Shown: piece by piece, positions 1-64,000 of the stretch
Position numbering within the stretch: position 1 is the first letter of the stretch
How the letters are laid out: the number at the start of each line of letters is the position of its first letter
Source: Candidatus Latescibacterota bacterium
GTDB taxonomy: Bacteria > Latescibacterota > UBA2968
Direction: 5' to 3'
NCBI GenBank assembly: GCA_965222605.1
Contig: OZ244960.1
Span: forward strand, 3,328,001-3,392,000
Length of the DNA: 64,000 nt
The notes under the pieces: model-generated
What the model was told of the DNA's origin: nothing
What the model saw: the letters and a program-made list of their open reading frames with translations, nothing else
Database searches by the model: none
Made by a program: the position numbers and the translations under genes

Positions 1-1714
1 GGATGCGCGTTATAAGCCTGTGGTTTCGGCCATGCGACAAATTATTCAAACGGCTGTCGATTCTTTGTCTGAGGAGAATCTTTTGCTGGCGAGAAATGAA
101 GCGCGTAAGATTTTATATCGCACGATAACGAGTCAGACCCGTCTGGCAAATATGATCTCTTCTGGATTCATTCGCACCAATGATCCTGCCCATCGTCTCA
201 AGTGGATGCAGACTCTCGATGAGATTACTGTGGCGGATGTCAAGCGGGTGGCGAAGCAATATCTTTTGGACCAGCCTCCCCACACCTTTGTCCTGTACAC
301 TTCTCCGAAGCGAGTATCATCGTGGCGCGTGTGGCTTTATGTGAGCATTGTGTTGGTTCTCGTGGGCCTGGGGGGATGCTGGTATTGGCGACGGCGAGCA
401 CTTGCAGTTGGATTATTTGCAGTCCTTTGCAATATTTCGGCAGCAGAGGCAGAGATTCCCAATCACAAGCTGTATTACGTGCAAGATGCGCGCGTGCCGC
501 AAACACGGCTTTCAATGGTGTATTATACAGGGGGGGATCTGCGGGAGACAATGGAGACGCGCGGTTTGTCCTTTGCTTTTTTTCGCCTGAATGATTTGGC
601 GTTACACGAGGACGATAAAAAACAGATGGATCGACTTGGCGCAGAGTTCTGGTTCAATATTTCTGACCGATATGTCACCGTTCGCTTGACGGTGTTTAGT
701 GAAAATTTTGAGGCGGCTTTGAGACATCTGAAAGCGATGATGGAAGATCTCAAATTCTCTGAAGAACTGCTGAACAGGGAACGGACGCGGATCATAGACG
801 ATTTTGAGGATTATATTGATGACCGTGGGGTAACAGAGATTTTTCGCTATCATTTGTACAAATACGACAGGGACCGGCGAGAGGGCACGCGCACGGCACT
901 TGAAAATTTGACTGTGGAAGACTTGCAACAATTTTGGGATCAAACCTTGCGCGCAAGAGTCCTTTTTTTTAGAGTGACGTCCGATCTGAGTAAATCGGAA
1001 ATTGAACGCAGTTTGCGCGTGATGACGCATAACCGACCTCGAGATGGTTTTTCGCCACATCTTCGGCCAAGACGCAAAGAGATTAAGGGTATGCGCGCTT
1101 TAATTTATCTAAGTGTCCATCTGGCTAATTTTTGCTATTGGATAACCAATGGCTTGCCCCGCACACACGAGGATTGGTTTGCACAAGTGGTTTTGGTCAA
1201 TGCACTGAACCGCCTGTTGTTCATTCGGCTTCGCGACCAAAAGGGCTGGTGTTATTCGGCTGGCGTGAGTATTGACGAAAGGACGTCGCCGCCAATACTG
1301 CGTTTTTGGGCAGATCCTCGAGATATTCATACCTCTAAGCTTATTCCCGAGATGTTTCGGTTGATTCACCATTGTTTGTCTGAGCCAGATTTTTGGGCGC
1401 AGGTGGAGAAAGGTCGCGAAAGACTCAAGCGGGCGTATCATTTGCAACTCGGTCCGCAGGCCAGGCTCAGTCAGCAGGTGCGCTATGACCGCGATGGGGT
1501 GCCCGTTCTTTCGCTGGAGGAATACGAATCGGCTGTTGATCGGGTGACGAAAGAGGATATTCGCCGCGTTTTCGAAAGAATGTTAAACGGTCAGACCAAA
1601 TTGCCATTGCTGATGCTTATTTACGGGGATGCTGACAGTATTAAGGACGTGTTGAGGCACGAGGATATTAAGGCGAGGACGACGATTTTTGATATCCAAA
1701 CTCTGATTGAGTGA
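1..1714 (+). CDS. M16 (insulinase-family) peptidase-like protein, 5'-partial; two M16 modules joined by a TM + signal-like linker
   Basis: Frame is open back to position 2. Typical M16 C-terminal helices (LDEITVADVKRVAKQYL; LENLTVEDLQQF; VDRVTKEDIRRVF). The second module lacks HxxEH. Confidence 0.75.
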   Translation, partial: DARYKPVVSAMRQIIQTAVDSLSEENLLLARNEARKILYRTITSQTRLANMISSGFIRTNDPAHRLKWMQTLDEITVADVKRVAKQYLLDQPPHTFVLYTSPKRVSSWRVWLYVSIVLVLVGLGGCWYWRRRALAVGLFAVLCNISAAEAEIPNHKLYYVQDARVPQTRLSMVYYTGGDLRETMETRGLSFAFFRLNDLALHEDDKKQMDRLGAEFWFNISDRYVTVRLTVFSENFEAALRHLKAMMEDLKFSEELLNRERTRIIDDFEDYIDDRGVTEIFRYHLYKYDRDRREGTRTALENLTVEDLQQFWDQTLRARVLFFRVTSDLSKSEIERSLRVMTHNRPRDGFSPHLRPRRKEIKGMRALIYLSVHLANFCYWITNGLPRTHEDWFAQVVLVNALNRLLFIRLRDQKGWCYSAGVSIDERTSPPILRFWADPRDIHTSKLIPEMFRLIHHCLSEPDFWAQVEKGRERLKRAYHLQLGPQARLSQQVRYDRDGVPVLSLEEYESAVDRVTKEDIRRVFERMLNGQTKLPLLMLIYGDADSIKDVLRHEDIKARTTIFDIQTLIE

Positions 1715-1737
1715 TGAAATAATTTTCTTTTATACTC

Positions 1738-1766
1738 TTGACCTTATTTTTGAAGTTGGCTATGTT
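1738..1766 (+). promoter_or_regulatory. sigma70-like promoter for small RNA unit 1
   Basis: TTGACC (1738-1743), 17 nt, TATGTT (1761-1766). Confidence 0.55.
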
Positions 1767-1772
1767 CTATAT

Positions 1773-1847
1773 GCCGCGGGTTGCCTCCTATCTCTATTTA
1801 TTACCTCCCTCCCGATAAATAGAGTGCTGTTGGCAGCCCGCTTTTTT
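1773..1847 (+). ncRNA. candidate small RNA 1 (long hairpin, C-rich anti-SD-like loop, U-tract)
   Basis: Stems GCGGGTTGCC/GGCAGCCCGC and CTCTATTTAT/ATAAATAGAG; loop TACCTCCCTCCCG; followed by T6. Confidence 0.55.
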
Positions 1848-1848
1848 A

Positions 1849-1877
1849 TTGACAGGGTTATTTTCGGAATTTATTTT
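1849..1877 (+). promoter_or_regulatory. sigma70-like promoter for small RNA unit 2
   Basis: TTGACA (1849-1854), 17 nt, TATTTT (1872-1877). Confidence 0.55.
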
Positions 1878-1883
1878 GAGTTC

Positions 1884-1934
1884 GCAGTAGAAGCCTTTGA
1901 GGGTGTCGGGAGGGAGCCCTCGAAGGTTTTTTTT
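1884..1934 (+). ncRNA. candidate small RNA 2 (terminator hairpin with G-rich loop complementary to the RNA 1 loop)
   Basis: Stem GCCTTTGAGGGT/GCCCTCGAAGGT, loop GTCGGGAGGGA, T-run. Confidence 0.5.
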
Positions 1935-2006
1935 ATGCTTCACGCGATTGTCAGCGGTTTCCGCTTGGTTGGCAGTCCAATAAGTGAGGAAATGGCGATG
2001 AAGATC

Positions 2007-2031
2007 AACTCCCCGAGTGGGAGTTTTTTTT
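2007..2031 (+). terminator. rho-independent terminator-like hairpin
   Basis: AACTCCC-CGAGT-GGGAGTT followed by T-run. Confidence 0.5.
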
Positions 2032-2034
2032 ATA

Positions 2035-2131
2035 AAAATAAAAAAGAGGCGCCGGTTGGGAGGGTATAACCAACGCCTCAAGGGATGTTGCATGGTAACA
2101 CATTAGACGCATATACGCGGAAAAGAGTTCC
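2035..2131 (-). ncRNA. candidate small RNA 3 with ECF-sigma-type promoter
   Basis: Minus strand GGAAC (2131-2127), N17, CGTCTAA; terminal hairpin GAGGCGTTGGTT-ATACCCTCCC-AACCGGCGCCTC then T6. Confidence 0.55.
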
Positions 2132-2134
2132 AAG

Positions 2135-2240
2135 AAAGAGTAACGGCGTTGACTCAGCCGGGGTATAGGAGTCAACGCCGATATTTTTGCGACACGCTTT
2201 GTCGCATAGACTTTTACGCCGTAAGGGTTGGAAAAGTTCC
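2135..2240 (-). ncRNA. candidate small RNA 4 with ECF-sigma-type promoter
   Basis: Minus strand GGAAC (2240-2236), N17, CGTAAA; hairpins TGCGACA/TGTCGCA and CGGCGTTGACTC-CTATACCCCGGCT-GAGTCAACGCCG. Confidence 0.5.
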
Positions 2241-2323
2241 CGAATGGCGTGATTTTTTATTCGCTCCAGCAAGTGACTGTGTACTTTTATCTCAGAGTAT
2301 TCCGCTATATATTGTTGGGTTAG

Positions 2324-2836
2324 GTGATGGACTGGCAGACGGCAGGTACTTTGCCCTGGCATATTGTGTTGCTGATTGGTGGGGGATTTGCGCTGGCAAG
2401 CGGGTTTAAGGAGTCGGGGTTGTCGCTCTGGTGCGCCCAGCAGTTGGAGAGTCTGGGTAGCGTACATCCTCTATTTTTGGTCGGTGGTTTGTGTGTGATG
2501 ATGACCTTTTTGACTGAGTTGACTTCCAATACGGCGACAGCAGAGATGTTTCTTCCGGTTTTGGCGGCGTTATCTGTGGCTGTGGGTATCAATCCATTGT
2601 TGCTGATGATTCCCGCCACGTTATCGTGCTCTTGTGCGTTTATGTTGCCGGTAGCTACCCCACCCAATGCGATTGTGTTTGGCACGGATAGAATTTCTAT
2701 GCGCGATATGGCGCGTGTGGGCGTGGTGTTGAATGTGGTTGGGGCGGTGATGATTACTGCTGCGATTGCTGTTGTTGGTCGCGTTGTGCTGGGTATTGAA
2801 GTTGGGGTGATGCCCGATTGGGCGAAGATAGAGTAG
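2324..2836 (+). pseudogene. C-terminal fragment of an SLC13/DASS sodium:sulfate/dicarboxylate symporter
   Basis: Motifs LPWHIVLLIGGGFALA, TELTSNTATA, AFMLPVATPPNAIV; only 170 aa, with an in-frame TAG just upstream (2321-2323). Confidence 0.7.
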
Positions 2837-2853
2837 GGGTGCGAGAGGCAGAG

Positions 2854-4629
2854 TCAATCTGCGACCTGCGGCTCGCGGGTTGCAACTCGTGGCAGGATTT
2901 CCCCATTGCGCGTGAGGTCTTGCGCTTGAACCAGGCGCGCATAGAGGCCGCCGCGGTCTATGAGGGAACTGTGGTTGCCCGTTTCGACTACGCGGCCTTC
3001 GTCGAGTACAGCAATGGTGGGTGACCGGCGCACGGTGGATAGGCGGTGGGCGATGACGAGGGTGGTGCGGTTTTGTGTGAGGCGATAAAGGGCTTCCTGG
3101 ATAAGTGCTTCGGTTTCAACGTCAACAGAGGATGTGGCTTCGTCAAGGATGAGGATGGGGGCGTTCTTAAGCAGTGCTCGGGCAATGGAGAGGCGTTGTT
3201 TTTCACCGCCGGACAAGCGCACGCCGCGTTCTCCAACGACGGTGTCATATCCTTTGGGCAGGTCGCGGATAAAGGCATGGGCATTGGCTGCTTGCGCGGC
3301 TTCTCGCACCGTGCGTTCGGTTGCATCTGGATGACCGAAGATCAGATTTTCATATACTGTGCCGTGAAATAAGAAGACGTCTTGAAGGACTGAGGCGATG
3401 TTTTGGCGCACAAAAGAGAGGGGCAGATCGCGCAGGTCATATCCGCCAATGCGAATCGCGCCTTGCTGGGGGTCATAAAATCGGGGTAAGAGGTTGGCAA
3501 GGGTTGATTTGCCCGCTCCCGTAGGTCCGACGAGTGCGAGGATATCTCCTTCGTCAATGTACAGGTTGATGTCGTGCAAGACGGGTGTGTTGGGATCATA
3601 GCCGAAGGTGAGTGCGTCGATGTTGATATCATAGGTGATGGTTTTGGGCACGGCGACACCTGGCACATCGGTAATTTCCGGACGGATGGCGAGGAGTTGA
3701 AAAACGCGGTCTGTGCTGGCGGCGGCTTTTTGAAGGACATCGTTAAAAGATGCCAATTGCAAAAAAGGCTGGTAGATGTGGCCCATATAGACAATAAAGA
3801 CAAATAGATCAGCTACCGAGATGCTGTCATTGAGGGCCATGTTGCCACCGCTCCAGATGACGAATACAATGCCCAATCCGCCTGTGGCTTCGATGATGCC
3901 AGCGGGCAGGAGCGAGACGATGTTGGCTTTGATCAAACGGTCGTGAAAGGTGGCGCTGCGGTGGGTCACCTGGCGGGCGCATTCCCGCTCGCGGGCAAAT
4001 GATTTGATGACGGCAATGCCGGATATGTTATCTTGCACGAGGGCGGCGAGTTCAGAGAGACGCTCGCGCACTGCATGCCACATGGCGCGCACTTTGGATA
4101 CATAGCGATATACGAGAAATGCCGTGAGCGGAATGGGCAATATCGCGATGATGGCGAGTTCTGGATTGAGGTAAAAGAGCACTGCGACCATGGATATGGG
4201 GATAACCGTGGCGAGTGCGGTTTCGGGAATGCCGTGTGCAATAAAGTCTTCGATGGCTTCGATGTCGTTGATGGAGCGGGCCATGAGATTGCCGGTGCGC
4301 TGGCGATTGAAAAAGCTGTGGGATAGGTTTTGCAGGTGCTTATACACGCGCGTCATAAGTGCGTGCATCACGCGATAGGCGGTGACGTGGGAAAAGAAGC
4401 CGTAACCATAACGAGAGACGCCGCGAAGCAGGTAAACCCCAAGTAGTAAGAGGCTGATTTCCATGAGGTCCCCTACGGGTTTTGCTTCGGTGAGCCACTG
4501 GATGAGTTTGCGAATGAGCAATGGTGGGATAAGATTGGCCGCCGCAAAGATAAGTCCACAGGCGATGCAGCAGGCCATAAAGAGACGCCGACCTTCGAGC
4601 AGGTCGTAGATTTGTTTGATAAAGGCCAT
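2854..4629 (-). CDS. ABC exporter, fused permease + ATP-binding (MsbA/MdlB-like)
   Basis: N-terminal TM domain; Walker A GPTGAGKS, signature LSGGEKQR, Walker B ILILDEATS. Confidence 0.95.
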   Translation of the reverse strand: MAFIKQIYDLLEGRRLFMACCIACGLIFAAANLIPPLLIRKLIQWLTEAKPVGDLMEISLLLLGVYLLRGVSRYGYGFFSHVTAYRVMHALMTRVYKHLQNLSHSFFNRQRTGNLMARSINDIEAIEDFIAHGIPETALATVIPISMVAVLFYLNPELAIIAILPIPLTAFLVYRYVSKVRAMWHAVRERLSELAALVQDNISGIAVIKSFARERECARQVTHRSATFHDRLIKANIVSLLPAGIIEATGGLGIVFVIWSGGNMALNDSISVADLFVFIVYMGHIYQPFLQLASFNDVLQKAAASTDRVFQLLAIRPEITDVPGVAVPKTITYDINIDALTFGYDPNTPVLHDINLYIDEGDILALVGPTGAGKSTLANLLPRFYDPQQGAIRIGGYDLRDLPLSFVRQNIASVLQDVFLFHGTVYENLIFGHPDATERTVREAAQAANAHAFIRDLPKGYDTVVGERGVRLSGGEKQRLSIARALLKNAPILILDEATSSVDVETEALIQEALYRLTQNRTTLVIAHRLSTVRRSPTIAVLDEGRVVETGNHSSLIDRGGLYARLVQAQDLTRNGEILPRVATREPQVAD

Positions 4630-4707
4630 AAATTTGTTGTGGTTTGAGGTTTGTTATGGTTGTGGCCCAAACCTATTATCTGATGGCATAGAAGTCAAGA
4701 GAATAGA

Positions 4708-5730
4708 ATGGAGAGAATGACAATGGTGATTAAAACAGAAGAAGAATTGATCGATCAGATGACAACCCCATCACCCGAGGTTGTCGAGGCGGTGTCGAAA
4801 CTGGATGGTCCCGTGATGATTTTGGGCATTGCGGGAAAGATGGGACCGACTTTAGCAGAGTTGGTGCTGCGCGCTGGCGCAGATGAAGTGATTGGTGTGT
4901 CGCGGTTTTCCAATCCGCTGGATCGCGATGATTTGGAAGCGCGGGGTATTGCGACGATCAAGTGCGATTTGCTGGACGATGAGGGTCTGGCGCGGTTGCC
5001 TCGCGTGCCGTATCTGTATTTGATGGCCGGGCATAAGTTTGGGGCAACGGGCAATGAGCCTTTAACCTGGGCGATGAATGCGGTATTGCCCGCAAAAGTT
5101 ATGCGGCGGTTTCCAGATTCGCGCATTGTTTATGTATCTTCTGGGAATGTTTACGAATTTGCTTCGGTGACGGGTTCGGGTGCTCGAGAGGAGGATGCTG
5201 TCAATCCGATTGGCGAATACGCCATGTCCAGGCTGGGCGGTGAACGGCTTGCCGAGTTTTATTGCAAAGAGAATCAAACACCTCTGGCAATTGTGCGTTT
5301 GTTTTACGCGACTGAGTTGCGCTATGGCATTATTTTGGATATTGCCGAAAAAATAAAATCTGAGATGCCTATTGATTTATCTATGGGTCATGTCAACCAG
5401 ATCTGGCAGGGCGATGCCAATGCGTATTTGGCGCAGATGTTTCCGCTTTGTGCATGTCCCGCACGGGTGGTGAATATGACGGGTAGGGATGTGTTGTCGG
5501 TGCGCGATTTGGCTTTGCAAATAGGTGAGCATATCGGTATTGACCCCGTGTTTGAAGGAGAAGAGCGCGAGACGGCACTGTTGGGCGATGCTGGGGTGCT
5601 GATTGAGGAGATGGGTGCGCCGCGGGTTCCGGTTGAAGAAATTGTCTCGTGGGTTGCACACTGGGTTATGAGCGATGGACGCACGCTGGGTAAACCGACA
5701 AAATACGAGTCGAGGACAGGGAAATTTTAA
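4708..5730 (+). CDS. NAD-dependent epimerase/dehydratase family protein
   Basis: Rossmann GIAGKMG, SSGNVY, EYAMSR. Confidence 0.85.
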   Translation: MERMTMVIKTEEELIDQMTTPSPEVVEAVSKLDGPVMILGIAGKMGPTLAELVLRAGADEVIGVSRFSNPLDRDDLEARGIATIKCDLLDDEGLARLPRVPYLYLMAGHKFGATGNEPLTWAMNAVLPAKVMRRFPDSRIVYVSSGNVYEFASVTGSGAREEDAVNPIGEYAMSRLGGERLAEFYCKENQTPLAIVRLFYATELRYGIILDIAEKIKSEMPIDLSMGHVNQIWQGDANAYLAQMFPLCACPARVVNMTGRDVLSVRDLALQIGEHIGIDPVFEGEERETALLGDAGVLIEEMGAPRVPVEEIVSWVAHWVMSDGRTLGKPTKYESRTGKF

Positions 5731-5756
5731 ATCTGTTATTTAAGGAGTAAAGGACC

Positions 5757-7055
5757 ATGATAAAAGCAGGGATTTCAGAGGTGAATATCACGCCGCCAGT
5801 GGGGATTTCGATGTGTGGATTTGCCGGGCGTGAAGGGCCATCTGAGGCGATACACGACGAGTTGTTTGCCAGAGCACTGGTGCTGGATGACGGCAAAACG
5901 CAGGTTGCAATTGTGGGGGCCGATGTGATCAGTTTTGCGCCGGATCTGGTCAATCGAATCCGGGAGCTAATTGAACAGTCAGTCGGGATTCCCGGGGGAC
6001 ATGTTTTGCTCAATGGGTCTCATTCCCATTCGGGACCCTCGGTGATGGCTTTCCGATGTATGGGCGACCGCGATGCAGCTTATGAAGATGTGTTGTGCCG
6101 CAAGATTGTTGGGGCAATTAAAATGGCGGTAGAAGGATTGATACCCGCATTGCTTTCGCAGGGGCGAGCGCCTGTGCGTATTGCGCATAACCGCAGAGAG
6201 ATGCGCGATGGACGCATTGTGCTGGGGCATCACCCCAGAGGTCCCGAAGCACCATGGGTTGATGTGGTGCGCGTGGATACAGCAGGCGGTGTACCTGTGG
6301 CTGTTGTATTTGCGACTGCGGCGCATCCCGTGAATTTGAATACGCTGTCGATCAGTGCAGAGTTTCCAGGATATGCCGCGCAATTTGTGCGGGATAATTT
6401 GGCAATGCCTCTGTTTTTGCAGGGGTGCTGTGGGGATATCAATTGTTCTCCAAAGGACGGGAAATTTGAGGGGTGCGAGTTGCTGGGCTCGCGTCTGGGC
6501 GCGGCAACAGTGACGGCTGCGTTACATGCCGAGAGGCTGGAGGGTGATGAGTTGGCGGTGAATAATCGAGTTGTCGAGTTGCCTCTTATGGTACCCGATG
6601 TCGATGAGGCAGAGAAAGCACTTGTAGATGCCACAGCGAATTTGCAACGCGTGCGAAGGGACAAAAATATAACGCCCTACCGACGTCGCCAACAATACGC
6701 AGGGATGGTCGGGTGGGCAAAAGATTATGTGCAGGCTGCAAGAAGAGGCGGAAGTCCAACGGAGTCGTTTGAGATTCAGACCATGCATATTGGCAATTTG
6801 GCAGTGGTGGGATACCCGGGGGAGATGTTTGTCGATTACCAGTTGTTTTTGGATGATGCTTCTCCTTGTGATAGAACGATTGCACTGGGATATACCAATG
6901 GCTGCATTGGGTATGTTCCTACTGCCGATGCCTATTCTATTGGGGGATACGAAGTCGAACAAGCTTTTAAGTATTATGGAACATTGATGATTGGTGCGGA
7001 GTGTGAAGATATGATTAAAACGACAACGGTTGATATGCTAAAAGAGAAGGCATGA
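5757..7055 (+). CDS. neutral/alkaline ceramidase-like metallohydrolase
   Basis: NITPPVG, SHSHSGP, GCCGD, PGEMF, GYVPT, GGYE motifs. Confidence 0.8.
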   Translation: MIKAGISEVNITPPVGISMCGFAGREGPSEAIHDELFARALVLDDGKTQVAIVGADVISFAPDLVNRIRELIEQSVGIPGGHVLLNGSHSHSGPSVMAFRCMGDRDAAYEDVLCRKIVGAIKMAVEGLIPALLSQGRAPVRIAHNRREMRDGRIVLGHHPRGPEAPWVDVVRVDTAGGVPVAVVFATAAHPVNLNTLSISAEFPGYAAQFVRDNLAMPLFLQGCCGDINCSPKDGKFEGCELLGSRLGAATVTAALHAERLEGDELAVNNRVVELPLMVPDVDEAEKALVDATANLQRVRRDKNITPYRRRQQYAGMVGWAKDYVQAARRGGSPTESFEIQTMHIGNLAVVGYPGEMFVDYQLFLDDASPCDRTIALGYTNGCIGYVPTADAYSIGGYEVEQAFKYYGTLMIGAECEDMIKTTTVDMLKEKA

Positions 7056-7265
7056 GTGCAATAAGTGGCTATATATTGTATAATAACGCATTTGCACCAC
7101 TTGAAATTGTAGAAAGTGCTTGACATGTGACTTGTATATTTATAGATATACTTTTTATGAGGGAATGTTTAGCTATTGGTGGTTCTCTATAAGCGCGGAT
7201 TGTATCCACACCGAAGAGCCACCACATAGCGTCAGGCCAGACCCCAGTAGCCGATTGGAGGCTCA

Positions 7266-8487
7266 ATGTATCGAAAAGTTGCCTATATGTCACCATGTTG
7301 GTCGAAAAGTTGCCTATATGATGTTGGTCGTGCTTTTTCCCCTTTCGGGATACGCGCAATCAGATATCGATATTGATTTTGATGATAACGGCGTTGTTGA
7401 TCTGCAAGATCTTTTGGCATTGACCGAGGCATTTGGTTCAAATCAAGCGCAGTATGATTTGCACCCGGATGGCGTGATTGATATCAAAGATCTTATCATT
7501 TTCGCCAGTGCTTACAATCAGGACGATAACTCTGAACCCGTTTTGCCGATTACCGAGGAGGTCGAGGAGCAAGTAGCTTCTGCTCAGGTCGAATTTTTTG
7601 AGCTTTTGACGTCGAATAGCCGGCCAAATGATCTGGCGATTGACCCTCAAGGGTATATATGGTTTACAGAGATGGGGGCCAATGCAATTGGTCGATTAGA
7701 GCCGCGCACAGATATGATTCGCCGATTTTCTTTGACCACGCCGGGTGCACAGCCACACAGTATTACCCTCGACAGCCAGGGGCACGTCTGGTTTACAGAA
7801 ATTGCCGCCAACCGCATTGGCATGTTAGACCCCTTTTCCGATGATATCCAGGAGTTCACTGTTCCGACTCCGGGCAGTCGGCCAATGAGTTTGAAATTTG
7901 ACGATCAAGGGATGCTCTGGTTTATCGAGAGTGCAGCTGATCGCATTGGCCTGTTGGATCCCGTCGCCGAGACAATAGAAGAATTTTCAATTGGCGAGCA
8001 AGATGTCACGCTCGGTTCGCTTCAGATAGATAATAGTGGGCAGGTCTGGTTCGTCGATCACGAACAAAGCCTGTTGGGTACGCTCGATCCCGATACCGAA
8101 GAGATTACGACCTTATTGCTTCCAAATGGTGGTCTTGCAATTGGGCAAATGGGATTGGATTCACAGGGGAAGGTGTGGTTTACGGATACGGATTCGACAA
8201 GGCTGGGCGTGTTTGATTCCACCACCAGACAATCGCGCTATTTCCGGTTTCCCGAAAAAGTGCAGTCTCCTTATGCTTTGGATGTCGATTCGAATGATCG
8301 CGTTTGGGTGGGTGGACAGTCGTCGGGATGGCTGGTTAGCTTTAGTTTTCAAGATACAACTTTTACGCTCTATGAGATTTCTGATGATGATGTTGATGTC
8401 GAAAACTTGCGCATTGATCGCACAGGTGTAGTCTGGATTATCGATTCAACCGGAAACCGAATTGGGCGTATTGAAACGCCTAATTAA
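7266..8487 (+). pseudogene. secreted Vgb (virginiamycin B lyase)-like beta-propeller with N-terminal dockerin/EF-hand pair; start frameshifted by a 31-bp duplication (alternative in-frame ATG at 7318)
   Basis: Repeated DxxGxxWFTE/xxANRIGxLDP blades; DFDDNGVVDLQD and DLHPDGVIDIKD; RBS GGAGG at 7257-7261 precedes an out-of-frame ATG at 7266. Confidence 0.7.
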
Positions 8488-8553
8488 CTGTTTATCCCAT
8501 CGCCAGAGGAAAATTCGGTTTTAAAGACAAGCAGGGAAGACAAAATTCAGGTT

Positions 8554-8581
8554 AAAGCACCCTTAATACAGGGTGCTTTTT
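8554..8581 (+). terminator. rho-independent terminator
   Basis: AAAGCACCCT-TAATAC-AGGGTGCTTTTT. Confidence 0.7.
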
Positions 8582-8603
8582 ATTTTGTTCGACCAAAAAG
8601 GCG

Positions 8604-8632
8604 TTGACACACCGGATGGGTCATACTACTAT
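8604..8632 (+). promoter_or_regulatory. sigma70-like promoter of the ABC importer operon
   Basis: TTGACA, N17, TACTAT. Confidence 0.55.
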
Positions 8633-8680
8633 AATTTTTACACGCTGAAATTATACAGTAATATACTCAGGTCAACGGTT

Positions 8681-18202: not shown

Positions 18203-18478
18203 TCATTTAGAATGCGACTTGTCCCAGATGGGTTTTACTTTTTCGATGACTTCGGCATCGGTCGGGCTGGACGCGATGATGTTCGTAAATTCTTCGGCTT
18301 CAACGCCAAGTTCCTCCAGGAACTTTCTGTCAGCTGGTCACGGATAGACGTAGTCACCAATACAGCCTCGCAATTTGGCGCGGGCTTTATCTGTAATGCG
18401 CGGGAGCCAGGGCATGTCGCCCATGTAAAGCTGGCGGCTGCGCGGTCTAAAATCAACAGCGGAACTGAGTTTGTCCAT
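18203..18478 (-). CDS. DUF5069-like small protein with in-frame TGA (candidate selenocysteine at codon 47)
   Basis: RBS GGAGGA; MDKLSSAVDFRPRSRQLYMGDMPWLPRITDKARAKLRGCIGDYVYP-U-PADRKFLEELGVEAEEFTNIIASSPTDAEVIEKVKPIWDKSHSK; TGA at 18340-18338; promoter TTGCTA-N17-TATGTT (18550-18522). Confidence 0.75.
18308..18325 (-). promoter_or_regulatory. candidate bacterial SECIS hairpin
   Basis: AAGTTCC-TGGA-GGAACTT starting 12 nt after the in-frame TGA; G in the apical loop. Confidence 0.6.
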
Positions 18479-18558
18479 TGTAGATTCCTCCTTCAGGTAT
18501 AATGGCTTTTACAATTGTCATAACATAGTGATTTTGCCAGTGAATAGCAAGTTAGAAA

Positions 18559-18720
18559 CTGATGTTACGCATGTCTCGCGTTTCTGTCATGCTGAGGAAG
18601 CCGATAGGCTGACGAAGCATCTTTTACCTATGCATATCGTTCAGGCAGCAGATTCTTCGACTCCGCTGCGCTCCGCTCAGAATGACAGGCGCATTATATT
18701 GTGCCTATGCGTAACGTCAG
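18559..18720. mobile_element. 162-bp MITE with internal palindromic repeat
   Basis: TIRs CTGATGTTACGCA / TGCGTAACGTCAG; 7-bp TSD TTAGAAA (18552-18558, 18721-18727); internal GTCATGCTGAG...CTCAGAATGAC. Confidence 0.88.
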
Positions 18721-19109
18721 TTAGAAAGTGAACCCGCCAGTTGAATAAGGTCATATAAATTCTCGCAGATTGATTTGTTTCATACCTTCTTTAATGTATT
18801 CTAAACTCTTGCGATTTGATAAATCCAGTATGGGATGCTCAAAATCAATTTTCTCCGCCAATATACTTGCTACTTCTTTAGTCCAGTGGGACATACTCAT
18901 TTGAACAATATTGCCATTTATGGCTTCAGCCATTTGGACAATACGACTGCGTTCACCAATTCTATCCACTAAAATAATTGTCGACATGTAATGTGTCTGT
19001 CTGCCCAATTCTATCTCTCTTTCAAACCTCGATACTTTATCCAAAGATATCTCTGTATTCCCCGGCCCAATAAAACCAATGTCGAATCTTACACCAACAC
19101 CTGGTTCAT

Positions 19110-20157
19110 ACGCGATGTGTGACTTCAAAATTTTACGAGACCGTCAAAATCCAGCGGGTCTCTGTAATTGATAATATTGAGAAAGACACACATGGTATGG
19201 GTTAAGATTTTGGTATGCCACAGGTTCAATAAGTGCCATGCATCTCGCACTTTCATGCGGGCAATATGTAAACGTTCTGTCAATTGTGCATAAACGGTTT
19301 CGACTAATCGCCTTGTGGCTTTCTTCGCTTTGGGCAAAATGAAAGGGGTGCGTTCAGGATTTTCTTTCATATTGGACTTTAAGGGTGTCTTTATGCGTAT
19401 GCGGTAGGTATCAAAACACCTTTTTTGCCAGTCCAAGTCCATAAATGCCGCATCTGCCAAGACGGTTGTCTCTCCCATCGTACCATTCAGGAGTGCGTCT
19501 CGGCAGTTCTTGTCGTGTCCATACGCTTGCAGGATCGGCGCGTGGACAATAAGACCATAATCCGTGATCCTAAGGCCACCCTTAAAGCCAAAATATGCTT
19601 CACTTTTGGCGGCACAAAAGCCTTTTGAGGGGGGAGGGAACTCAAAGACTGGCTCTCTTGTAAATATCTTGCGATAATGTCGCCTTGCCAGTTTACAGAT
19701 CGGTAAGGGTAGCGTATCTATGATCTGGCAGGATGCCTGATGCCCTTCCAAGCTGGCAACAATCCGCTGTTGCATCCACATCTTGACAACCCACAAATTG
19801 GCACATTGACGCACAAAGGCAGGACGGTCTTTCAAAGTGGGAAACCAATCTATGAAGTGTTCTTTCATCTGCTCATAAAGTTTTTTCTGGCTTGAATATC
19901 CCAAAAAGTGACCCACGATTTCTATGGTGAGGCATTCGGCATCACTTAAACCGGGGTCAAAGCCTGCCCGACGGGGCTTGCCATGCACCTTACAGAAAGC
20001 CGGATAGAGTTCGTCTTCAATAAAACAGTAGATTGCAATGACAAAAAGGTCTAAATTATACATCGGAGGTTCCTTTCGTTGAATGGCTTCTTGTTTAGTG
20101 AACAATTCAAGATAGCCGAGGAACCTCTTTTTCGCTATTTAAAGTCACACATCACGT
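19110..20157 (-). mobile_element. IS982-like insertion sequence (1048 bp)
   Basis: 16-bp TIRs ACGCGATGTGTGACTT / AAGTCACACATCACGT; 9-bp TSD CTGGTTCAT (19101-19109, 20158-20166). Confidence 0.9.
19125..20063 (-). CDS. IS982-family DDE transposase
   Basis: LSDAECLTI, IIDTLPLPIC, YFGFK, LADAAF, RRLVETVYAQL. Confidence 0.88.
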   Translation of the reverse strand: MYNLDLFVIAIYCFIEDELYPAFCKVHGKPRRAGFDPGLSDAECLTIEIVGHFLGYSSQKKLYEQMKEHFIDWFPTLKDRPAFVRQCANLWVVKMWMQQRIVASLEGHQASCQIIDTLPLPICKLARRHYRKIFTREPVFEFPPPSKGFCAAKSEAYFGFKGGLRITDYGLIVHAPILQAYGHDKNCRDALLNGTMGETTVLADAAFMDLDWQKRCFDTYRIRIKTPLKSNMKENPERTPFILPKAKKATRRLVETVYAQLTERLHIARMKVRDAWHLLNLWHTKILTHTMCVFLNIINYRDPLDFDGLVKF

Positions 20158-20901
20158 CTGGTTCATATAAAAGGGTGGCATCACTCTCTCGTTTTTTCCC
20201 TCGGTCGGATAACCAGTAAACTTTGTTGGTCTCATCAGTATTTTGGGGATCAATTTTCCGAAAGCCCAATAATGAGAGGAGGGAACCCAATATAAGCTTT
20301 TCAAACAACTTACCATACATTGATTTTTCGGAACCTCTAATCGCTAATGTTTGAGTGCCAATGGCAGCAAAAAGATAGAGAATGAATGGCCAATCCACCT
20401 TGCATTCCACGCCCTGGATTTTCAAAATACCTTCGAGTTCCCCATAGTCAATTTTACATTTATCCGTAGATTGTTTAAGTGATTCCTCAAGCGCATTGAG
20501 GTAATTATCAAATTCATTATCCCTACTTCTCAATACATTCTGGATACTTTTTCCTGTTAGACCGATACACCATTGCAAAAAAAGTTTTCTCTCATTCGGT
20601 ATTCTTGATCTTAGTTCGGTTTTTACAATCTCCGGGATCTTATCGACAAAATTCTCAATATCCTGACCAGACCTGAGAAAAGTCACAAATAGTGCTGCAT
20701 TTGAAAGCGTCAATCTTCTCCGGGTCAACCCTTCGGTTAAAGAACGGATATTCCCACCGCACAGGACAGAGGTCACAACTTCCTTAACGATATCCTCACC
20801 AATCCTGTCAATTACTTCAACACCTCGATACCTTGCCAGAGATTCACCAATACGGGGGATATTTTGCGATATTGTCTCATAAAACATTGGTTTCTCCGGT
20901 T

Positions 20902-22092
20902 CTAAAATTCAATATAGTGCTTGATAGGTGCAACTGGCTCACAGTTTATCCAATTCACTTCTTCGACTTCCTGCTGCAACCAGTTCTCAATATTCTTCTT
21001 AATTTCATTAACATATTCTTCATTGATTTCAAATAGTACAAATCTCCTATTGAGTTTGGAGGCAGCTTTTCCAACTGTGCCAATGCCCGCAAAGGGATCG
21101 AGAATGACGTCATTCTTAAACGAATAGTATCGAATCACTTTCTCTGCAAGTTCTAATGGGAATATTGCTGGATGCTTTTTGCTGTGAGCAGGATGAATCT
21201 TCCAGATATTCGTTACCTCATACCCATCCTCAATTCGAGACGCTTTAACTCGTTTTTGATCTGGATGTTTTCTGATATGCCAATCAATCAATTTATCCGT
21301 GTTCTTTCGATAGACCAAAATATATTCTGTTATGGGGACAGATTTGTATTGCAACGGATTTCTATCAGCCGCAAATCTTCTACCTCGTCCAGTTGCCCAA
21401 CCAGCACCTTCCGGTTTTACCCATATTATATCATCAATAAACTCAAATCCTTCTTCGATAAAAATTCTGTGAATATCAAAAGGCACTGCTATTCTCTTAG
21501 AAGATTCATTTCGACTTGCTCTACGAATCAACACAGGCGATATGTTTATGACAAAAAACCGTCCTTCATTTAGAACTCTATGACACTGATGTATAATTTT
21601 TCTCATTTTGAGTAAGTATTCATCGTATTGAATGTAATCAGAATATTCAGGCCGAGCATTATAGTAAGGAGGAGACGTGAATACGAGATCAACCGATTCA
21701 GATGGTGTCTGCAAAAGCAGTTCTTCACTGTCTCCCAAACCAACTGAGTTTCTCAAATTTGAAATTTTAGGCACACCAGCTTTTTTTCGTTTTTTAGTTC
21801 TACCGTTTGTACGCCCGAGCAACCTTGCTTCTAAGATCTCCTTTTGAGTTGTCTTTGGTTCTTGTATCAAACTCGTATATGCATCAATTACTATCTCACC
21901 TATCTTATTGTTATCCTTACCCTTTAAGGGTACTCGCCAAAGATGGTATCGGTCATCTACTTCTGGCAGTCCAAACTCAATTGCCTTGTTAAGATCGATA
22001 TCTTTGAGATAATTAGTGGAAATCTGTTTTGCATCCTCAACATTTTTCACGCGATATTTTCGCTGATCATAAACTGTTATTTTTTTTGACAT
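20902..22092 (-). CDS. N4-cytosine/N6-adenine DNA methyltransferase (beta class), cognate of the CfrBI-like nuclease
   Basis: TSPPY before HPAIFP and DPFAGIGT; low GC; adjacent to the nuclease gene. Confidence 0.92.
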
Positions 22093-22129
22093 AATATCTC
22101 CAAGCACTCTACGAACACGAATTAAGTGG

Positions 22130-22197
22130 GCGGCTTAAACCATGTTGCAATGATAACCAAACCACTGGATTGCGGCTTAAACCATGCCGCAATGACA
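22130..22197. repeat. two copies of a short palindromic repeat (GCGGCTTAAACCATGCCGCAATGAC family)
   Basis: 22130-22153 and 22167-22197; reverse-complement relatives at 33115, 33219 and 34281. Confidence 0.75.
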
Positions 22198-22392
22198 GCT
22201 AAAACCTTCTGGTTTGAGTTAATAACAAACTTTTTTTACTGACCATTAAGGAATGTTTTTTAGATATAGTCAATTTATCGAGGAAAACAAGGATTTTTTG
22301 CAGTTTGCTATACTTTGAACAAGCGGCATACAACTTCCCAAGAAGCTCATTTGAAGGTTTTAATGGATCGTATTATTCAACTTTATGACAAT

Positions 22393-22962
22393 CTATTTTA
22401 CGGCGTATGTGCTCAGCGTTGTGTCGCCGTATTTTTTTTCTCGAGAGAGGATGAGGTTGGGAAAGGATTTGGGTAGCGTTGTTTGGGAGGCGTGTTGGAC
22501 GAGAACGCGGGCGTTGGGTGCGAGGATGGGGGTTGTTGCGAGGCGGGTGAGCAGGGCGCAGGACATGGGTTGCCCGTCTAATTGTTGGTGGTAGGGGGGG
22601 TCGAGGTATAGGATGTCAAATAGGGCATTCGAATGCGCGAGTTGGGGCAAGAGTTTCTGCGCGGGACGCGCGTAAAGCTGGATGCGGTCGTTGAGGTGCC
22701 AATTTTCTATAAGCTGTGCGATGAAGTGGTTGCAGCGGCGGTCGGGTTCATTGATGACCACCTGTGCGCCGCGGCTACAGGCTTCAAGGCCGATTTGACC
22801 AGAGCAGGAGAAGAGGTCGAGGAAATAACTGCCGTAGAGGATCTCGCCAAGGGAAGAGAATACGGCTTTTTTTACAAAGTCGGATGTGACGCGGGCATTG
22901 CCGTACTTTTTGTTGTTAAAGGGAATGCGGCGGCCCTTAAATTCGCCAGCGATGATGCGCAT
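22393..22962 (-). CDS. rsmD: RsmD-family (16S rRNA m2G966-type) methyltransferase
   Basis: MRIIAGEFKGRRI, LDLFSCSG, DPPY, KKYGDT. Confidence 0.8.
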   Translation of the reverse strand: MRIIAGEFKGRRIPFNNKKYGNARVTSDFVKKAVFSSLGEILYGSYFLDLFSCSGQIGLEACSRGAQVVINEPDRRCNHFIAQLIENWHLNDRIQLYARPAQKLLPQLAHSNALFDILYLDPPYHQQLDGQPMSCALLTRLATTPILAPNARVLVQHASQTTLPKSFPNLILSREKKYGDTTLSTYAVK

Positions 22963-22973
22963 AAGAGAGTGTT

Positions 22974-25454
22974 TTAATTCCCATACCGGAAGCGCACTTC
23001 GCGTTCGATGCTCTTGCCACTGACCAGGTCGGTTACGATGACTTCGAGTGCGTTGACGCCGGGTTTGACTTCGTTGAGTACGATTTCGACGTATTCGCGC
23101 TCGTCGGCATCGCGTCCCGTGAGTTCGTTGGTGATGGCCACCTGGGTTTTGCTGGTTCTAAAGATAGCTCGCAACCCCGTGGCCACAGCACCAAATACGC
23201 CAACGGCGGGCATAGCACTGGAGCGAATGCGGTATTCGGTTTTGTAGCGGGTTTGTCCAAAGGTGTCTTTGGTCAGGTTGTAGATTTCAAAGTAGGCATA
23301 GACATTTTGCGTTGCGGCATAACTGCGTGTGGGAATGGGAATGATCCACACGTCTTCTTTTTGAAATTTTGCCGCGCCTTCTTCCGCGATGCTCGAGGCC
23401 AGTTGAATATCGCTGACTTGAAGCTCTGGGATTTGATAGTCTCTGACTTCGAGTCTTTGCCGGTAGAGTCCGGTGCGTCCAGATATGAGGTCTTTCATTT
23501 GTACTTGAAGTTCGTATTTGCCGGGCGGTACCTGTGTTTTGACAATTTCAGGCACAAAAGCTCCCTGTTCGGTTGCGCTGGGTACTTGCGCGCCGCGATA
23601 CGCGAACGCATCGGTTGTGCGATAGATGGATGTGTGACCTTCATTTGCCAGCGCAACGGCCAATTGTACGTGTATGAAACTCGAATCAGCTTCTTGTTCA
23701 ATTTCGACCTGCTCGGGCGGGATGCCGTAATAAATCTCGAGATTGGTTTGGCCGTCGGGCCCGCGGAAGTGCGCCAGATCATAGTAAAAATTGAGTATAT
23801 CGCCGGGAAGTCCAGGGCGATAAAAATCGGGCGAAGTCGATACGGTTTGCTGGTAGATGACTTCTGGCATGTGTTCGGTCATGCGGGCGATATAAACGAT
23901 GGCTTCGGCATCTTCGGTTGTGGCTTCGGGCAATGGGGCAAAGTCATAGCGTCCATTGCCCCATTCGTCGGTGAATGTGATCTCTATGCCCCCATTGAGT
24001 TGAATATAGGTCCAGGTCTCCCAGGGCACGGTATCAAACTCATTGCCAATGGTAACAGGTGCGTATCGGCCAAACTGCAGGCGGGTGTTGAGCTGTCCCG
24101 TTTGCTCATCAAGAACGCTTCCGATGGTGCCATCGCGCTCAAAGGGATTGCGCTCAAAACCGAGCCTGAAGTCCGCAGCCTCACCGCCTTCGGCCTCGGG
24201 GAGTTCGCCCATACTTTCATCGACGCCTTCGCCGGCTTCTTCGGACGTAAAACTCTCGTCGCCTATGTCGGAAGGACCGCCTGGATCAAAGAGGGAGCCT
24301 GTTTCGCGGTTGGTGCGAACGGGAAAGACCGGACCCGTGAAGGTGAAGAAGGCCGCTTCAGGACCGTAGATGTCAACGGCCATCTGCGTGCGCACGCGCT
24401 CTACTTCGGCGGTTTGGACAAAGTTGCGATCATTGGAGCGCGAGCGGTAGTCGGGTTCGCCATATCGGATATAAACGGCACCTCGCTCATCCCAGGGATA
24501 GACATTGGACGAAAAATAGGTGCGTGCATACCACGTGCGGCGGTAGTGTTCGATGACGCGCTCGTTGAGTTTGGTGAGAATGTCGGGGTCGCGGCGCGCC
24601 CAGAATTGCTCGCGATATGCCTGTTGTTCGGGACCCGGTGTGGTGGCGTGGTATTCTTCGAGTTCTATATCTGAGGCAACGTAAGCAATATTGGTGTAAT
24701 GTGCGCGTTCACTGCCTTCGATGTTGGCGAGATAACGCTCGAAGAGTTCAAGGGCTTTTTGCGTCTCGTCATTGTAAAAATGGCCCTGTGCGATAATGGG
24801 CAAGAGTTGAACGACGTCGGGGTTTGCCGAAAGGTAAGGGGCAATATATTCGAGAATTTTGTCAAATTCTTTGGCCTGTACACAGGCTAAACCGAAATAA
24901 TAAAGGCCCTCGGGGTTATCGGGTTCGAGTTCGACGTATTTCTGATAATACTGCATGGACCTGGTGTGGTCTTCTTGAAATCGCTCATAGACTTCGCCGA
25001 GCAACCGATAGGCCGGGCCGTAGTTGGGGTCGAGTTTGGTGGCGCGCTTGGCTTGGGCAATGGCTCTGCGAAAGTTGTAATAAGATTGCATTCCCCGCGT
25101 GGGTGCTTCGGCATACGTAAGGCCAAGTCCTACGTAGGCTTCGACGAGGCTTTTGTCGAGTTTTTTGGCCTTGTTGAAGGCATTTTCGGCTTCTTTGTAT
25201 TCTTTCCGTTTGAGGTAGATATAACCCAGTTGAGAATACACATGGGCGTCTTCGGGGAAAAGTTCTAAAATGCGTTGAAGGGTTGCCATGGCCTCGTTGA
25301 TTTCACCAGCTTGAATCTGACGTTGGCCCAGGGCAAACATCGTATTTCGGTAGGCTTTGTCTTGTTGAGGCGTTTCATCTTCTTCGGCAAAAAGAGGCAG
25401 TGCAATACAAGAGGCACAGCAGACAACCATCCAGAACCGCAATCCAATTTTCAT
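22974..25454 (-). CDS. secreted TPR + GWxTD domain protein
   Basis: Signal peptide, TPR-like repeats, FWARRDPD...EHYRR...DERGAVYIRYGEPD, PWETWTY. Confidence 0.85.
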   Translation of the reverse strand: MKIGLRFWMVVCCASCIALPLFAEEDETPQQDKAYRNTMFALGQRQIQAGEINEAMATLQRILELFPEDAHVYSQLGYIYLKRKEYKEAENAFNKAKKLDKSLVEAYVGLGLTYAEAPTRGMQSYYNFRRAIAQAKRATKLDPNYGPAYRLLGEVYERFQEDHTRSMQYYQKYVELEPDNPEGLYYFGLACVQAKEFDKILEYIAPYLSANPDVVQLLPIIAQGHFYNDETQKALELFERYLANIEGSERAHYTNIAYVASDIELEEYHATTPGPEQQAYREQFWARRDPDILTKLNERVIEHYRRTWYARTYFSSNVYPWDERGAVYIRYGEPDYRSRSNDRNFVQTAEVERVRTQMAVDIYGPEAAFFTFTGPVFPVRTNRETGSLFDPGGPSDIGDESFTSEEAGEGVDESMGELPEAEGGEAADFRLGFERNPFERDGTIGSVLDEQTGQLNTRLQFGRYAPVTIGNEFDTVPWETWTYIQLNGGIEITFTDEWGNGRYDFAPLPEATTEDAEAIVYIARMTEHMPEVIYQQTVSTSPDFYRPGLPGDILNFYYDLAHFRGPDGQTNLEIYYGIPPEQVEIEQEADSSFIHVQLAVALANEGHTSIYRTTDAFAYRGAQVPSATEQGAFVPEIVKTQVPPGKYELQVQMKDLISGRTGLYRQRLEVRDYQIPELQVSDIQLASSIAEEGAAKFQKEDVWIIPIPTRSYAATQNVYAYFEIYNLTKDTFGQTRYKTEYRIRSSAMPAVGVFGAVATGLRAIFRTSKTQVAITNELTGRDADEREYVEIVLNEVKPGVNALEVIVTDLVSGKSIEREVRFRYGN

Positions 25455-25696
25455 GGTATTCTCCCGATGTAAAAGTCGGAGGACCAGATGTGTTTTATTA
25501 TTTGTTAAAATATTGTAAGAACCTGTCTTTGTCAATAGATTCCAATCAGTTAAACCTCGTGCGTGAGACTATGTTGATAACGCTTGACTGATGGGGTGGT
25601 TCCGCTTTTTACAATTCTTTACTTGACCCCTTAAAAAAAAGAGTCTTATGTTGAGACAATGGACAAAAGAGGATCTAAAACATTGGGGGTAATTTT

Positions 25697-27013
25697 ATGT
25701 GGTATCGATTTTGTTGGATTGTCGCGTTCTGGGGGTTGATTTTTGAAAGTATTTCCGCAGATGCAATAGGAATTCCATGGGACTTGTCTGCGATAATGGG
25801 TTCTGTAACGATTGAGCAGGAGCAGAGGCAACGCTTTAATTTGCAGCCTCGCATACGAATTGGGAAACTGGATGCCGCTTTTGATCTGGAGCTTTTTTTA
25901 GACCATGAGGGGCGTATTCGGGATAGTGGATGGGATTTTTCGAGCCGACGAAGAGGTGCGAAGAGTCTGTTGCGAAAAATTCACTACCTGCGCTATGGAG
26001 ATCCCAATGATCGCAATCAGCGGCTGTCTTTGCACGTTGGTGCTTTGGAATGGGTGACATTGGGCACGGGACTGGTGATGCGCAATTATCGCAATACGTA
26101 CGGTTCGCCGGGGGTGAAACGCGCGGGTTTGGACATGAGAGTTCGCGATATTTTGGGGCGTTTGACAGTGCGCGCCCTGATCGGCGATTTGTTGGATTTA
26201 GAAGGTGGCGGACCTGTTTTTGGAGGGCGTGCCGAATTTCAACTGATTCCGCTATTGGATATGGGCGTCACGGCGGTTGTGGATATGGATCAACTTAGCG
26301 GTCTGCCCGATTCGATTCGCACAGATCTGCCGCGCGATGCGTTTGCAGCCGCGAGTGTTGATGTGGGCTATCCCTTTATCGATAGGCGGCATTTAAGGGC
26401 GAGGCTGTATGCGGGTGCTGGGCGAATTTTGGATGGGGATAGTGGCACGGGTCTCGCTTTGCCCGGTGTGAGTGTTAATGTGGGGCCGGCGCGCTTGCAA
26501 GGTGAGTATCGCTGGGTGAGCGGTCGGTTTCAGCCCGGGCATTTTGACGCGCTCTACGATGTCAATCGAGCGATTGTCGATCCGAGTACAGGGGCTATCA
26601 CCACGCGCGAAGCCACGTTGCAGTCTGCGTCGATGCAAGGGGTGTTTGGAGGGGCTTTTTTAAAAATTTACAGTATTCTGTTGGCAAGTGGGTCTTATCA
26701 GCACTTGCGCGGGGATGTCGGCGATGCACAAATTGTGGAAGGTCGCGTAGAATTCGTGCCAGAATTTTTGAAGCAGTTGCCCAAAATGAAGGTGATACGG
26801 GCCGAGGGGTATTTTGAGAAGCGCTTTCGAGACAGCAGCCTGAGAAACTTGTTTGATGGCACGCCTAATACGCGGTTTGGATATGTGGTTGTTCTGGAAC
26901 CAGTAAAGAATACGGGGGTGATATTGGAGGCTGAATTTACTTATCTGCCAGATGGTTCCGGCGGGTTTAAGCGTCAACGGATTTTGAATATTCAGACTGA
27001 GATAAAGCTTTAA
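25697..27013 (+). CDS. hypothetical exported, probably outer-membrane beta-barrel protein
   Basis: Signal peptide, amphipathic beta strands, KIHYLRYG, TLGTGLVMRNYRN. Confidence 0.65.
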   Translation: MWYRFCWIVAFWGLIFESISADAIGIPWDLSAIMGSVTIEQEQRQRFNLQPRIRIGKLDAAFDLELFLDHEGRIRDSGWDFSSRRRGAKSLLRKIHYLRYGDPNDRNQRLSLHVGALEWVTLGTGLVMRNYRNTYGSPGVKRAGLDMRVRDILGRLTVRALIGDLLDLEGGGPVFGGRAEFQLIPLLDMGVTAVVDMDQLSGLPDSIRTDLPRDAFAAASVDVGYPFIDRRHLRARLYAGAGRILDGDSGTGLALPGVSVNVGPARLQGEYRWVSGRFQPGHFDALYDVNRAIVDPSTGAITTREATLQSASMQGVFGGAFLKIYSILLASGSYQHLRGDVGDAQIVEGRVEFVPEFLKQLPKMKVIRAEGYFEKRFRDSSLRNLFDGTPNTRFGYVVVLEPVKNTGVILEAEFTYLPDGSGGFKRQRILNIQTEIKL

Positions 27014-27018
27014 GTCGT

Positions 27019-30006
27019 TTAAAATCCCTCAAACTGGCTCAGGTCTGCAATGCCGTCGGGCAGGGCGGCGATGTGCTGGGCGAGGGCGAGGCGCGATTGT
27101 TTGAGGCCGGGATCATCGACCATGATGAGTACGTCTTCGAAGAAGCGGTTGATGGGGGCGCGCAATTCGGCCATGACCTGGATCAGGGCAGTGAGTTTGT
27201 CGTCGGATGTGTCCATTGTTTTGCGCGCGGCGAGATAGGCTTTGTGCAGTGCTCCGGACGCTTCTTCGGAGTCGCGGTCGGGATTGAGCTCGTAGTGTTC
27301 CGAGAGGTCGCGCACAATGCGTTTGCACCGCGCATGGGCGTGCAGAATATCGAGCCATTGATCGGAATGGATTTGCGCGGTAAATGCCCGGGCGGTCCGC
27401 TGGATTTGATAGGGGTCATCCAAATGCGCTGCAATCGCAGCGGAAATTGCGTCGTGGCGCAGGCCCTCATCTCGAAGGAGTACCTCGAGGCGGCGGATGA
27501 TGTAGTCAAAGGCTTCGTCGAGGGCTTCTCGTTTGACCACAACGGGCAAGTGATTGGCGGCTGCGTTGAGGCCATGGCGCAGTGAAAAATGCATTTTGTA
27601 ACCGAGGAGATTTGAAAGCAGGCCCAGGGTATCGCGTCTGAGACCATAGGGGTCGGCATTTGAGCGGGGTTTGATGCCCACGCCAAAAAGACCGGCGAGG
27701 CTGTCGAGACGGTCGGCTATTGAGACGGCGAGACCGGGTTGTGTTTGGGGCAGCGAGTCGCCCGGGAAGCGCGGATGGTAATGGTCTTCAATGGCGCGCG
27801 CAACAGCTTCTGTTTCACCGGAAGACAGGGCGTAGTAGCGGCCCATGATGCCTTGCAGAGAGGTCATTTCGACGACCATGCTGGTCGCCAGGTCAGTTTT
27901 GCACAATTTGGCCGCGCGCAGGGCCGTTTTTTTATTTTTTTCACGAAGATCAAGCGCGGCAGATAAGTCGCCGACGAGTTTTTCAACGCGGCGGGTTTTG
28001 TCGCGCATGGAGCCGAGTTTTTCTTGAAAGGTGAGGGTGTCCAGGCGCGGTAAAAAGTCGCCGAGTTTCTTGTTTGTGTCGTCTTCGTAAAAGAATCTGG
28101 CATCGGCATATCGGGCGCGAATGACGTTTTCATTGCCTTTGACGACGAGATCGGGGTTGTCGGGGATCCCGTTGCACACGGTGATGAAGTTGGGTTTGAG
28201 GTCGCCGTTTTCGTCGAGCATCGGGAAATATCGCTGGTGTTTTTTCATGACGGCGATGAGCATTTCGCGGGGTAGGGAAAGGCGCGTGCTTTCAAAGGTG
28301 CCGCAAAGCGCGTGCGGAGCTTCGACGAGGTCGGTGACTTCGTCGAGCAGGTCGGGATCGTCGGGTACGCTGCCGTCAATTTCCCGGGCCAGTGCTTCGA
28401 CTTGCTGTTTGATGGTTTCCCGCCGTTTGTCGCGGTTGACCACAATGCCTTGTTTTTGCATTTGTGCGCGATAGTCGGAAGCAGAAGCGATTTCGATTTC
28501 GGGAGAGGCATTGGGGCGCAGCCCGCGGCTCGTGCGACCTGCTATTGCGCGCGCATAGGTAAATGGAATGATTTGATCTCCAAAGAGAGCGACGATCCAG
28601 CGTAAGGGACGCGGATATGCAACCCCGTCGGAATGCCAGCGCATGGTTTTGCCAAAGCTGAGTTTGGCGATGAGTTCGGGTAGCAGTTCGGCAAGAATTT
28701 CCTGGGTTTTGCGCCCGTAAATGGTGATGCCTGCCCAGACGTAGTCGTCGCGCTGTTCCACTTCTGATGGATCAATGCCCTGTCCTCGGGCAAATCCCTG
28801 AAGTGCTCGGGTGGGGGTGCCATCACTGTCGTAGGCGATGCGGATGGCTGGTCCGCGCGCTTGTTTGTTTTCATCGGGTTGCCGCCCCTGCAGATTTTTG
28901 ACGATGGCGTATTGCCTGCGCGGTGTGCCGCTGACTTCAATGCTGTCATACGTGAGATTTGCTTCGCCGAGGTGTTCGGGTAGCAATTTTTCGAGTTGTG
29001 CTATCGCGCTGACCACATCGGCAGGTGGCAGTTCTTCAGTGCCAATTTCGAGCAGGAGATCGGCGGCATCTAATTCGGGCAGGTCTTTGGATTTTTCTGT
29101 TTCGGATACCAGTAGAGGCCTGTCCTTTGATTCTATAAGGGGATGCCCCTGGTCTTCGCGCTGTTTGACATAGGTTTCGGCTATTTGGCGCGAGAGGTCG
29201 CGCATTTGGGCAAAAAAACGGGCGCGTTCGGTTACGCCAATTGCGCCGCGCGTGTCGAGCAGGTTAAAGGTGTGCGAGCAGCGAATGACGTAGTCGTGTG
29301 CGGGTATGACGAGGTCGCGGTCGAGGGCTGCCTGGGCTTCGGCTACAAAGATGTCGTACATGGATTTGAGGCGGTTGACGTCAGCCCAATAGAACTCGTA
29401 GTTGCAATATTCTATTTCTTGTTTTTTCAGGATGTCGCCATACGTGACAGTGTTGTTCCACTGCAGTTGCCAGACTTCATCGACGCCCTGGAGATACATG
29501 GCAATGCGTTCGAGACCGTAGGTGATTTCAACGGCTACGGGATCGAGTTGCATGCCGCCGGCTTGCTGGAAATAGGTAAATTGCGTGATTTCCATGCCGT
29601 CTAACCACACTTCCCATCCCAGGCCCCATGCACCCAGGACGGGCGACTCCCAGTTGTCTTCGACAAAGCGGATGTCGTGCGCTTTGCAATCGAGGCCCAG
29701 GGCTTCGAGGCTTTTGAGATATAGTTCCTGTGGGTTGCCGGGATCTGGTTTGAGGATGACCTGATACTGGGTGTGCATTTGCATGCGGTTGGGGTTTTCA
29801 CCAAAGCGCCCATCGTCGGGGCGATAGGAGGGTTCAACATAGGCCACGTTCCACGGTTCGGGTCCGAGTACGCGCAATACAGTGGCGGCGTTCATGGTGC
29901 CTGCGCCTACTTTTTCGCTGTAGGGTTGCCATATTATACAGCCGTTGTCGGCCCAGAAGCGCTCGAGGCGCATGATCAGGTCTTGAAAATTCAGGTTGTT
30001 GCTCAC
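27019..30006 (-). CDS. glyQS: glycine--tRNA ligase, fused alpha + beta subunits
   Basis: [31 protein letters not shown], then [11 protein letters not shown] and DPYGLRR in one ORF; RBS GAGG before GTG 30006. Confidence 0.95.
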
Positions 30007-30113
30007 GGTTGGTTCCTCAGTTGGTGGATCGTGGCCAGAGGTCAAAGGCCAAATGATACTCTGATTTTTGGTTTATGTCAACTTGTGGTCGGTTTTCACA
30101 CGTTTTTTTCTTC

Positions 30114-30205
30114 TTGCAAAAGCCAATGTTCTCGCCTATATTTTGAGCAGATGACGACTGGCAAAATAGAATACCAACGCTCCCTCAATGGGGGCGTTTT
30201 TTTTT
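30114..30205 (+). promoter_or_regulatory. pyrB promoter plus attenuator-like terminator
   Basis: TTGCAA-N17-TATATT; hairpin AACGCTCCC-TCAAT-GGGGGCGTT then T-run to 30205, upstream of the pyrB RBS. Confidence 0.65.
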
Positions 30206-30220
30206 GCGAGGAGGTAAGAG

Positions 30221-31147
30221 ATGGACAGTCTGTTTCACGTAATTGAGGCGCAGCAATTTAGTCGAGATATCATGGATGAGATTTTTGGTGCGACGCGAGA
30301 GATGGAGAATGTGGTCAGCCGTTATGGTTCAAATATTTTGAATCGGCGAATTATGGCGACTTTGTTTTACGAACCGAGCACGCGCACGCGGTTGTCTTTT
30401 GAAGCGGCGATGTATCGCCTGGGCGGCGAGGTGATTACTACAGAGAGCGCGCGGGAGTTTTCTTCGGCGGCAAAGGGTGAGACGCTCGAAGATACGATCC
30501 GGATTGTAGAGGGGTATGCCGATGTGATTGTGTTGCGTCACTACGAGAGCGGCTCTGCGCGGCGGGCAGCAGAGGTGGCGAGGGTTCCCATTCTCAATGC
30601 GGGTGATGGACCGGGGCAGCATCCCACACAGGCACTTTTAGATGTGTACACGATTCAGAAAGAGATCGGCAGGTTAGATGGTATTCATGTGGCATTGGTC
30701 GGCGATCTGGCCAATGGTCGCACGGCGCGTTCGCTGGCTTATTTGTTGACAAAGTACGAAGATGTGAAGTTGTATTTTGTCGCGCCAGAGATGGTGCGTA
30801 TGAGAGATGATATCAAAGGGTATCTGACAGATCACGGGGTGGCGTTTGAGGAAGAAGACGACCTGATGAGGGTTATGTCGAAGGTGGATGTGGTGTATCA
30901 GACGCGGATTCAGCGCGAGCGGTTTGGCGACCGGATACAAGATTATGAACGGGCGCGAGGGAAATATATTATCGATGTGGAGACGATGTCGACGCTTTCG
31001 GATCATGCGATTGTGATGCACCCTTTGCCCCGGGTGGGTGAGATTGATCCGGCGGTTGATACAGACCCGCGTGCTGCATATTTTCGCCAGGCACACAACG
31101 GTGTTTTTATTCGCATGGCGCTGTTGCAGATGGTGTTGGAAGCGTGA
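30221..31147 (+). CDS. pyrB: aspartate carbamoyltransferase catalytic subunit
   Basis: FYEPSTRTRLSFE, NAGDG..HPTQALLD, MHPLPR. Confidence 0.97.
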   Translation: MDSLFHVIEAQQFSRDIMDEIFGATREMENVVSRYGSNILNRRIMATLFYEPSTRTRLSFEAAMYRLGGEVITTESAREFSSAAKGETLEDTIRIVEGYADVIVLRHYESGSARRAAEVARVPILNAGDGPGQHPTQALLDVYTIQKEIGRLDGIHVALVGDLANGRTARSLAYLLTKYEDVKLYFVAPEMVRMRDDIKGYLTDHGVAFEEEDDLMRVMSKVDVVYQTRIQRERFGDRIQDYERARGKYIIDVETMSTLSDHAIVMHPLPRVGEIDPAVDTDPRAAYFRQAHNGVFIRMALLQMVLEA

Positions 31148-31156
31148 CTGAGGGGT

Positions 31157-31582
31157 TTAAGATAGCGTCCCCAGGTCCCTTTCAAATACCAGGATCACAA
31201 TGGCGCCAGAGATCGATTCCGTCACGGCAATTCGACTTTGTTTGTTGTAGAAAAAACCCAAAAAATTTCTTCCTGACGTGGAAAACGCAATTTCAAGTTT
31301 CGAATTTACAGCGTATTTTCCATTTGTCTCCCATACACTCCGATTCGGGCTGCCAAAGCTGGCAAATAAGCGATAGGTTCTGTCTGGGTTCAATTCAATA
31401 AGTCCTGTAGGCGGATTTTCTTCTGATTCACGATTCAGATAGACGAGGGCGCGTCCGCGGCCCGAGTCAATTGTAACCGCCTGCAATATATAAACTCCCG
31501 CCACCGCCTGCGGCGATGTGGGCGACTCTGTGCCACAGGTAATCAAGAGCAATCCCAAAAAAATAAGCGCGATCTGTTTCAT
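31157..31582 (-). CDS. hypothetical lipoprotein (lipocalin-like beta fold)
   Basis: MKQIALIFLGLLLIT-C lipobox-like signal; VAGVYILQAV. Confidence 0.6.
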   Translation of the reverse strand: MKQIALIFLGLLLITCGTESPTSPQAVAGVYILQAVTIDSGRGRALVYLNRESEENPPTGLIELNPDRTYRLFASFGSPNRSVWETNGKYAVNSKLEIAFSTSGRNFLGFFYNKQSRIAVTESISGAIVILVFERDLGTLS

Positions 31583-31631
31583 GACAACCGGTCCCCAGGT
31601 GCCCATTTCCGTTCAAAACCATTGGATTCGT

Positions 31632-31687
31632 ACAATTTTTAGCTAATTTCTGTTGAAATCATGACAATTTTTAGCTATTTTTTGTTG
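31632..31687. repeat. two imperfect 24-bp direct repeats (32-bp period), possible operator
   Basis: ACAATTTTTAGCTAATTTCTGTTG and ACAATTTTTAGCTATTTTTTGTTG. Confidence 0.6.
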
Positions 31688-31724
31688 GAGAGAGGAAATT
31701 CACACCTTCAGAAAGCGGTTAAGC

Positions 31725-33053
31725 ATGATACAAAGAGATCTGGAAAAACGTCTGATTGCACATATAGCCCATCGCGTTGAGCATCCAAATGTCGCTCTGT
31801 TGGAGGGCGCGCGGCAGGTTGGCAAGACTACGCTTGTAGAAGCTATCAGACCGAAACTCGACCGCGAGATTCTCTACTTGAATTTGGAGGAGGACAGCCG
31901 CGCGGTTTACGACCTCAATTCTTGTGAGGATTTTGCAGAGTTTGAGACGTATCTTGCGACTGTGTACCAGTTCAAAGGCGATGGGCAGCGCGTTCTGTGT
32001 ATTGATGAGGCGCAAGAGAGTTCTGTGCTGGGTGGATTTGTGCGGTTTATGAAAGAAAAATGGCAGCACACACCGGTTATTCTTACGGGCAGTTCTATGT
32101 CGCGCATCTTTGGGCCAGAGACGCGCTTTCCCGTTGGAAGAGTCACGCGATTTTTGCTGCAACCCTTCAGTTTTAGAGAGTTTCTTCGCTGTGGCAAAGA
32201 GGAAGAATTGCTCGCTTTTGAAGATCTCTTTCAGATACCCCTGTTCTTACATGAACGCCTTCTCAAATACGTGCAGTCGTATCTCAATGTGGGAGGGCTA
32301 CCGGCGGTTGCGTCATCGTTTTTTGACCAGATGGATTGGCGGCAGTTGCGTCGGGATTTGTATCTCGACTATCGCAGTGATTTTGCCAGAATTTTTTCGG
32401 CAACTGAAGCATCTTTATTCGATCAGTGTTTGCGCGGTGTGGCATCAAATCTCGGTAGCCCGAGCAAGTACGCACAGATGGTTCGGACCACATCTGCTCT
32501 TTACAGGAGAGTACCGGATTTTCTGGCGTTACTCGAGTCGTGGAAACTGATTTACAAGTCCAATATCCAGGGCACGCGCCCAGAGCAGCAGGGTTTTTCG
32601 CCCAAACGCTATCTTTACGATCCGGGATTGGCCAATGATTTGCGACTGACTGCGCTGCCGCGTATCGATATTCTCTCAAGTCTCGATGCCGCCCATCGCA
32701 CGCCCCTTGGGGGTATTATCGAGAATATGCTGGCGACTGAACTCGTGGCGTTGGGACAGGATTTGACGGGTTGGAAAAAAGGCGTCAATAGTTCCGAAGT
32801 CGATTTTATTTTTCGCACGGCATTGGGCGATACCATACCCATCGAATGCAAAGCGTCGCTTGTTACAAGACCGCGAGATACAGGTGGTCTGTCAGAATAC
32901 GCTGCGCGACATGAGAGCAAGTTGGGCGTTCTGGTCAATCTCGACATACCGGGAAAACTCACGACATCTACAGGGCTAAACGCGATCCACATACCGATTT
33001 ATCTGATTGATCGGCTTGCTGAAGTAATAGAAGGCGAGATGAAAAGTTCTTAA
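31725..33053 (+). CDS. AAA_14 ATPase with DUF4143 domain
   Basis: GARQVGKT, IDEAQ, LTGSS, FPVGRV, GGLP, KRYLYDPGL, EVDFI..PIECK. Confidence 0.9.
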   Translation: MIQRDLEKRLIAHIAHRVEHPNVALLEGARQVGKTTLVEAIRPKLDREILYLNLEEDSRAVYDLNSCEDFAEFETYLATVYQFKGDGQRVLCIDEAQESSVLGGFVRFMKEKWQHTPVILTGSSMSRIFGPETRFPVGRVTRFLLQPFSFREFLRCGKEEELLAFEDLFQIPLFLHERLLKYVQSYLNVGGLPAVASSFFDQMDWRQLRRDLYLDYRSDFARIFSATEASLFDQCLRGVASNLGSPSKYAQMVRTTSALYRRVPDFLALLESWKLIYKSNIQGTRPEQQGFSPKRYLYDPGLANDLRLTALPRIDILSSLDAAHRTPLGGIIENMLATELVALGQDLTGWKKGVNSSEVDFIFRTALGDTIPIECKASLVTRPRDTGGLSEYAARHESKLGVLVNLDIPGKLTTSTGLNAIHIPIYLIDRLAEVIEGEMKSS

Positions 33054-33114
33054 TCATTAATCAACCCTATCAATAAAGCTGTCATTACAATCAATCGGGG
33101 CCATCAACAGCGCC

Positions 33115-33248
33115 GTCATTGCGGCATGGTATAAACTGGCCTGGGGAGCGGCCAGTTATGCTCGAATTACTCGCCTTCATACCCCGTCGTAGGGGACGGT
33201 CCCCGTGCTGTCCCGTGTGTCATCGCGGCATGACTTTAGCCGCGATCC
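33115..33248. repeat. cluster of palindromic repeats, including a GTAG-type REP
   Basis: GTCATTGCGGCATGGT (33115), GTAGGGGACGGTCCCCGTGCTGTCCC (33189), GTCATCGCGGCATGACTTTAGCCGCGATCC (33219). Confidence 0.6.
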
Positions 33249-33310
33249 AGCATGCATAATTATTGAGATTGATTGCTATATTCAGACAGTATTTAAAAAT
33301 CACCGTGTTA

Positions 33311-33964
33311 TCAAGGAATAAGTTTTTCAGGATCGTCAGCCGGTATAGGAATGGAACCGAGTTCTATAAGGTGGGCGTTATCAGGTGAGTTCAGAGCAAA
33401 TACCGGCTTGTCTTGAGCGAGCGCGTCCTTGCATAGCGTCTCTGTTTTGCCGCCCGGTTCCGCATGGGCGATAAGGATGCGGTCGGCGAGTGCGGCGATG
33501 TGTGCGTTGCGCTGGACTGCTATGGCTGAGGTCGGGCGATGGATGTTGCCGTTGAAAAAGGAAAGGATTAGCATGCGTCCTTCGGCGAGCGGTTTCTTCC
33601 AGTTTTTCGGAGTTCGCATGCGGTTGAGTCCCCGCGCCGGGCAGACGACAACGGGTGCCGTGCCCCGCAACAGGAGATCCAGGCATTCCTTTTCCATTGG
33701 TGACTGAAAACCGCCGATGATCGTCGCGTCTGTATCTCGGAGTGATCGTGCAAGGTCGTAGGTCTTAAGGATTGCGTCTCCAGGAGAGCGCACCGAGCAG
33801 AAGAAGCCGAGCAATGTACTGTCGAGTACATTGAGGTTCCCCTGCGCTGTGACCGTCAATAGCTGCCCATCATTCGAACAACGCTGTAATGCCGCTGGAT
33901 AGTCAGGAGTATCGGGCATTAGAAGTATTTTGTTCTCAGGATTCATAGCAAATTTATGAATCAA
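33311..33964 (-). CDS. DprA/Smf-like (SLOG fold) protein
   Basis: GNLNVL..LLGFFCS, IGGFQSPMEKECL, QRNAHIAALAD.ILIAHAEPGGKT. Confidence 0.8.
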   Translation of the reverse strand: MIHKFAMNPENKILLMPDTPDYPAALQRCSNDGQLLTVTAQGNLNVLDSTLLGFFCSVRSPGDAILKTYDLARSLRDTDATIIGGFQSPMEKECLDLLLRGTAPVVVCPARGLNRMRTPKNWKKPLAEGRMLILSFFNGNIHRPTSAIAVQRNAHIAALADRILIAHAEPGGKTETLCKDALAQDKPVFALNSPDNAHLIELGSIPIPADDPEKLIP

Positions 33965-34179
33965 CTGATCTCGCCGGTTGAGTTGTCTTCAAAGACGACC
34001 TTTTTAAACGTTTCTGGATCATCCAGCCGCTTCATGGCGTCGAGAATTTCGATGCCCGCGAGGCGGTCTGCCTCATCGTAATCCAGCGCAATTCCGTCTT
34101 CGAGATGTTTCGTTGTCACGGTTGTTTCTTTGAAGCAAATGTACAGTGCATCCACTTCCCGGTCATAAGATATTTTCAT
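33961..34179 (-). CDS. DUF2283 protein (putative antitoxin)
   Basis: MKISYDREVDALYI...DYDEADRLAGIEILDA. Confidence 0.88.
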   Translation of the reverse strand: MKISYDREVDALYICFKETTVTTKHLEDGIALDYDEADRLAGIEILDAMKRLDDPETFKKVVFEDNSTGEIS

Positions 34180-34280
34180 TGTTTTCTTCTCAAAAAATAG
34201 GTGACTACTGCATCAGGATAAAAAGGGCTGTCCATATCGATCTTGCGCTTGTCATTACGGGCGTTGTACGTACGCTTATC

Positions 34281-34338
34281 GTCATTGCGGCATGGTTTTA
34301 GCCGCCACGCCGAAGGCACAACGAAGTAATCCAGAAGG
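34281..34338. repeat. palindromic repeat copy
   Basis: GTCATTGCGGCATGGTTTTAGCCGC...AATCCAG, same family as 22167 and 33219. Confidence 0.65.
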
Positions 34339-34350
34339 TTTTGGTTGTTA

Positions 34351-34617
34351 TTACTGACGTTGCGCGGCGTCGTACCATGCCTGCATTCGCAATAGTGTGT
34401 CCATCCTGATGCCGAAGGCTTTCTCAATACGCAGTGCCATCTCAGCAGATAAGGTGGTATTGCTGTTCAGCAGGTCGGAAAGGATGGCTCGATGCACGCC
34501 CAGAATCTCGGCTGTCCTCGCGACGCTCAATCCCAATTCCTCGACAATTTCCGTGCGGATGAAATCGCCGGGATGCGAAGGCGTCATGGTTATATTAATG
34601 CCGTTGTCAGCCATCAT
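34351..34617 (-). CDS. higA: HigA-family antitoxin (no HigB neighbour)
   Basis: PSHPGDFIRTEI, LSAEMALRIEKAFG, LLRMQAWYD. Confidence 0.85.
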   Translation of the reverse strand: MMADNGINITMTPSHPGDFIRTEIVEELGLSVARTAEILGVHRAILSDLLNSNTTLSAEMALRIEKAFGIRMDTLLRMQAWYDAAQRQ

Positions 34618-34632
34618 TGTATATTCCTCAAA

Positions 34633-36516
34633 TCATTTGTTGCCTCCGATTCCCATTTCGGTCAGGAACTGGGACGGTGCCTTCGGGTATCCGTAGTACT
34701 GTGTAGATCTCGTGAGTGTCAGCGTTTCCTCAACTCGCGTGATGGCTACGAAGCAGTTTCTCCGCTCCTCTTCAACCTCCTGGCTCGTTTCCCCCTTTTG
34801 CAGTGCGTAATATGATGGGAGTACCTCTTGTGCCATGCCAATTAAATAGACATGCTTGAACTCTAGGCCCTTCGCGCCATGCATGGTCATACAGCGCACG
34901 GCGTTCGGCCCTGGACGAGGTGTTTTCGAAGTGAGATCCATCTGTTGAAGATAGGCATTTAAGGTCAAGTTGCCGTGATTATACTCGCGGACGATCTCGT
35001 CATGCAGATTTTGCCAGGTCGTCACCTCATCGGCGACATCCCGGTCATTTTTTTCCCTCCACAATTGCCAGCCCTGATGGAGGAACCAATCGATAATTTC
35101 CAGAAAGGCGAGTGAATCCACGAGGTCTGAACGAATGCGAGTTAATGCGGCACATCCTGTTGTATCTGTAGATGCCGCATCAGCCCACGCACGCAGGAAA
35201 TCTCCACCCACAAGCACGGCATCTGCGACCACATCGTCAACCTCAAGCGTCTGCCCGGACAGCTTCTTCCACGCGAGACAGAGCCGTCGCAGGATATCGC
35301 GGTCGTGGCGCCCATTGGCTAAACGAAGGGCCTCGACCATCACACACACGGAAGCCGACTCGAAGTCGCTCTTTTGTCGCGCCAGATATGCTTCATAACC
35401 AGCATCGCGCAGAGCGTCTGCTGCACGCTCAATCAACTTCACGGATCGCCCCAGGACCACGCACTCCTCACCTCGGAGATCACGAGCATGAATATCTATC
35501 GGAATGAACGCCGCTTCTTTTTCTGGCGACGCGAAGGCACCATAGCGAACAGGGTTGCTATTCAGGCCCATCCTGGATCGAGCTGTGATGGGTGTCTTGC
35601 CCTGAGTGCGCATGCGATTATGAGCAATGAGGCGATTGGCAAGCTTGATGATGGGCGCGGGACAACGATAGCATTCTGGAAGTTGGATCACATCCATCTC
35701 GTAGTCCCGCTGTAGATGCGCGAGCCGTTCTGGACTTGCGCCATTCCATTGATAGATGATCTGATCGTCGTCCCCGACCACGAAGAGGTTGTGTCGCTTA
35801 TCGGGTGCAATCAGCCGGAGCAAATCGTATTGTGCTTTGTTGGTGTCTTGGAACTCATCAACACAAACGTGGGTCCAACCAATTCGCACCACTCGTGCGA
35901 CGCCAGGCTTCTCTTCCAAAAGCTGTCGAGCGAAGTGAAGCAAACTTCCGAAGTCGAGCCGGTTACTGGCTAAGAGAGTATCGCAGTAGCTCACAAAGAG
36001 ATGTGGGAGCCAATCCGGCGTGTGAATAAGCGATGGCGCGTCTCCGCACCCGTCATAGGACTCCGCAAAAAGGCGTTCAATGAGGCTGAGGAGATTTTTG
36101 CGATCCGTCGGCAATGGCGTTTCATAATCGGGCAAACCAGCTATAACCTCGTCGAGGATGGCGATTTGGTCCTGGTCTTGCGTGATCAAACTAAAGTCGG
36201 GCCGTAGTCCCAAATGACTTCCGTGCTGACGCAGTATAGCGGCTGCAAAGGAATGAAATGTGTGCAAACGAGCGCGACTTGTGCGTTCGCCGAGAAGCGC
36301 ATCTACGCGCTCGCGCATCTCGACGGTAGCCTTGTTCGTAAAGGTGAGCGCGAGTGCTGCCACGTCCTCGCGTTCTTCAAGCAATCGTGCGACGCGGAAT
36401 GTTAAGACGCGCGTCTTGCCAGAACCCGGACCCGCCAGGACCAGAAGCGGTCCGCTGTTCCACGATACGGCAGTGCGCTGATTCTCATTGAGGCCATTGA
36501 GATCAATCGGCATCAT
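34633..36516 (-). CDS. gajB: UvrD-like helicase, Gabija GajB-type
   Basis: AGPGSGKT, VDEFQDTN, GDDDQIIYQW, TMHGAKGLEF, EERRNCFVAITR; ATGA-coupled to the OLD nuclease gene. Confidence 0.8.
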   Translation of the reverse strand: MMPIDLNGLNENQRTAVSWNSGPLLVLAGPGSGKTRVLTFRVARLLEEREDVAALALTFTNKATVEMRERVDALLGERTSRARLHTFHSFAAAILRQHGSHLGLRPDFSLITQDQDQIAILDEVIAGLPDYETPLPTDRKNLLSLIERLFAESYDGCGDAPSLIHTPDWLPHLFVSYCDTLLASNRLDFGSLLHFARQLLEEKPGVARVVRIGWTHVCVDEFQDTNKAQYDLLRLIAPDKRHNLFVVGDDDQIIYQWNGASPERLAHLQRDYEMDVIQLPECYRCPAPIIKLANRLIAHNRMRTQGKTPITARSRMGLNSNPVRYGAFASPEKEAAFIPIDIHARDLRGEECVVLGRSVKLIERAADALRDAGYEAYLARQKSDFESASVCVMVEALRLANGRHDRDILRRLCLAWKKLSGQTLEVDDVVADAVLVGGDFLRAWADAASTDTTGCAALTRIRSDLVDSLAFLEIIDWFLHQGWQLWREKNDRDVADEVTTWQNLHDEIVREYNHGNLTLNAYLQQMDLTSKTPRPGPNAVRCMTMHGAKGLEFKHVYLIGMAQEVLPSYYALQKGETSQEVEEERRNCFVAITRVEETLTLTRSTQYYGYPKAPSQFLTEMGIGGNK

Positions 36517-38198
36517 GTACCTCCTGCCAGTGAGATAACCTTATCCAATACATCGCGAATCTCTTTCGTCACGCCTTGTACGCCACGCTGTTCCATTTCG
36601 ACTGCCACATCTGCTGCCGCACGGGTCTTAGCCCTTCCTGGGAGGTTTTTAGCATACTCGGTCCAGTAGTCTGGATCACCTATCTGTTTTTTTACTTTAG
36701 ACAGATTTTGAACGGGCATGTAAGGCGCATAGATCTTGTCGTATCCGTTGCCGAGAAGATGACTCTCGATGTCAATGTACGGGAAGATGAGCCGGTCCGT
36801 CTCACTCGCCCCGTTCAAATTTGCCTTCACCTTCCGCTCGGTATTCCTGCGCTCCGTATCGTCGTCCCCAACGCAGTACCACTCGATACCTAACGCGTTC
36901 GCGATCTTCGTCAGCAGGCCAACATCGGTCTGTCTGTATTCGACTACTCTCACACCTTCTCGGTGAAGATCTTTGTCAAGCGCACGGGCCGCGGCAGGAT
37001 AGATCCAGGCCTCGGTCTCTCCTTCCACCAGTAGCCAGCAGCGTGCGAAGAGCAATTCGCCGCGTGCCAGCCGGATGTGATAGTTGAACTTCCGCTTCTC
37101 TTCGTCCGACAGGAGATCCGCTGGTATCTGGAAGGCCGAGACGCCATCCGACGTACGCGAGAGGCGGCGAATATGATGGATGTCGGTCTCTGCAAGCAGG
37201 TCACCGCTGTGTGTCGAGATCAACTTCTGTCCTGAAAAATCGCGGACTAAGTGCCAAAGTGCTCGCACGGCCGAAGGATGCAGGTGGGCCTCCGGTTCCT
37301 CCAGTGCCACAATCGGGTCCCTGTCCGGCGACAATTTGAGAAAGGCTGAGAACAACATCAGCACTGCAAGGCTCTGCGTCCCTTCCCCGTGCCGTCCCAC
37401 AGGAATTTTCGCCTCGGTCATCGTCCCCAAATGAATCTGGGCTTTGGCCAGCATGTCGAACATACGCCCAGGGACGGCTTCAATCGAGACGACATCGCCT
37501 GATGTCAAGGGAACCACATCTTGCACCTGGCGGAGTGCCGTTCGGACTTGTCCAAAGCTGGCATGCGAATCAACGACGAGTTCATTGACCTCGCGCAATT
37601 TCTGCTCAATTTCCGTTTTCTTTTCGACCGGAAGTTGGGTGTTTTGCAGAAATGGCCGCCAGAACGGGCCACTCGCATCGAAGTGGTGCGCTGCATCGCG
37701 AAGAGCGGTCAGATAGCAATAGAAAACTTCTTGCTGGATTCCCACGAGTGCTTGAGGTCCCACGTTGGTCAGAGGCTCTCGATTCGGGTTTAGAAATGAC
37801 CACTCCTGTGCGAAATCCTGGCTGGCCGAATCGTATTTGCAGGTCACTTGCAGGAGCACATGGTTGCGGCCGTCGTCTCCGACCTGAAGAATCCCGTTCC
37901 GATTGAGGCGACCGATTAGTTGATCGTTCCACTCGCCCGTCTTTTGTTCAGAGAATGAGATTTCGATCCGGATTGGCTCTGCGGAGGAAGGCTCCGCGTC
38001 TGCATCGGATAAGTGGAAGTCGAGCGCATCAAAGACGACACGCCGCGAGCTGAGGTCTCGGAGACAGAGTCGCAAGGCGTCAAGCACAGCGGTCTTGCCC
38101 GAGTTGTTCTCGCCGATTAGCACCGTAATTTCGTCAAATTTCAGTTCGAGTTGCTTGATGCCACGGAAGTTCTCTATACGGACGGCTGTGACTCTCAT
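36513..38198 (-). CDS. gajA: OLD-family ATP-dependent endonuclease (ABC ATPase + TOPRIM), Gabija GajA-type
   Basis: IENFRGI, GENNSGKT, EEPEAHLHP, STHS, LVEGETE, GDDD. Confidence 0.85.
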   Translation of the reverse strand: MRVTAVRIENFRGIKQLELKFDEITVLIGENNSGKTAVLDALRLCLRDLSSRRVVFDALDFHLSDADAEPSSAEPIRIEISFSEQKTGEWNDQLIGRLNRNGILQVGDDGRNHVLLQVTCKYDSASQDFAQEWSFLNPNREPLTNVGPQALVGIQQEVFYCYLTALRDAAHHFDASGPFWRPFLQNTQLPVEKKTEIEQKLREVNELVVDSHASFGQVRTALRQVQDVVPLTSGDVVSIEAVPGRMFDMLAKAQIHLGTMTEAKIPVGRHGEGTQSLAVLMLFSAFLKLSPDRDPIVALEEPEAHLHPSAVRALWHLVRDFSGQKLISTHSGDLLAETDIHHIRRLSRTSDGVSAFQIPADLLSDEEKRKFNYHIRLARGELLFARCWLLVEGETEAWIYPAAARALDKDLHREGVRVVEYRQTDVGLLTKIANALGIEWYCVGDDDTERRNTERKVKANLNGASETDRLIFPYIDIESHLLGNGYDKIYAPYMPVQNLSKVKKQIGDPDYWTEYAKNLPGRAKTRAAADVAVEMEQRGVQGVTKEIRDVLDKVISLAGGT

Positions 38199-38296
38199 GC
38201 AGTGCTCCCAACATCAAGCTGGACTACGGCAATGAGATTGGCACATCGTTTTTTGAACTCATTGATAGTCAAATCGGCAATTTGGGGTTTGGTCAT
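38195..38296 (-). CDS. 33-aa small ORF coupled to gajA
   Basis: RBS GAGG; MTKPQIADLTINEFKKRCANLIAVVQLDVGSTA; stop overlaps the gajA ATG (ATGA). Confidence 0.35.
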   Translation of the reverse strand: MTKPQIADLTINEFKKRCANLIAVVQLDVGSTA

Positions 38297-38312
38297 CTAT
38301 CATCCTCTTAGT

Positions 38313-38504
38313 TTAAGCACTCAGTGAGATATGCTTTTTTTCATACCTCGGAACGCAATGTTTGCATAGATCCTCAGTTTTTTCTTCTCTTTTCGCTGTC
38401 AACCATGAGTTATCATCTTCCAAATTTAATAAAAATCCCGCGCTGAGACCACCAGATGGAGTTTTATAAGGCAGTGTAAGCCAACTGTCAAAATCCATCA
38501 TCAA
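38313..38504 (-). CDS. hypothetical small protein
   Basis: 63-aa ORF overlapping the end of the upstream gene; co-oriented within the island. Confidence 0.35.
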   Translation of the reverse strand: MMMDFDSWLTLPYKTPSGGLSAGFLLNLEDDNSWLTAKREEKTEDLCKHCVPRYEKKHISLSA

Positions 38505-39159
38505 ACCCTACAGATGACGAGATAATACCATTGTAAGACAAACTGCATAAAGCGCATTCTACAACGATTTTCTTTCCTTTCCATTTCACAATGGTTTCTT
38601 TTTCCGGCGTGACGGCAGAGTAAACAACGTAATCGCCTTTAAGAGGTGCCTGCATGATTAGATCAATCCATTCATCAGCATTGCCCAATCTGGGTGAAAA
38701 AAGATTTCCCATATCAAATAAAAGGTTATCATCGTTTTTGACAGCCGTACTACGAAAATATACCCGATAGATAGCACCGTGCTCATCATAATACATGAAC
38801 GGCTCTGCATTTTGGAAAACATAATCCTGTGTGTGAGAATCGAATGAATGCTCTATGTTCATGAAAGAGACATTATGACGTGAAGTAATAAACAACAAAA
38901 TGAGATCTGAATTATTGGCAAACCAAACCAAAACCGGGGATTTTCTATTGCCAAAATTGCTCATATAATAGGCAACTTGAGCTGTCAAATAGCTATCTAA
39001 ATTTATTCTCTGTTCACGTGCATCTTGAATAGCACTGTCGAACGGAATAGCGTAACCATAGCCGCTTATGCCCTTTCCAGGCAAAATAGAATCAATGATG
39101 CTTGGGGGTCTCCCGAAGGACTCAATAATGCAGATCTTCTCTAAATCCAGATTAATCAT
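38488..39159 (-). CDS. hypothetical protein in the defence island
   Basis: 223-aa AT-rich ORF with RBS GAGG; no motif recognised. Confidence 0.7.
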   Translation of the reverse strand: MINLDLEKICIIESFGRPPSIIDSILPGKGISGYGYAIPFDSAIQDAREQRINLDSYLTAQVAYYMSNFGNRKSPVLVWFANNSDLILLFITSRHNVSFMNIEHSFDSHTQDYVFQNAEPFMYYDEHGAIYRVYFRSTAVKNDDNLLFDMGNLFSPRLGNADEWIDLIMQAPLKGDYVVYSAVTPEKETIVKWKGKKIVVECALCSLSYNGIISSSVGFDDGF

Positions 39160-39183
39160 GTCAATACCTCTTGCTGATTGTCA

Positions 39184-39215
39184 CTACTATCCGACTAATT
39201 CAGGTCGGATAGTAG
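39184..39215. terminator. intergenic hairpin
   Basis: CTACTATCCGAC...GTCGGATAGTAG, 12-bp perfect stem. Confidence 0.5.
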
Positions 39216-39216
39216 G

Positions 39217-40101
39217 TCAATTTGGAGCCTTTTCATCAGCTTCTGCCAGAAATACAATAGCTGATGCTGTCATGTGTAACATATACGCAACAAGGTAATC
39301 TGGCACGGCTTCCGGAGTTGTACCTTGACCATGCCCGCTCAATTTGTTGCGTCCGGTAGGTACACTACTCTCCAAAAGGCTTCGCAGAGACGAATAGTGC
39401 GATTGCCAAAACGGTGGGATAAGCCCGTTATCAAAACAAACCTGAATCAAGGGCTTTGCGGTTGCGTTGTTACTGTAACTCCATCTTCTTTTGTCGCAAA
39501 TTGCTTTCATTACGCTCTCGAATGCTTTTAGACATTCGTTGAGGGCTTCTTTGGCATTTCCTTTTCGATAGTGTTCGTGCGCTTTTAAGAACTCCTGTTG
39601 TGCTCCGGCATATTGCTTTTGACCGAGCAATCTGAGCGCAGGCTTAACAATTTCAGTGTGAGTGAACTCAGAGTCGATGCGGATAATTTGCCCGTTTGTG
39701 AATTGATAGCCAACGCCATGCTCCTTAAATCTTTGATTTAATTCTTTTCTTGCTTCATCGGCTCTTTCTGGGACATAGCGATGTTCTATATACCGAAATG
39801 ACAACTCTACTGCATCAAGAGCCTTTTCGATATTTTCTTCTTCTAAAAAGAATTCAAAAAGTTCGGCTTGATAATCTCTTATACCTGTATAGACTGATGA
39901 ACTCATATCAGCCAAAACAAAAACGCCATATTCACGGCACAGAGTATCGACTATGAATTTATATTCCCCTTGAAGAATATCTCTCCAGATGTGAACTATC
40001 TGCACTCTGAGAGAATGGGGAAGGTCATCATAAACATAGACATCAGGCATCTCCCCCCGCAGTCTCTTTTGACGCTTCGAGAATAAATCAAATATCGGCA
40101 A
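39217..40101 (-). CDS. AbiJ-related / abortive-infection C-terminal domain protein (STM4504/CBY_0614-like)
   Basis: IFDLFSKRQK, LRVQIVHIW, ELNQRFKEHGVGY, HEPN-like RNKLSGHG; TTG start with RBS GGAGG. Confidence 0.75.
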   Translation of the reverse strand: MPIFDLFSKRQKRLRGEMPDVYVYDDLPHSLRVQIVHIWRDILQGEYKFIVDTLCREYGVFVLADMSSSVYTGIRDYQAELFEFFLEEENIEKALDAVELSFRYIEHRYVPERADEARKELNQRFKEHGVGYQFTNGQIIRIDSEFTHTEIVKPALRLLGQKQYAGAQQEFLKAHEHYRKGNAKEALNECLKAFESVMKAICDKRRWSYSNNATAKPLIQVCFDNGLIPPFWQSHYSSLRSLLESSVPTGRNKLSGHGQGTTPEAVPDYLVAYMLHMTASAIVFLAEADEKAPN

Positions 40102-40119
40102 GACTAATGCCTCCTTCCC

Positions 40120-40212
40120 TCATTCTTTGCTACTCTGATTACCCAACCCCATACGACACTTGATGTCGTATTTCACGATAAAATCAGTTTCTTCGTCGGT
40201 GAAACTATAGCG
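40120..40212 (-). pseudogene. fossil C-terminal tail of an Eco57I-like methyltransferase
   Basis: Startless frame RYSFTDEETDFIVKYDIKCRMGLGNQSSKE*, resembling the recalled family terminus YGFTDEELDFIINYDIKYRMG. Confidence 0.65.
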
Positions 40213-40248
40213 TTATTCACTTCTTTGCTTTCGGGAAATAGCACTGTC

Positions 40249-41241
40249 TCACCCCTCCAACCCAACCCCTCGAGTGATATTCCCGAGAATGAGATTATTT
40301 GGTTCAGGAAACAAATTATAATTATCGGGTAGGAGCAGTTCTCTTTCAAGTTGCTGTTCGTACCACCGCAGTCCACCGGTTCTGCCCATTTTTCTTAAAT
40401 GCTCGACCCTGGCGGAGTTCACATGGATTGAGTAGTCATCCTCGACATAGAGTAATCCTGTATCGAACGAGCGATGATGCAGAGTGCAAAGGGCCAAGCC
40501 ATTGCTGATCTTATTAGACCCTTTTGGGTGGGCATGTGGAACAATGTGAGCAGCCTCTACAAGGTCTAACTGTATCCCGCACATTGCACACCCGTGGGAG
40601 TACGCTTCCAATACCTCTTGCCTGAACCGTGGGCTCCGAGGATACGCAGTGTGAGTTACTTGGATTTTCTGTCGGTTAACCTCAATTGGTTGCAAAAGGG
40701 GTTGTCCTAATGGGGTTTCACTATAGACTTCGAATATATGTCGCAATTCCTCATCAGTAGCTTGGTGGAGTGCTGTCGAGTTCTCCATATACAAACTGAG
40801 AAGATCGGGGCGAAACATGATCACATTTTGCCTATTGGTATCAGTATAAGTTGAGAATCCCTCTGCGTTAGCCTCTCGCAGGCGTGATAACCGAGTATAG
40901 ATAGAAACCTGTGTAACTTTCGGATTCCGAGCCAGAAATCTATTTGGATCCCATGCACTAAAGGCGTGTACGTCTGCGGAAAATCCTAATACGAATACCC
41001 TTTCTCCTCTTTTCCTTAGGTCGCGTAATGTCGCTGGCAAACGCCCTGGACATTGGATCCGGTATTCATCTGGATCAACACGCTGAGCAAAGTGAATATT
41101 GCCAACGAAAATATTAACGAATTCGTCTTTGAAGGAAAATCGGTACGGATTATTTCCATCTACAAAATAGACAGAGTCTGTATGCTGGCGAAAAGCGTCG
41201 TACAGCGCATGAAATAAGTCTGTTTTGTTTAGTATGTTCAT
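40249..41241 (-). CDS. HNH endonuclease with N-terminal methylase-associated (MTaX1-like) domain
   Basis: PDEYRIQ...LGF...FSAWDP; FRQEVLEAY..CAMC..EAAHIVP..NGLALCTLHHRSFD. Confidence 0.85.
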   Translation of the reverse strand: MNILNKTDLFHALYDAFRQHTDSVYFVDGNNPYRFSFKDEFVNIFVGNIHFAQRVDPDEYRIQCPGRLPATLRDLRKRGERVFVLGFSADVHAFSAWDPNRFLARNPKVTQVSIYTRLSRLREANAEGFSTYTDTNRQNVIMFRPDLLSLYMENSTALHQATDEELRHIFEVYSETPLGQPLLQPIEVNRQKIQVTHTAYPRSPRFRQEVLEAYSHGCAMCGIQLDLVEAAHIVPHAHPKGSNKISNGLALCTLHHRSFDTGLLYVEDDYSIHVNSARVEHLRKMGRTGGLRWYEQQLERELLLPDNYNLFPEPNNLILGNITRGVGLEG

Positions 41242-41260
41242 TTCAAATTATCCTCAAGAG

Positions 41261-44200
41261 TCACGCAGATGAAATCCTATCAACCAGTCCAGGTTCAATG
41301 GAATAAGTAGTTGATATCCACTCGTCAATCTCGTGCAGACGGCAATCAGTGTGGAAGTCAATGGGATCTGGTGGCACGAAAAGTTCTCTTATGGACGTGG
41401 GTATATTCTTCTCACCGGCGTCCTGATTGATACCGCGCACCATAGAAATGAAAGAGAATAATTCTCTCAAATCAGCCCAACTGGCACCCAGCCCCGATAG
41501 AAACACGAAGTCGGCTCTTCTCGTTAGTGAAAGTATTTTTTGATAATTGAAGTTTCCAACATATTTGCCCGCATTTTTCTTAAAAACAAGCGCAGAATAT
41601 CTGTGCTGGTGCAGTAATTCTCCGATGGTGGCCAGCTTGTGTAAATGATCCGCTGAAAAGGAAGTGATGGGAGCAAGGAGATCCTTGAGTAACCAATTTG
41701 TAACGTGGAATCCATCTCCGCGTGTTAGCCAATACCAAAAACATGCGTCTCCTGCTGTGATTGCGAGAGCCGCAAATGCTTTTTCATTAGAAGGCAGAGT
41801 TACCCAGCCGCATGTTGAGGGGGCAAGGGCACTTCTATTATCGGCATGCAATACCGGCGGCGGCTTAATATATGTCGAAATGAAATTTCGCGCTGTTGTT
41901 GAGAACCCTAATTTGGTTGATGCACCATTTGTACTGTGGGATGAGATTGACTTTGAAGATCCTGACTTAATATGCAGTGCTAGCAGTTTTGCACCGAAAT
42001 AATTCGACAGGCGGGGAATGCCGAAAGTTTTGGTGGAGATGCCATTGGCCGCCTTGTTGTAGGTTACATTATCCAATAGAAAAGTCCGATAAGCAGAGCG
42101 CCATCTGAAAAGACGAGTAGAAAACGAATCACTATTCGTTGAGGAACTGATCCAGATTGTGCATCGCTGGCTCACTCCGGAAAAGAGTGCTGCCGGAATG
42201 TTATCGAATGAAGAAAACCAATGGGTCCCGCCGTTGGCTAACTGCTCCCGTAGATCAGAGAATTCAAAGCTAAAGGTCATTGAAAGAGGAACAATGAACC
42301 CACATCGTCCGCTTTGACTTATGATGTGATGTGATCGTAAGACTACGTAACCATAAATATCTGGAAATTTCAGGGACTTGGGAAACTGCACAGCATATCC
42401 CAGCGATCTACAATTGACATAAGGCGGATTTCCTATGATCACGTCGAAGCCGCCCTTGTTCATAATCCCGTAAAACTCGACAAACCAGTGGAAAGGCTGG
42501 TGGCTGTCGCGCCATTGGGTGTAAGCCTTTTCGTTGTTCACTTTGATGCCGTAATCATCGGCCAGGTATTCGTCTAATTCCTCGCGTAGGTCGTCGAGTC
42601 GTTTCTTCAGTTCCAACTTCGCGTTGGCAAATTTGTCGGCATTCATGCCGTGGGTGGTTTGCATTTCGCGGAATTGGCGGAAGGCGCGGTCGGCGATTTC
42701 TGCGCGTTCTTCAATTTGGGGAAGCGAAAATGTTTGTTTTATCAAGTCGGTGCTCAATACCTCTTGAACTTCTTCAATCGATGTGAAGCCGACGAGTGTG
42801 TTGCCAGCGCGGATGTTGAAGTCGATGTCGGGTAGTGGCTCAATCTGGTCGTAGCTTTCTAATTGTGCGACGAGTTTCAAGAATAGGCGCAGTTTGCAGA
42901 TTTCCACGGCTTCGTCCATGATGTCAACGCCGTAGAGGTTGTCGATGATGATGGATTTGAGGATGAAGTAGCGTTCGCTGGCGTGTTCAGAGACCTGTTT
43001 TATTACATTGATGAAATCGCTCAATTTATTTGGACTGTGCTGGCGTGTTGAACGTTTCAGGTCGTCGAGGAATCCCCCCATGGCTTCCAGACAGGCTGTG
43101 TATATCGGCTCCAGGATGTTGAGTGCGGCGAATAGGAATGCGCCGGAACCACATGTCGGGTCGAGTATGGAGACTTTGGCAATTGCCTTATAGAACGCGC
43201 GAATGAGTTCTGGGCCTTCACTGCCTTCGATTGCGTTCAGGGCAAATTTTTCGATGTCCAGGTTGTAGGTGATGAGGTCGTTGATGGTCGTGATTTTGCC
43301 AGCGGCGAGTTTGGCGTGGATTTCTTCGTAGCGTTGGCGTCGGGCAATGTGCTCGCGCCACGTTTCGGTTGGCAGGGCATAGTCGGGCGGTGCTGATTTG
43401 TTCCATTCACCGCGTTTTGATACATCGTTTAAGCCCGCGTCTATTTCAGGCGGTAGTTCGCGTTTCTCTGCAAGGTTCTCTTTTTCGTGAATGTCATAAG
43501 TGATGCCGTGGCGTACGGCTTCGTAAAAATACCGATCCGGGTCGTCCGATAACAATCGCCATATTCCTCCATTGGGTTTGAATGCAATGGAGCATTCCTT
43601 TTTCGCCTGGTCGAATAAGAATGGGATAATGGTGTTGCGGCTGATGTACCCGGTGATGTCCTCTTTTGTGTAATAGGCTCCCATTTGTTTCTGGTTGATG
43701 TACTTTTCGAAGATGTAGCCAAGCACATCGGGATTGATTTCGTTGTCGTTGCGAAGTGGGTGGTCGTCGAGGTGCCAATCGTAGGCGTCGAAGAAATCAA
43801 AAATTTTCTGGAATGCCTCGTCGGGTATCTGTATTTCCGGATTGTCTCGCTCCAGATCGTGTACGTCGAATAAGCCGCCGTTGAGGTACGGGACTTTGCC
43901 GAGTAAGGCCGTCAACTCGGGATCGCGGTCGGCTTCGGGCTGGCCCAATCCCTCGTGAAATAGTCTCATCAAGAATAGTCGATAGAAACTGTGGAAGTTG
44001 CCATCGCCTTGCTGCTGGCGCACCGTTTCCAAACGGTCGCGCAGATAATTGGGGTTGTCGTCGAGAAAGCCGCGTTTTTGGATGAAGTAAATGAACATCA
44101 TCCGATTCAACATCAATGAAGCGTACCATTCGCGGCCTGCAAGGTTCTGGATGCCCGTGATGAAGTCCAGAAAAGCACTGTGCTCTTTCTTGAAACGGTC

Positions 44201-44710
44201 GTAGAATTTTTTTGTGACTTTATCAACATCGAAGGCTGCACGCACCCGGCTCACAACATGGCCAATGGTAAGATCTTCTTCTTCGCCCAGTGCGACGGCT
44301 ATTTGTTCCAGCTTTTGTTTTAATAATTCGCACGATTGGTCCTGGTAATAGATATACTGACGAGACCGGTCTGTTTGTCCCGGTTCGCGTTTCATCCATT
44401 GCCAGTACAGCGCGTTGCCATCGTGGGAGACATAGATGATGATGTGTTCGCGGACGGTCTTGGTGACGGCTCTTTCTATCTTCTGGCGGGTAGGATGGTT
44501 GGGGAAGGTATCGTCGGAGTCCGCTTTGTATTGGTAGGCGACCATGCCACGTTTTTGGGCAATGGCTTCGAGAGCGTATGTATTGTCGGCGATTGAGATT
44601 TCCAGGTCCGTTCCGCCGTGGTCCCAGCCGAGTTCTTCAATGAAAAGCGTCTGGAGATCAACGTTTTTTATATGTTGTTTGACTCTGTTTCTGTCGAGAA
44701 TTATCGGCAT
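41261..44710 (-). CDS. Eco57I-like large N6-adenine DNA methyltransferase with C-terminal TRD
   Basis: YLNGGLF, GAYYT, DPTCGSGAF, LPDIDFNIRAGNTL, FHWFVEF, IIGNPPY. Confidence 0.92.
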   Translation of the reverse strand: MPIILDRNRVKQHIKNVDLQTLFIEELGWDHGGTDLEISIADNTYALEAIAQKRGMVAYQYKADSDDTFPNHPTRQKIERAVTKTVREHIIIYVSHDGNALYWQWMKREPGQTDRSRQYIYYQDQSCELLKQKLEQIAVALGEEEDLTIGHVVSRVRAAFDVDKVTKKFYDRFKKEHSAFLDFITGIQNLAGREWYASLMLNRMMFIYFIQKRGFLDDNPNYLRDRLETVRQQQGDGNFHSFYRLFLMRLFHEGLGQPEADRDPELTALLGKVPYLNGGLFDVHDLERDNPEIQIPDEAFQKIFDFFDAYDWHLDDHPLRNDNEINPDVLGYIFEKYINQKQMGAYYTKEDITGYISRNTIIPFLFDQAKKECSIAFKPNGGIWRLLSDDPDRYFYEAVRHGITYDIHEKENLAEKRELPPEIDAGLNDVSKRGEWNKSAPPDYALPTETWREHIARRQRYEEIHAKLAAGKITTINDLITYNLDIEKFALNAIEGSEGPELIRAFYKAIAKVSILDPTCGSGAFLFAALNILEPIYTACLEAMGGFLDDLKRSTRQHSPNKLSDFINVIKQVSEHASERYFILKSIIIDNLYGVDIMDEAVEICKLRLFLKLVAQLESYDQIEPLPDIDFNIRAGNTLVGFTSIEEVQEVLSTDLIKQTFSLPQIEERAEIADRAFRQFREMQTTHGMNADKFANAKLELKKRLDDLREELDEYLADDYGIKVNNEKAYTQWRDSHQPFHWFVEFYGIMNKGGFDVIIGNPPYVNCRSLGYAVQFPKSLKFPDIYGYVVLRSHHIISQSGRCGFIVPLSMTFSFEFSDLREQLANGGTHWFSSFDNIPAALFSGVSQRCTIWISSSTNSDSFSTRLFRWRSAYRTFLLDNVTYNKAANGISTKTFGIPRLSNYFGAKLLALHIKSGSSKSISSHSTNGASTKLGFSTTARNFISTYIKPPPVLHADNRSALAPSTCGWVTLPSNEKAFAALAITAGDACFWYWLTRGDGFHVTNWLLKDLLAPITSFSADHLHKLATIGELLHQHRYSALVFKKNAGKYVGNFNYQKILSLTRRADFVFLSGLGASWADLRELFSFISMVRGINQDAGEKNIPTSIRELFVPPDPIDFHTDCRLHEIDEWISTTYSIEPGLVDRISSA

Positions 44711-44719
44711 TTTATATCC

Positions 44720-47700
44720 TCATTGTCCAATTAAGCCCATTGAGCAGATAATCTGGGGTTCCTGGCGTTCGTCTTCCTGGTGTACGATGCAAAGGCGGTC
44801 GTCATCCCTGAGGGCGATGACCAATTGTGCGAGGGTCTCATCGGCGATGCCGCTACGCAACTGACGGTTTAGCGTATCTACCGCGGCTTGACGCAGGGGA
44901 TAGCGGTAGATGTCATCTACTGCTCGATGTAGCAACTCCGTGTCGAACAGCGTGTCTTTGACGCTTTCGGCATAGTTTTTGAGCCGTTCATAAGTGCGGA
45001 ATCGGGCACTTGAGGGGCGGCCGAGTTGACCGCCGACCTGTACTTCCTCGCGGGCGATGTGTTCTGCGGCTTTGTACACCAATTCGTGGTGGGTTTCGTG
45101 GCGCGGTAGGGCGGGCGTTTCGGGTACGCAGGCCGCGGTGCGCAGGATGTCGAACTGGCTCTCGGTTACGCTATTGCCGTCGCGGTCCATCCACGCCAGG
45201 GCATCGTGCCCTTGTGCTGTACGCATATAGACCAGAGCACCTTCGGGACGCTGTGGCGTTTGTGCATAGGCCCGTGAAGAATGGACGACGGATGGCATAT
45301 CTTCGATTTTCTTTTTCAGCGACGGATCGGCCGTTGTCGCGTTTTTCCAGATCTGGTAGGCATAAGAGGAGAGATCGACGTCGGTTTCTTCTTCGCCGTC
45401 GAGGATGCCCGACTGCTCGTTGTAAAGATTGCGAACAGCGCGTTCGTCTTCGTTCTCAAAAAAGGCTTCGTCGGTTCCAACGACCTCGGCATTTTGATCG
45501 AGGCGTGTTCTAACGCGCGCCCGAAGTCGGATGAGACGTTCAACGCCATCCGCAGGGAGAAAGGAATAGCACAGGATGTTGTCCGCTCGCTGTCCGATGC
45601 GATCTACGCGCCCGGCGCGTTGAATCAGGCGGATAATCGCCCACGGGAGATCGTAATTTACGACAATGGCGCAGTCCTGAAGATTTTGTCCTTCGCTGAG
45701 TACGTCGGTGGAGATCATGACCCGCAATTCATTGTCGCTCGTAATGCGATCCTCTTTTTCGTTGCTCTTTGGGCTGAAGCGCCAGGCCTGCAATGTCGGA
45801 TTGTCCGTGTCTCCGGTTACGGCTTCCATCTGCGATACGCCGCGTGCTGCAAGCTCGTGTCCCAGATAGCGCACTGTGTCGGCGAATTGCGTAAAGACCA
45901 GAACCTTGCGGTCCGGGTGTGTGGTCATGAGCAAATCTTCCAATGCGCGGAGTTTTGTATCTTCCTCCGCTTGCCATGTCCCGAATTGAACGAGGAGGTC
46001 GCGCAGCGTTTCGGCGTCGCTCATCAGGTCTTTGCGAAGGTTTTTGATAAAATGGTGCGAGGGCACCCAGCGAAATCGCCTTCTGTATGCAGAGGCATAG
46101 AGTGTATAGACTTCAGCGGCTCGTTGGCGGAAATCTTTTTCGGTTTTCAGCACTTTTGCTTCGTTGACGTTTTCAGTCTCATCGTCGTTCTCTTCCTCAA
46201 AGATGTTGCCCGTTGTGCCTTCCACATCTTCATCATAGGAATGCGAATCGAGTAACCCAGCGTCTGCTGTCCCAATGGGGAGCGGCAGGTCATTTTCAAT
46301 GGCGTGCAGAAAAATGAAGTTCCTCAAAATGTGCCGTTCAACTGATAGCAGGAAGGCGTGACCGCTGCTCTCGAGCCGTTTGAAAAGGTTGGTTCGGCAG
46401 AAGCCCATGAGTCGCTTGCCCGCGCGCGATAAGTCGTCGAGGATTTTTTCCTCGGTTGATGTTGGCGGCGGGTTTGGCGAGGGTGTGACGTAGTTGCCGA
46501 GGCCATACCTCGGAAGTTCCAGGCCGTTTATGGCGTCAACCACGTTGTCCGCAAACAGGCGGGAATACTGGTCGCCAATGTCGAATTGGATCGTTTTGGG
46601 AACCCGGGTGGGAAAATAGGAACGACTGCCGTCTTCGAACGTCAGGTATTTCTTTTTGGTAGTCTCATCGGTGGTGGCATAGTTTTCTCGAATAAAGCTA
46701 CGGGTCCGTCGCACGAGATATAGACGCATGAGTTCCTGCCAGTCTGCCGCGTGCTCGGATTGCTCAAACGCGGCCAGCGACCGCAGAAATGCCTGGTGTT
46801 GGCGGATGAATTCTGTCTCGCCGATTTCCCGCAACCGGCGTTCTGGGCGAATCCCCAGGTCTTCGTCTTCGGGCACAAATAGGCGAAGTTGGCTGGACAG
46901 GTCCAGATACGTCTTGTTGTAGGGCGTCGCGGATAGCAGGATGCACTTGCTGTCGTTTTCTCTGATGTACTCCTGGATCGCGCGGTATCGCTTGCCTTCG
47001 CGATTTCTCAAATTGTGGCTCTCGTCAATCACTATCAGGCGGTAACGGCGCATGTCGGGTAATGTGTTGATCACGCGGGTGATTGACAATACGCGGGCGC
47101 GCATCCGATACTGATCGTGGTAATCCTCCCACATTGGAACGAGGTTCTTCGGGCATAAGATCAGCGTTTCCAGGCCGTGGACGTCCTCAAATACGCGCGC
47201 CAGAGCGGTTGCCATGAGCGTCTTGCCCAGCCCGACCACATCGCCGATGATGACGCCGCCCCGTCGGTTGAGATGGTGTGCAGCGATCTTCACAGCAGCT
47301 GCCTGAAAGTCGAGTAATTTGTTGTCGAAGTCTTTCGGTATCCGAAATTCCGTCAGGCCGGCTCGCGCTTCTTGCGACAAATGGTACGCCATTTTGATGT
47401 AGATCTGGTGGGGCGGGATCAGTTCTTCGCGCGCCCAGCTTTCCTCAATAATCTCGCTGAGTTCTTTTGAGATATCGACGCACCAGCGATCGTTCCACCT
47501 ATCTTCGAACCACGTCGCCAGCTTTTGACAGGAATCGTGATCCAATACATCGATGTTGAGTTCCCCTTGATAGGAGAGGCCCGATAGTGTGAGGTTGCTG
47601 CTTCCCAGGTATCCAACCGTGGGGCTGATCGGATCTGGTCGGAACAAGAGATAGAGCTTTGCGTGCAGCGGGTGTTTGAGGAAGAGTTTGACGACGAGTT

Positions 47701-48079
47701 TCTTTGCCTTGATCTGTGCAGCCAGTCGCCGCAAGCCCGCCTCATCCGCATTGGTCGGAGCACCCAGGATCAGTTGTTCTCGAAATTCTTCTGCCAGTCT
47801 TTTTTTTAGCCGAGATGCGGTCTGGTTGTCGAGTCGCCCCTGGTCGGTTGCAAAACTTTTGGCAATCCGCAACTCTTCATGTGGTAACTGTTGCATGCCA
47901 ACGAGAAGACGGCAACAATGACCGTCTCCACCTGCCCACTTTTCGACGTATTCGTCGATTGAACGCCAGCCCCGAAGATTGAAATAGCCAACACAGAAAT
48001 CCGCGCGTTCTGAGACTTCCATGGTCTCGGTCAATGCGGAATGAAGATGCTGTTTAATGTTGTCAAAAATTCGAGGCAT
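44720..48079 (-). CDS. phospholipase D-like nuclease + SNF2-family helicase fusion
   Basis: [15 protein letters not shown]; [34 protein letters not shown]. Confidence 0.92.
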
Positions 48080-48328
48080 GTTGCGATCCAGGGTTTATAA
48101 ATAATCCTATTTGTCCGTGGTCTTTAATAACCGCCATCAGATTCTATTTAAAAATCTCCTTACTGTCAAGGACTGGGCATTTGATATTGTAAAGATAAAG
48201 TCCTATCTTTCGCAGAGGTTCTGCACTGTTTGCCAATACAGCGCATATCGGGTTTGCGTTCCCCGATATGTTGAGTTATACTTCTGATAATGTGATTGAA
48301 TAGCATTTTGAATTCAAGGAGGTACGAG

Positions 48329-49420
48329 ATGGCGGATACACTGATGGCCGAGGTGGGTATAAAAAGGCGCGAAAAAACAGCCGTGATTGATTGCGATGTT
48401 CATGTGACTATGAAATCGGGGGATATGTGGTTTCAATATCTGGCGGAGGAATGGCACGAGTATCACCGAACCATTGGGGGCCGCGGACGCATCGGGTCGG
48501 GGTATCCCCGCGCCGTGCCAAATGCCGCGCGTCACGATGCATGGCCGCCTTCGGGACCGCCGGGATCCGATTTGGAATTTTTGCGCGCGCAATTGCTGGA
48601 TGAGTGGGATATGGATTACGGTATTTTGACGCCTTTGATCGGCGTGGGTGGGCAGCAAAATTTGCGTTATGCAGCGGCGATGGGACAGGCTGTGAATGAT
48701 TGGCAAGCCGATGCGTGGCTCGGGCCCGAACCGCGGTTGCGCGGGTCTGTGATTGTGCCTTATGAAAATGGGGAGTTGGCTGCGGCAGAAATTGACCGCA
48801 GGGGCGATGATCCGAGATTTGTGCAAGTGCTTCTCATTGTGCGGACAATGGAACCCCTGGGCAGTCGCAAGTACTGGAAGATGTATGAGGCTGCGGTGAG
48901 AAACGGGTTGCCCATTGCGATTCATTTTGGCGGCACAGGCGTAGGGCCAATTACGGGCGCGGGCAAACCCTCGCATTATATTGAGGATCACGGTGGCATG
49001 CCCACGGCATTTCAGGCTCAGGTGACGAGTTTGGTGTATGAAGGCGTGTTTGAAGAGTTTCCAGATTTGAAAGTGGTGTTGATTGAAGGGGGTTTTGCGT
49101 GGATGCCCCCATTGATGTGGCGGCTGGATAGTTGTTATGAGAAGTTGAAGGTGGAGTTGCCGTATTTGAAACGGTTGCCATCGGAGTATATCCGCGATCA
49201 TTTCTGGCTTAGTACGCAGCCTATGGACGAACCCCCACAACGCGAGTACTTTTTTGAGATGATGGATCATATGGATATGAATGATAAGTTGATGTTTGCC
49301 ACAGACTATCCTCACTGGGATTTTGACGCGCCCGATGTGGCTCTGCCTTCAGGTATGGATAAGGATGTGCGACGCAATATTCTGGCGGAAAATGCACGGG
49401 CGTTGTATCAGTTGGCGTGA
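48329..49420 (+). CDS. amidohydrolase_2-fold protein, possibly an amidohydrolase-related dinuclear oxygenase subunit
   Basis: IDCDVH, PIAIHFG, LIEGGFAW, TQPMDEP, FATDYPHWD; linked to a Rieske gene. Confidence 0.85.
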   Translation: MADTLMAEVGIKRREKTAVIDCDVHVTMKSGDMWFQYLAEEWHEYHRTIGGRGRIGSGYPRAVPNAARHDAWPPSGPPGSDLEFLRAQLLDEWDMDYGILTPLIGVGGQQNLRYAAAMGQAVNDWQADAWLGPEPRLRGSVIVPYENGELAAAEIDRRGDDPRFVQVLLIVRTMEPLGSRKYWKMYEAAVRNGLPIAIHFGGTGVGPITGAGKPSHYIEDHGGMPTAFQAQVTSLVYEGVFEEFPDLKVVLIEGGFAWMPPLMWRLDSCYEKLKVELPYLKRLPSEYIRDHFWLSTQPMDEPPQREYFFEMMDHMDMNDKLMFATDYPHWDFDAPDVALPSGMDKDVRRNILAENARALYQLA

Positions 49421-49436
49421 TCACAAGGAGCAAAAA

Positions 49437-49631
49437 ATGAAAATCATCAAGGCTAAAATTCTGGATGCAACACATCTGGAATTAAGCCAACCAGTTCTCG
49501 ATAACCCAGGGGGTGATATTGTGATCGCAGTTCCGGATAAAGACGAAGAGGAACGCGATTGGTTTCACCTCTCAAAAGAGCGGTTCCTGGCGGCTTACGA
49601 CGACGTGGATAAGATTTACGATGACTTATGA
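49437..49631 (+). CDS. putative antitoxin
   Basis: 64 aa, RBS AGGAG, acidic C-terminus (WFHLSKERFLAAYDDVDKIYDDL); overlaps the toxin start. Confidence 0.7.
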   Translation: MKIIKAKILDATHLELSQPVLDNPGGDIVIAVPDKDEEERDWFHLSKERFLAAYDDVDKIYDDL

Positions 49632-49944
49632 GTTCGGGGATATCGTGTTGATTAGATTTCCTCAGTCTGGAATAGATGAGCGCAAACAACGGCCTGCTCT
49701 CATTGTATTAGACATTGGTGACGCTGATGTTGTGGTGGTGCCTATAACATCTCGAGAACGTTTAGATCAAGGTGATATTAAATTGGAAAATTGGTCCGAA
49801 TGCGGATTGTTGAGAGCATCATGGGTGAGGTTGGCAAAAGTTACATGTTTGGAGAAAATCTATATCAATCGTTCTTTGGGACGAGTGACACATGATGATG
49901 AAATACAACTGAAAACATCTTGGCACACATTGTATTCATTGTAA
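49621..49944 (+). CDS. PemK/MazF-family toxin
   Basis: GDIVLIRFP..KQRPALIV..VPITS, GLLRASWVRLAK. Confidence 0.88.
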   Translation: MTYEFGDIVLIRFPQSGIDERKQRPALIVLDIGDADVVVVPITSRERLDQGDIKLENWSECGLLRASWVRLAKVTCLEKIYINRSLGRVTHDDEIQLKTSWHTLYSL

Positions 49945-49954
49945 ATGGGTTGTT

Positions 49955-50386
49955 ATGGCAAAACATATTATCGGAACTGTTGATGAGATCTCACCGGGCG
50001 AGCGGAAGTTGGTGACGATTGAGGGGCGAGAGATTGGGGTGTTTAATGTTCACGGCGAATTTTATGCCCTGAGGAATCGTTGTCCTCATCAGGGGGGCGC
50101 GTTGTGTAAGGGACGTGTGTCGGGTTTTGTGACCGCGAGAGTGCCCGGAGAATACGAGTACACGCGCAAGGGTGAAATTTTGCGGTGTCCATGGCATGGG
50201 TGGGAATACGATATTAAGACGGGGCAGTCGTGGGTCGATCCTTCCAGTGTGCGCGTGCGCAGCTATGAGGTGGAGGTCGCACAGATAGAAGGCGAGGGTG
50301 AAATGGCGGGACTGGTGAAGGGGCCTTATGTGGCAGAGACTTATGAGGTGACGGTGGATGAGAGGTATCTCGTTGTGGAAATATGA
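49955..50386 (+). CDS. Rieske 2Fe-2S ferredoxin
   Basis: CPHQG and CPWHG. Confidence 0.93.
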   Translation: MAKHIIGTVDEISPGERKLVTIEGREIGVFNVHGEFYALRNRCPHQGGALCKGRVSGFVTARVPGEYEYTRKGEILRCPWHGWEYDIKTGQSWVDPSSVRVRSYEVEVAQIEGEGEMAGLVKGPYVAETYEVTVDERYLVVEI

Positions 50387-51873
50387 GAGGAGTAATCTTT
50401 CCGATGCGCGTGGGCATTATTTCCCTGTTGCACGAGTCGAATACGTTTATCAGCACGCCAACGACTATGGATTCTTTCCGGCGGGATGGGATTTTTACGG
50501 GTCGGGCGATGTATGAACACTATTCGGGTGGGCATCACGAGGTCAGTGGATTTTTAGAAGGATTGGAGTCGGCAGGCATAGATGCACTGCCGATTTTTCA
50601 TGCGGCTACAACGCCTTCTGGGCGCATTATTAGAGAGACTTGTGAAGAATTGATGCAGATGATGTTTGATCAGGTGGAAGCAGTGGGCGAAATGGATGGG
50701 TACCTGGTGGCGCCTCATGGGGCAAACTCAGGTGAGGGCGATGAGTATCGCGATTTGGATGGGTACTGGTTATCGCGTTTGCGCGAGGTGGTTGGGCTAG
50801 AAAAGCCGATTATTTGCACGATTGATCCGCATGCCAATTTGTCGCCGCGTATGGTTGCGGCATGCGATGCGACCATTGCCTATCGCTCGAATCCCCATCT
50901 CGATCAGAAACAACGCGGGTTGGAAGCTGCGGCGTTGATGGTGCGAACGCTGAAAGGGGAAGTGAAGCCGACGCAAGCGGGTGCTTTTCCCTCTATTGGG
51001 ATTAATATCGAGCGTCAGTTGACTTCTGCGCCACCGTGTTTGCCGATGTATGAATTGGCGGATGAGATACTAAAAGAACCGGGTGTTTTGTCGAATAGTA
51101 TTGTGCTCGGTTTTCCGTATGCCGATGTAGAGGAGATGGGGTCGGCATTTGTGGTGGTGACGGATGATATAGATCTGGCGCAAGTGCTGGCGAATCGGCT
51201 GGCGGATTATTTGTATGCACACCGCGCGGAATTTGTGGGGGAGTATATTACTGTTCCCGATGCCGTCGATATGGCTGTGGGACAGAAGGGACCTGTTTGT
51301 TTGCTCGATATGGGCGATAATGTGGGTGGGGGATCTGCTGGCGATGGTACGGAGATTTTGCACGAATTGCACAGGCGGGGGAATACTACGGGCTTTGTGT
51401 GTATTTTTGATCCGGAATCGCAGCAGCGAGCGCGAGATGCGGGGGTTGGAAATCGCATGGTGCTGGATATCGGTGGCAAGACGGATGATTTACACGGTGC
51501 ATCTTTGATAGCAGAGGTGCGGGTGCGCAGTTTGCACGCGGGGAAGTTTAGAGAATCTGAGGTGCGGCACGGCGGGCGAACTTCTTTTGATATGGGTCCC
51601 ACGGCGATTGTGGAGACGGATACCGGTGTCGCGATTAGTTTGACTTCGCGGCGCGTTGTGCCCGTGAGTCTGGGTTTGATGACGAGTTGCGATCTCGATC
51701 CTGCCGCGTTTCAGGTGGTTGTAGCCAAGGGTGTACATGCCCCTGTTGCGGCATATCAGCCGGTGTGTACGGCTTTGATTCGCGTGGATACACCCGGCGC
51801 AACAGCGGCGGATATGCGAAATTTTGAATACGAGTTTCGCCGCGAGCCGATGTATCCTTTTGAAGAGGTGTGA
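50383..51873 (+). CDS. M81 (MlrC-like) metallopeptidase
   Basis: HESNTF, PHGA, DPHAN, YRSNPHLD, DMGDNVGGG. Confidence 0.9.
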   Translation: MRGVIFPMRVGIISLLHESNTFISTPTTMDSFRRDGIFTGRAMYEHYSGGHHEVSGFLEGLESAGIDALPIFHAATTPSGRIIRETCEELMQMMFDQVEAVGEMDGYLVAPHGANSGEGDEYRDLDGYWLSRLREVVGLEKPIICTIDPHANLSPRMVAACDATIAYRSNPHLDQKQRGLEAAALMVRTLKGEVKPTQAGAFPSIGINIERQLTSAPPCLPMYELADEILKEPGVLSNSIVLGFPYADVEEMGSAFVVVTDDIDLAQVLANRLADYLYAHRAEFVGEYITVPDAVDMAVGQKGPVCLLDMGDNVGGGSAGDGTEILHELHRRGNTTGFVCIFDPESQQRARDAGVGNRMVLDIGGKTDDLHGASLIAEVRVRSLHAGKFRESEVRHGGRTSFDMGPTAIVETDTGVAISLTSRRVVPVSLGLMTSCDLDPAAFQVVVAKGVHAPVAAYQPVCTALIRVDTPGATAADMRNFEYEFRREPMYPFEEV

Positions 51874-51876
51874 TTT

Positions 51877-52638
51877 TTGAAAATTTTATTGACCAATGAC
51901 GACAGTTTGGATTCTCCTCTGTTTCTGTTTGCAGTGGAGTATTTTCAGGCGGTGGGAGATGTGAAAGCCGTGGTGCCTGCCGAAGAGCAGAGTTGGAAAG
52001 GCAAGGCGATGACGCGGTTTGGCACACGTCATGTCGAACCGTTGGATGGTTTTGTGTGTGAGACTTATGCGTTTTCGGGGACGCCAGCGGATTGCGCGAA
52101 TTTTGGTATTTATCATTTGTTTGATGGCGGCAAGCCCGATCTGGTGATTTCGGGTATTAATATGGGCAGCAATGCGGGATTGAGTTTCGCGCTTTCATCG
52201 GGTACGATTGGAGCAGGTTTAGAAGCCAATATCGCGGGGTTGCCGGCTGTGGCATTGTCACAGGTTTTGCCCAGACAGGTGTTTCGGCAGTGGGTTGAGC
52301 AGCGCGCTATGCAACCCAATGTGCTGGAACGGCTGTTAGAAAAGTGTCGCGCGATGTTGCACCGGGTATTTGCGTTTTTGAACGATCGGACAGATTTTCT
52401 GTCTGATCCAGTGACGTGGAATGTGAATATGCCGGCTGAACTATCTGATGACTGGCGCGTTGTACCAACGGTGCTTGGACATACGTTTTACACTTCGTGT
52501 TTTGAGGCATCAGAAGACGGTTATTATCACAATATCGATCAGCCAGAGGTAGAAGAGCGCGCGGGTACAGATGGTATGGTTTTGCGCGAAGGACATGTGA
52601 GTGTTACGCGATTGGATATTCGCACGCTGGGGCAATAA
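51877..52638 (+). CDS. surE: 5'/3'-nucleotidase SurE
   Basis: ILLTNDD, GTPADC, DLVISGINMGSN, SGT. Confidence 0.85.
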   Translation: MKILLTNDDSLDSPLFLFAVEYFQAVGDVKAVVPAEEQSWKGKAMTRFGTRHVEPLDGFVCETYAFSGTPADCANFGIYHLFDGGKPDLVISGINMGSNAGLSFALSSGTIGAGLEANIAGLPAVALSQVLPRQVFRQWVEQRAMQPNVLERLLEKCRAMLHRVFAFLNDRTDFLSDPVTWNVNMPAELSDDWRVVPTVLGHTFYTSCFEASEDGYYHNIDQPEVEERAGTDGMVLREGHVSVTRLDIRTLGQ

Positions 52639-52651
52639 CTGGGAGATTAAA

Positions 52652-53527
52652 ATGGGTGATTTTGTGGGCGTAGTACCTGCTATTGCGACGCCAATGGGGC
52701 AAGACGGACGGTTTAACGAAGAGGTGTTTCGCAAAATTGTAGAATTTAATATCGAAGCCGGTGTTCACGGTTTTTGGGTTGCGGGAGGTACTGGCGAGAG
52801 TGTGTTGCTGGACGATGATGAAAATATGCAGGTTGCATCGGCGATTGTGGATCAATCGAATGGGCGTGCAAAAGTTATTATGCATGTGGGCGCGCCAACA
52901 ACAGATCGCGCAGCGCGATTGGCCGAGCACGCAGCGCGCGTGGGTGCAGATGCGCTGTGTTGTGTGCCGCCATTTTTTTATCGGCGCGATGACGACGATA
53001 TTGCCGAGCATTATCGGATTGTGGCAGGTGCTGCAGATCTGCCGCTTTTTGTGTACAATTTGCCGGGTGCAACAGGCGTGGAAATTACGCCGGGGATGAT
53101 GGCAAAAATTCAAGACCGAGTGCCGCAACTGAAGGGGTTAAAGCATTCGGCACTGACGTTTGCAAATGTACGGACGTTTGCCGAGATGGGGTTGTCGTGT
53201 TTTATAGGCAATCATCGGTTGATGTTGCCGGCGATGACAATTGGTGCGTGTGGGTGTGTGGATGGGCCGTTGAATGTGTTTCCCGAATTGTGGGTGGCGA
53301 TCTGGAAAGCGTATCGGGCAAGTGATTTGAAGGCGGCAGAGGCAGCACAGGATAAAGCGTCGCGTGCTTATGAGGCGTTGAGTGCCGGCGGTGGCTTTCA
53401 TTCGGTGATCAAGGTGGCGTTGAGTGCGCGATTGGGGGTCAATTGTGGAGATCCGAGGTCTCCGGGGCGACCGGCGAGCGATGCACAACGCGCGCAGATT
53501 GTGGAAACCGTGAAGCGTTTGATTTAA
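52652..53527 (+). CDS. dihydrodipicolinate synthase / N-acetylneuraminate lyase family aldolase
   Basis: GGTGES, PPFFY, VYNLP, Schiff-base GLKHS. Confidence 0.9.
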   Translation: MGDFVGVVPAIATPMGQDGRFNEEVFRKIVEFNIEAGVHGFWVAGGTGESVLLDDDENMQVASAIVDQSNGRAKVIMHVGAPTTDRAARLAEHAARVGADALCCVPPFFYRRDDDDIAEHYRIVAGAADLPLFVYNLPGATGVEITPGMMAKIQDRVPQLKGLKHSALTFANVRTFAEMGLSCFIGNHRLMLPAMTIGACGCVDGPLNVFPELWVAIWKAYRASDLKAAEAAQDKASRAYEALSAGGGFHSVIKVALSARLGVNCGDPRSPGRPASDAQRAQIVETVKRLI

Positions 53528-53572
53528 GTGCTCAGATAAGTATCTCAAAAACTTATATCAGAGATAAATCCA

Positions 53573-54262
53573 ATGGCCGATCAGACGATTTTGCTGGTTG
53601 AAGACGATAGGGAATTGGCGGAATTGACGCGCAATTTTTTGCAGAATGAGGGATTTGTGGTCTGGCACGAGTCCGAGGGCAAGGCTGCGCGAGACCGCAT
53701 CTTGGCTTCCCCACCCGATCTGGTCATTTTGGATATTATGTTGCCGGGTATGAACGGATATACCGTATGCCGGGAAGTGCGTCCAGAATACAATGGGCCA
53801 ATTTTATTTTTGACGGCTCGAGATGAAGAATTAGATGAAATGTTGGGTCTGGAGATAGGTGGTGATGATTATGTGACCAAACCCGTGCGACCCCAATTGC
53901 TTTTGGCAAGGGTGCGCGCATTGCTGCGCAGAGCTGTTAGCAAACCGAGTTCTACAGCTTCAAAGCGGGTGAGGGTGGGGGATCTATTGGTAGATGCAAA
54001 TCGGCGGGAGGTCAGGGTGGGAGCGCACGTCGTTGATGTTACGACTTATGAATTTGATTTGCTCTATTATCTGACCAATCGAGCAGGTGAAGTGGTGAGT
54101 CGGCAGGATATTTATCAGGCGTTATTTAACTACGATTACGATGGATTGGATCGCAGTGTGGATGTGTACATCTCTCGTCTCCGCCAAAAGCTCGGCGGAG
54201 ATAATTCGACATCTGTTTCGATCAAAACCGTGCGCGGTGTGGGTTATCTTCTGGCAGGGTAA
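53573..54262 (+). CDS. OmpR-family response regulator (RstA-like)
   Basis: VEDD, LDIMLP, DDYVTKP, DRSVDVYISRLRQKL, KTVRGVGY. Confidence 0.95.
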   Translation: MADQTILLVEDDRELAELTRNFLQNEGFVVWHESEGKAARDRILASPPDLVILDIMLPGMNGYTVCREVRPEYNGPILFLTARDEELDEMLGLEIGGDDYVTKPVRPQLLLARVRALLRRAVSKPSSTASKRVRVGDLLVDANRREVRVGAHVVDVTTYEFDLLYYLTNRAGEVVSRQDIYQALFNYDYDGLDRSVDVYISRLRQKLGGDNSTSVSIKTVRGVGYLLAG

Positions 54263-54288
54263 AGTGTGATTATGCGAGCGAGTGACCG

Positions 54289-55692
54289 ATGAGAAAACAA
54301 TTTATCCGTATTTATGCGGGCATTGTCGTTGTTTTGCTTTTGAGTGCGTTTGGACTTTTGGCAATGTCAAAGCAGTGGGTAGCTTCTGTCCGGCAGGCTG
54401 ATTTTGAGGATAAAACACAGGCACTTATCGCAATGGTGCGCGAGGAACTCGAGGCTGTGGATTCGGATCCCGTGGCGCAATTGCTGGTGCTCAATATGTT
54501 TAGTTTGACGCACCGCATGCCCATTACACTGGAGTCTTTGTTAGTCTTGCCGCTTTCTTCGGCTGAGAAAAGTCGTTTGAAAGCGGGAGAGGTTGTGACT
54601 ATTTCTGTAGAGGAAAGATTGCAGACATACCGGATGGCACCCAATGGCGATGTTATTGTGTTGGGGCCATACCTTCTCGCCGAGATGATTCGGTGGCAGG
54701 ATAATTTGATTGATGCTGGAGATGCTCAGGAAGATGGCGGCAATTTATTTTTTGATATTGACCGGCGTGTGTTTAGTGAGATTGATGTTTTCTTTTTTGG
54801 CATTTTGATCGCGATTTTGTTGGGTATAGGTGGGGCAATTTATTTTTTAATCCGACCTTTTGAACGTCGAATTTACGCATTGTCGGATGCTGCTGAACGA
54901 TTTGGAAAGGGTGATTTGAGTAGCCGATCTCCGGTTGTGACGGGCCATGCCGTAGCGAATTTGGCGCGCAGTTTCAATGGCATGGCGGATCGCATTGAAG
55001 GTTTAGTAGATGGACAGCGGGAGCTTTTAAGATCTGTGTCGCATGAACTGAGAACGCCTCTGGCACGTATTTTTTTTCTTCTCAATCAATTAAAAAATAA
55101 TGGTGTCTCAGAGGATCGGCATACGGATATTCAGCGCATTGAACGCTCGGTGTATGAACTCAATGATCTGGTTGAAGAATTGATGGATTTTGCTCGATTA
55201 GACCGGGATATTTCACATCGCACGGAAATAGATGTGTATGCACAAATGCGAGAACTGCCCGAAATGGTCGCAGAATTGCGCCGGGATATTTCTGTGCATA
55301 TTGACAGTGAACATCTGATAGTCTGGGCAAATGCGACGCATTTCAAACGCGCGCTTACCAATTTGGTTACCAATGCCGTGCGGCATGCCGAGCGCCATAT
55401 CTGGATCACGGGAAAAAAAGTGGATGAAATGGCTCATATCATTGTGGAGGATGACGGCTGTGGTATTCCCGAACATTTGAGAGAGAAAGTATTTGAGCCT
55501 TTTTATCGGGTAGATAAAAATTCCAATAGTGGCGGTACGGGTCTGGGGTTGGCGATTGTGAAGCGCATTGTGATGCAAAACGAAGGGCAGGTGCAGGTGG
55601 AGAACAGGGCACAGGGAGGGGTGAGGTTTACGTTGATTTTTCCGCTTGAAAAAAAAATAAAGACGGGCCGGGCAGAACTGGTGTCGGGATGA
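54289..55692 (+). CDS. HAMP sensor histidine kinase (RstB-like)
   Basis: SHELRTPL, NLVTNA, DDGCG, GTGLGL; two TM segments. Confidence 0.95.
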   Translation: MRKQFIRIYAGIVVVLLLSAFGLLAMSKQWVASVRQADFEDKTQALIAMVREELEAVDSDPVAQLLVLNMFSLTHRMPITLESLLVLPLSSAEKSRLKAGEVVTISVEERLQTYRMAPNGDVIVLGPYLLAEMIRWQDNLIDAGDAQEDGGNLFFDIDRRVFSEIDVFFFGILIAILLGIGGAIYFLIRPFERRIYALSDAAERFGKGDLSSRSPVVTGHAVANLARSFNGMADRIEGLVDGQRELLRSVSHELRTPLARIFFLLNQLKNNGVSEDRHTDIQRIERSVYELNDLVEELMDFARLDRDISHRTEIDVYAQMRELPEMVAELRRDISVHIDSEHLIVWANATHFKRALTNLVTNAVRHAERHIWITGKKVDEMAHIIVEDDGCGIPEHLREKVFEPFYRVDKNSNSGGTGLGLAIVKRIVMQNEGQVQVENRAQGGVRFTLIFPLEKKIKTGRAELVSG

Positions 55693-55738
55693 GCAATTAT
55701 ATTTTCAACCCTTGTGGTATTTTCAGGAAATGGCCGAT

Positions 55739-56470
55739 ATGAAACGGTATTTAATCGCTATACTTTTGATGATTGCAATGCTGTGGTGCGATGCGGTTGC
55801 CAGGGCGCAAGAAAAGCAAGAGGAATCGCCGCCGGCTTTTGTCGATGAAAATGGCGACGGTATTGATGATCGCGTGACCTTCCGCCATCGTCAAAGTCTG
55901 CGATCTCGGGGAAGTGCGCTGTTGTGGGTGCTTTCAGCACCATTGACAAAAGCGCAGCGAATAGCTCTGCAGATCAGGATCAATGAATTACTCGCGGGAG
56001 GGGCAACACCCCGTGAGATTAGAAGGGCTATTTTTGCCGAACTCGAGGGTTTTGGCGTCGATTTAACAGAAACATTTTTGACGCGATTGAATGCGGTGTT
56101 GACAGAAGATCAGATGTCTGCACTTCGCAAAAAGGCCGAGGCTCTAAAGGCGAATGGCGCGACCTATTACAGGATTTACAGAGAGATACGCGACGAGTTG
56201 GCTGTTATGGGAATTAATTGGGATAGGCAGAGACCCGATTACTATAATTCTCTGTTGACAGAAGGCCAGAGGTCTGCGCTCCAAAAAAAAATCGACAAAC
56301 TGGTTGCCGATGGTGCATCTCGTGTTGAAATTCAGAAAGCCATTAACGCAGAGTTGGAAGAGATAATGCGGCGCAATAGACGTAGAAGTCGCACTTCGGG
56401 TGACCGCGATGGCCCTCCGTCGAGATTATCTGAGGAAAAAAAAGGAAAAAGCAGAAAGAAGGGAAACTGA
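55739..56470 (+). CDS. secreted helical-repeat protein with an EF-hand-like loop
   Basis: Signal peptide (ARA), DENGDGIDD, three LTxxQxxAL...GAx...EL repeats, basic tail. Confidence 0.75.
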   Translation: MKRYLIAILLMIAMLWCDAVARAQEKQEESPPAFVDENGDGIDDRVTFRHRQSLRSRGSALLWVLSAPLTKAQRIALQIRINELLAGGATPREIRRAIFAELEGFGVDLTETFLTRLNAVLTEDQMSALRKKAEALKANGATYYRIYREIRDELAVMGINWDRQRPDYYNSLLTEGQRSALQKKIDKLVADGASRVEIQKAINAELEEIMRRNRRRSRTSGDRDGPPSRLSEEKKGKSRKKGN

Positions 56471-56471
56471 A

Positions 56472-58859
56472 TCAATCCGAGAGGGGAAAAAGCGTTTCAA
56501 ATATTTTGTCCGTTCGGTTTCGCCAACTCGCCCAACCAGCACCATCGTTTACTTCGCCTCCAGTAAAGGTATAACCTCTCTTTTTTAGTAGTTGGGCAAA
56601 CGATGTTGTGCTCTTGCCCAGATCATTTCCCTCCATTGGGCTTCGCAAGTCGTATTTTCCCCAGTCCAGATAAATATCTATGGGCATTTGTTTTGTTGCC
56701 TGAAAGATCAGGTCTGCATCTTTGGCTTCTGCGGTCTGATCCCAGGATAGGGATTGTATGCCTATCTTGCCAAATATGTCGGGATGTGTAAAGGTTGCAT
56801 AAAACGCCATAAATCCGCCGTAAATTGTCCCTATATTTGCCCGGCTTTCGCGATTTTTGATCGTGCGATATGTCTGGTCGATGTAGGGCACGATCTCACC
56901 TGCAAAAATCCGATTGTACGCATCGCGTTTTGCCCCCACGTACTCTGAGTATCCACCCCTGAAGAGAGATGGAATAAAAACCGCGATTACGGGGCGCACG
57001 CGCTCGCCGATTAGATTGTCCAGCGAAATATTCATTTTTCCCAGTGACCACTGCCGGCGCGCAGCGTGAACATAAGCAACGGGGTATTGTTCATCGCTTT
57101 TATCGTAATCCGCTGGGAGGTAGATTTCCAATTTGTGCTGTCCCTCAATTTCCGCACTTTCAAAACGTATGGTATCAATTTTGCCGTGAATACCATCTCG
57201 TCGCGCTTTGAGATGGTCGGGAGTTTGCCAGCGCGGCATGCCGAAATAGGAAGCGCGGCTAAAGAAGAGGGATCGAATTTGTCGCGGGTTGAGTGGGTCG
57301 GGGATGGATCGCTGTAAGTCCAGCGTGTAGCGATAGGTGATGCGGGCGTCGGGTTCGAGTTGTGCAGTGGAATAGAAGAAATCCGTTCCCTCAATTCGGT
57401 GCATGGGGTGGTCATATCGCCGCCCTACGTGATCCCCGGTTATGGTCGCGTCTTCCGCTTTGCCGCGATATACAAAATGTACGAGATTCTCGCCTTCGAG
57501 GATTGGAAAGGTCTTCTGTTTTGCCATGAATTGATCGATCCGCGTTTTCTTGTCTGCGGATTGTTTTACTTCTTCGACAAATTGTGCGAAGCGCGAGTTT
57601 GGTGCGATGTTATCTGTGTCTGATTCTGCCACTTGTGTTTTTGGTACGATTTCGATACAGGCGACTTCCGACATGCTGCGCGCATAAAACCTGCTATTGG
57701 CCAGGGTGGCATGTGACCAAACAATGTCGTCGAAGAGTTTCAACCGGGCTGTTTCGCGGTACTTTTCGCCCGAAGCCTGCGCGACTGCGAGGTTGCCTTC
57801 TTTTGTCATGATTACGAGGTGGTTATCTATGATGATGGGCAGGCCATCGCCCGGCTCGCGCGATCGCCATAAGCGTTCTCCGGTGTTTGCATCAATGCAT
57901 GTGAGGATGCGACCGTTGTATCCAAACAGAAGTCCTGCGTTAAAAACCGCATAGCTGTACGTCCCCCGAATGTGGCGCGTCCGCCAGATTTCCTCTGCGG
58001 CAAAGGTTTCGTTATTGGCTCTCAAGCCGATTAGCATGCCGCCGTTTTTCACAAAATATCGCCCTTCGCCAATCTCGACGGGATGTCCGCTGGTATTTCC
58101 CGCGCCGGTCTGCCCGCGATGTGCAAATTGCCACAGGATTTCACCGGTTTCGGGAGATAGGCCCGCGAGATATTTATTGCCGAAAAAGACGAGGTGTTTG
58201 CGGTTGTCAAAGGCGAATAAGCCCGGCGATTGGTAGTTGACCGAGTCGCTAAATGCCGACCAGATCAAATCGCCAGATGCGGGATTATAAGCCGATACCG
58301 CATGTGTTCCCCCTGTTTGAACGATCAGGCGATTGTCGTGTAAAATTGGAGATGAGGTAAAGCCCCAAAATGGCACTGTGGCACGATGGTTTGCGACGAG
58401 ATCTATCGCCCAGAGTTTTTCTCCTGTATTTGCATTGAGCGCGAACAGATTTCCCCGAGGGCCTAATGCGATGACTTTGTCTTCTGTCAATATCGGCGTT
58501 GATAGGGGACCGCTCTGCGAGCCGTAGTGACCGAGATATGCGGTGCCGATTTTGTATTTCCATCGTTGTGATCCATCTTCTGTATTGAGGCCGATGACGT
58601 AATCAAAGGTCTCGTCGGAATACATGGTTACAGCGAGGTCGCCGAGAACCGAGATGGGTGAGTAGCCGGGACCGAGGGGCTTTTTCCAGACGATTTTCAG
58701 CGCGTAGGGTTGGTCAGAGGGGAAGATGCCCGCGTCGTTGACTCGGAAGTCTCTATTGGGTCCGCCCCAATTCGTCCAGTCCGCTTTCGCGTCTGTCGAT
58801 TGAAATAAGAAAACAATAAAAAAAAGTATGATCACGCGACTGTTCATTGCTTTTCCCAT
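56472..58859 (-). CDS. secreted PQQ-like beta-propeller fused to a Fes-like alpha/beta hydrolase domain
   Basis: DWTNWGGPNR, repeated xTGExLW blades; IYLPADY, EIVPYIDQTY. Confidence 0.85.
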   Translation of the reverse strand: MGKAMNSRVIILFFIVFLFQSTDAKADWTNWGGPNRDFRVNDAGIFPSDQPYALKIVWKKPLGPGYSPISVLGDLAVTMYSDETFDYVIGLNTEDGSQRWKYKIGTAYLGHYGSQSGPLSTPILTEDKVIALGPRGNLFALNANTGEKLWAIDLVANHRATVPFWGFTSSPILHDNRLIVQTGGTHAVSAYNPASGDLIWSAFSDSVNYQSPGLFAFDNRKHLVFFGNKYLAGLSPETGEILWQFAHRGQTGAGNTSGHPVEIGEGRYFVKNGGMLIGLRANNETFAAEEIWRTRHIRGTYSYAVFNAGLLFGYNGRILTCIDANTGERLWRSREPGDGLPIIIDNHLVIMTKEGNLAVAQASGEKYRETARLKLFDDIVWSHATLANSRFYARSMSEVACIEIVPKTQVAESDTDNIAPNSRFAQFVEEVKQSADKKTRIDQFMAKQKTFPILEGENLVHFVYRGKAEDATITGDHVGRRYDHPMHRIEGTDFFYSTAQLEPDARITYRYTLDLQRSIPDPLNPRQIRSLFFSRASYFGMPRWQTPDHLKARRDGIHGKIDTIRFESAEIEGQHKLEIYLPADYDKSDEQYPVAYVHAARRQWSLGKMNISLDNLIGERVRPVIAVFIPSLFRGGYSEYVGAKRDAYNRIFAGEIVPYIDQTYRTIKNRESRANIGTIYGGFMAFYATFTHPDIFGKIGIQSLSWDQTAEAKDADLIFQATKQMPIDIYLDWGKYDLRSPMEGNDLGKSTTSFAQLLKKRGYTFTGGEVNDGAGWASWRNRTDKIFETLFPLSD

Positions 58860-58861
58860 TT

Positions 58862-59371
58862 TTATTTTTGTCGCCAGATTTCCCAGACGAGGTGAGATAG
58901 TTCGGGTACGATGAGTTTTTCCATAGCGAGTTGCACGGCGCCAGATGATCCCGGCATGCAGAAGATCATGGTGTCTTTGTACACGCCTGCTACGGCGCGC
59001 GAGAGCATGGCGCCCGAGCCGATGTCTTCCCAGGAGAGAAAGCGAAATACTTCGCCAAATCCGTCGAGGCGTTTTTCGAGGAGGCTTGTGACGGCTTCAT
59101 AGGTGGTGTCGCGCGCGGCAATGCCGGTGCCGCCATTGGTGAGGATGACGTGGCATTCGCCTTTTGAGGCGATTTGTTTGATGAGCGCGCGTATCTGGTC
59201 GGCTTCGTCTTTGACTACGCGGTAAAACGCAATGCTGTGACCGGCGGCTTCGACCAGTTCTTTTATGATTTTGCCACTTTTGTCGTCGGCTTCGGTGCGC
59301 GTGTCGCTGATGGTGAGTACTGCACAGGTGACGGGGTCTTTGGCCTGCTCTATGTGATCTGTGTAAGGCAT
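58862..59371 (-). CDS. moaB: molybdenum cofactor biosynthesis protein MoaB/Mog
   Basis: LTISDTR..DKSG, TNGGTGIAARDTT, GFGEVFR, PGSSGA. Confidence 0.9.
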   Translation of the reverse strand: MPYTDHIEQAKDPVTCAVLTISDTRTEADDKSGKIIKELVEAAGHSIAFYRVVKDEADQIRALIKQIASKGECHVILTNGGTGIAARDTTYEAVTSLLEKRLDGFGEVFRFLSWEDIGSGAMLSRAVAGVYKDTMIFCMPGSSGAVQLAMEKLIVPELSHLVWEIWRQK

Positions 59372-59404
59372 GGGGAACTCCAGGGTGAAAGACGATAAAA
59401 AGGA

Positions 59405-60178
59405 TCACGATAGACCCATGGCGCGGAGGTTGTCGTAGCTGATTTTGAGGCTGTCAAAGGGGTCGCGGTCATAGCAGCGGTCTTGTTCGACGATGTACCA
59501 GCGCGTGCCAGATTCGCGGCCGGCTTCAAAGATGGCGGGCCAGTTGAGGTTGCCTTCGCCGACTTCTGCAAAGCGGGTTTCGCGGCCTTCAATGGCCATG
59601 TCTTTGACGTGGATGAGGTCTATGCGGGTGTTGGCTTTGCGGATCCATTCGGCGGGGTCGGCCCCTCCTGCCTGGACCCAATATACGTCGATTTCGAGTT
59701 GTACCGCTTTGGGGTCTGTTTCCTGGAGGATGATTTCAAGGGCGGTGCGGTTGCCGAATTTTTGAAATTCAAAGTTGTGGTTGTGATACGCAAAGGTCAG
59801 GCCGGCGTCGGCGAGTTTGCGACCGACTTCGGTAGCGTCTTTGGCAAAGCGGATATAACCGGCTTCGCCGTCTTCCCGATAAGACGGGGGCAGGCTGCCG
59901 ATGGCGGGATATTGGCAGTTCCAGAGGTGGTGTTCGTCTATCACGGCTTGTGTGTCGTCGCGCATGCGGTCAAAGCCGGTGTGTGTGGCACAGATTTCAA
60001 TGTCGTTGTCATCGGCTATTTGTTTGAGTTCTGCAGGTTCAATGGGACCAAAGCCGGAGACTTGCATGGCGTCGTAACCAATGGCTTTTACTTTTTTCAC
60101 AGATTCGACAATGTCTTCAAGGGTTTTGGTAAAGTCGCGCACGGTGTACATTTGTGCGGCGATCATGGTGTGTGGCAT
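59405..60178 (-). CDS. sugar phosphate isomerase/epimerase (TIM barrel)
   Basis: QMYTVRD, YHNHNFEF, EIDVYW, HVKD, VEQD; RBS AGGAG before ATG 60178. Confidence 0.9.
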   Translation of the reverse strand: MPHTMIAAQMYTVRDFTKTLEDIVESVKKVKAIGYDAMQVSGFGPIEPAELKQIADDNDIEICATHTGFDRMRDDTQAVIDEHHLWNCQYPAIGSLPPSYREDGEAGYIRFAKDATEVGRKLADAGLTFAYHNHNFEFQKFGNRTALEIILQETDPKAVQLEIDVYWVQAGGADPAEWIRKANTRIDLIHVKDMAIEGRETRFAEVGEGNLNWPAIFEAGRESGTRWYIVEQDRCYDRDPFDSLKISYDNLRAMGLS

Positions 60179-60382
60179 GGGAGGCTCCTTGGATGGAAGT
60201 GAGGAACGGTGTACAACTGGTCGCTGTCCAGACCAGTTTACTGTGAAGGGTGAAACATAATATAGACTGGGCATTGATGCCAGAATTTTGTGTATGGGAT
60301 TTTTCTGGATTGTTGCGGGGTGAACGTTTATTTTAGAATTGTTCCGTATGACGATCTGTTTATCACTGGCTGGGGAGAGATT

Positions 60383-62623
60383 ATGTCGAATATGAAGGCG
60401 TTGGCAGAGAAGCAGGGAGAGCGCAATGATGCGCTGTTGAAGAATACGCATTTTCTCGGGGATGAGGTCGCGTCCGATGTGTTGGGGCTGCATATTGATA
60501 TTGCGGCGATTGAGGGACTTGGCGAGGCGGAAGATCGGGCGTTGACGGCGTTGCAAATTGAGAGCGCGCGCACGGCGATTCGGGCGCTGGCGTCGTTGGC
60601 CGAGATTGGAGAAATGGACCATCTGGGCGGGGGATTGGAATTGATCCCGGGGTTGTTGATGACGCTGTCTGTGGCGGATTACGATACGCGTACCTATACG
60701 ATTGAGCACGCGCATACGAGTGTCGGGTATTATTCGGCGTTGGCGGCGTTTGGTTTTGTGGAGGCAGAGGGCGTTGTCGAGAAGTTTCGGCGCGGGTTGG
60801 ATTTTCCCGGGCATGTGGCATGGTTGCCGGGGGGAACGCAGCTCAATGGTGGGCGTTTGGGGGTGATGATTCCGGTGGCTGTGGGGCTGGCATTGGGCAA
60901 AAGAGCATTGTGTGACGATGCGTGGGTGATTGCCCATTGTGGAGATGCGGGGTGGATTTCGGGTCAGGGTCTCAATGGTTTTAATGGTGCGAGTGTACAC
61001 GGTGCGCCGATTACTTATGTGATGCATCGCAATGGCATTCAGTTGTCGGATAGTACGGCAAATATTATGGATGTGGATCCGCGAAGTGTTATTTCTGCGA
61101 TGGGTGTGGAGGTGCTGGAGGTTGCGTCGCTTCACGATAATGTCGCGCTTTATCAGGCTTATCGAGAGGGGTATGGTCTCGCGCAGCAGGGCGTGCCGAG
61201 TTTGATTTATCCCACGGGGTTTGTGGGTGAAGATGTGACGCTGAAGACTTTTGGCGAGCGCTATGGGGTGACAGAGGCGGTGGAGGCGTTTGCCGCGCAA
61301 CACGATGTGCCGATGGATAAGCAGGTGTGGATTCCGGGGTCGCTGATGAGTTTTCGCGATACAGAGCCGATGCTGGAGTGTTTGTTTTTGGTGAATGATT
61401 TGCCGGGTGGCAAGAATCATCACGATGGGAGTATGCAGGGGCGCGTTGAGGCAGAGGTGCTCGGTGGGGCGATGTTTGAGACGACTGCTGTACAAGCCGA
61501 AGCGCTTGCAACGCTCCGGCAGAATGGATCGCGCACGGTTGTTACAAGGGCGAGACCAGCACCCGGAAGTGCGAATTTGGAGATTCCAGAGGGGAAAGCA
61601 GCGGCGGCTGATTTGCCGACTGAGAAGGCGAGTCCGCGCGATGGTGCAGCCGCGGCTTATGCACTGGTGGCCGAGGCGCATCCCGATCGCGTGTTTGTGG
61701 TGAGTTGCGATTTGGATCCTTCGACAAAATTAGCTGCTGCTCGGGCACATTTGTCAGATGATCACCAGTTTGAGATGAGTATTGAAGAGCAAGCAGCAAC
61801 GCTTATTGCCAATGGTCTGGCGATGAGTTCACACGAGCCGCAGCTCAATGTGGTATCGACTTTTGCCGCGTTTTTTGAGGGGATTGCGCGCGAGGGGTTT
61901 GATATGTGGCAGTATCAGCGCAATTTGAATGGGGTGAATGAGGGTATTAATGTGGTGTTTCATCTCTCTCATGTAGGGGCGTGTACGGGACGCGATCACT
62001 TTTCGGGTTGGGGGCTTGACTGGATTAATGTGGGGCTGACGTATTTGCCCTATTTGCACCGGTTTTACGCACCGGCAGATGCGCGTGTGGCGTTTTTGGC
62101 GGTGAAGGATATGGCGGCGCATTACGGTGGGCATATTATTGGGGTGCCACGCGATTCGGGTTTGCCTGTTTTGCAAAAGCAGGATGGGTCGGGGTCTCTG
62201 TGGAATCCGGGGGAGGAGTGGGAGCCGATTACGACCTATCGTCAATACGATGGGGCAAGGCATGCGATTTTGGCTTTTGGCGCGCCGGCTTTTTTGGGTG
62301 CGGAAGCAGCCGAGATTTTGCTCGCGCAAGGGAATCCGACAGATGTATATGTGGTCAATGGGTTGCCGCTGCCCGATGGGGCGCTGAATGATGTGCTGGC
62401 GAATTACGAGGGTGTGGTGACGATTGAAGATGGAAAGATTGGGACGATAGAGACGGGTTTGCGCGGGTTTGCGGGCCTGGTGGGTTCGTCGTGCAATATT
62501 GCCCACGCGCATGTGGGGATTACAGATCCGAGGATTGCGCCGTCGGAAGGCCTCGAAGCGACCTGGGCACATTTTGGGATTACGGCAGAGGCACTTGTTG
62601 AGGCGGTGGAGACGTTGTCATAG
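60383..62623 (+). CDS. divergent transketolase-like ThDP enzyme
   Basis: DHLGGGL, HCGDAG...RNGIQL ThDP motif, DLDPST, SIEEQ, STFAAF, IEDG. Confidence 0.85.
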   Translation: MSNMKALAEKQGERNDALLKNTHFLGDEVASDVLGLHIDIAAIEGLGEAEDRALTALQIESARTAIRALASLAEIGEMDHLGGGLELIPGLLMTLSVADYDTRTYTIEHAHTSVGYYSALAAFGFVEAEGVVEKFRRGLDFPGHVAWLPGGTQLNGGRLGVMIPVAVGLALGKRALCDDAWVIAHCGDAGWISGQGLNGFNGASVHGAPITYVMHRNGIQLSDSTANIMDVDPRSVISAMGVEVLEVASLHDNVALYQAYREGYGLAQQGVPSLIYPTGFVGEDVTLKTFGERYGVTEAVEAFAAQHDVPMDKQVWIPGSLMSFRDTEPMLECLFLVNDLPGGKNHHDGSMQGRVEAEVLGGAMFETTAVQAEALATLRQNGSRTVVTRARPAPGSANLEIPEGKAAAADLPTEKASPRDGAAAAYALVAEAHPDRVFVVSCDLDPSTKLAAARAHLSDDHQFEMSIEEQAATLIANGLAMSSHEPQLNVVSTFAAFFEGIAREGFDMWQYQRNLNGVNEGINVVFHLSHVGACTGRDHFSGWGLDWINVGLTYLPYLHRFYAPADARVAFLAVKDMAAHYGGHIIGVPRDSGLPVLQKQDGSGSLWNPGEEWEPITTYRQYDGARHAILAFGAPAFLGAEAAEILLAQGNPTDVYVVNGLPLPDGALNDVLANYEGVVTIEDGKIGTIETGLRGFAGLVGSSCNIAHAHVGITDPRIAPSEGLEATWAHFGITAEALVEAVETLS

Positions 62624-62679
62624 ATATAGGAGGAACCGATGCGTAAACAGGTTCTGTTCATTCTGGGTATCAAAAATAC

Positions 62680-62761
62680 TGCTAATTATTTCGCATTCTA
62701 ACCTTGACAACGGGTTTTTAATTGGCTATTTTTTTGAAATTTATATGCTAATTATCTCGCA
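62680..62761 (+). promoter_or_regulatory. sigma70 promoter flanked by two 16-bp operator-like boxes
   Basis: TGCTAATTATTTCGCA (62680-62695) and TGCTAATTATCTCGCA (62746-62761) around TTGACA-N17-TATTTT (62704-62732). Confidence 0.65.
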
Positions 62762-62812
62762 CAACATCATTACATAGAAATGAATATGCTCGCCTTTTCT
62801 GGAGGTATGCTC

Positions 62813-63499
62813 ATGTTTAAGTATGCCATGACATTGATGTTCCTGCTCCTATCTGCCTATGTACACGCCGCGCCAACCGCATCAGATTGCGATTTCAATA
62901 ACAGCGGCAAAGTGGATTTTGCCGATTTTATCGCATTTTCACAGGGATATGGAACAACCCAGACCCAGTTTGACTTGAACGGGGATGGCACAGTCAATTT
63001 TCGGGACTTTGTCATTTTTGCCCAATTCTACGGGCAGACAATCACAACCCCTCCGCCAACCACCGACGCTCCCGTTGGCATTCAAGTTGGGATGCAAGCC
63101 CCCAACTTTACGCTGAGAACCCTCACTGGCGAATCGTTCAACCTCTATGAACAGCGCGGCAAACCCGTGTTCCTCAACTTCTGGGGAACCTGGTGTCCTC
63201 CCTGTGTTGCCGAAATGCCCGCCATACAAAAGTTGCAAAATACCATGGGTGACTCTATCCAGATTGTCGGCATTGGCGTACGAGACACGCGTAGCCAGGA
63301 ACTGCGTTTTGTCACAAGATATGGCTATACCTGGACTTTTGTTCTCGACTCGACGGGAGAAGCGCGCAATGCGTATGAGGTCTCGTCCTATCCCACCTCG
63401 CTGTTCCTGGACGCCAAAGGTGTGATTGTCCGCGTATTGCGTAGTGGTCGGAATTACGAAACGTTCCTGGAAGCGGCGCGACAGGCGATTAATAATTAA
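62813..63499 (+). CDS. secreted TlpA/ResA-like redoxin with N-terminal dockerin/EF-hand pair
   Basis: Signal peptide, DFNNSGKVDFADF and DLNGDGTVNFRDF, Thr/Pro linker, WCPPC, YPTS. Confidence 0.9.
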   Translation: MFKYAMTLMFLLLSAYVHAAPTASDCDFNNSGKVDFADFIAFSQGYGTTQTQFDLNGDGTVNFRDFVIFAQFYGQTITTPPPTTDAPVGIQVGMQAPNFTLRTLTGESFNLYEQRGKPVFLNFWGTWCPPCVAEMPAIQKLQNTMGDSIQIVGIGVRDTRSQELRFVTRYGYTWTFVLDSTGEARNAYEVSSYPTSLFLDAKGVIVRVLRSGRNYETFLEAARQAINN

Positions 63500-63539
63500 A
63501 GGCAATCAGCTTTAAAATTTGTAACTCAGGGAGAATCCG

Positions 63540-64000
63540 ATGCGGAATATAGTTCTGTCAATTTTATCAATACTCGCGCTTTTGATGTATCCGCTGTCTC
63601 TTTCGGCGCAACATAGCTTTTCCCTCTCGCTGGATGTAAATGATACCGCGGGCGATCAAGCAGTTACCTCTCTCAATGTGTCCGCAGATCAGGTTATTGC
63701 CATTCAGATATTTGGCACGGGTATTCAGAATGCGAACGGTCTGGCTGCGCGCTTTGAATACGATGTCACTCAAGTTGTCTATGAGGGGTTTGAGGTAGGC
63801 GATGTCTTGCCCAATGCTCAGGCACTCCCGGAGCACAGTACAGGTTTTGTCGAAATTGGCATTGCATCTCTGGGTGGTCAAGCAACTGCCAATAGCGGTC
63901 TGGTGGGTACAGTTCGCTTTCGCGCAACAGCCGCATTTTCAGGCACGGCGATTCGGTTGGTGCGTGCAGACCTGAGTCGGAGTGGGCAATTTGAAAGCGC
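63540..64000 (+). CDS. secreted cohesin-like domain protein, 3'-partial
   Basis: RBS GGAG; MRNIVLSILSILALLMYPLSLSA signal, then beta-sandwich pattern (IAIQIFG..GLAARFEYD..SGLVGTVRF); frame open to the window end. Confidence 0.75.
   Translation, partial: MRNIVLSILSILALLMYPLSLSAQHSFSLSLDVNDTAGDQAVTSLNVSADQVIAIQIFGTGIQNANGLAARFEYDVTQVVYEGFEVGDVLPNAQALPEHSTGFVEIGIASLGGQATANSGLVGTVRFRATAAFSGTAIRLVRADLSRSGQFES

Follow-up and report, generated by a model that had tools for sequence, protein, structure and literature searches.

Positions 1738-1934 of the window, the whole 64-kb stretch of DNA that we analysed, appear to encode two independent, non-coding small RNAs arranged in tandem on the plus strand. 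In the reading that we prefer, the first RNA (unit 1) is a C-rich sRNA resembling an anti-Shine-Dalgarno (anti-SD) sequence, and the second (unit 2) is a G-rich decoy or partner RNA that would pair with it loop to loop, as in the RoxS/RosA system. We give this reading a probability of about 0.5, based on the anatomy of the locus, the conservation of the genes with their promoters and terminators, the complementarity of the two RNAs and the covariation of their stems. The source genome is a Latescibacterota MAG of 6.3 Mb, assembled as a single contig and 98.7% complete.

Two successive units on the plus strand

The region contains two successive units of promoter, hairpin and U-tract. The initial annotation had described such a pair, each with a 17-bp-spaced promoter, and every element was found at the following coordinates, which also include the neighbouring features discussed below.

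1738-1766, plus strand: inferred unit 1 promoter (-35 TTGACC at 1738-1743, 17-nt spacer, -10 TATGTT at 1761-1766; 9/12 matches in a consensus scan)
1773-1848, plus strand: unit 1 RNA of about 76 nt, ends inferred (fold, RNAalifold, covariance model R1)
1776-1785/1832-1841, plus strand: outer stem of unit 1 (fold)
1792-1802/1814-1824, plus strand: AU-rich inner stem of unit 1 (fold)
1803-1813, plus strand: C-rich loop of unit 1, ACCUCCCUCCC (fold)
1805-1815, plus strand: C-rich, anti-SD-like arm CUCCCUCCCGA (inverted-repeat search)
1842-1847, plus strand: U-tract of unit 1 (sequence)
1849-1877, plus strand: unit 2 promoter (-35 TTGACA at 1849-1854, 17-nt spacer, -10 TATTTT at 1872-1877; 10/12 matches in a consensus scan)
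1884-1934, plus strand: unit 2 RNA of about 50 nt, ends inferred (fold, RNAalifold, model R2)
1893-1903/1917-1927, plus strand: stem of unit 2 (fold)
1904-1916, plus strand: apical region of unit 2, 13 nt (fold)
1906-1916, plus strand: G-rich, SD-like arm UCGGGAGGGAG (inverted-repeat search)
1927-1934, plus strand: U-tract of unit 2, eight U (sequence)
1935-2033, plus strand: remnant of a deleted operon (sigma-70-family gene and 60-aa ORF), bounding the RNA pair and not part of it (comparison with genome G013)
2007-2025 with a following U-tract, plus strand: terminator hairpin of the deleted operon (sequence)
2035-2080, minus strand: possible third RNA (unit 3), a terminator hairpin with stem 2046-2057/2068-2079 (fold)

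Unit 1 would be a double hairpin of the terminator type with ACCUCCCUCCC(GA) in its apical loop; unit 2 would consist of one terminator hairpin carrying the G-rich complement in its apical region. The unit 2 promoter begins right behind the U-tract of unit 1. Scanning of positions 1500-2600 for promoters returned three sites against 1.5±1.1 in shuffled sequences, which is not significant alone. The predicted folds are stable, with -32.1 kcal/mol for unit 1 (z -7.5, with none of 200 shuffles as good) and -24.8 kcal/mol for unit 2 (z -5.0). Both hairpins were retained in a joint 165-nt fold and in a cofold, a nested calculation that is incapable of displaying a kissing complex.

Conservation and stem covariation

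Strong DNA matches to both units were found in 20 of 20 same-genus genomes, in which the two promoters are present, the stems co-vary and the loop cores do not change. The unit 1 promoter TTGAC-17-TATGTT is kept in all 21 same-genus sequences, and other genera carry a TTGAC(A/G)-17-TA box upstream of unit 1. The TTGACA of unit 2 is kept in 26 of 27 tandem modules (TTGACC in G021) and also in a genus where unit 2 lacks an upstream unit 1. In contrast to the drifting stems and spacers, the loop cores show little or no variation: the unit 1 core UCCCUCCC is identical in all 23 sequences of alignment A2, and in alignment A3 the CGGGAG of unit 2 is invariant and its core CGGGAGGGA occurs in 22 of 23 sequences, the remaining one (G024) having CGGGAGAGA.

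Beyond the genus of the window (g1), the tandem pair occurs in five genera of two families, namely g5, g9 and g2 in family f1, to which g1 also belongs, and g7 and g11 in family f2. This tandem arrangement, in which the promoter of unit 2 follows immediately on the U-tract of unit 1, is found in six genera in all, whose gene neighbourhoods differ. Genus g6 has both RNAs at unlinked positions; all 15 of its genomes carry a unit 1-like RNA, and 14 carry unit 2. Within the 53 genomes of the order, covariance model R1 matched 31 (E<=0.001) and model R2 matched 46 (E<=0.01). Outside the order there were weak matches only, each model hitting 2 of 64 genomes of family f3 and none of 38 in the other sampled families; pattern matches in other phyla (5/27) were dismissed as chance, being confined to model positions 26-50 or 10-66 and scoring 17-22 bits. 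In the source genome, R1 scored 94.9 bits at the locus, its one strong match, with a 38-bit paralogue elsewhere, and R2 scored 68.8 bits at the locus, its only strong match.

The stems vary in a manner expected of structured RNA. RNAalifold gave 21 pairs for unit 1, eight of them compensatory (23 sequences), and 14 pairs for unit 2, five of them compensatory. Across the 27 tandem modules, 95.5% of cells were paired, against 42-56% in slid controls, and changes on both sides were seen in 21 of 41 pairs, a count reached by none of 500 shuffles; helix 4, the stem of unit 2, had such changes in 7 of its 11 pairs. The plus strand gave the better fold in all 23 sequences of unit 1 and in 20 of the 23 of unit 2.

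Complementarity of the two apical regions

An inverted-repeat search recovered the exact 11-nt reverse complement between 1805-1815 and 1906-1916 on which the initial annotation had built its proposal, and both arms lie in the apical regions of the hairpins. Its placement of the two arms in loops stood for unit 1, where 1803-1813 are predicted to be unpaired (p at least 0.99) and 1814-1815 close the stem, but less well for unit 2, where only 1905 and 1908-1912 are clearly open (p at least 0.87) and the remainder takes part in weak intra-loop pairs. The duplex of the apical regions was calculated at -24.5 kcal/mol with 12 bp including one G·U. The 11-nt repeat by itself is within chance because mononucleotide shuffles yield 1.75±1.6 exact 11-nt inverted repeats spaced 20-200 nt apart, against two observed in the 64-kb window; its weight is in the position in two hairpin loops and in the conservation. 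In the 6.3-Mb genome the 11-mer and its complement have 2+2 occurrences, the other copies without hairpin context, and unit 2 is the sole 11-mer copy outside coding-like sequence. A repeated element was rejected on these counts and on the single strong matches of R1, which has the 38-bit paralogue besides, and of R2.

Across the order, 37 of 38 pairings allow a longest helix of 7-12 bp between the apical regions, which were cut as fixed windows (weak intra-loop pairs close the unit 2 loop in MFE structures), and the other pairing allows 6 bp. For 32 pairings, composition-preserving shuffles reached the observed helix length in at most 0.4% of cases. The nucleotides flanking the core vary by lineage in a pairing-compatible way, being CCCGA/UCGGG in g1 (20/21) and g9 (2/2), CCCGG/CCGGG in g6 (13/14) and CCCAA/UUGGG in g11. 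Five genomes depart from this pattern: G001 with CCCAA/UCGGG and 8 bp, G036 and G028 with an A·C at the helix end, G024 with an internal A·C and 6 bp in its tandem copy, and G021 with only 7 bp. Covariation of both loops in related genomes had been named as a check on the pairing; complementarity is indeed conserved in two families, but the loop-loop covariation in these sequences is weak, with only two lineage-level double switches.

A further hairpin was noticed on the opposite strand, at 2046-2079, which the earlier reading of the locus had overlooked. Read on the minus strand, unit 3 has the C-rich loop AUACCCUCCC followed by a U-tract, folds at -24.2 kcal/mol (z -4.2) and is conserved in the genus. 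The minus strand folded better in all 18 sequences, having G·U where the plus strand gives A·C. Unit 3 is among four hairpins in the genome with CCCUCCC in the loop and a T-run, and neither a consensus scan nor visual inspection found a convincing promoter for it on the minus strand.

These observations could also be accommodated by two independent regulators without mutual action, unit 1 masking G-rich ribosome-binding sites and unit 2 binding, for example, the 16S anti-SD tail or C-rich targets, so that their complementarity would be a by-product of SD/anti-SD copying or of an inverted duplication. The invariant cores CCCUCCC and GGGAGGG are SD/anti-SD-like and may have been preserved independently, the one as a mimic of the anti-SD and the other as a mimic of the SD sequence; the unit 1 loop has ACCUCC in common with the 3' end of the genome's own 16S rRNA, GGAUCACCUCCUUUCU. 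Swapping of partners between lineages, with G·U allowed, still gives helices of 8-12 bp compared with 9-12 bp for own partners, and the two genes are unlinked in g6. Moreover, the unit 3 hairpin read on the plus strand repeats the unit 2 loop as a direct repeat, which suggests an origin by inverted copying. However, the pairing extends 2-4 nt past any SD/anti-SD core, with flanks in three lineage-wise pairing-compatible states, and unit 2 pairs with the 16S tail, in our reading, by GGAGG only. The tandem layout is also kept in six genera though the neighbours change. We consider mutually indifferent regulators unlikely.

Neighbouring genes, coding potential and RNA data

An M16-family peptidase gene on the same strand ends at 1714; the upstream gene of g7 and g11 has the opposite orientation. 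The region of units 1 and 2 is without a conserved ORF, and the AUG near the unit 1 start is missing in several relatives. The absence of a protein gene, also claimed initially, was borne out: in this genome no ORF lies between unit 2 and the next terminator, and a separate promoter and terminator are conserved for each of the two units, whose stems co-vary. Three candidate peptides were rejected, namely a 120-aa ORF at 1707-2069, which crosses both terminators, a small peptide from the AUG near the unit 1 start, which is not conserved, and one from an AUG at 1935, which is located behind the terminator.

Comparison with G013, which has ORFs with Sigma70_r2 and Sigma70_r4 and a 60-aa ORF in the corresponding place, identified 1935-2033 as the remnant of an operon. 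All that is left of that region in the window is its beginning and the final codons, RFPLGWQSNK*; a direct repeat, GTTTTTTTTAT, occurs at 1926-1936 and 2023-2033. In most relatives, query positions 1-234 are joined directly to 325-575. A sigma-70-family gene follows unit 2 in five same-genus genomes, and about 15 have no gene there. In genus g6, the end of unit 2 is about 45 nt upstream of the SD sequence and AUG of an aldo/keto reductase gene, with a weak U-tract and no room for a promoter before that gene; in g11 an aldo/keto reductase gene likewise comes after the module.

Thirteen RNA runs contained only 5-9% of the sampled words, and four metatranscriptome runs from four studies yielded contigs at the locus. 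The locus was covered by contigs of 90-95%-identical relatives at a depth of 2-5, the same as for neighbouring genes, with DNA carry-over possible in these contigs. Two contigs bridge both units and the second promoter, X4 spanning 1760-1934 and X7 spanning 1760-1928 joined to 2024-2217. Other contigs run from 1660 to 1855 and 1879, stopping just past the unit 1 terminator. No contig covers 1951-2004. As regards unit 2 as a stand-alone transcript, promoter and terminator motifs are conserved, the RNA contigs seen there all bridge the unit, and its homologue in f2 may be a leader.

The last point leads to a second alternative, in which unit 2 acts, or once acted, in cis as a leader or attenuator and is itself a conserved target of unit 1, orphaned here by the deletion of the downstream operon. 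In the plasmid attenuation systems pT181 and pIP501, the target is a leader with a terminator. The unit 2 homologue in the sister family f2 looks like the leader of the aldo/keto reductase gene in its sequence context, as described for g6 with the reductase recurring in g11, and the sigma-70-family gene behind unit 2 in five same-genus genomes, with 1935-2033 as the remnant of that operon, fits the same idea. The downstream genes are variable, however, comprising a reductase, HU-like, response regulator, sugar-isomerase-like and sigma factor genes or none (names partly read from translations). In the genus of the window, the terminator of unit 2 is strong and has 6-8 U, a conserved block separates it from the downstream operon, and the invariant loop and co-varying stem of unit 2 point to purifying selection in the roughly 15 same-genus genomes without a gene behind it. 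We regard a leader origin as rather doubtful. The proposed sRNA/anti-sRNA module is partly supported, by two structured RNA genes with complementarity kept in two families, but is qualified by the leader-like homologue in the sister family.

A third alternative sees in the region no more than intrinsic terminators of the ordinary kind and a relic between genes, with unit 1 terminating the M16-peptidase gene and the 11-mer arising by chance. It would agree with the same-strand gene ending at 1714, the contigs from 1660 that stop past the unit 1 terminator and a repeat no rarer than chance, but is highly improbable and largely refuted already by the comparative sequences, since terminator loops are normally not conserved and here the loop cores are invariant or almost so across two families while stems change, both promoters are conserved, and the upstream gene is on the other strand in g7 and g11.

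Proposed mode of action

Returning to the pairing of a C-rich sRNA with a G-rich partner, we infer transcription, pairing, direction of control and targets from the features above. Unit 1 would act in trans without Hfq, preventing translation initiation on mRNAs whose G-rich ribosome-binding sites pair with its C-rich loop. That loop would also be where unit 2 pairs: the kissing contact would nucleate on GGGAG/CUCCC, and a longer helix of 10-12 bp could form if the AU-rich upper part of the inner stem of unit 1 opens. In this way unit 2 could titrate or destabilise unit 1 as a decoy or sponge, and the reverse, silencing of unit 2 by unit 1, is equally possible. In the structure models, unit 1 has the single-stranded C-rich loop of RoxS/RsaE-like RNAs that could pair with G-rich ribosome-binding sites, and unit 2 has the accessible G-rich region expected of a sponge, with GGGAG predicted to be unpaired (p at least 0.87) and an 11-nt complement to the C-rich region of unit 1. 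Scanning for complementary 8-mers 3-16 nt upstream of long-ORF starts gave 173 candidates and no standout target.

A more far-reaching version would have a hard-wired pair of SD-mimic and anti-SD-mimic RNAs set the translation-initiation capacity of the whole cell. One or more C-rich-loop RNAs (candidates being unit 1, its paralogue and unit 3) would mask strong ribosome-binding sites genome-wide, and unit 2, as the single G-rich-loop RNA, would either act as their stoichiometric buffer or itself sit on the anti-SD tail of 30S subunits that are free, the whole being inherited as one tandem cassette throughout the order. This we find quite improbable.

To our knowledge, Latescibacterota have no cultured, genetically studied member, and a literature search found no paper on small RNAs of this phylum. 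If our preferred reading is true, the locus would be the phylum's first riboregulatory module to be described and a compact case of a C-rich, SD-masking sRNA inherited with its G-rich antagonist as a tandem cassette. The minimal pair (about 76 nt and 50 nt) could be tested wholly in vitro or in a heterologous host.

Comparison with known systems

The Rfam 15 search suggested by the initial annotation gave no match at gathering score over the whole window. In E-value mode, positions 1500-2500 gave ten matches far below gathering, the best being P31 with 20.4 bits against a threshold of 40, on the minus strand. Neither CsrA (PF02599) nor Hfq (PF17209) was found in the 98.7%-complete single-contig genome, whereas control genomes matched both. 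Several classes were rejected: a CsrB/RsmZ-type protein sponge, with PF02599 not found and only one hairpin and two GGA; an Hfq-dependent sRNA, with PF17209 not found; homology to the RoxS/RsaE family, with no such Rfam match even at E<=10; and the intrinsic-terminator-only class, where the hairpin and U-tract are present, yet loop cores are invariant or almost so in two families with variable stems. The Cuckoo RNA family was likewise rejected, since unit 1 has just one C-rich loop, enclosed by an outer stem, has the motif CCUCCCUCCC, comes from Latescibacterota and gave no Rfam match.

Recognition between two hairpin loops that can then extend is how pairing starts in ColE1 RNAI/RNAII and in pT181/pIP501 attenuation. 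Those plasmid RNAs are cis-antisense pairs from opposite strands with full complementarity, whereas units 1 and 2 lie in tandem on one strand and match over 10-12 nt.

Cuckoo RNAs of the alphaproteobacterial Rhizobiales and Rhodobacterales are described in the accessible part of the source as 2-4 adjacent hairpins, each with CCUCCUCCC in the loop (PMC4615179). Unit 1 resembles them in the anti-SD-like C-rich motif of a conserved loop on variable stems, but the motif differs at one position from that described there, and unit 1 has one loop inside an outer stem. The same portion of the text does not mention a complementary partner RNA, whereas unit 1 has unit 2. In Staphylococcus, according to these pages, initial contact with the target mRNA, at its ribosome-binding site, is through a UCCC hairpin loop of the RNAIII type (PMC4615179), and unit 1 also has a UCCC-containing hairpin loop; RNAIII, however, is long, multi-hairpin and peptide-encoding, while unit 1 has about 76 nt without a conserved ORF.

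The closest systems are those of B. subtilis, where the sRNAs RoxS and FsrA with C-rich regions are sponged by the G-rich stand-alone sRNA RosA, and its S. aureus counterpart, RsaE, RsaG and RsaD with RsaI, as far as the available sections of the source describe them (PMC8216469). The shared features are a C-rich single-stranded region, which the known systems use on mRNA targets, and a complementary partner with G-rich single-stranded sequence; in the known systems this partner is a stand-alone sRNA from promoter to terminator, and unit 2 may be one too. The available account does not describe the RosA/RsaI systems as needing Hfq, which was not found here either. That account gives RosA three regions rich in G and RoxS several rich in C, whereas each RNA of the present pair is a minimal hairpin with one motif. 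Neither sequence nor Rfam shows any kinship, and the pair belongs to another, uncultured phylum, is known from sequence alone and has its genes head to tail in a linkage conserved across genera. If our reading is correct, the pair would extend the RoxS/RosA logic beyond Firmicutes.

Two structured RNA genes in an intergenic gap

Unit 1, a putative RNA of ~76 nt with a C-rich anti-SD-like loop (window 1773-1848), and unit 2, a putative RNA of ~50 nt with a G-rich SD-like apical region (1884-1934), sit inside a 609-nt gap between ORFs. Consensus scanning and folding recovered the tandem units of promoter, hairpin and U-tract described in the initial annotation (plus strand unless stated):

Up to 1714: peptidase-M16-family ORF, left border of the gap
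1738-1766: unit 1 promoter-like site, TTGACC-17-TATGTT (consensus scan)
1776-1785/1832-1841 and 1792-1802/1814-1824: outer stem and inner AU-rich stem of the unit 1 terminator-type structure, then six U (folding)
1803-1813: unit 1 loop, ACCUCCCUCCC (folding)
1849-1877: unit 2 promoter-like site, TTGACA-17-TATTTT (consensus scan)
1893-1903/1917-1927: stem of the unit 2 terminator-type structure, with an apical region of 13 nt, then eight U (folding)
2046-2079 (within 2035-2080), minus strand: unit 3 hairpin, conserved, with the better minus-strand fold in 18/18 sequences, then a U-tract
2324-2836: 170-aa ORF, right border of the gap, corresponding to the C-terminal third alone of a gene of the sodium:sulfate-symporter family (positions 310-469 of 472 in Pfam Na_sulph_symp)

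The relative's genome G013 has a full-length symporter-family copy (>479 aa) in the same place, the window's gene being cut down to the last 170 aa.

The folds of unit 1 (-32.1 kcal/mol, z -7.5) and unit 2 (-24.8 kcal/mol, z -5.0) were both kept in a joint fold of 165 nt. The exact 11-nt reverse complement reported for 1805-1815 and 1906-1916 is present as an inverted repeat. Its proposed exposure in the loops held for unit 1, where base-pair probabilities left 1803-1813 wholly open (p>=0.99), but only in part for unit 2, where position 1905 and GGGAG at 1908-1912 alone were clearly open. Since such repeats are not unusual at this spacing (2 in the window versus 1.75±1.6 in shuffles) and the promoter scan yielded no more than in its shuffles, the sequence alone is little proof. 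The sole further exact 11-nt inverted repeat in the window with 20-200 nt spacing lies at 19377 and 19577.

The window's genome is complete (6.34 Mb, 51% G+C), and the intergenic DNA of the locus was present in 20/20 other species of the genus. The alignment of the 21 genus sequences retained both promoter boxes, both U-tracts and the loop cores UCCCUCCC and UCGGGAGGGA, with compensating changes in the stems of both units; RNAalifold counted double changes in 8/21 pairs of unit 1 and 5/14 of unit 2. Across 27 tandem modules, 95.5% of cells were paired and 21/41 pairs had changed on both sides, which 0/500 shuffles matched, and sliding the partners cut pairing to 42-56%. The plus strand gave the better fold in 23/23 sequences for unit 1 and 20/23 for unit 2, and no conserved ORF was found over either unit. 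Judged from this comparison, unit 1 and unit 2 are two structured RNA genes. The motif (G/C)TTGGGTA over the start of the unit 1 -10 box, retained across genera (homologous loci L063, L064, L065, L067 and L068 as well as the genus alignment) beyond the needs of a plain -10 box, could represent either an extended -10 element or the site of a regulator.

Distribution within the phylum

R1, the covariance model of unit 1, matched 31/53 genomes of the order at E<=0.001 and 20/20 in the genus; R2, that of unit 2, matched 46/53 at E<=0.01. In the phylum sample, R1 and R2 matched 22/29 and 23/29 genomes of the window's family f1, 3/19 and 15/19 of f2 in the same order, 2/64 each of f3 outside it (weakly for R1), and 0/38 of other families. 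Going by these matches, the two small structured RNA genes, whose apical motifs are complementary, form a conserved pair specific to a single Latescibacterota order. Five pattern matches in other phyla covered the hairpin tip only and were rejected as chance.

The tandem arrangement, in which the TTGACA of unit 2 directly follows the unit 1 U-tract, was also found in G024 (genus g5), G048 and G049 (g9) and G021 (g2), all of f1, and in G036 (g7) and G042 (g11) of f2. Upstream of the module stands an M16 peptidase in the window's genus (g1) and g9, a CAAX-protease-like gene in g5, and a gene on the opposite strand in g7 and g11; in g11 the module is followed by an aldo/keto reductase gene. Genus g6, also of f2, carries both RNAs at separate places: a unit 1-like RNA with the loop ..CCCUCCCGG occurred in 15/15 genomes, at times twice, and unit 2 elsewhere in the genome in 14/15.

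Complementarity between the loops

We measured complementarity as the longest antiparallel helix between fixed windows around the two loop cores. This helix reached 11-12 bp in same-genus genomes (8 bp in G001), 10-12 bp in g6, 11 bp in g9, 10 bp in G036, 9-11 bp in g11, 7 bp in G021 and 6 bp in the G024 tandem copy, or 9 bp with a second G024 unit 2 copy; composition-preserving shuffles averaged 4-6 bp. The predicted apical duplex of the two units has -24.5 kcal/mol, and a nested cofold left both hairpins intact, so that any contact would be of the loop-loop (kissing) type. The most likely mechanism, with a probability of about one half, is that unit 1 would serve as a C-rich anti-SD-like regulator and unit 2 as its G-rich decoy or partner, pairing loop to loop.

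The core-flanking nucleotides occur as CCCGA with UCGGG in g1 (20/21) and g9, CCCGG with CCGGG in g6 (13/14), and CCCAA with UUGGG in g11. Three pairing-compatible states are what direct pairing would predict; the signal is thin, amounting to two lineage-level switches with five exceptional genomes (G001, G036, G028, G024 in its tandem copy, and G021). On tandem modules the inter-loop helix was 94.6% paired, its 'double changes' being left uncounted because they came partly from G042 and G021 rows misaligned by one column. Partners swapped between lineages formed hardly shorter helices (8-12 bp versus 9-12 bp unswapped, G·U allowed). Two independent SD/anti-SD mimics are a rather unlikely alternative.

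No Rfam family matched unit 1 or unit 2. Searches of the 98.7%-complete genome found neither CsrA nor Hfq, with matches in the control genomes; the pair is therefore unlikely to depend on Hfq or to be a CsrA sponge.

History of the locus and expression

In five same-genus genomes, unit 2 is followed by a sigma-70-family gene (Pfam regions 2 and 4; split in G013), accompanied by a conserved 60-aa ORF (MRTE.VDPRY...RFPLGWQSNK) and a terminator of its own; the deepest members of the genus carry the small ORF only, without the sigma-70-family gene. Window 1935-2033 is a deletion scar, in which this operon is reduced to its first ~20 nt, its ten final codons and its terminator (2007-2025). In most relatives the whole stretch between two identical copies of GTTTTTTTTAT has been lost, the deletions ending in this 11-nt direct repeat. 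Owing to the deletion, unit 2 now stands alone in the window's genome, where it has remained conserved with no gene following it.

In family f2, unit 2 has a weak U-tract and stops ~45 nt short of the start of an aldo/keto reductase gene; in this family it may be a leader, and the 'sponge' may thus have begun as, or still be, a target. This placement favors unit 2 as an orphaned leader targeted by unit 1, which we consider unlikely. The g6 homologues of unit 2 (L122, L114, L117 and other g6 loci) carry an extra conserved 5' mini-hairpin, GGUAUCC...GAUACC. Plain terminators are a highly improbable explanation.

Among the RNA data, 13 runs held 5-9% of sampled words, and four runs from four studies were used for contigs. 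Contigs from 90-95%-identical relatives spanned 1660-1934 at a depth of 2-5, similar to flanking genes, and two bridged unit 1 and unit 2; read-through or DNA carry-over fits them as well as small RNAs do.

Further C-rich loops

The hairpin at 2035-2080 is a candidate third small RNA, which would run convergently to unit 2. Its minus-strand loop is AUACCCUCCC in the window and UUCCCUCCCGA in six relatives; no promoter was found for it. Furthermore, R1 had a second match in the window's own genome (G000:C1:6250047-6250121, outside the window; 38 bits), a unit 1 paralogue with the loop CCCCUCCC and a U-tract, followed by two more TTGACA-type promoters and a long leader, then a gene starting LNAFDY. 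Second R1 matches of 30-41 bits occurred in 18/20 other same-genus genomes, and G023, from another genus, has an R1 match in the gene context of the G000 paralogue. Genome-wide, there are four hairpins only with CCCUCCC in the loop and a T-run.

Window 2144-2180 holds a highly conserved 37-nt hairpin (12-bp stem, loop CAGCCGGGGUAUAGG), which folds better on the minus strand where the stem has a substitution (6/19 sequences examined); a similar stretch was matched in G023. Elsewhere in G000, an ORF of 261 aa (MTTEMLIIDLFCRVDDQ...) recurs in 11 or more identical copies that also share their upstream sequence exactly (e.g., C1:645743, 2108673, 2480207); it is probably an insertion sequence.

Comparison with known systems

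A literature search found no publication on this RNA pair. C-rich loops as in unit 1 are already known from alphaproteobacterial RNAs (PMC4615179). In Firmicutes, RosA faces RoxS and FsrA, one G-rich RNA against several C-rich ones (PMC8216469); given the further C-rich loops in the window's genome, one G-rich RNA may likewise face several C-rich RNAs here. The window's pair resembles that system in kind, a C-rich sRNA with a G-rich sponge; its new features are the phylum, a minimal one-hairpin form and a head-to-tail linkage that is conserved.

Follow-up and report, generated by a model that had tools for sequence, protein, structure and literature searches.

Does the in-frame TGA codon in a short gene of a sponge-associated Candidatus Latescibacterota bacterium encode selenocysteine (Sec), or does it end the protein? 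The gene lies in a window of 64,000 nucleotides, the whole stretch of DNA analysed, within a genome that consists of one contig of 6.34 Mb. The initial annotation, made from the letters of the window, had described a frame of 91 codons with a single TGA at codon 47 in GDYVYP-*-PAD, and had proposed a Sec-containing member of a protein family of unknown function. The frame is present in the sequence as described, with the TGA in the context GDYVYP-U-PADRKFLEEL, and the proposal is supported by the homologues, by the selenocysteine machinery and by the recurrence of the TGA. We put the probability that this is a genuine selenoprotein gene at about 0.9. The features of the locus are as follows.

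18203..18478, minus strand: probable coding sequence of a DUF5069 short-form selenoprotein of 91 residues, from the translation with TGA read as U and the PF16798 match; the TGA stop is included
18478-18476, minus strand: start codon ATG, read from the sequence
18340-18338, minus strand: in-frame TGA, codon 47, taken as selenocysteine; across 84 distinct orthologous genes, the codon is TGC/TGT (Cys) in 17 and TGA in 67
18205-18203, minus strand: final stop, also TGA (codon 92), read from the sequence
18325-18308, minus strand: putative bacterial SECIS (bSECIS) hairpin, stem AAGUUCC/GGAACUU (7 bp) and loop UGGA, over codons 52-57 (KFLEEL), from the minimum free energy (MFE) fold
18493-18487, minus strand: ribosome-binding site AAGGAGG, 8 nt 5' of the ATG, read from the sequence
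18550-18522, minus strand: promoter-like element TTGCTA (18550-18545), N17, TATGTT (18527-18522), read from the sequence
18180-18148, minus strand, also called on the plus strand: intrinsic terminator common to this gene and the convergent polysaccharide lyase family 8 (PL8) gene, found by a scan as 15 pairs followed by a T run

The gene appears to form its own transcription unit. The ribosome-binding site, earlier called strong, is there, and its GGAGG core is retained in seven of ten aligned genus relatives, the other three differing at this place. The proposed promoter stands as a sequence, with the -35 hexamer (except one base) and most of the -10 hexamer conserved across ten genus relatives, but not as a scan call: it matches 8 of 12 consensus positions, which is below the scan threshold, and was hence uncalled. 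The terminator predicted after the true stop was recovered by the scan. The convergent gene on the other side of this terminator (14810-18115, plus strand) encodes a PL8 lyase of 1101 residues (Lyase_N, Lyase_catalyt and Lyase_8), whose C-terminal end carries repeated D-x-D-G-x-G stretches that look dockerin-like by eye.

Upstream of the gene, 36 of 80 loci have rsmD (PF03602) in the same orientation, mostly at a distance of 60-180 bp (range 32-2560), a neighbourhood that tells nothing about function. Within the genus the distance is 32-78 bp (2560 bp in L088). In the window, rsmD is found at 22393-22962, and an inserted block of about 3.8 kb (18556-22300) separates it from the selenoprotein gene. 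Minus-strand genes at 18751-19128, 19125-20105, 20135-20887 and 20902-22107 make up this block, which contains a 125-residue open reading frame (no Pfam match), a DDE transposase, a CfrBI-like restriction endonuclease and an N4/N6 DNA methylase. Similarity to the relatives breaks just upstream of the conserved TTTCTAACTTGC, and the promoter was thus spared by the block.

Parts of the stretch were found in 22 public sequencing runs, 6 of which are RNA libraries. Contigs from four of these RNA libraries, belonging to four studies and 95-99% alike, cover the gene, for example 18214-18494 in X17 and 18214-18492 in X21. Neither the TGA nor the hairpin is altered in them, and their differences include third-codon positions such as 18305 and 18302. 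These contigs, which may derive from DNA, give a hint that the gene is expressed.

The initial annotation had named DUF5069 as the family to which the protein belongs, and this assignment is real. With U read as C, residues 12-83 match PF16798 (E = 3.4e-16; 60 bits against a cut-off of 27) in an alignment that spans the TGA. The match covers only profile positions 4-75 of 133, and the protein stops at residue 91, so it falls short of a full-length domain; the orthologues of about 90 residues constitute a short-form subgroup of DUF5069 that lacks the C-terminal third. None of the NCBIfam models matched the window's protein at E up to 1. The sole relative with a solved structure is an uncharacterised protein of Leptospirillum rubarum (PDB: 3OMD; E = 1.7e-11), which carries Cys, in the motif YNCPLD, at the position aligned to Sec47. 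A search of a protein atlas with P0002, a natural Cys homologue, gave no usable match.

A cysteine had been expected at the position of the TGA, and this expectation was borne out: of the 32 homologues from the protein database, Cys occupies the position in 23 and W in 5, 3 stop short at codon 46 and the last one is frameshifted, a pattern in which the residue is neither Trp nor variable. A whole-genome search found a DUF5069 match in 60 of 61 related genomes, and codon 47 is TGA in 50 of the 53 orthologues extracted from these relatives, TGC in 2 (both from the window's genus) and TGT in 1. Named metagenome-assembled genome (MAG) records contributed 80 loci (63 TGA, 11 TGC and 6 TGT), most of them titled Candidatus Latescibacterota and the remainder Candidatus Poribacteria, MAGs labelled Gemmatimonadota and one Opitutales. 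The concern that the TGA might be unique to this assembly is dispelled by these counts. Pooled and made non-redundant, the orthologues amount to 84 distinct genes, 67 with Sec (TGA) and 17 with Cys (TGC/TGT), which is the Cys/TGA pairing that an alignment of homologues had been proposed to reveal. No orthologue has TGG at codon 47, every form other than TGA being TGC or TGT. The reading frame and the residues on both sides of the TGA are conserved down to 48% amino-acid identity, and neither of the two Cys forms within the genus is truncated. In the wider family, which comprises 415 cluster representatives at E up to 0.001, the column of Sec47 over 164 domain hits contains Cys in 119 (with the query's C-for-U counted), Ser in 20, a gap in 9 and other residues in 16.

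Public protein sets hold three wrong forms of this protein: W at the TGA, a cut at codon 46, and a frameshift. The entries concerned are P0003-P0006, P0012, P0022, P0030, P0032 and P0033, and the cluster representatives P0038, P0043, P0044, P0052, P0085, P0094, P0119, P0136 and P0173. P0022, P0030 and P0032 end at codon 46, and several representatives of clusters at 50% identity have their own last residue where residue 46 of the query aligns. P0033 comes from a close relative on a 367-kb contig and has its frameshift after residue 29. The W entries are most likely TGA codons translated under another table, a reading based on two comparisons: P0005 is identical throughout to the translated locus L049, except for W in place of TGA, and the WG context is that of orthologues with TGA-GGN.

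Two further loci with in-frame stops came up in these searches. In a genome of the same class, a tandem-DUF5069 frame of 433 residues (G060:C1:2155822-2156043, minus strand) contains one in-frame TGA, possibly another Sec site within the family. A paralogue in the window's genome (G000:C1:5573015-5573323, '1 TGA, 1 TAA') was considered as a Sec gene and rejected, as it looks frameshifted near the C-terminus. In the longer extract of this paralogue (L024 1300-2100; G000:C1:5573015-5573404, minus strand), the C-terminus resumes in another frame past an A run, which looks like a frameshift or homopolymer error and not like a Sec codon. The surroundings of the DUF5069 paralogues in the window's genome gave no lead.

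We then consider the RNA that follows the TGA. The hairpin AAGTTCC-TGGA-GGAACTT had been reported to start 12 nt past the TGA, with the loop at 19 nt and a G at loop position 2; all of these details were confirmed, and a further G follows the one at position 2. Its core UUCCUGGAGGAA, which overlaps the conserved peptide FLEE and could owe part of its conservation to the protein, is invariant in 67 of 67 TGA forms, and the core GTTCCTGGAGGAAC occurs a single time in the genome. Codons 53-56 read TTC CTG GAG GAA without a single nucleotide difference among the 67 TGA forms, whereas 3, 5, 7 and 8 codon types are found at these four positions in the 17 Cys forms. Other conserved residues of the TGA forms do vary synonymously: P46 is encoded by 3 codons, D50 by 2, and F64 by TTC in 37 and TTT in 30. 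Each of the Cys forms within the genus has lost one stem pair (AAG to AAA in one, GAG to GAA in the other), and the more distant Cys forms have no hairpin at that place.

The stem itself shows the marks of a structural constraint. Over all cells of the 7-pair stem, 91.5% are paired in 57 of the 58 distinct TGA-form segments, the count omitting L160, which has a one-codon insertion yet forms GUGUUCC/GGAAUAC. Among the 57 segments, pair 18-31 is seen as G-C 49 times and as C-G 8 times, pair 17-32 as A-U 43 times and as G-U 11 times, and pair 16-33 as A-U 19 times and as C-G 7 times, with 31 segments unpaired there; compensatory changes thus occur at two outer pairs, and CUUCC/GGAAG is one naturally occurring variant of the stem. 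The covariation score of 0.136 compares with 0.054 in shuffles and exceeds every slid control, and none of 500 shuffles scored as high, a count that is no probability because the sequences are related. This comparison of sequences indicates that the RNA structure is selected in its own right, and solely where a UGA is present.

The weight of the hairpin evidence is in the comparison across genomes and not in thermodynamics. The 18-nt hairpin alone folds at -6.7 kcal/mol (z = -2.72), whereas the folding energies of longer stretches are near those of shuffled sequences (z = -0.91 over 66 nt and -0.60 over the 41 nt from the UGA onward). As these stretches do no better than shuffled ones, we did not use folding energy as a test. 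The published bSECIS limits (PMC13188914, section 5) are a loop of 3-9 nt, an upper stem of 4-16 bp, a G in the first two loop positions, a distance of 16-37 nt between UGA and loop, and an MFE of -7.5 kcal/mol or lower. The loop (4 nt), the stem (7 bp), the position of the G and the spacing (19 nt) all lie within these limits. With regard to energy, the 41 nt from the UGA reach -9.7 kcal/mol with a lower stem that is not conserved, while the conserved hairpin alone is weaker than the limit.

The genome also contains the machinery for selenocysteine, as the initial annotation had proposed to verify through the sel genes. We found selA (576 bits), selB (388 bits, adjoining selA), selD (365 bits, with one in-frame TGA of its own) and, just after selD, tRNA-Sec (73 bits), all above their curated cut-offs. 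The selD gene (G000:C1:3613020-3614142) is itself a selenoprotein gene, with its TGA in SCGG-U-ASK, and the tRNA-Sec gene lies about 100 bp downstream of it. Across the relatives, selA is present in 57 of 61 genomes, and in 49 of the 50 with the TGA form, the exception (G050) being an 80% complete genome. Both genomes of genus g14 gave no selA match; one of them carries TGT at codon 47, and the other lacks an orthologue. In the window's genus, selA is retained in both Cys-form genomes.

These findings bear on two other ways of reading codon 47. The TGA could be an ordinary stop that arose by a nonsense mutation, in a pseudogene or through an assembly error, such that the locus yields a 46-residue peptide or nothing. 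Gene callers do treat it as a stop, as the database entries and cluster representatives cut at codon 46 attest, and the frameshifted copy of one close relative, P0033, also counts for this reading. A TGA shared at this codon by 67 distinct genes, from MAGs titled Latescibacterota and Poribacteria among others, is hard to reconcile with such an accident, as are the 44 codons downstream that stay conserved and in frame, the Pfam match that runs across the TGA, the full-length Cys forms within the genus, and the same TGA in RNA-library contigs of four studies; we regard this reading as almost certainly wrong. Alternatively, the UGA might be read as Trp or another standard residue, through a reassigned code or near-cognate suppression and without selenium. 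The W at codon 47 in five database homologues favours it on its face, but these entries most likely reflect the choice of translation table, and not one orthologue has TGG. Furthermore, of 2015 open frames at least 400 codons long, 824 end in TGA, prfB is present (517 bits), and the gene's own stop is TGA; taken together, these observations mean that TGA is a normal stop in this genome and is not reassigned. Decoding without selenium would also leave unexplained the complete Sec machinery and a structure-constrained hairpin that follows the TGA in TGA forms only, and we consider it very improbable.

Decoding of the UGA at codon 47 as selenocysteine is therefore the reading we retain, and on comparative grounds we hold it to be very probable; we infer from this that Sec is actually inserted. 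The intragenic hairpin would act as a bacterial SECIS element, recruiting SelB with its Sec-tRNA(Sec) to a ribosome paused at the UGA of codon 47. At codon 92, a UGA that has no such hairpin, translation would terminate, and the intrinsic terminator then follows.

We also asked how Sec and Cys are distributed over the subgroup. In a quick tree of 74 rows (58 Sec and 16 Cys), built on 88 columns with Sec entered as X and the Cys column kept, and with many forks unresolved, the Sec/Cys label changes at least 5 times, 2 of these changes being forced by well-supported branches. Since three separate Sec clades carry the same hairpin core, Sec would be old in the subgroup and its replacement by Cys would have happened several times. 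Sec thus looks ancestral in the clade studied and repeatedly replaced by Cys, a direction that we infer.

To place Sec47 in a structural context, we used an AF2 model built on 111 aligned sequences (mean pLDDT 87.9). The model comprises a beta-hairpin (residues 18-23) and four helices (25-37, 48-57, 61-70 and 74-90), and in it Sec47 is the residue directly before helix 2 (48-57), at the N-cap position. The model matches 3OMD with a Foldseek E of 1.8e-4 (TM 0.78) and a VIA-align Z of 12.5 (rmsd 2.3 over 85 residues). There was no other informative fold match, the remaining Foldseek hits having E above 2 and the next best VIA-align hit a Z of 4.0, and no thioredoxin-fold chain was among the matches listed in either search. 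The Sec motif reads G-D-Y-[VI]-[YF]-P-U-[PGAS]-[AVM]-D, and the near-invariant residues are P12, R13, L25, R27, D30, K31, R33, A34, C/U47, D50 and D74. A UxxC or CxxU motif is absent and there is no second conserved Cys, the nearest one, Cys39, being confined to the genus.

Sec/Cys pairs and thiolates at helix N-caps provide a general basis for a redox reading of such a site, and we tentatively propose, from the model, that Sec47 is a redox-active nucleophile that needs an outside reductant. The dipole of helix 2 would stabilise a selenolate at residue 47. A selenenyl intermediate would need an outside thiol or reductase for its resolution, given that the protein has no second conserved Cys. 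Two arrangements in other lineages suggest what such a partner could be. In a second clade, represented by 14 of 80 loci with both Sec and Cys forms, an FNR-like NAD_binding_1 protein is encoded directly downstream, its start overlapping the DUF5069 stop (ATTGA, in L145) or lying at most a few bases away (L149). In one relative, a NuoF-like FMN/4Fe-4S module is fused to the protein. A single protein query did not find the FNR-like protein in the window's own genome. In the same second Latescibacterota clade, L149 1581-5105 and L145 1561-4139 form a tight same-strand row that encodes proteins of 125-134 and 345 residues (no Pfam match), DUF5069, the FNR-like protein, a family 2 glycosyltransferase and argC.

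The main rival to this proposal contests function only and assigns Sec47 to the binding or handing over of a metal, a metalloid or a chalcogen without redox cycling, for example Cu, Hg or As, or S/Se as a persulfide or selenide carrier. A single conserved Cys/Sec without a resolving partner would fit such a role; an anion could be bound by R13, R27, K31 and R33, which are basic and conserved; and fusions occur to cupin domains in three relatives and to an AI-2E family transporter in one. The catalogue of selenoproteins includes several that bind metals (PMC13188914, Table 1), which we also count for this reading. Set against it, the family lacks a conserved His/Cys cluster of the kind typical of metal sites, no metal-resistance or transport gene is a regular neighbour, and the FNR-like and NuoF-like links point to electron transfer. 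We consider metal or chalcogen binding somewhat unlikely. Returning to the redox reading in its most complete form, the DUF5069 short form would be a new helical, non-thioredoxin, single-selenol redox protein, ancestrally Sec-containing and from an uncatalogued family, that is recycled by NAD(P)H-dependent flavoproteins. The recyclers would be the adjoining FNR-like protein in some clades and the fused NuoF-like module in another lineage, both suggested only in lineages other than that of the window. All elements taken jointly, this picture is speculative and probably wrong in at least some part; if true, it would be the first clue to what DUF5069 proteins as a whole do.

As far as checked, the DUF5069 family is uncatalogued as a selenoprotein family. 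Table 1 of a review of May 2026 (PMC13188914) gives domain accessions for 119 prokaryotic selenoprotein families and subfamilies; PF16798 is not one of them. BSepDB is described as holding 111 families (PMC13326102), and neither DUF5069 nor PF16798 appears in the portion of this source that was covered. Nor is DUF5069 among the nine new families of deep-Sep (PMC12013277), going by the part of that source available to us. Hypothetical protein GOS_A of the GOS study (PMC2398784) was considered as the same family and rejected: within the material covered, its sequences are unrelated, and the motifs DKARA and FLEEL occur 0 times in two supplementary files. The name 'DUF5069' was met nowhere in the literature searched. 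An earlier mention is possible in the full BSepDB list or in the Peng 2016/Haft supplements.

Few signs obtained by computation alone point to a residue that does chemistry, and a Sec/Cys pair is among them. The pair described here marks position 47 as the working residue of the DUF5069 family, for which a solved structure (3OMD) exists. It also adds a family to the current lists of prokaryotic selenoproteins (119 in the 2026 review and 111 in BSepDB), and it exposes how databases mishandle such genes, with some entries cut at codon 46 and others given W at the TGA. Moreover, the 67 natural SECIS variants, along with Cys forms whose hairpin is broken or absent, offer a comparative set for the modelling of SelB recognition in Latescibacterota and Poribacteria.

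Comparison with known systems places the protein as follows. Relative to 3OMD, it has the same fold and carries Sec where 3OMD has Cys. It differs from thioredoxin-fold redox selenoproteins in having neither UxxC nor CxxU and probably also in its fold, which is modelled as helical. MsrA, GST-like and SelO-like selenoproteins, for which Table 1 of PMC13188914 gives '-' as the Sec motif, likewise have a single Sec that replaces a conserved Cys with no nearby redox partner; they have no sequence or fold relation to DUF5069, and the likeness is one of logic only. A further correspondence is with known bSECIS genes (the model of Zhang and Gladyshev, as given in PMC13188914, and selD in this genome), which have the same combination of a Cys-aligned UGA, a downstream hairpin and the decoding machinery. 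The DUF5069 hairpin conforms to that model in having a G in the first two loop positions, at a distance of 19 nt from UGA to loop. The SECIS element of selD in the same genome, which begins 13 nt after its UGA and consists of a 7-bp stem with a GGU loop, has nearly the same layout.
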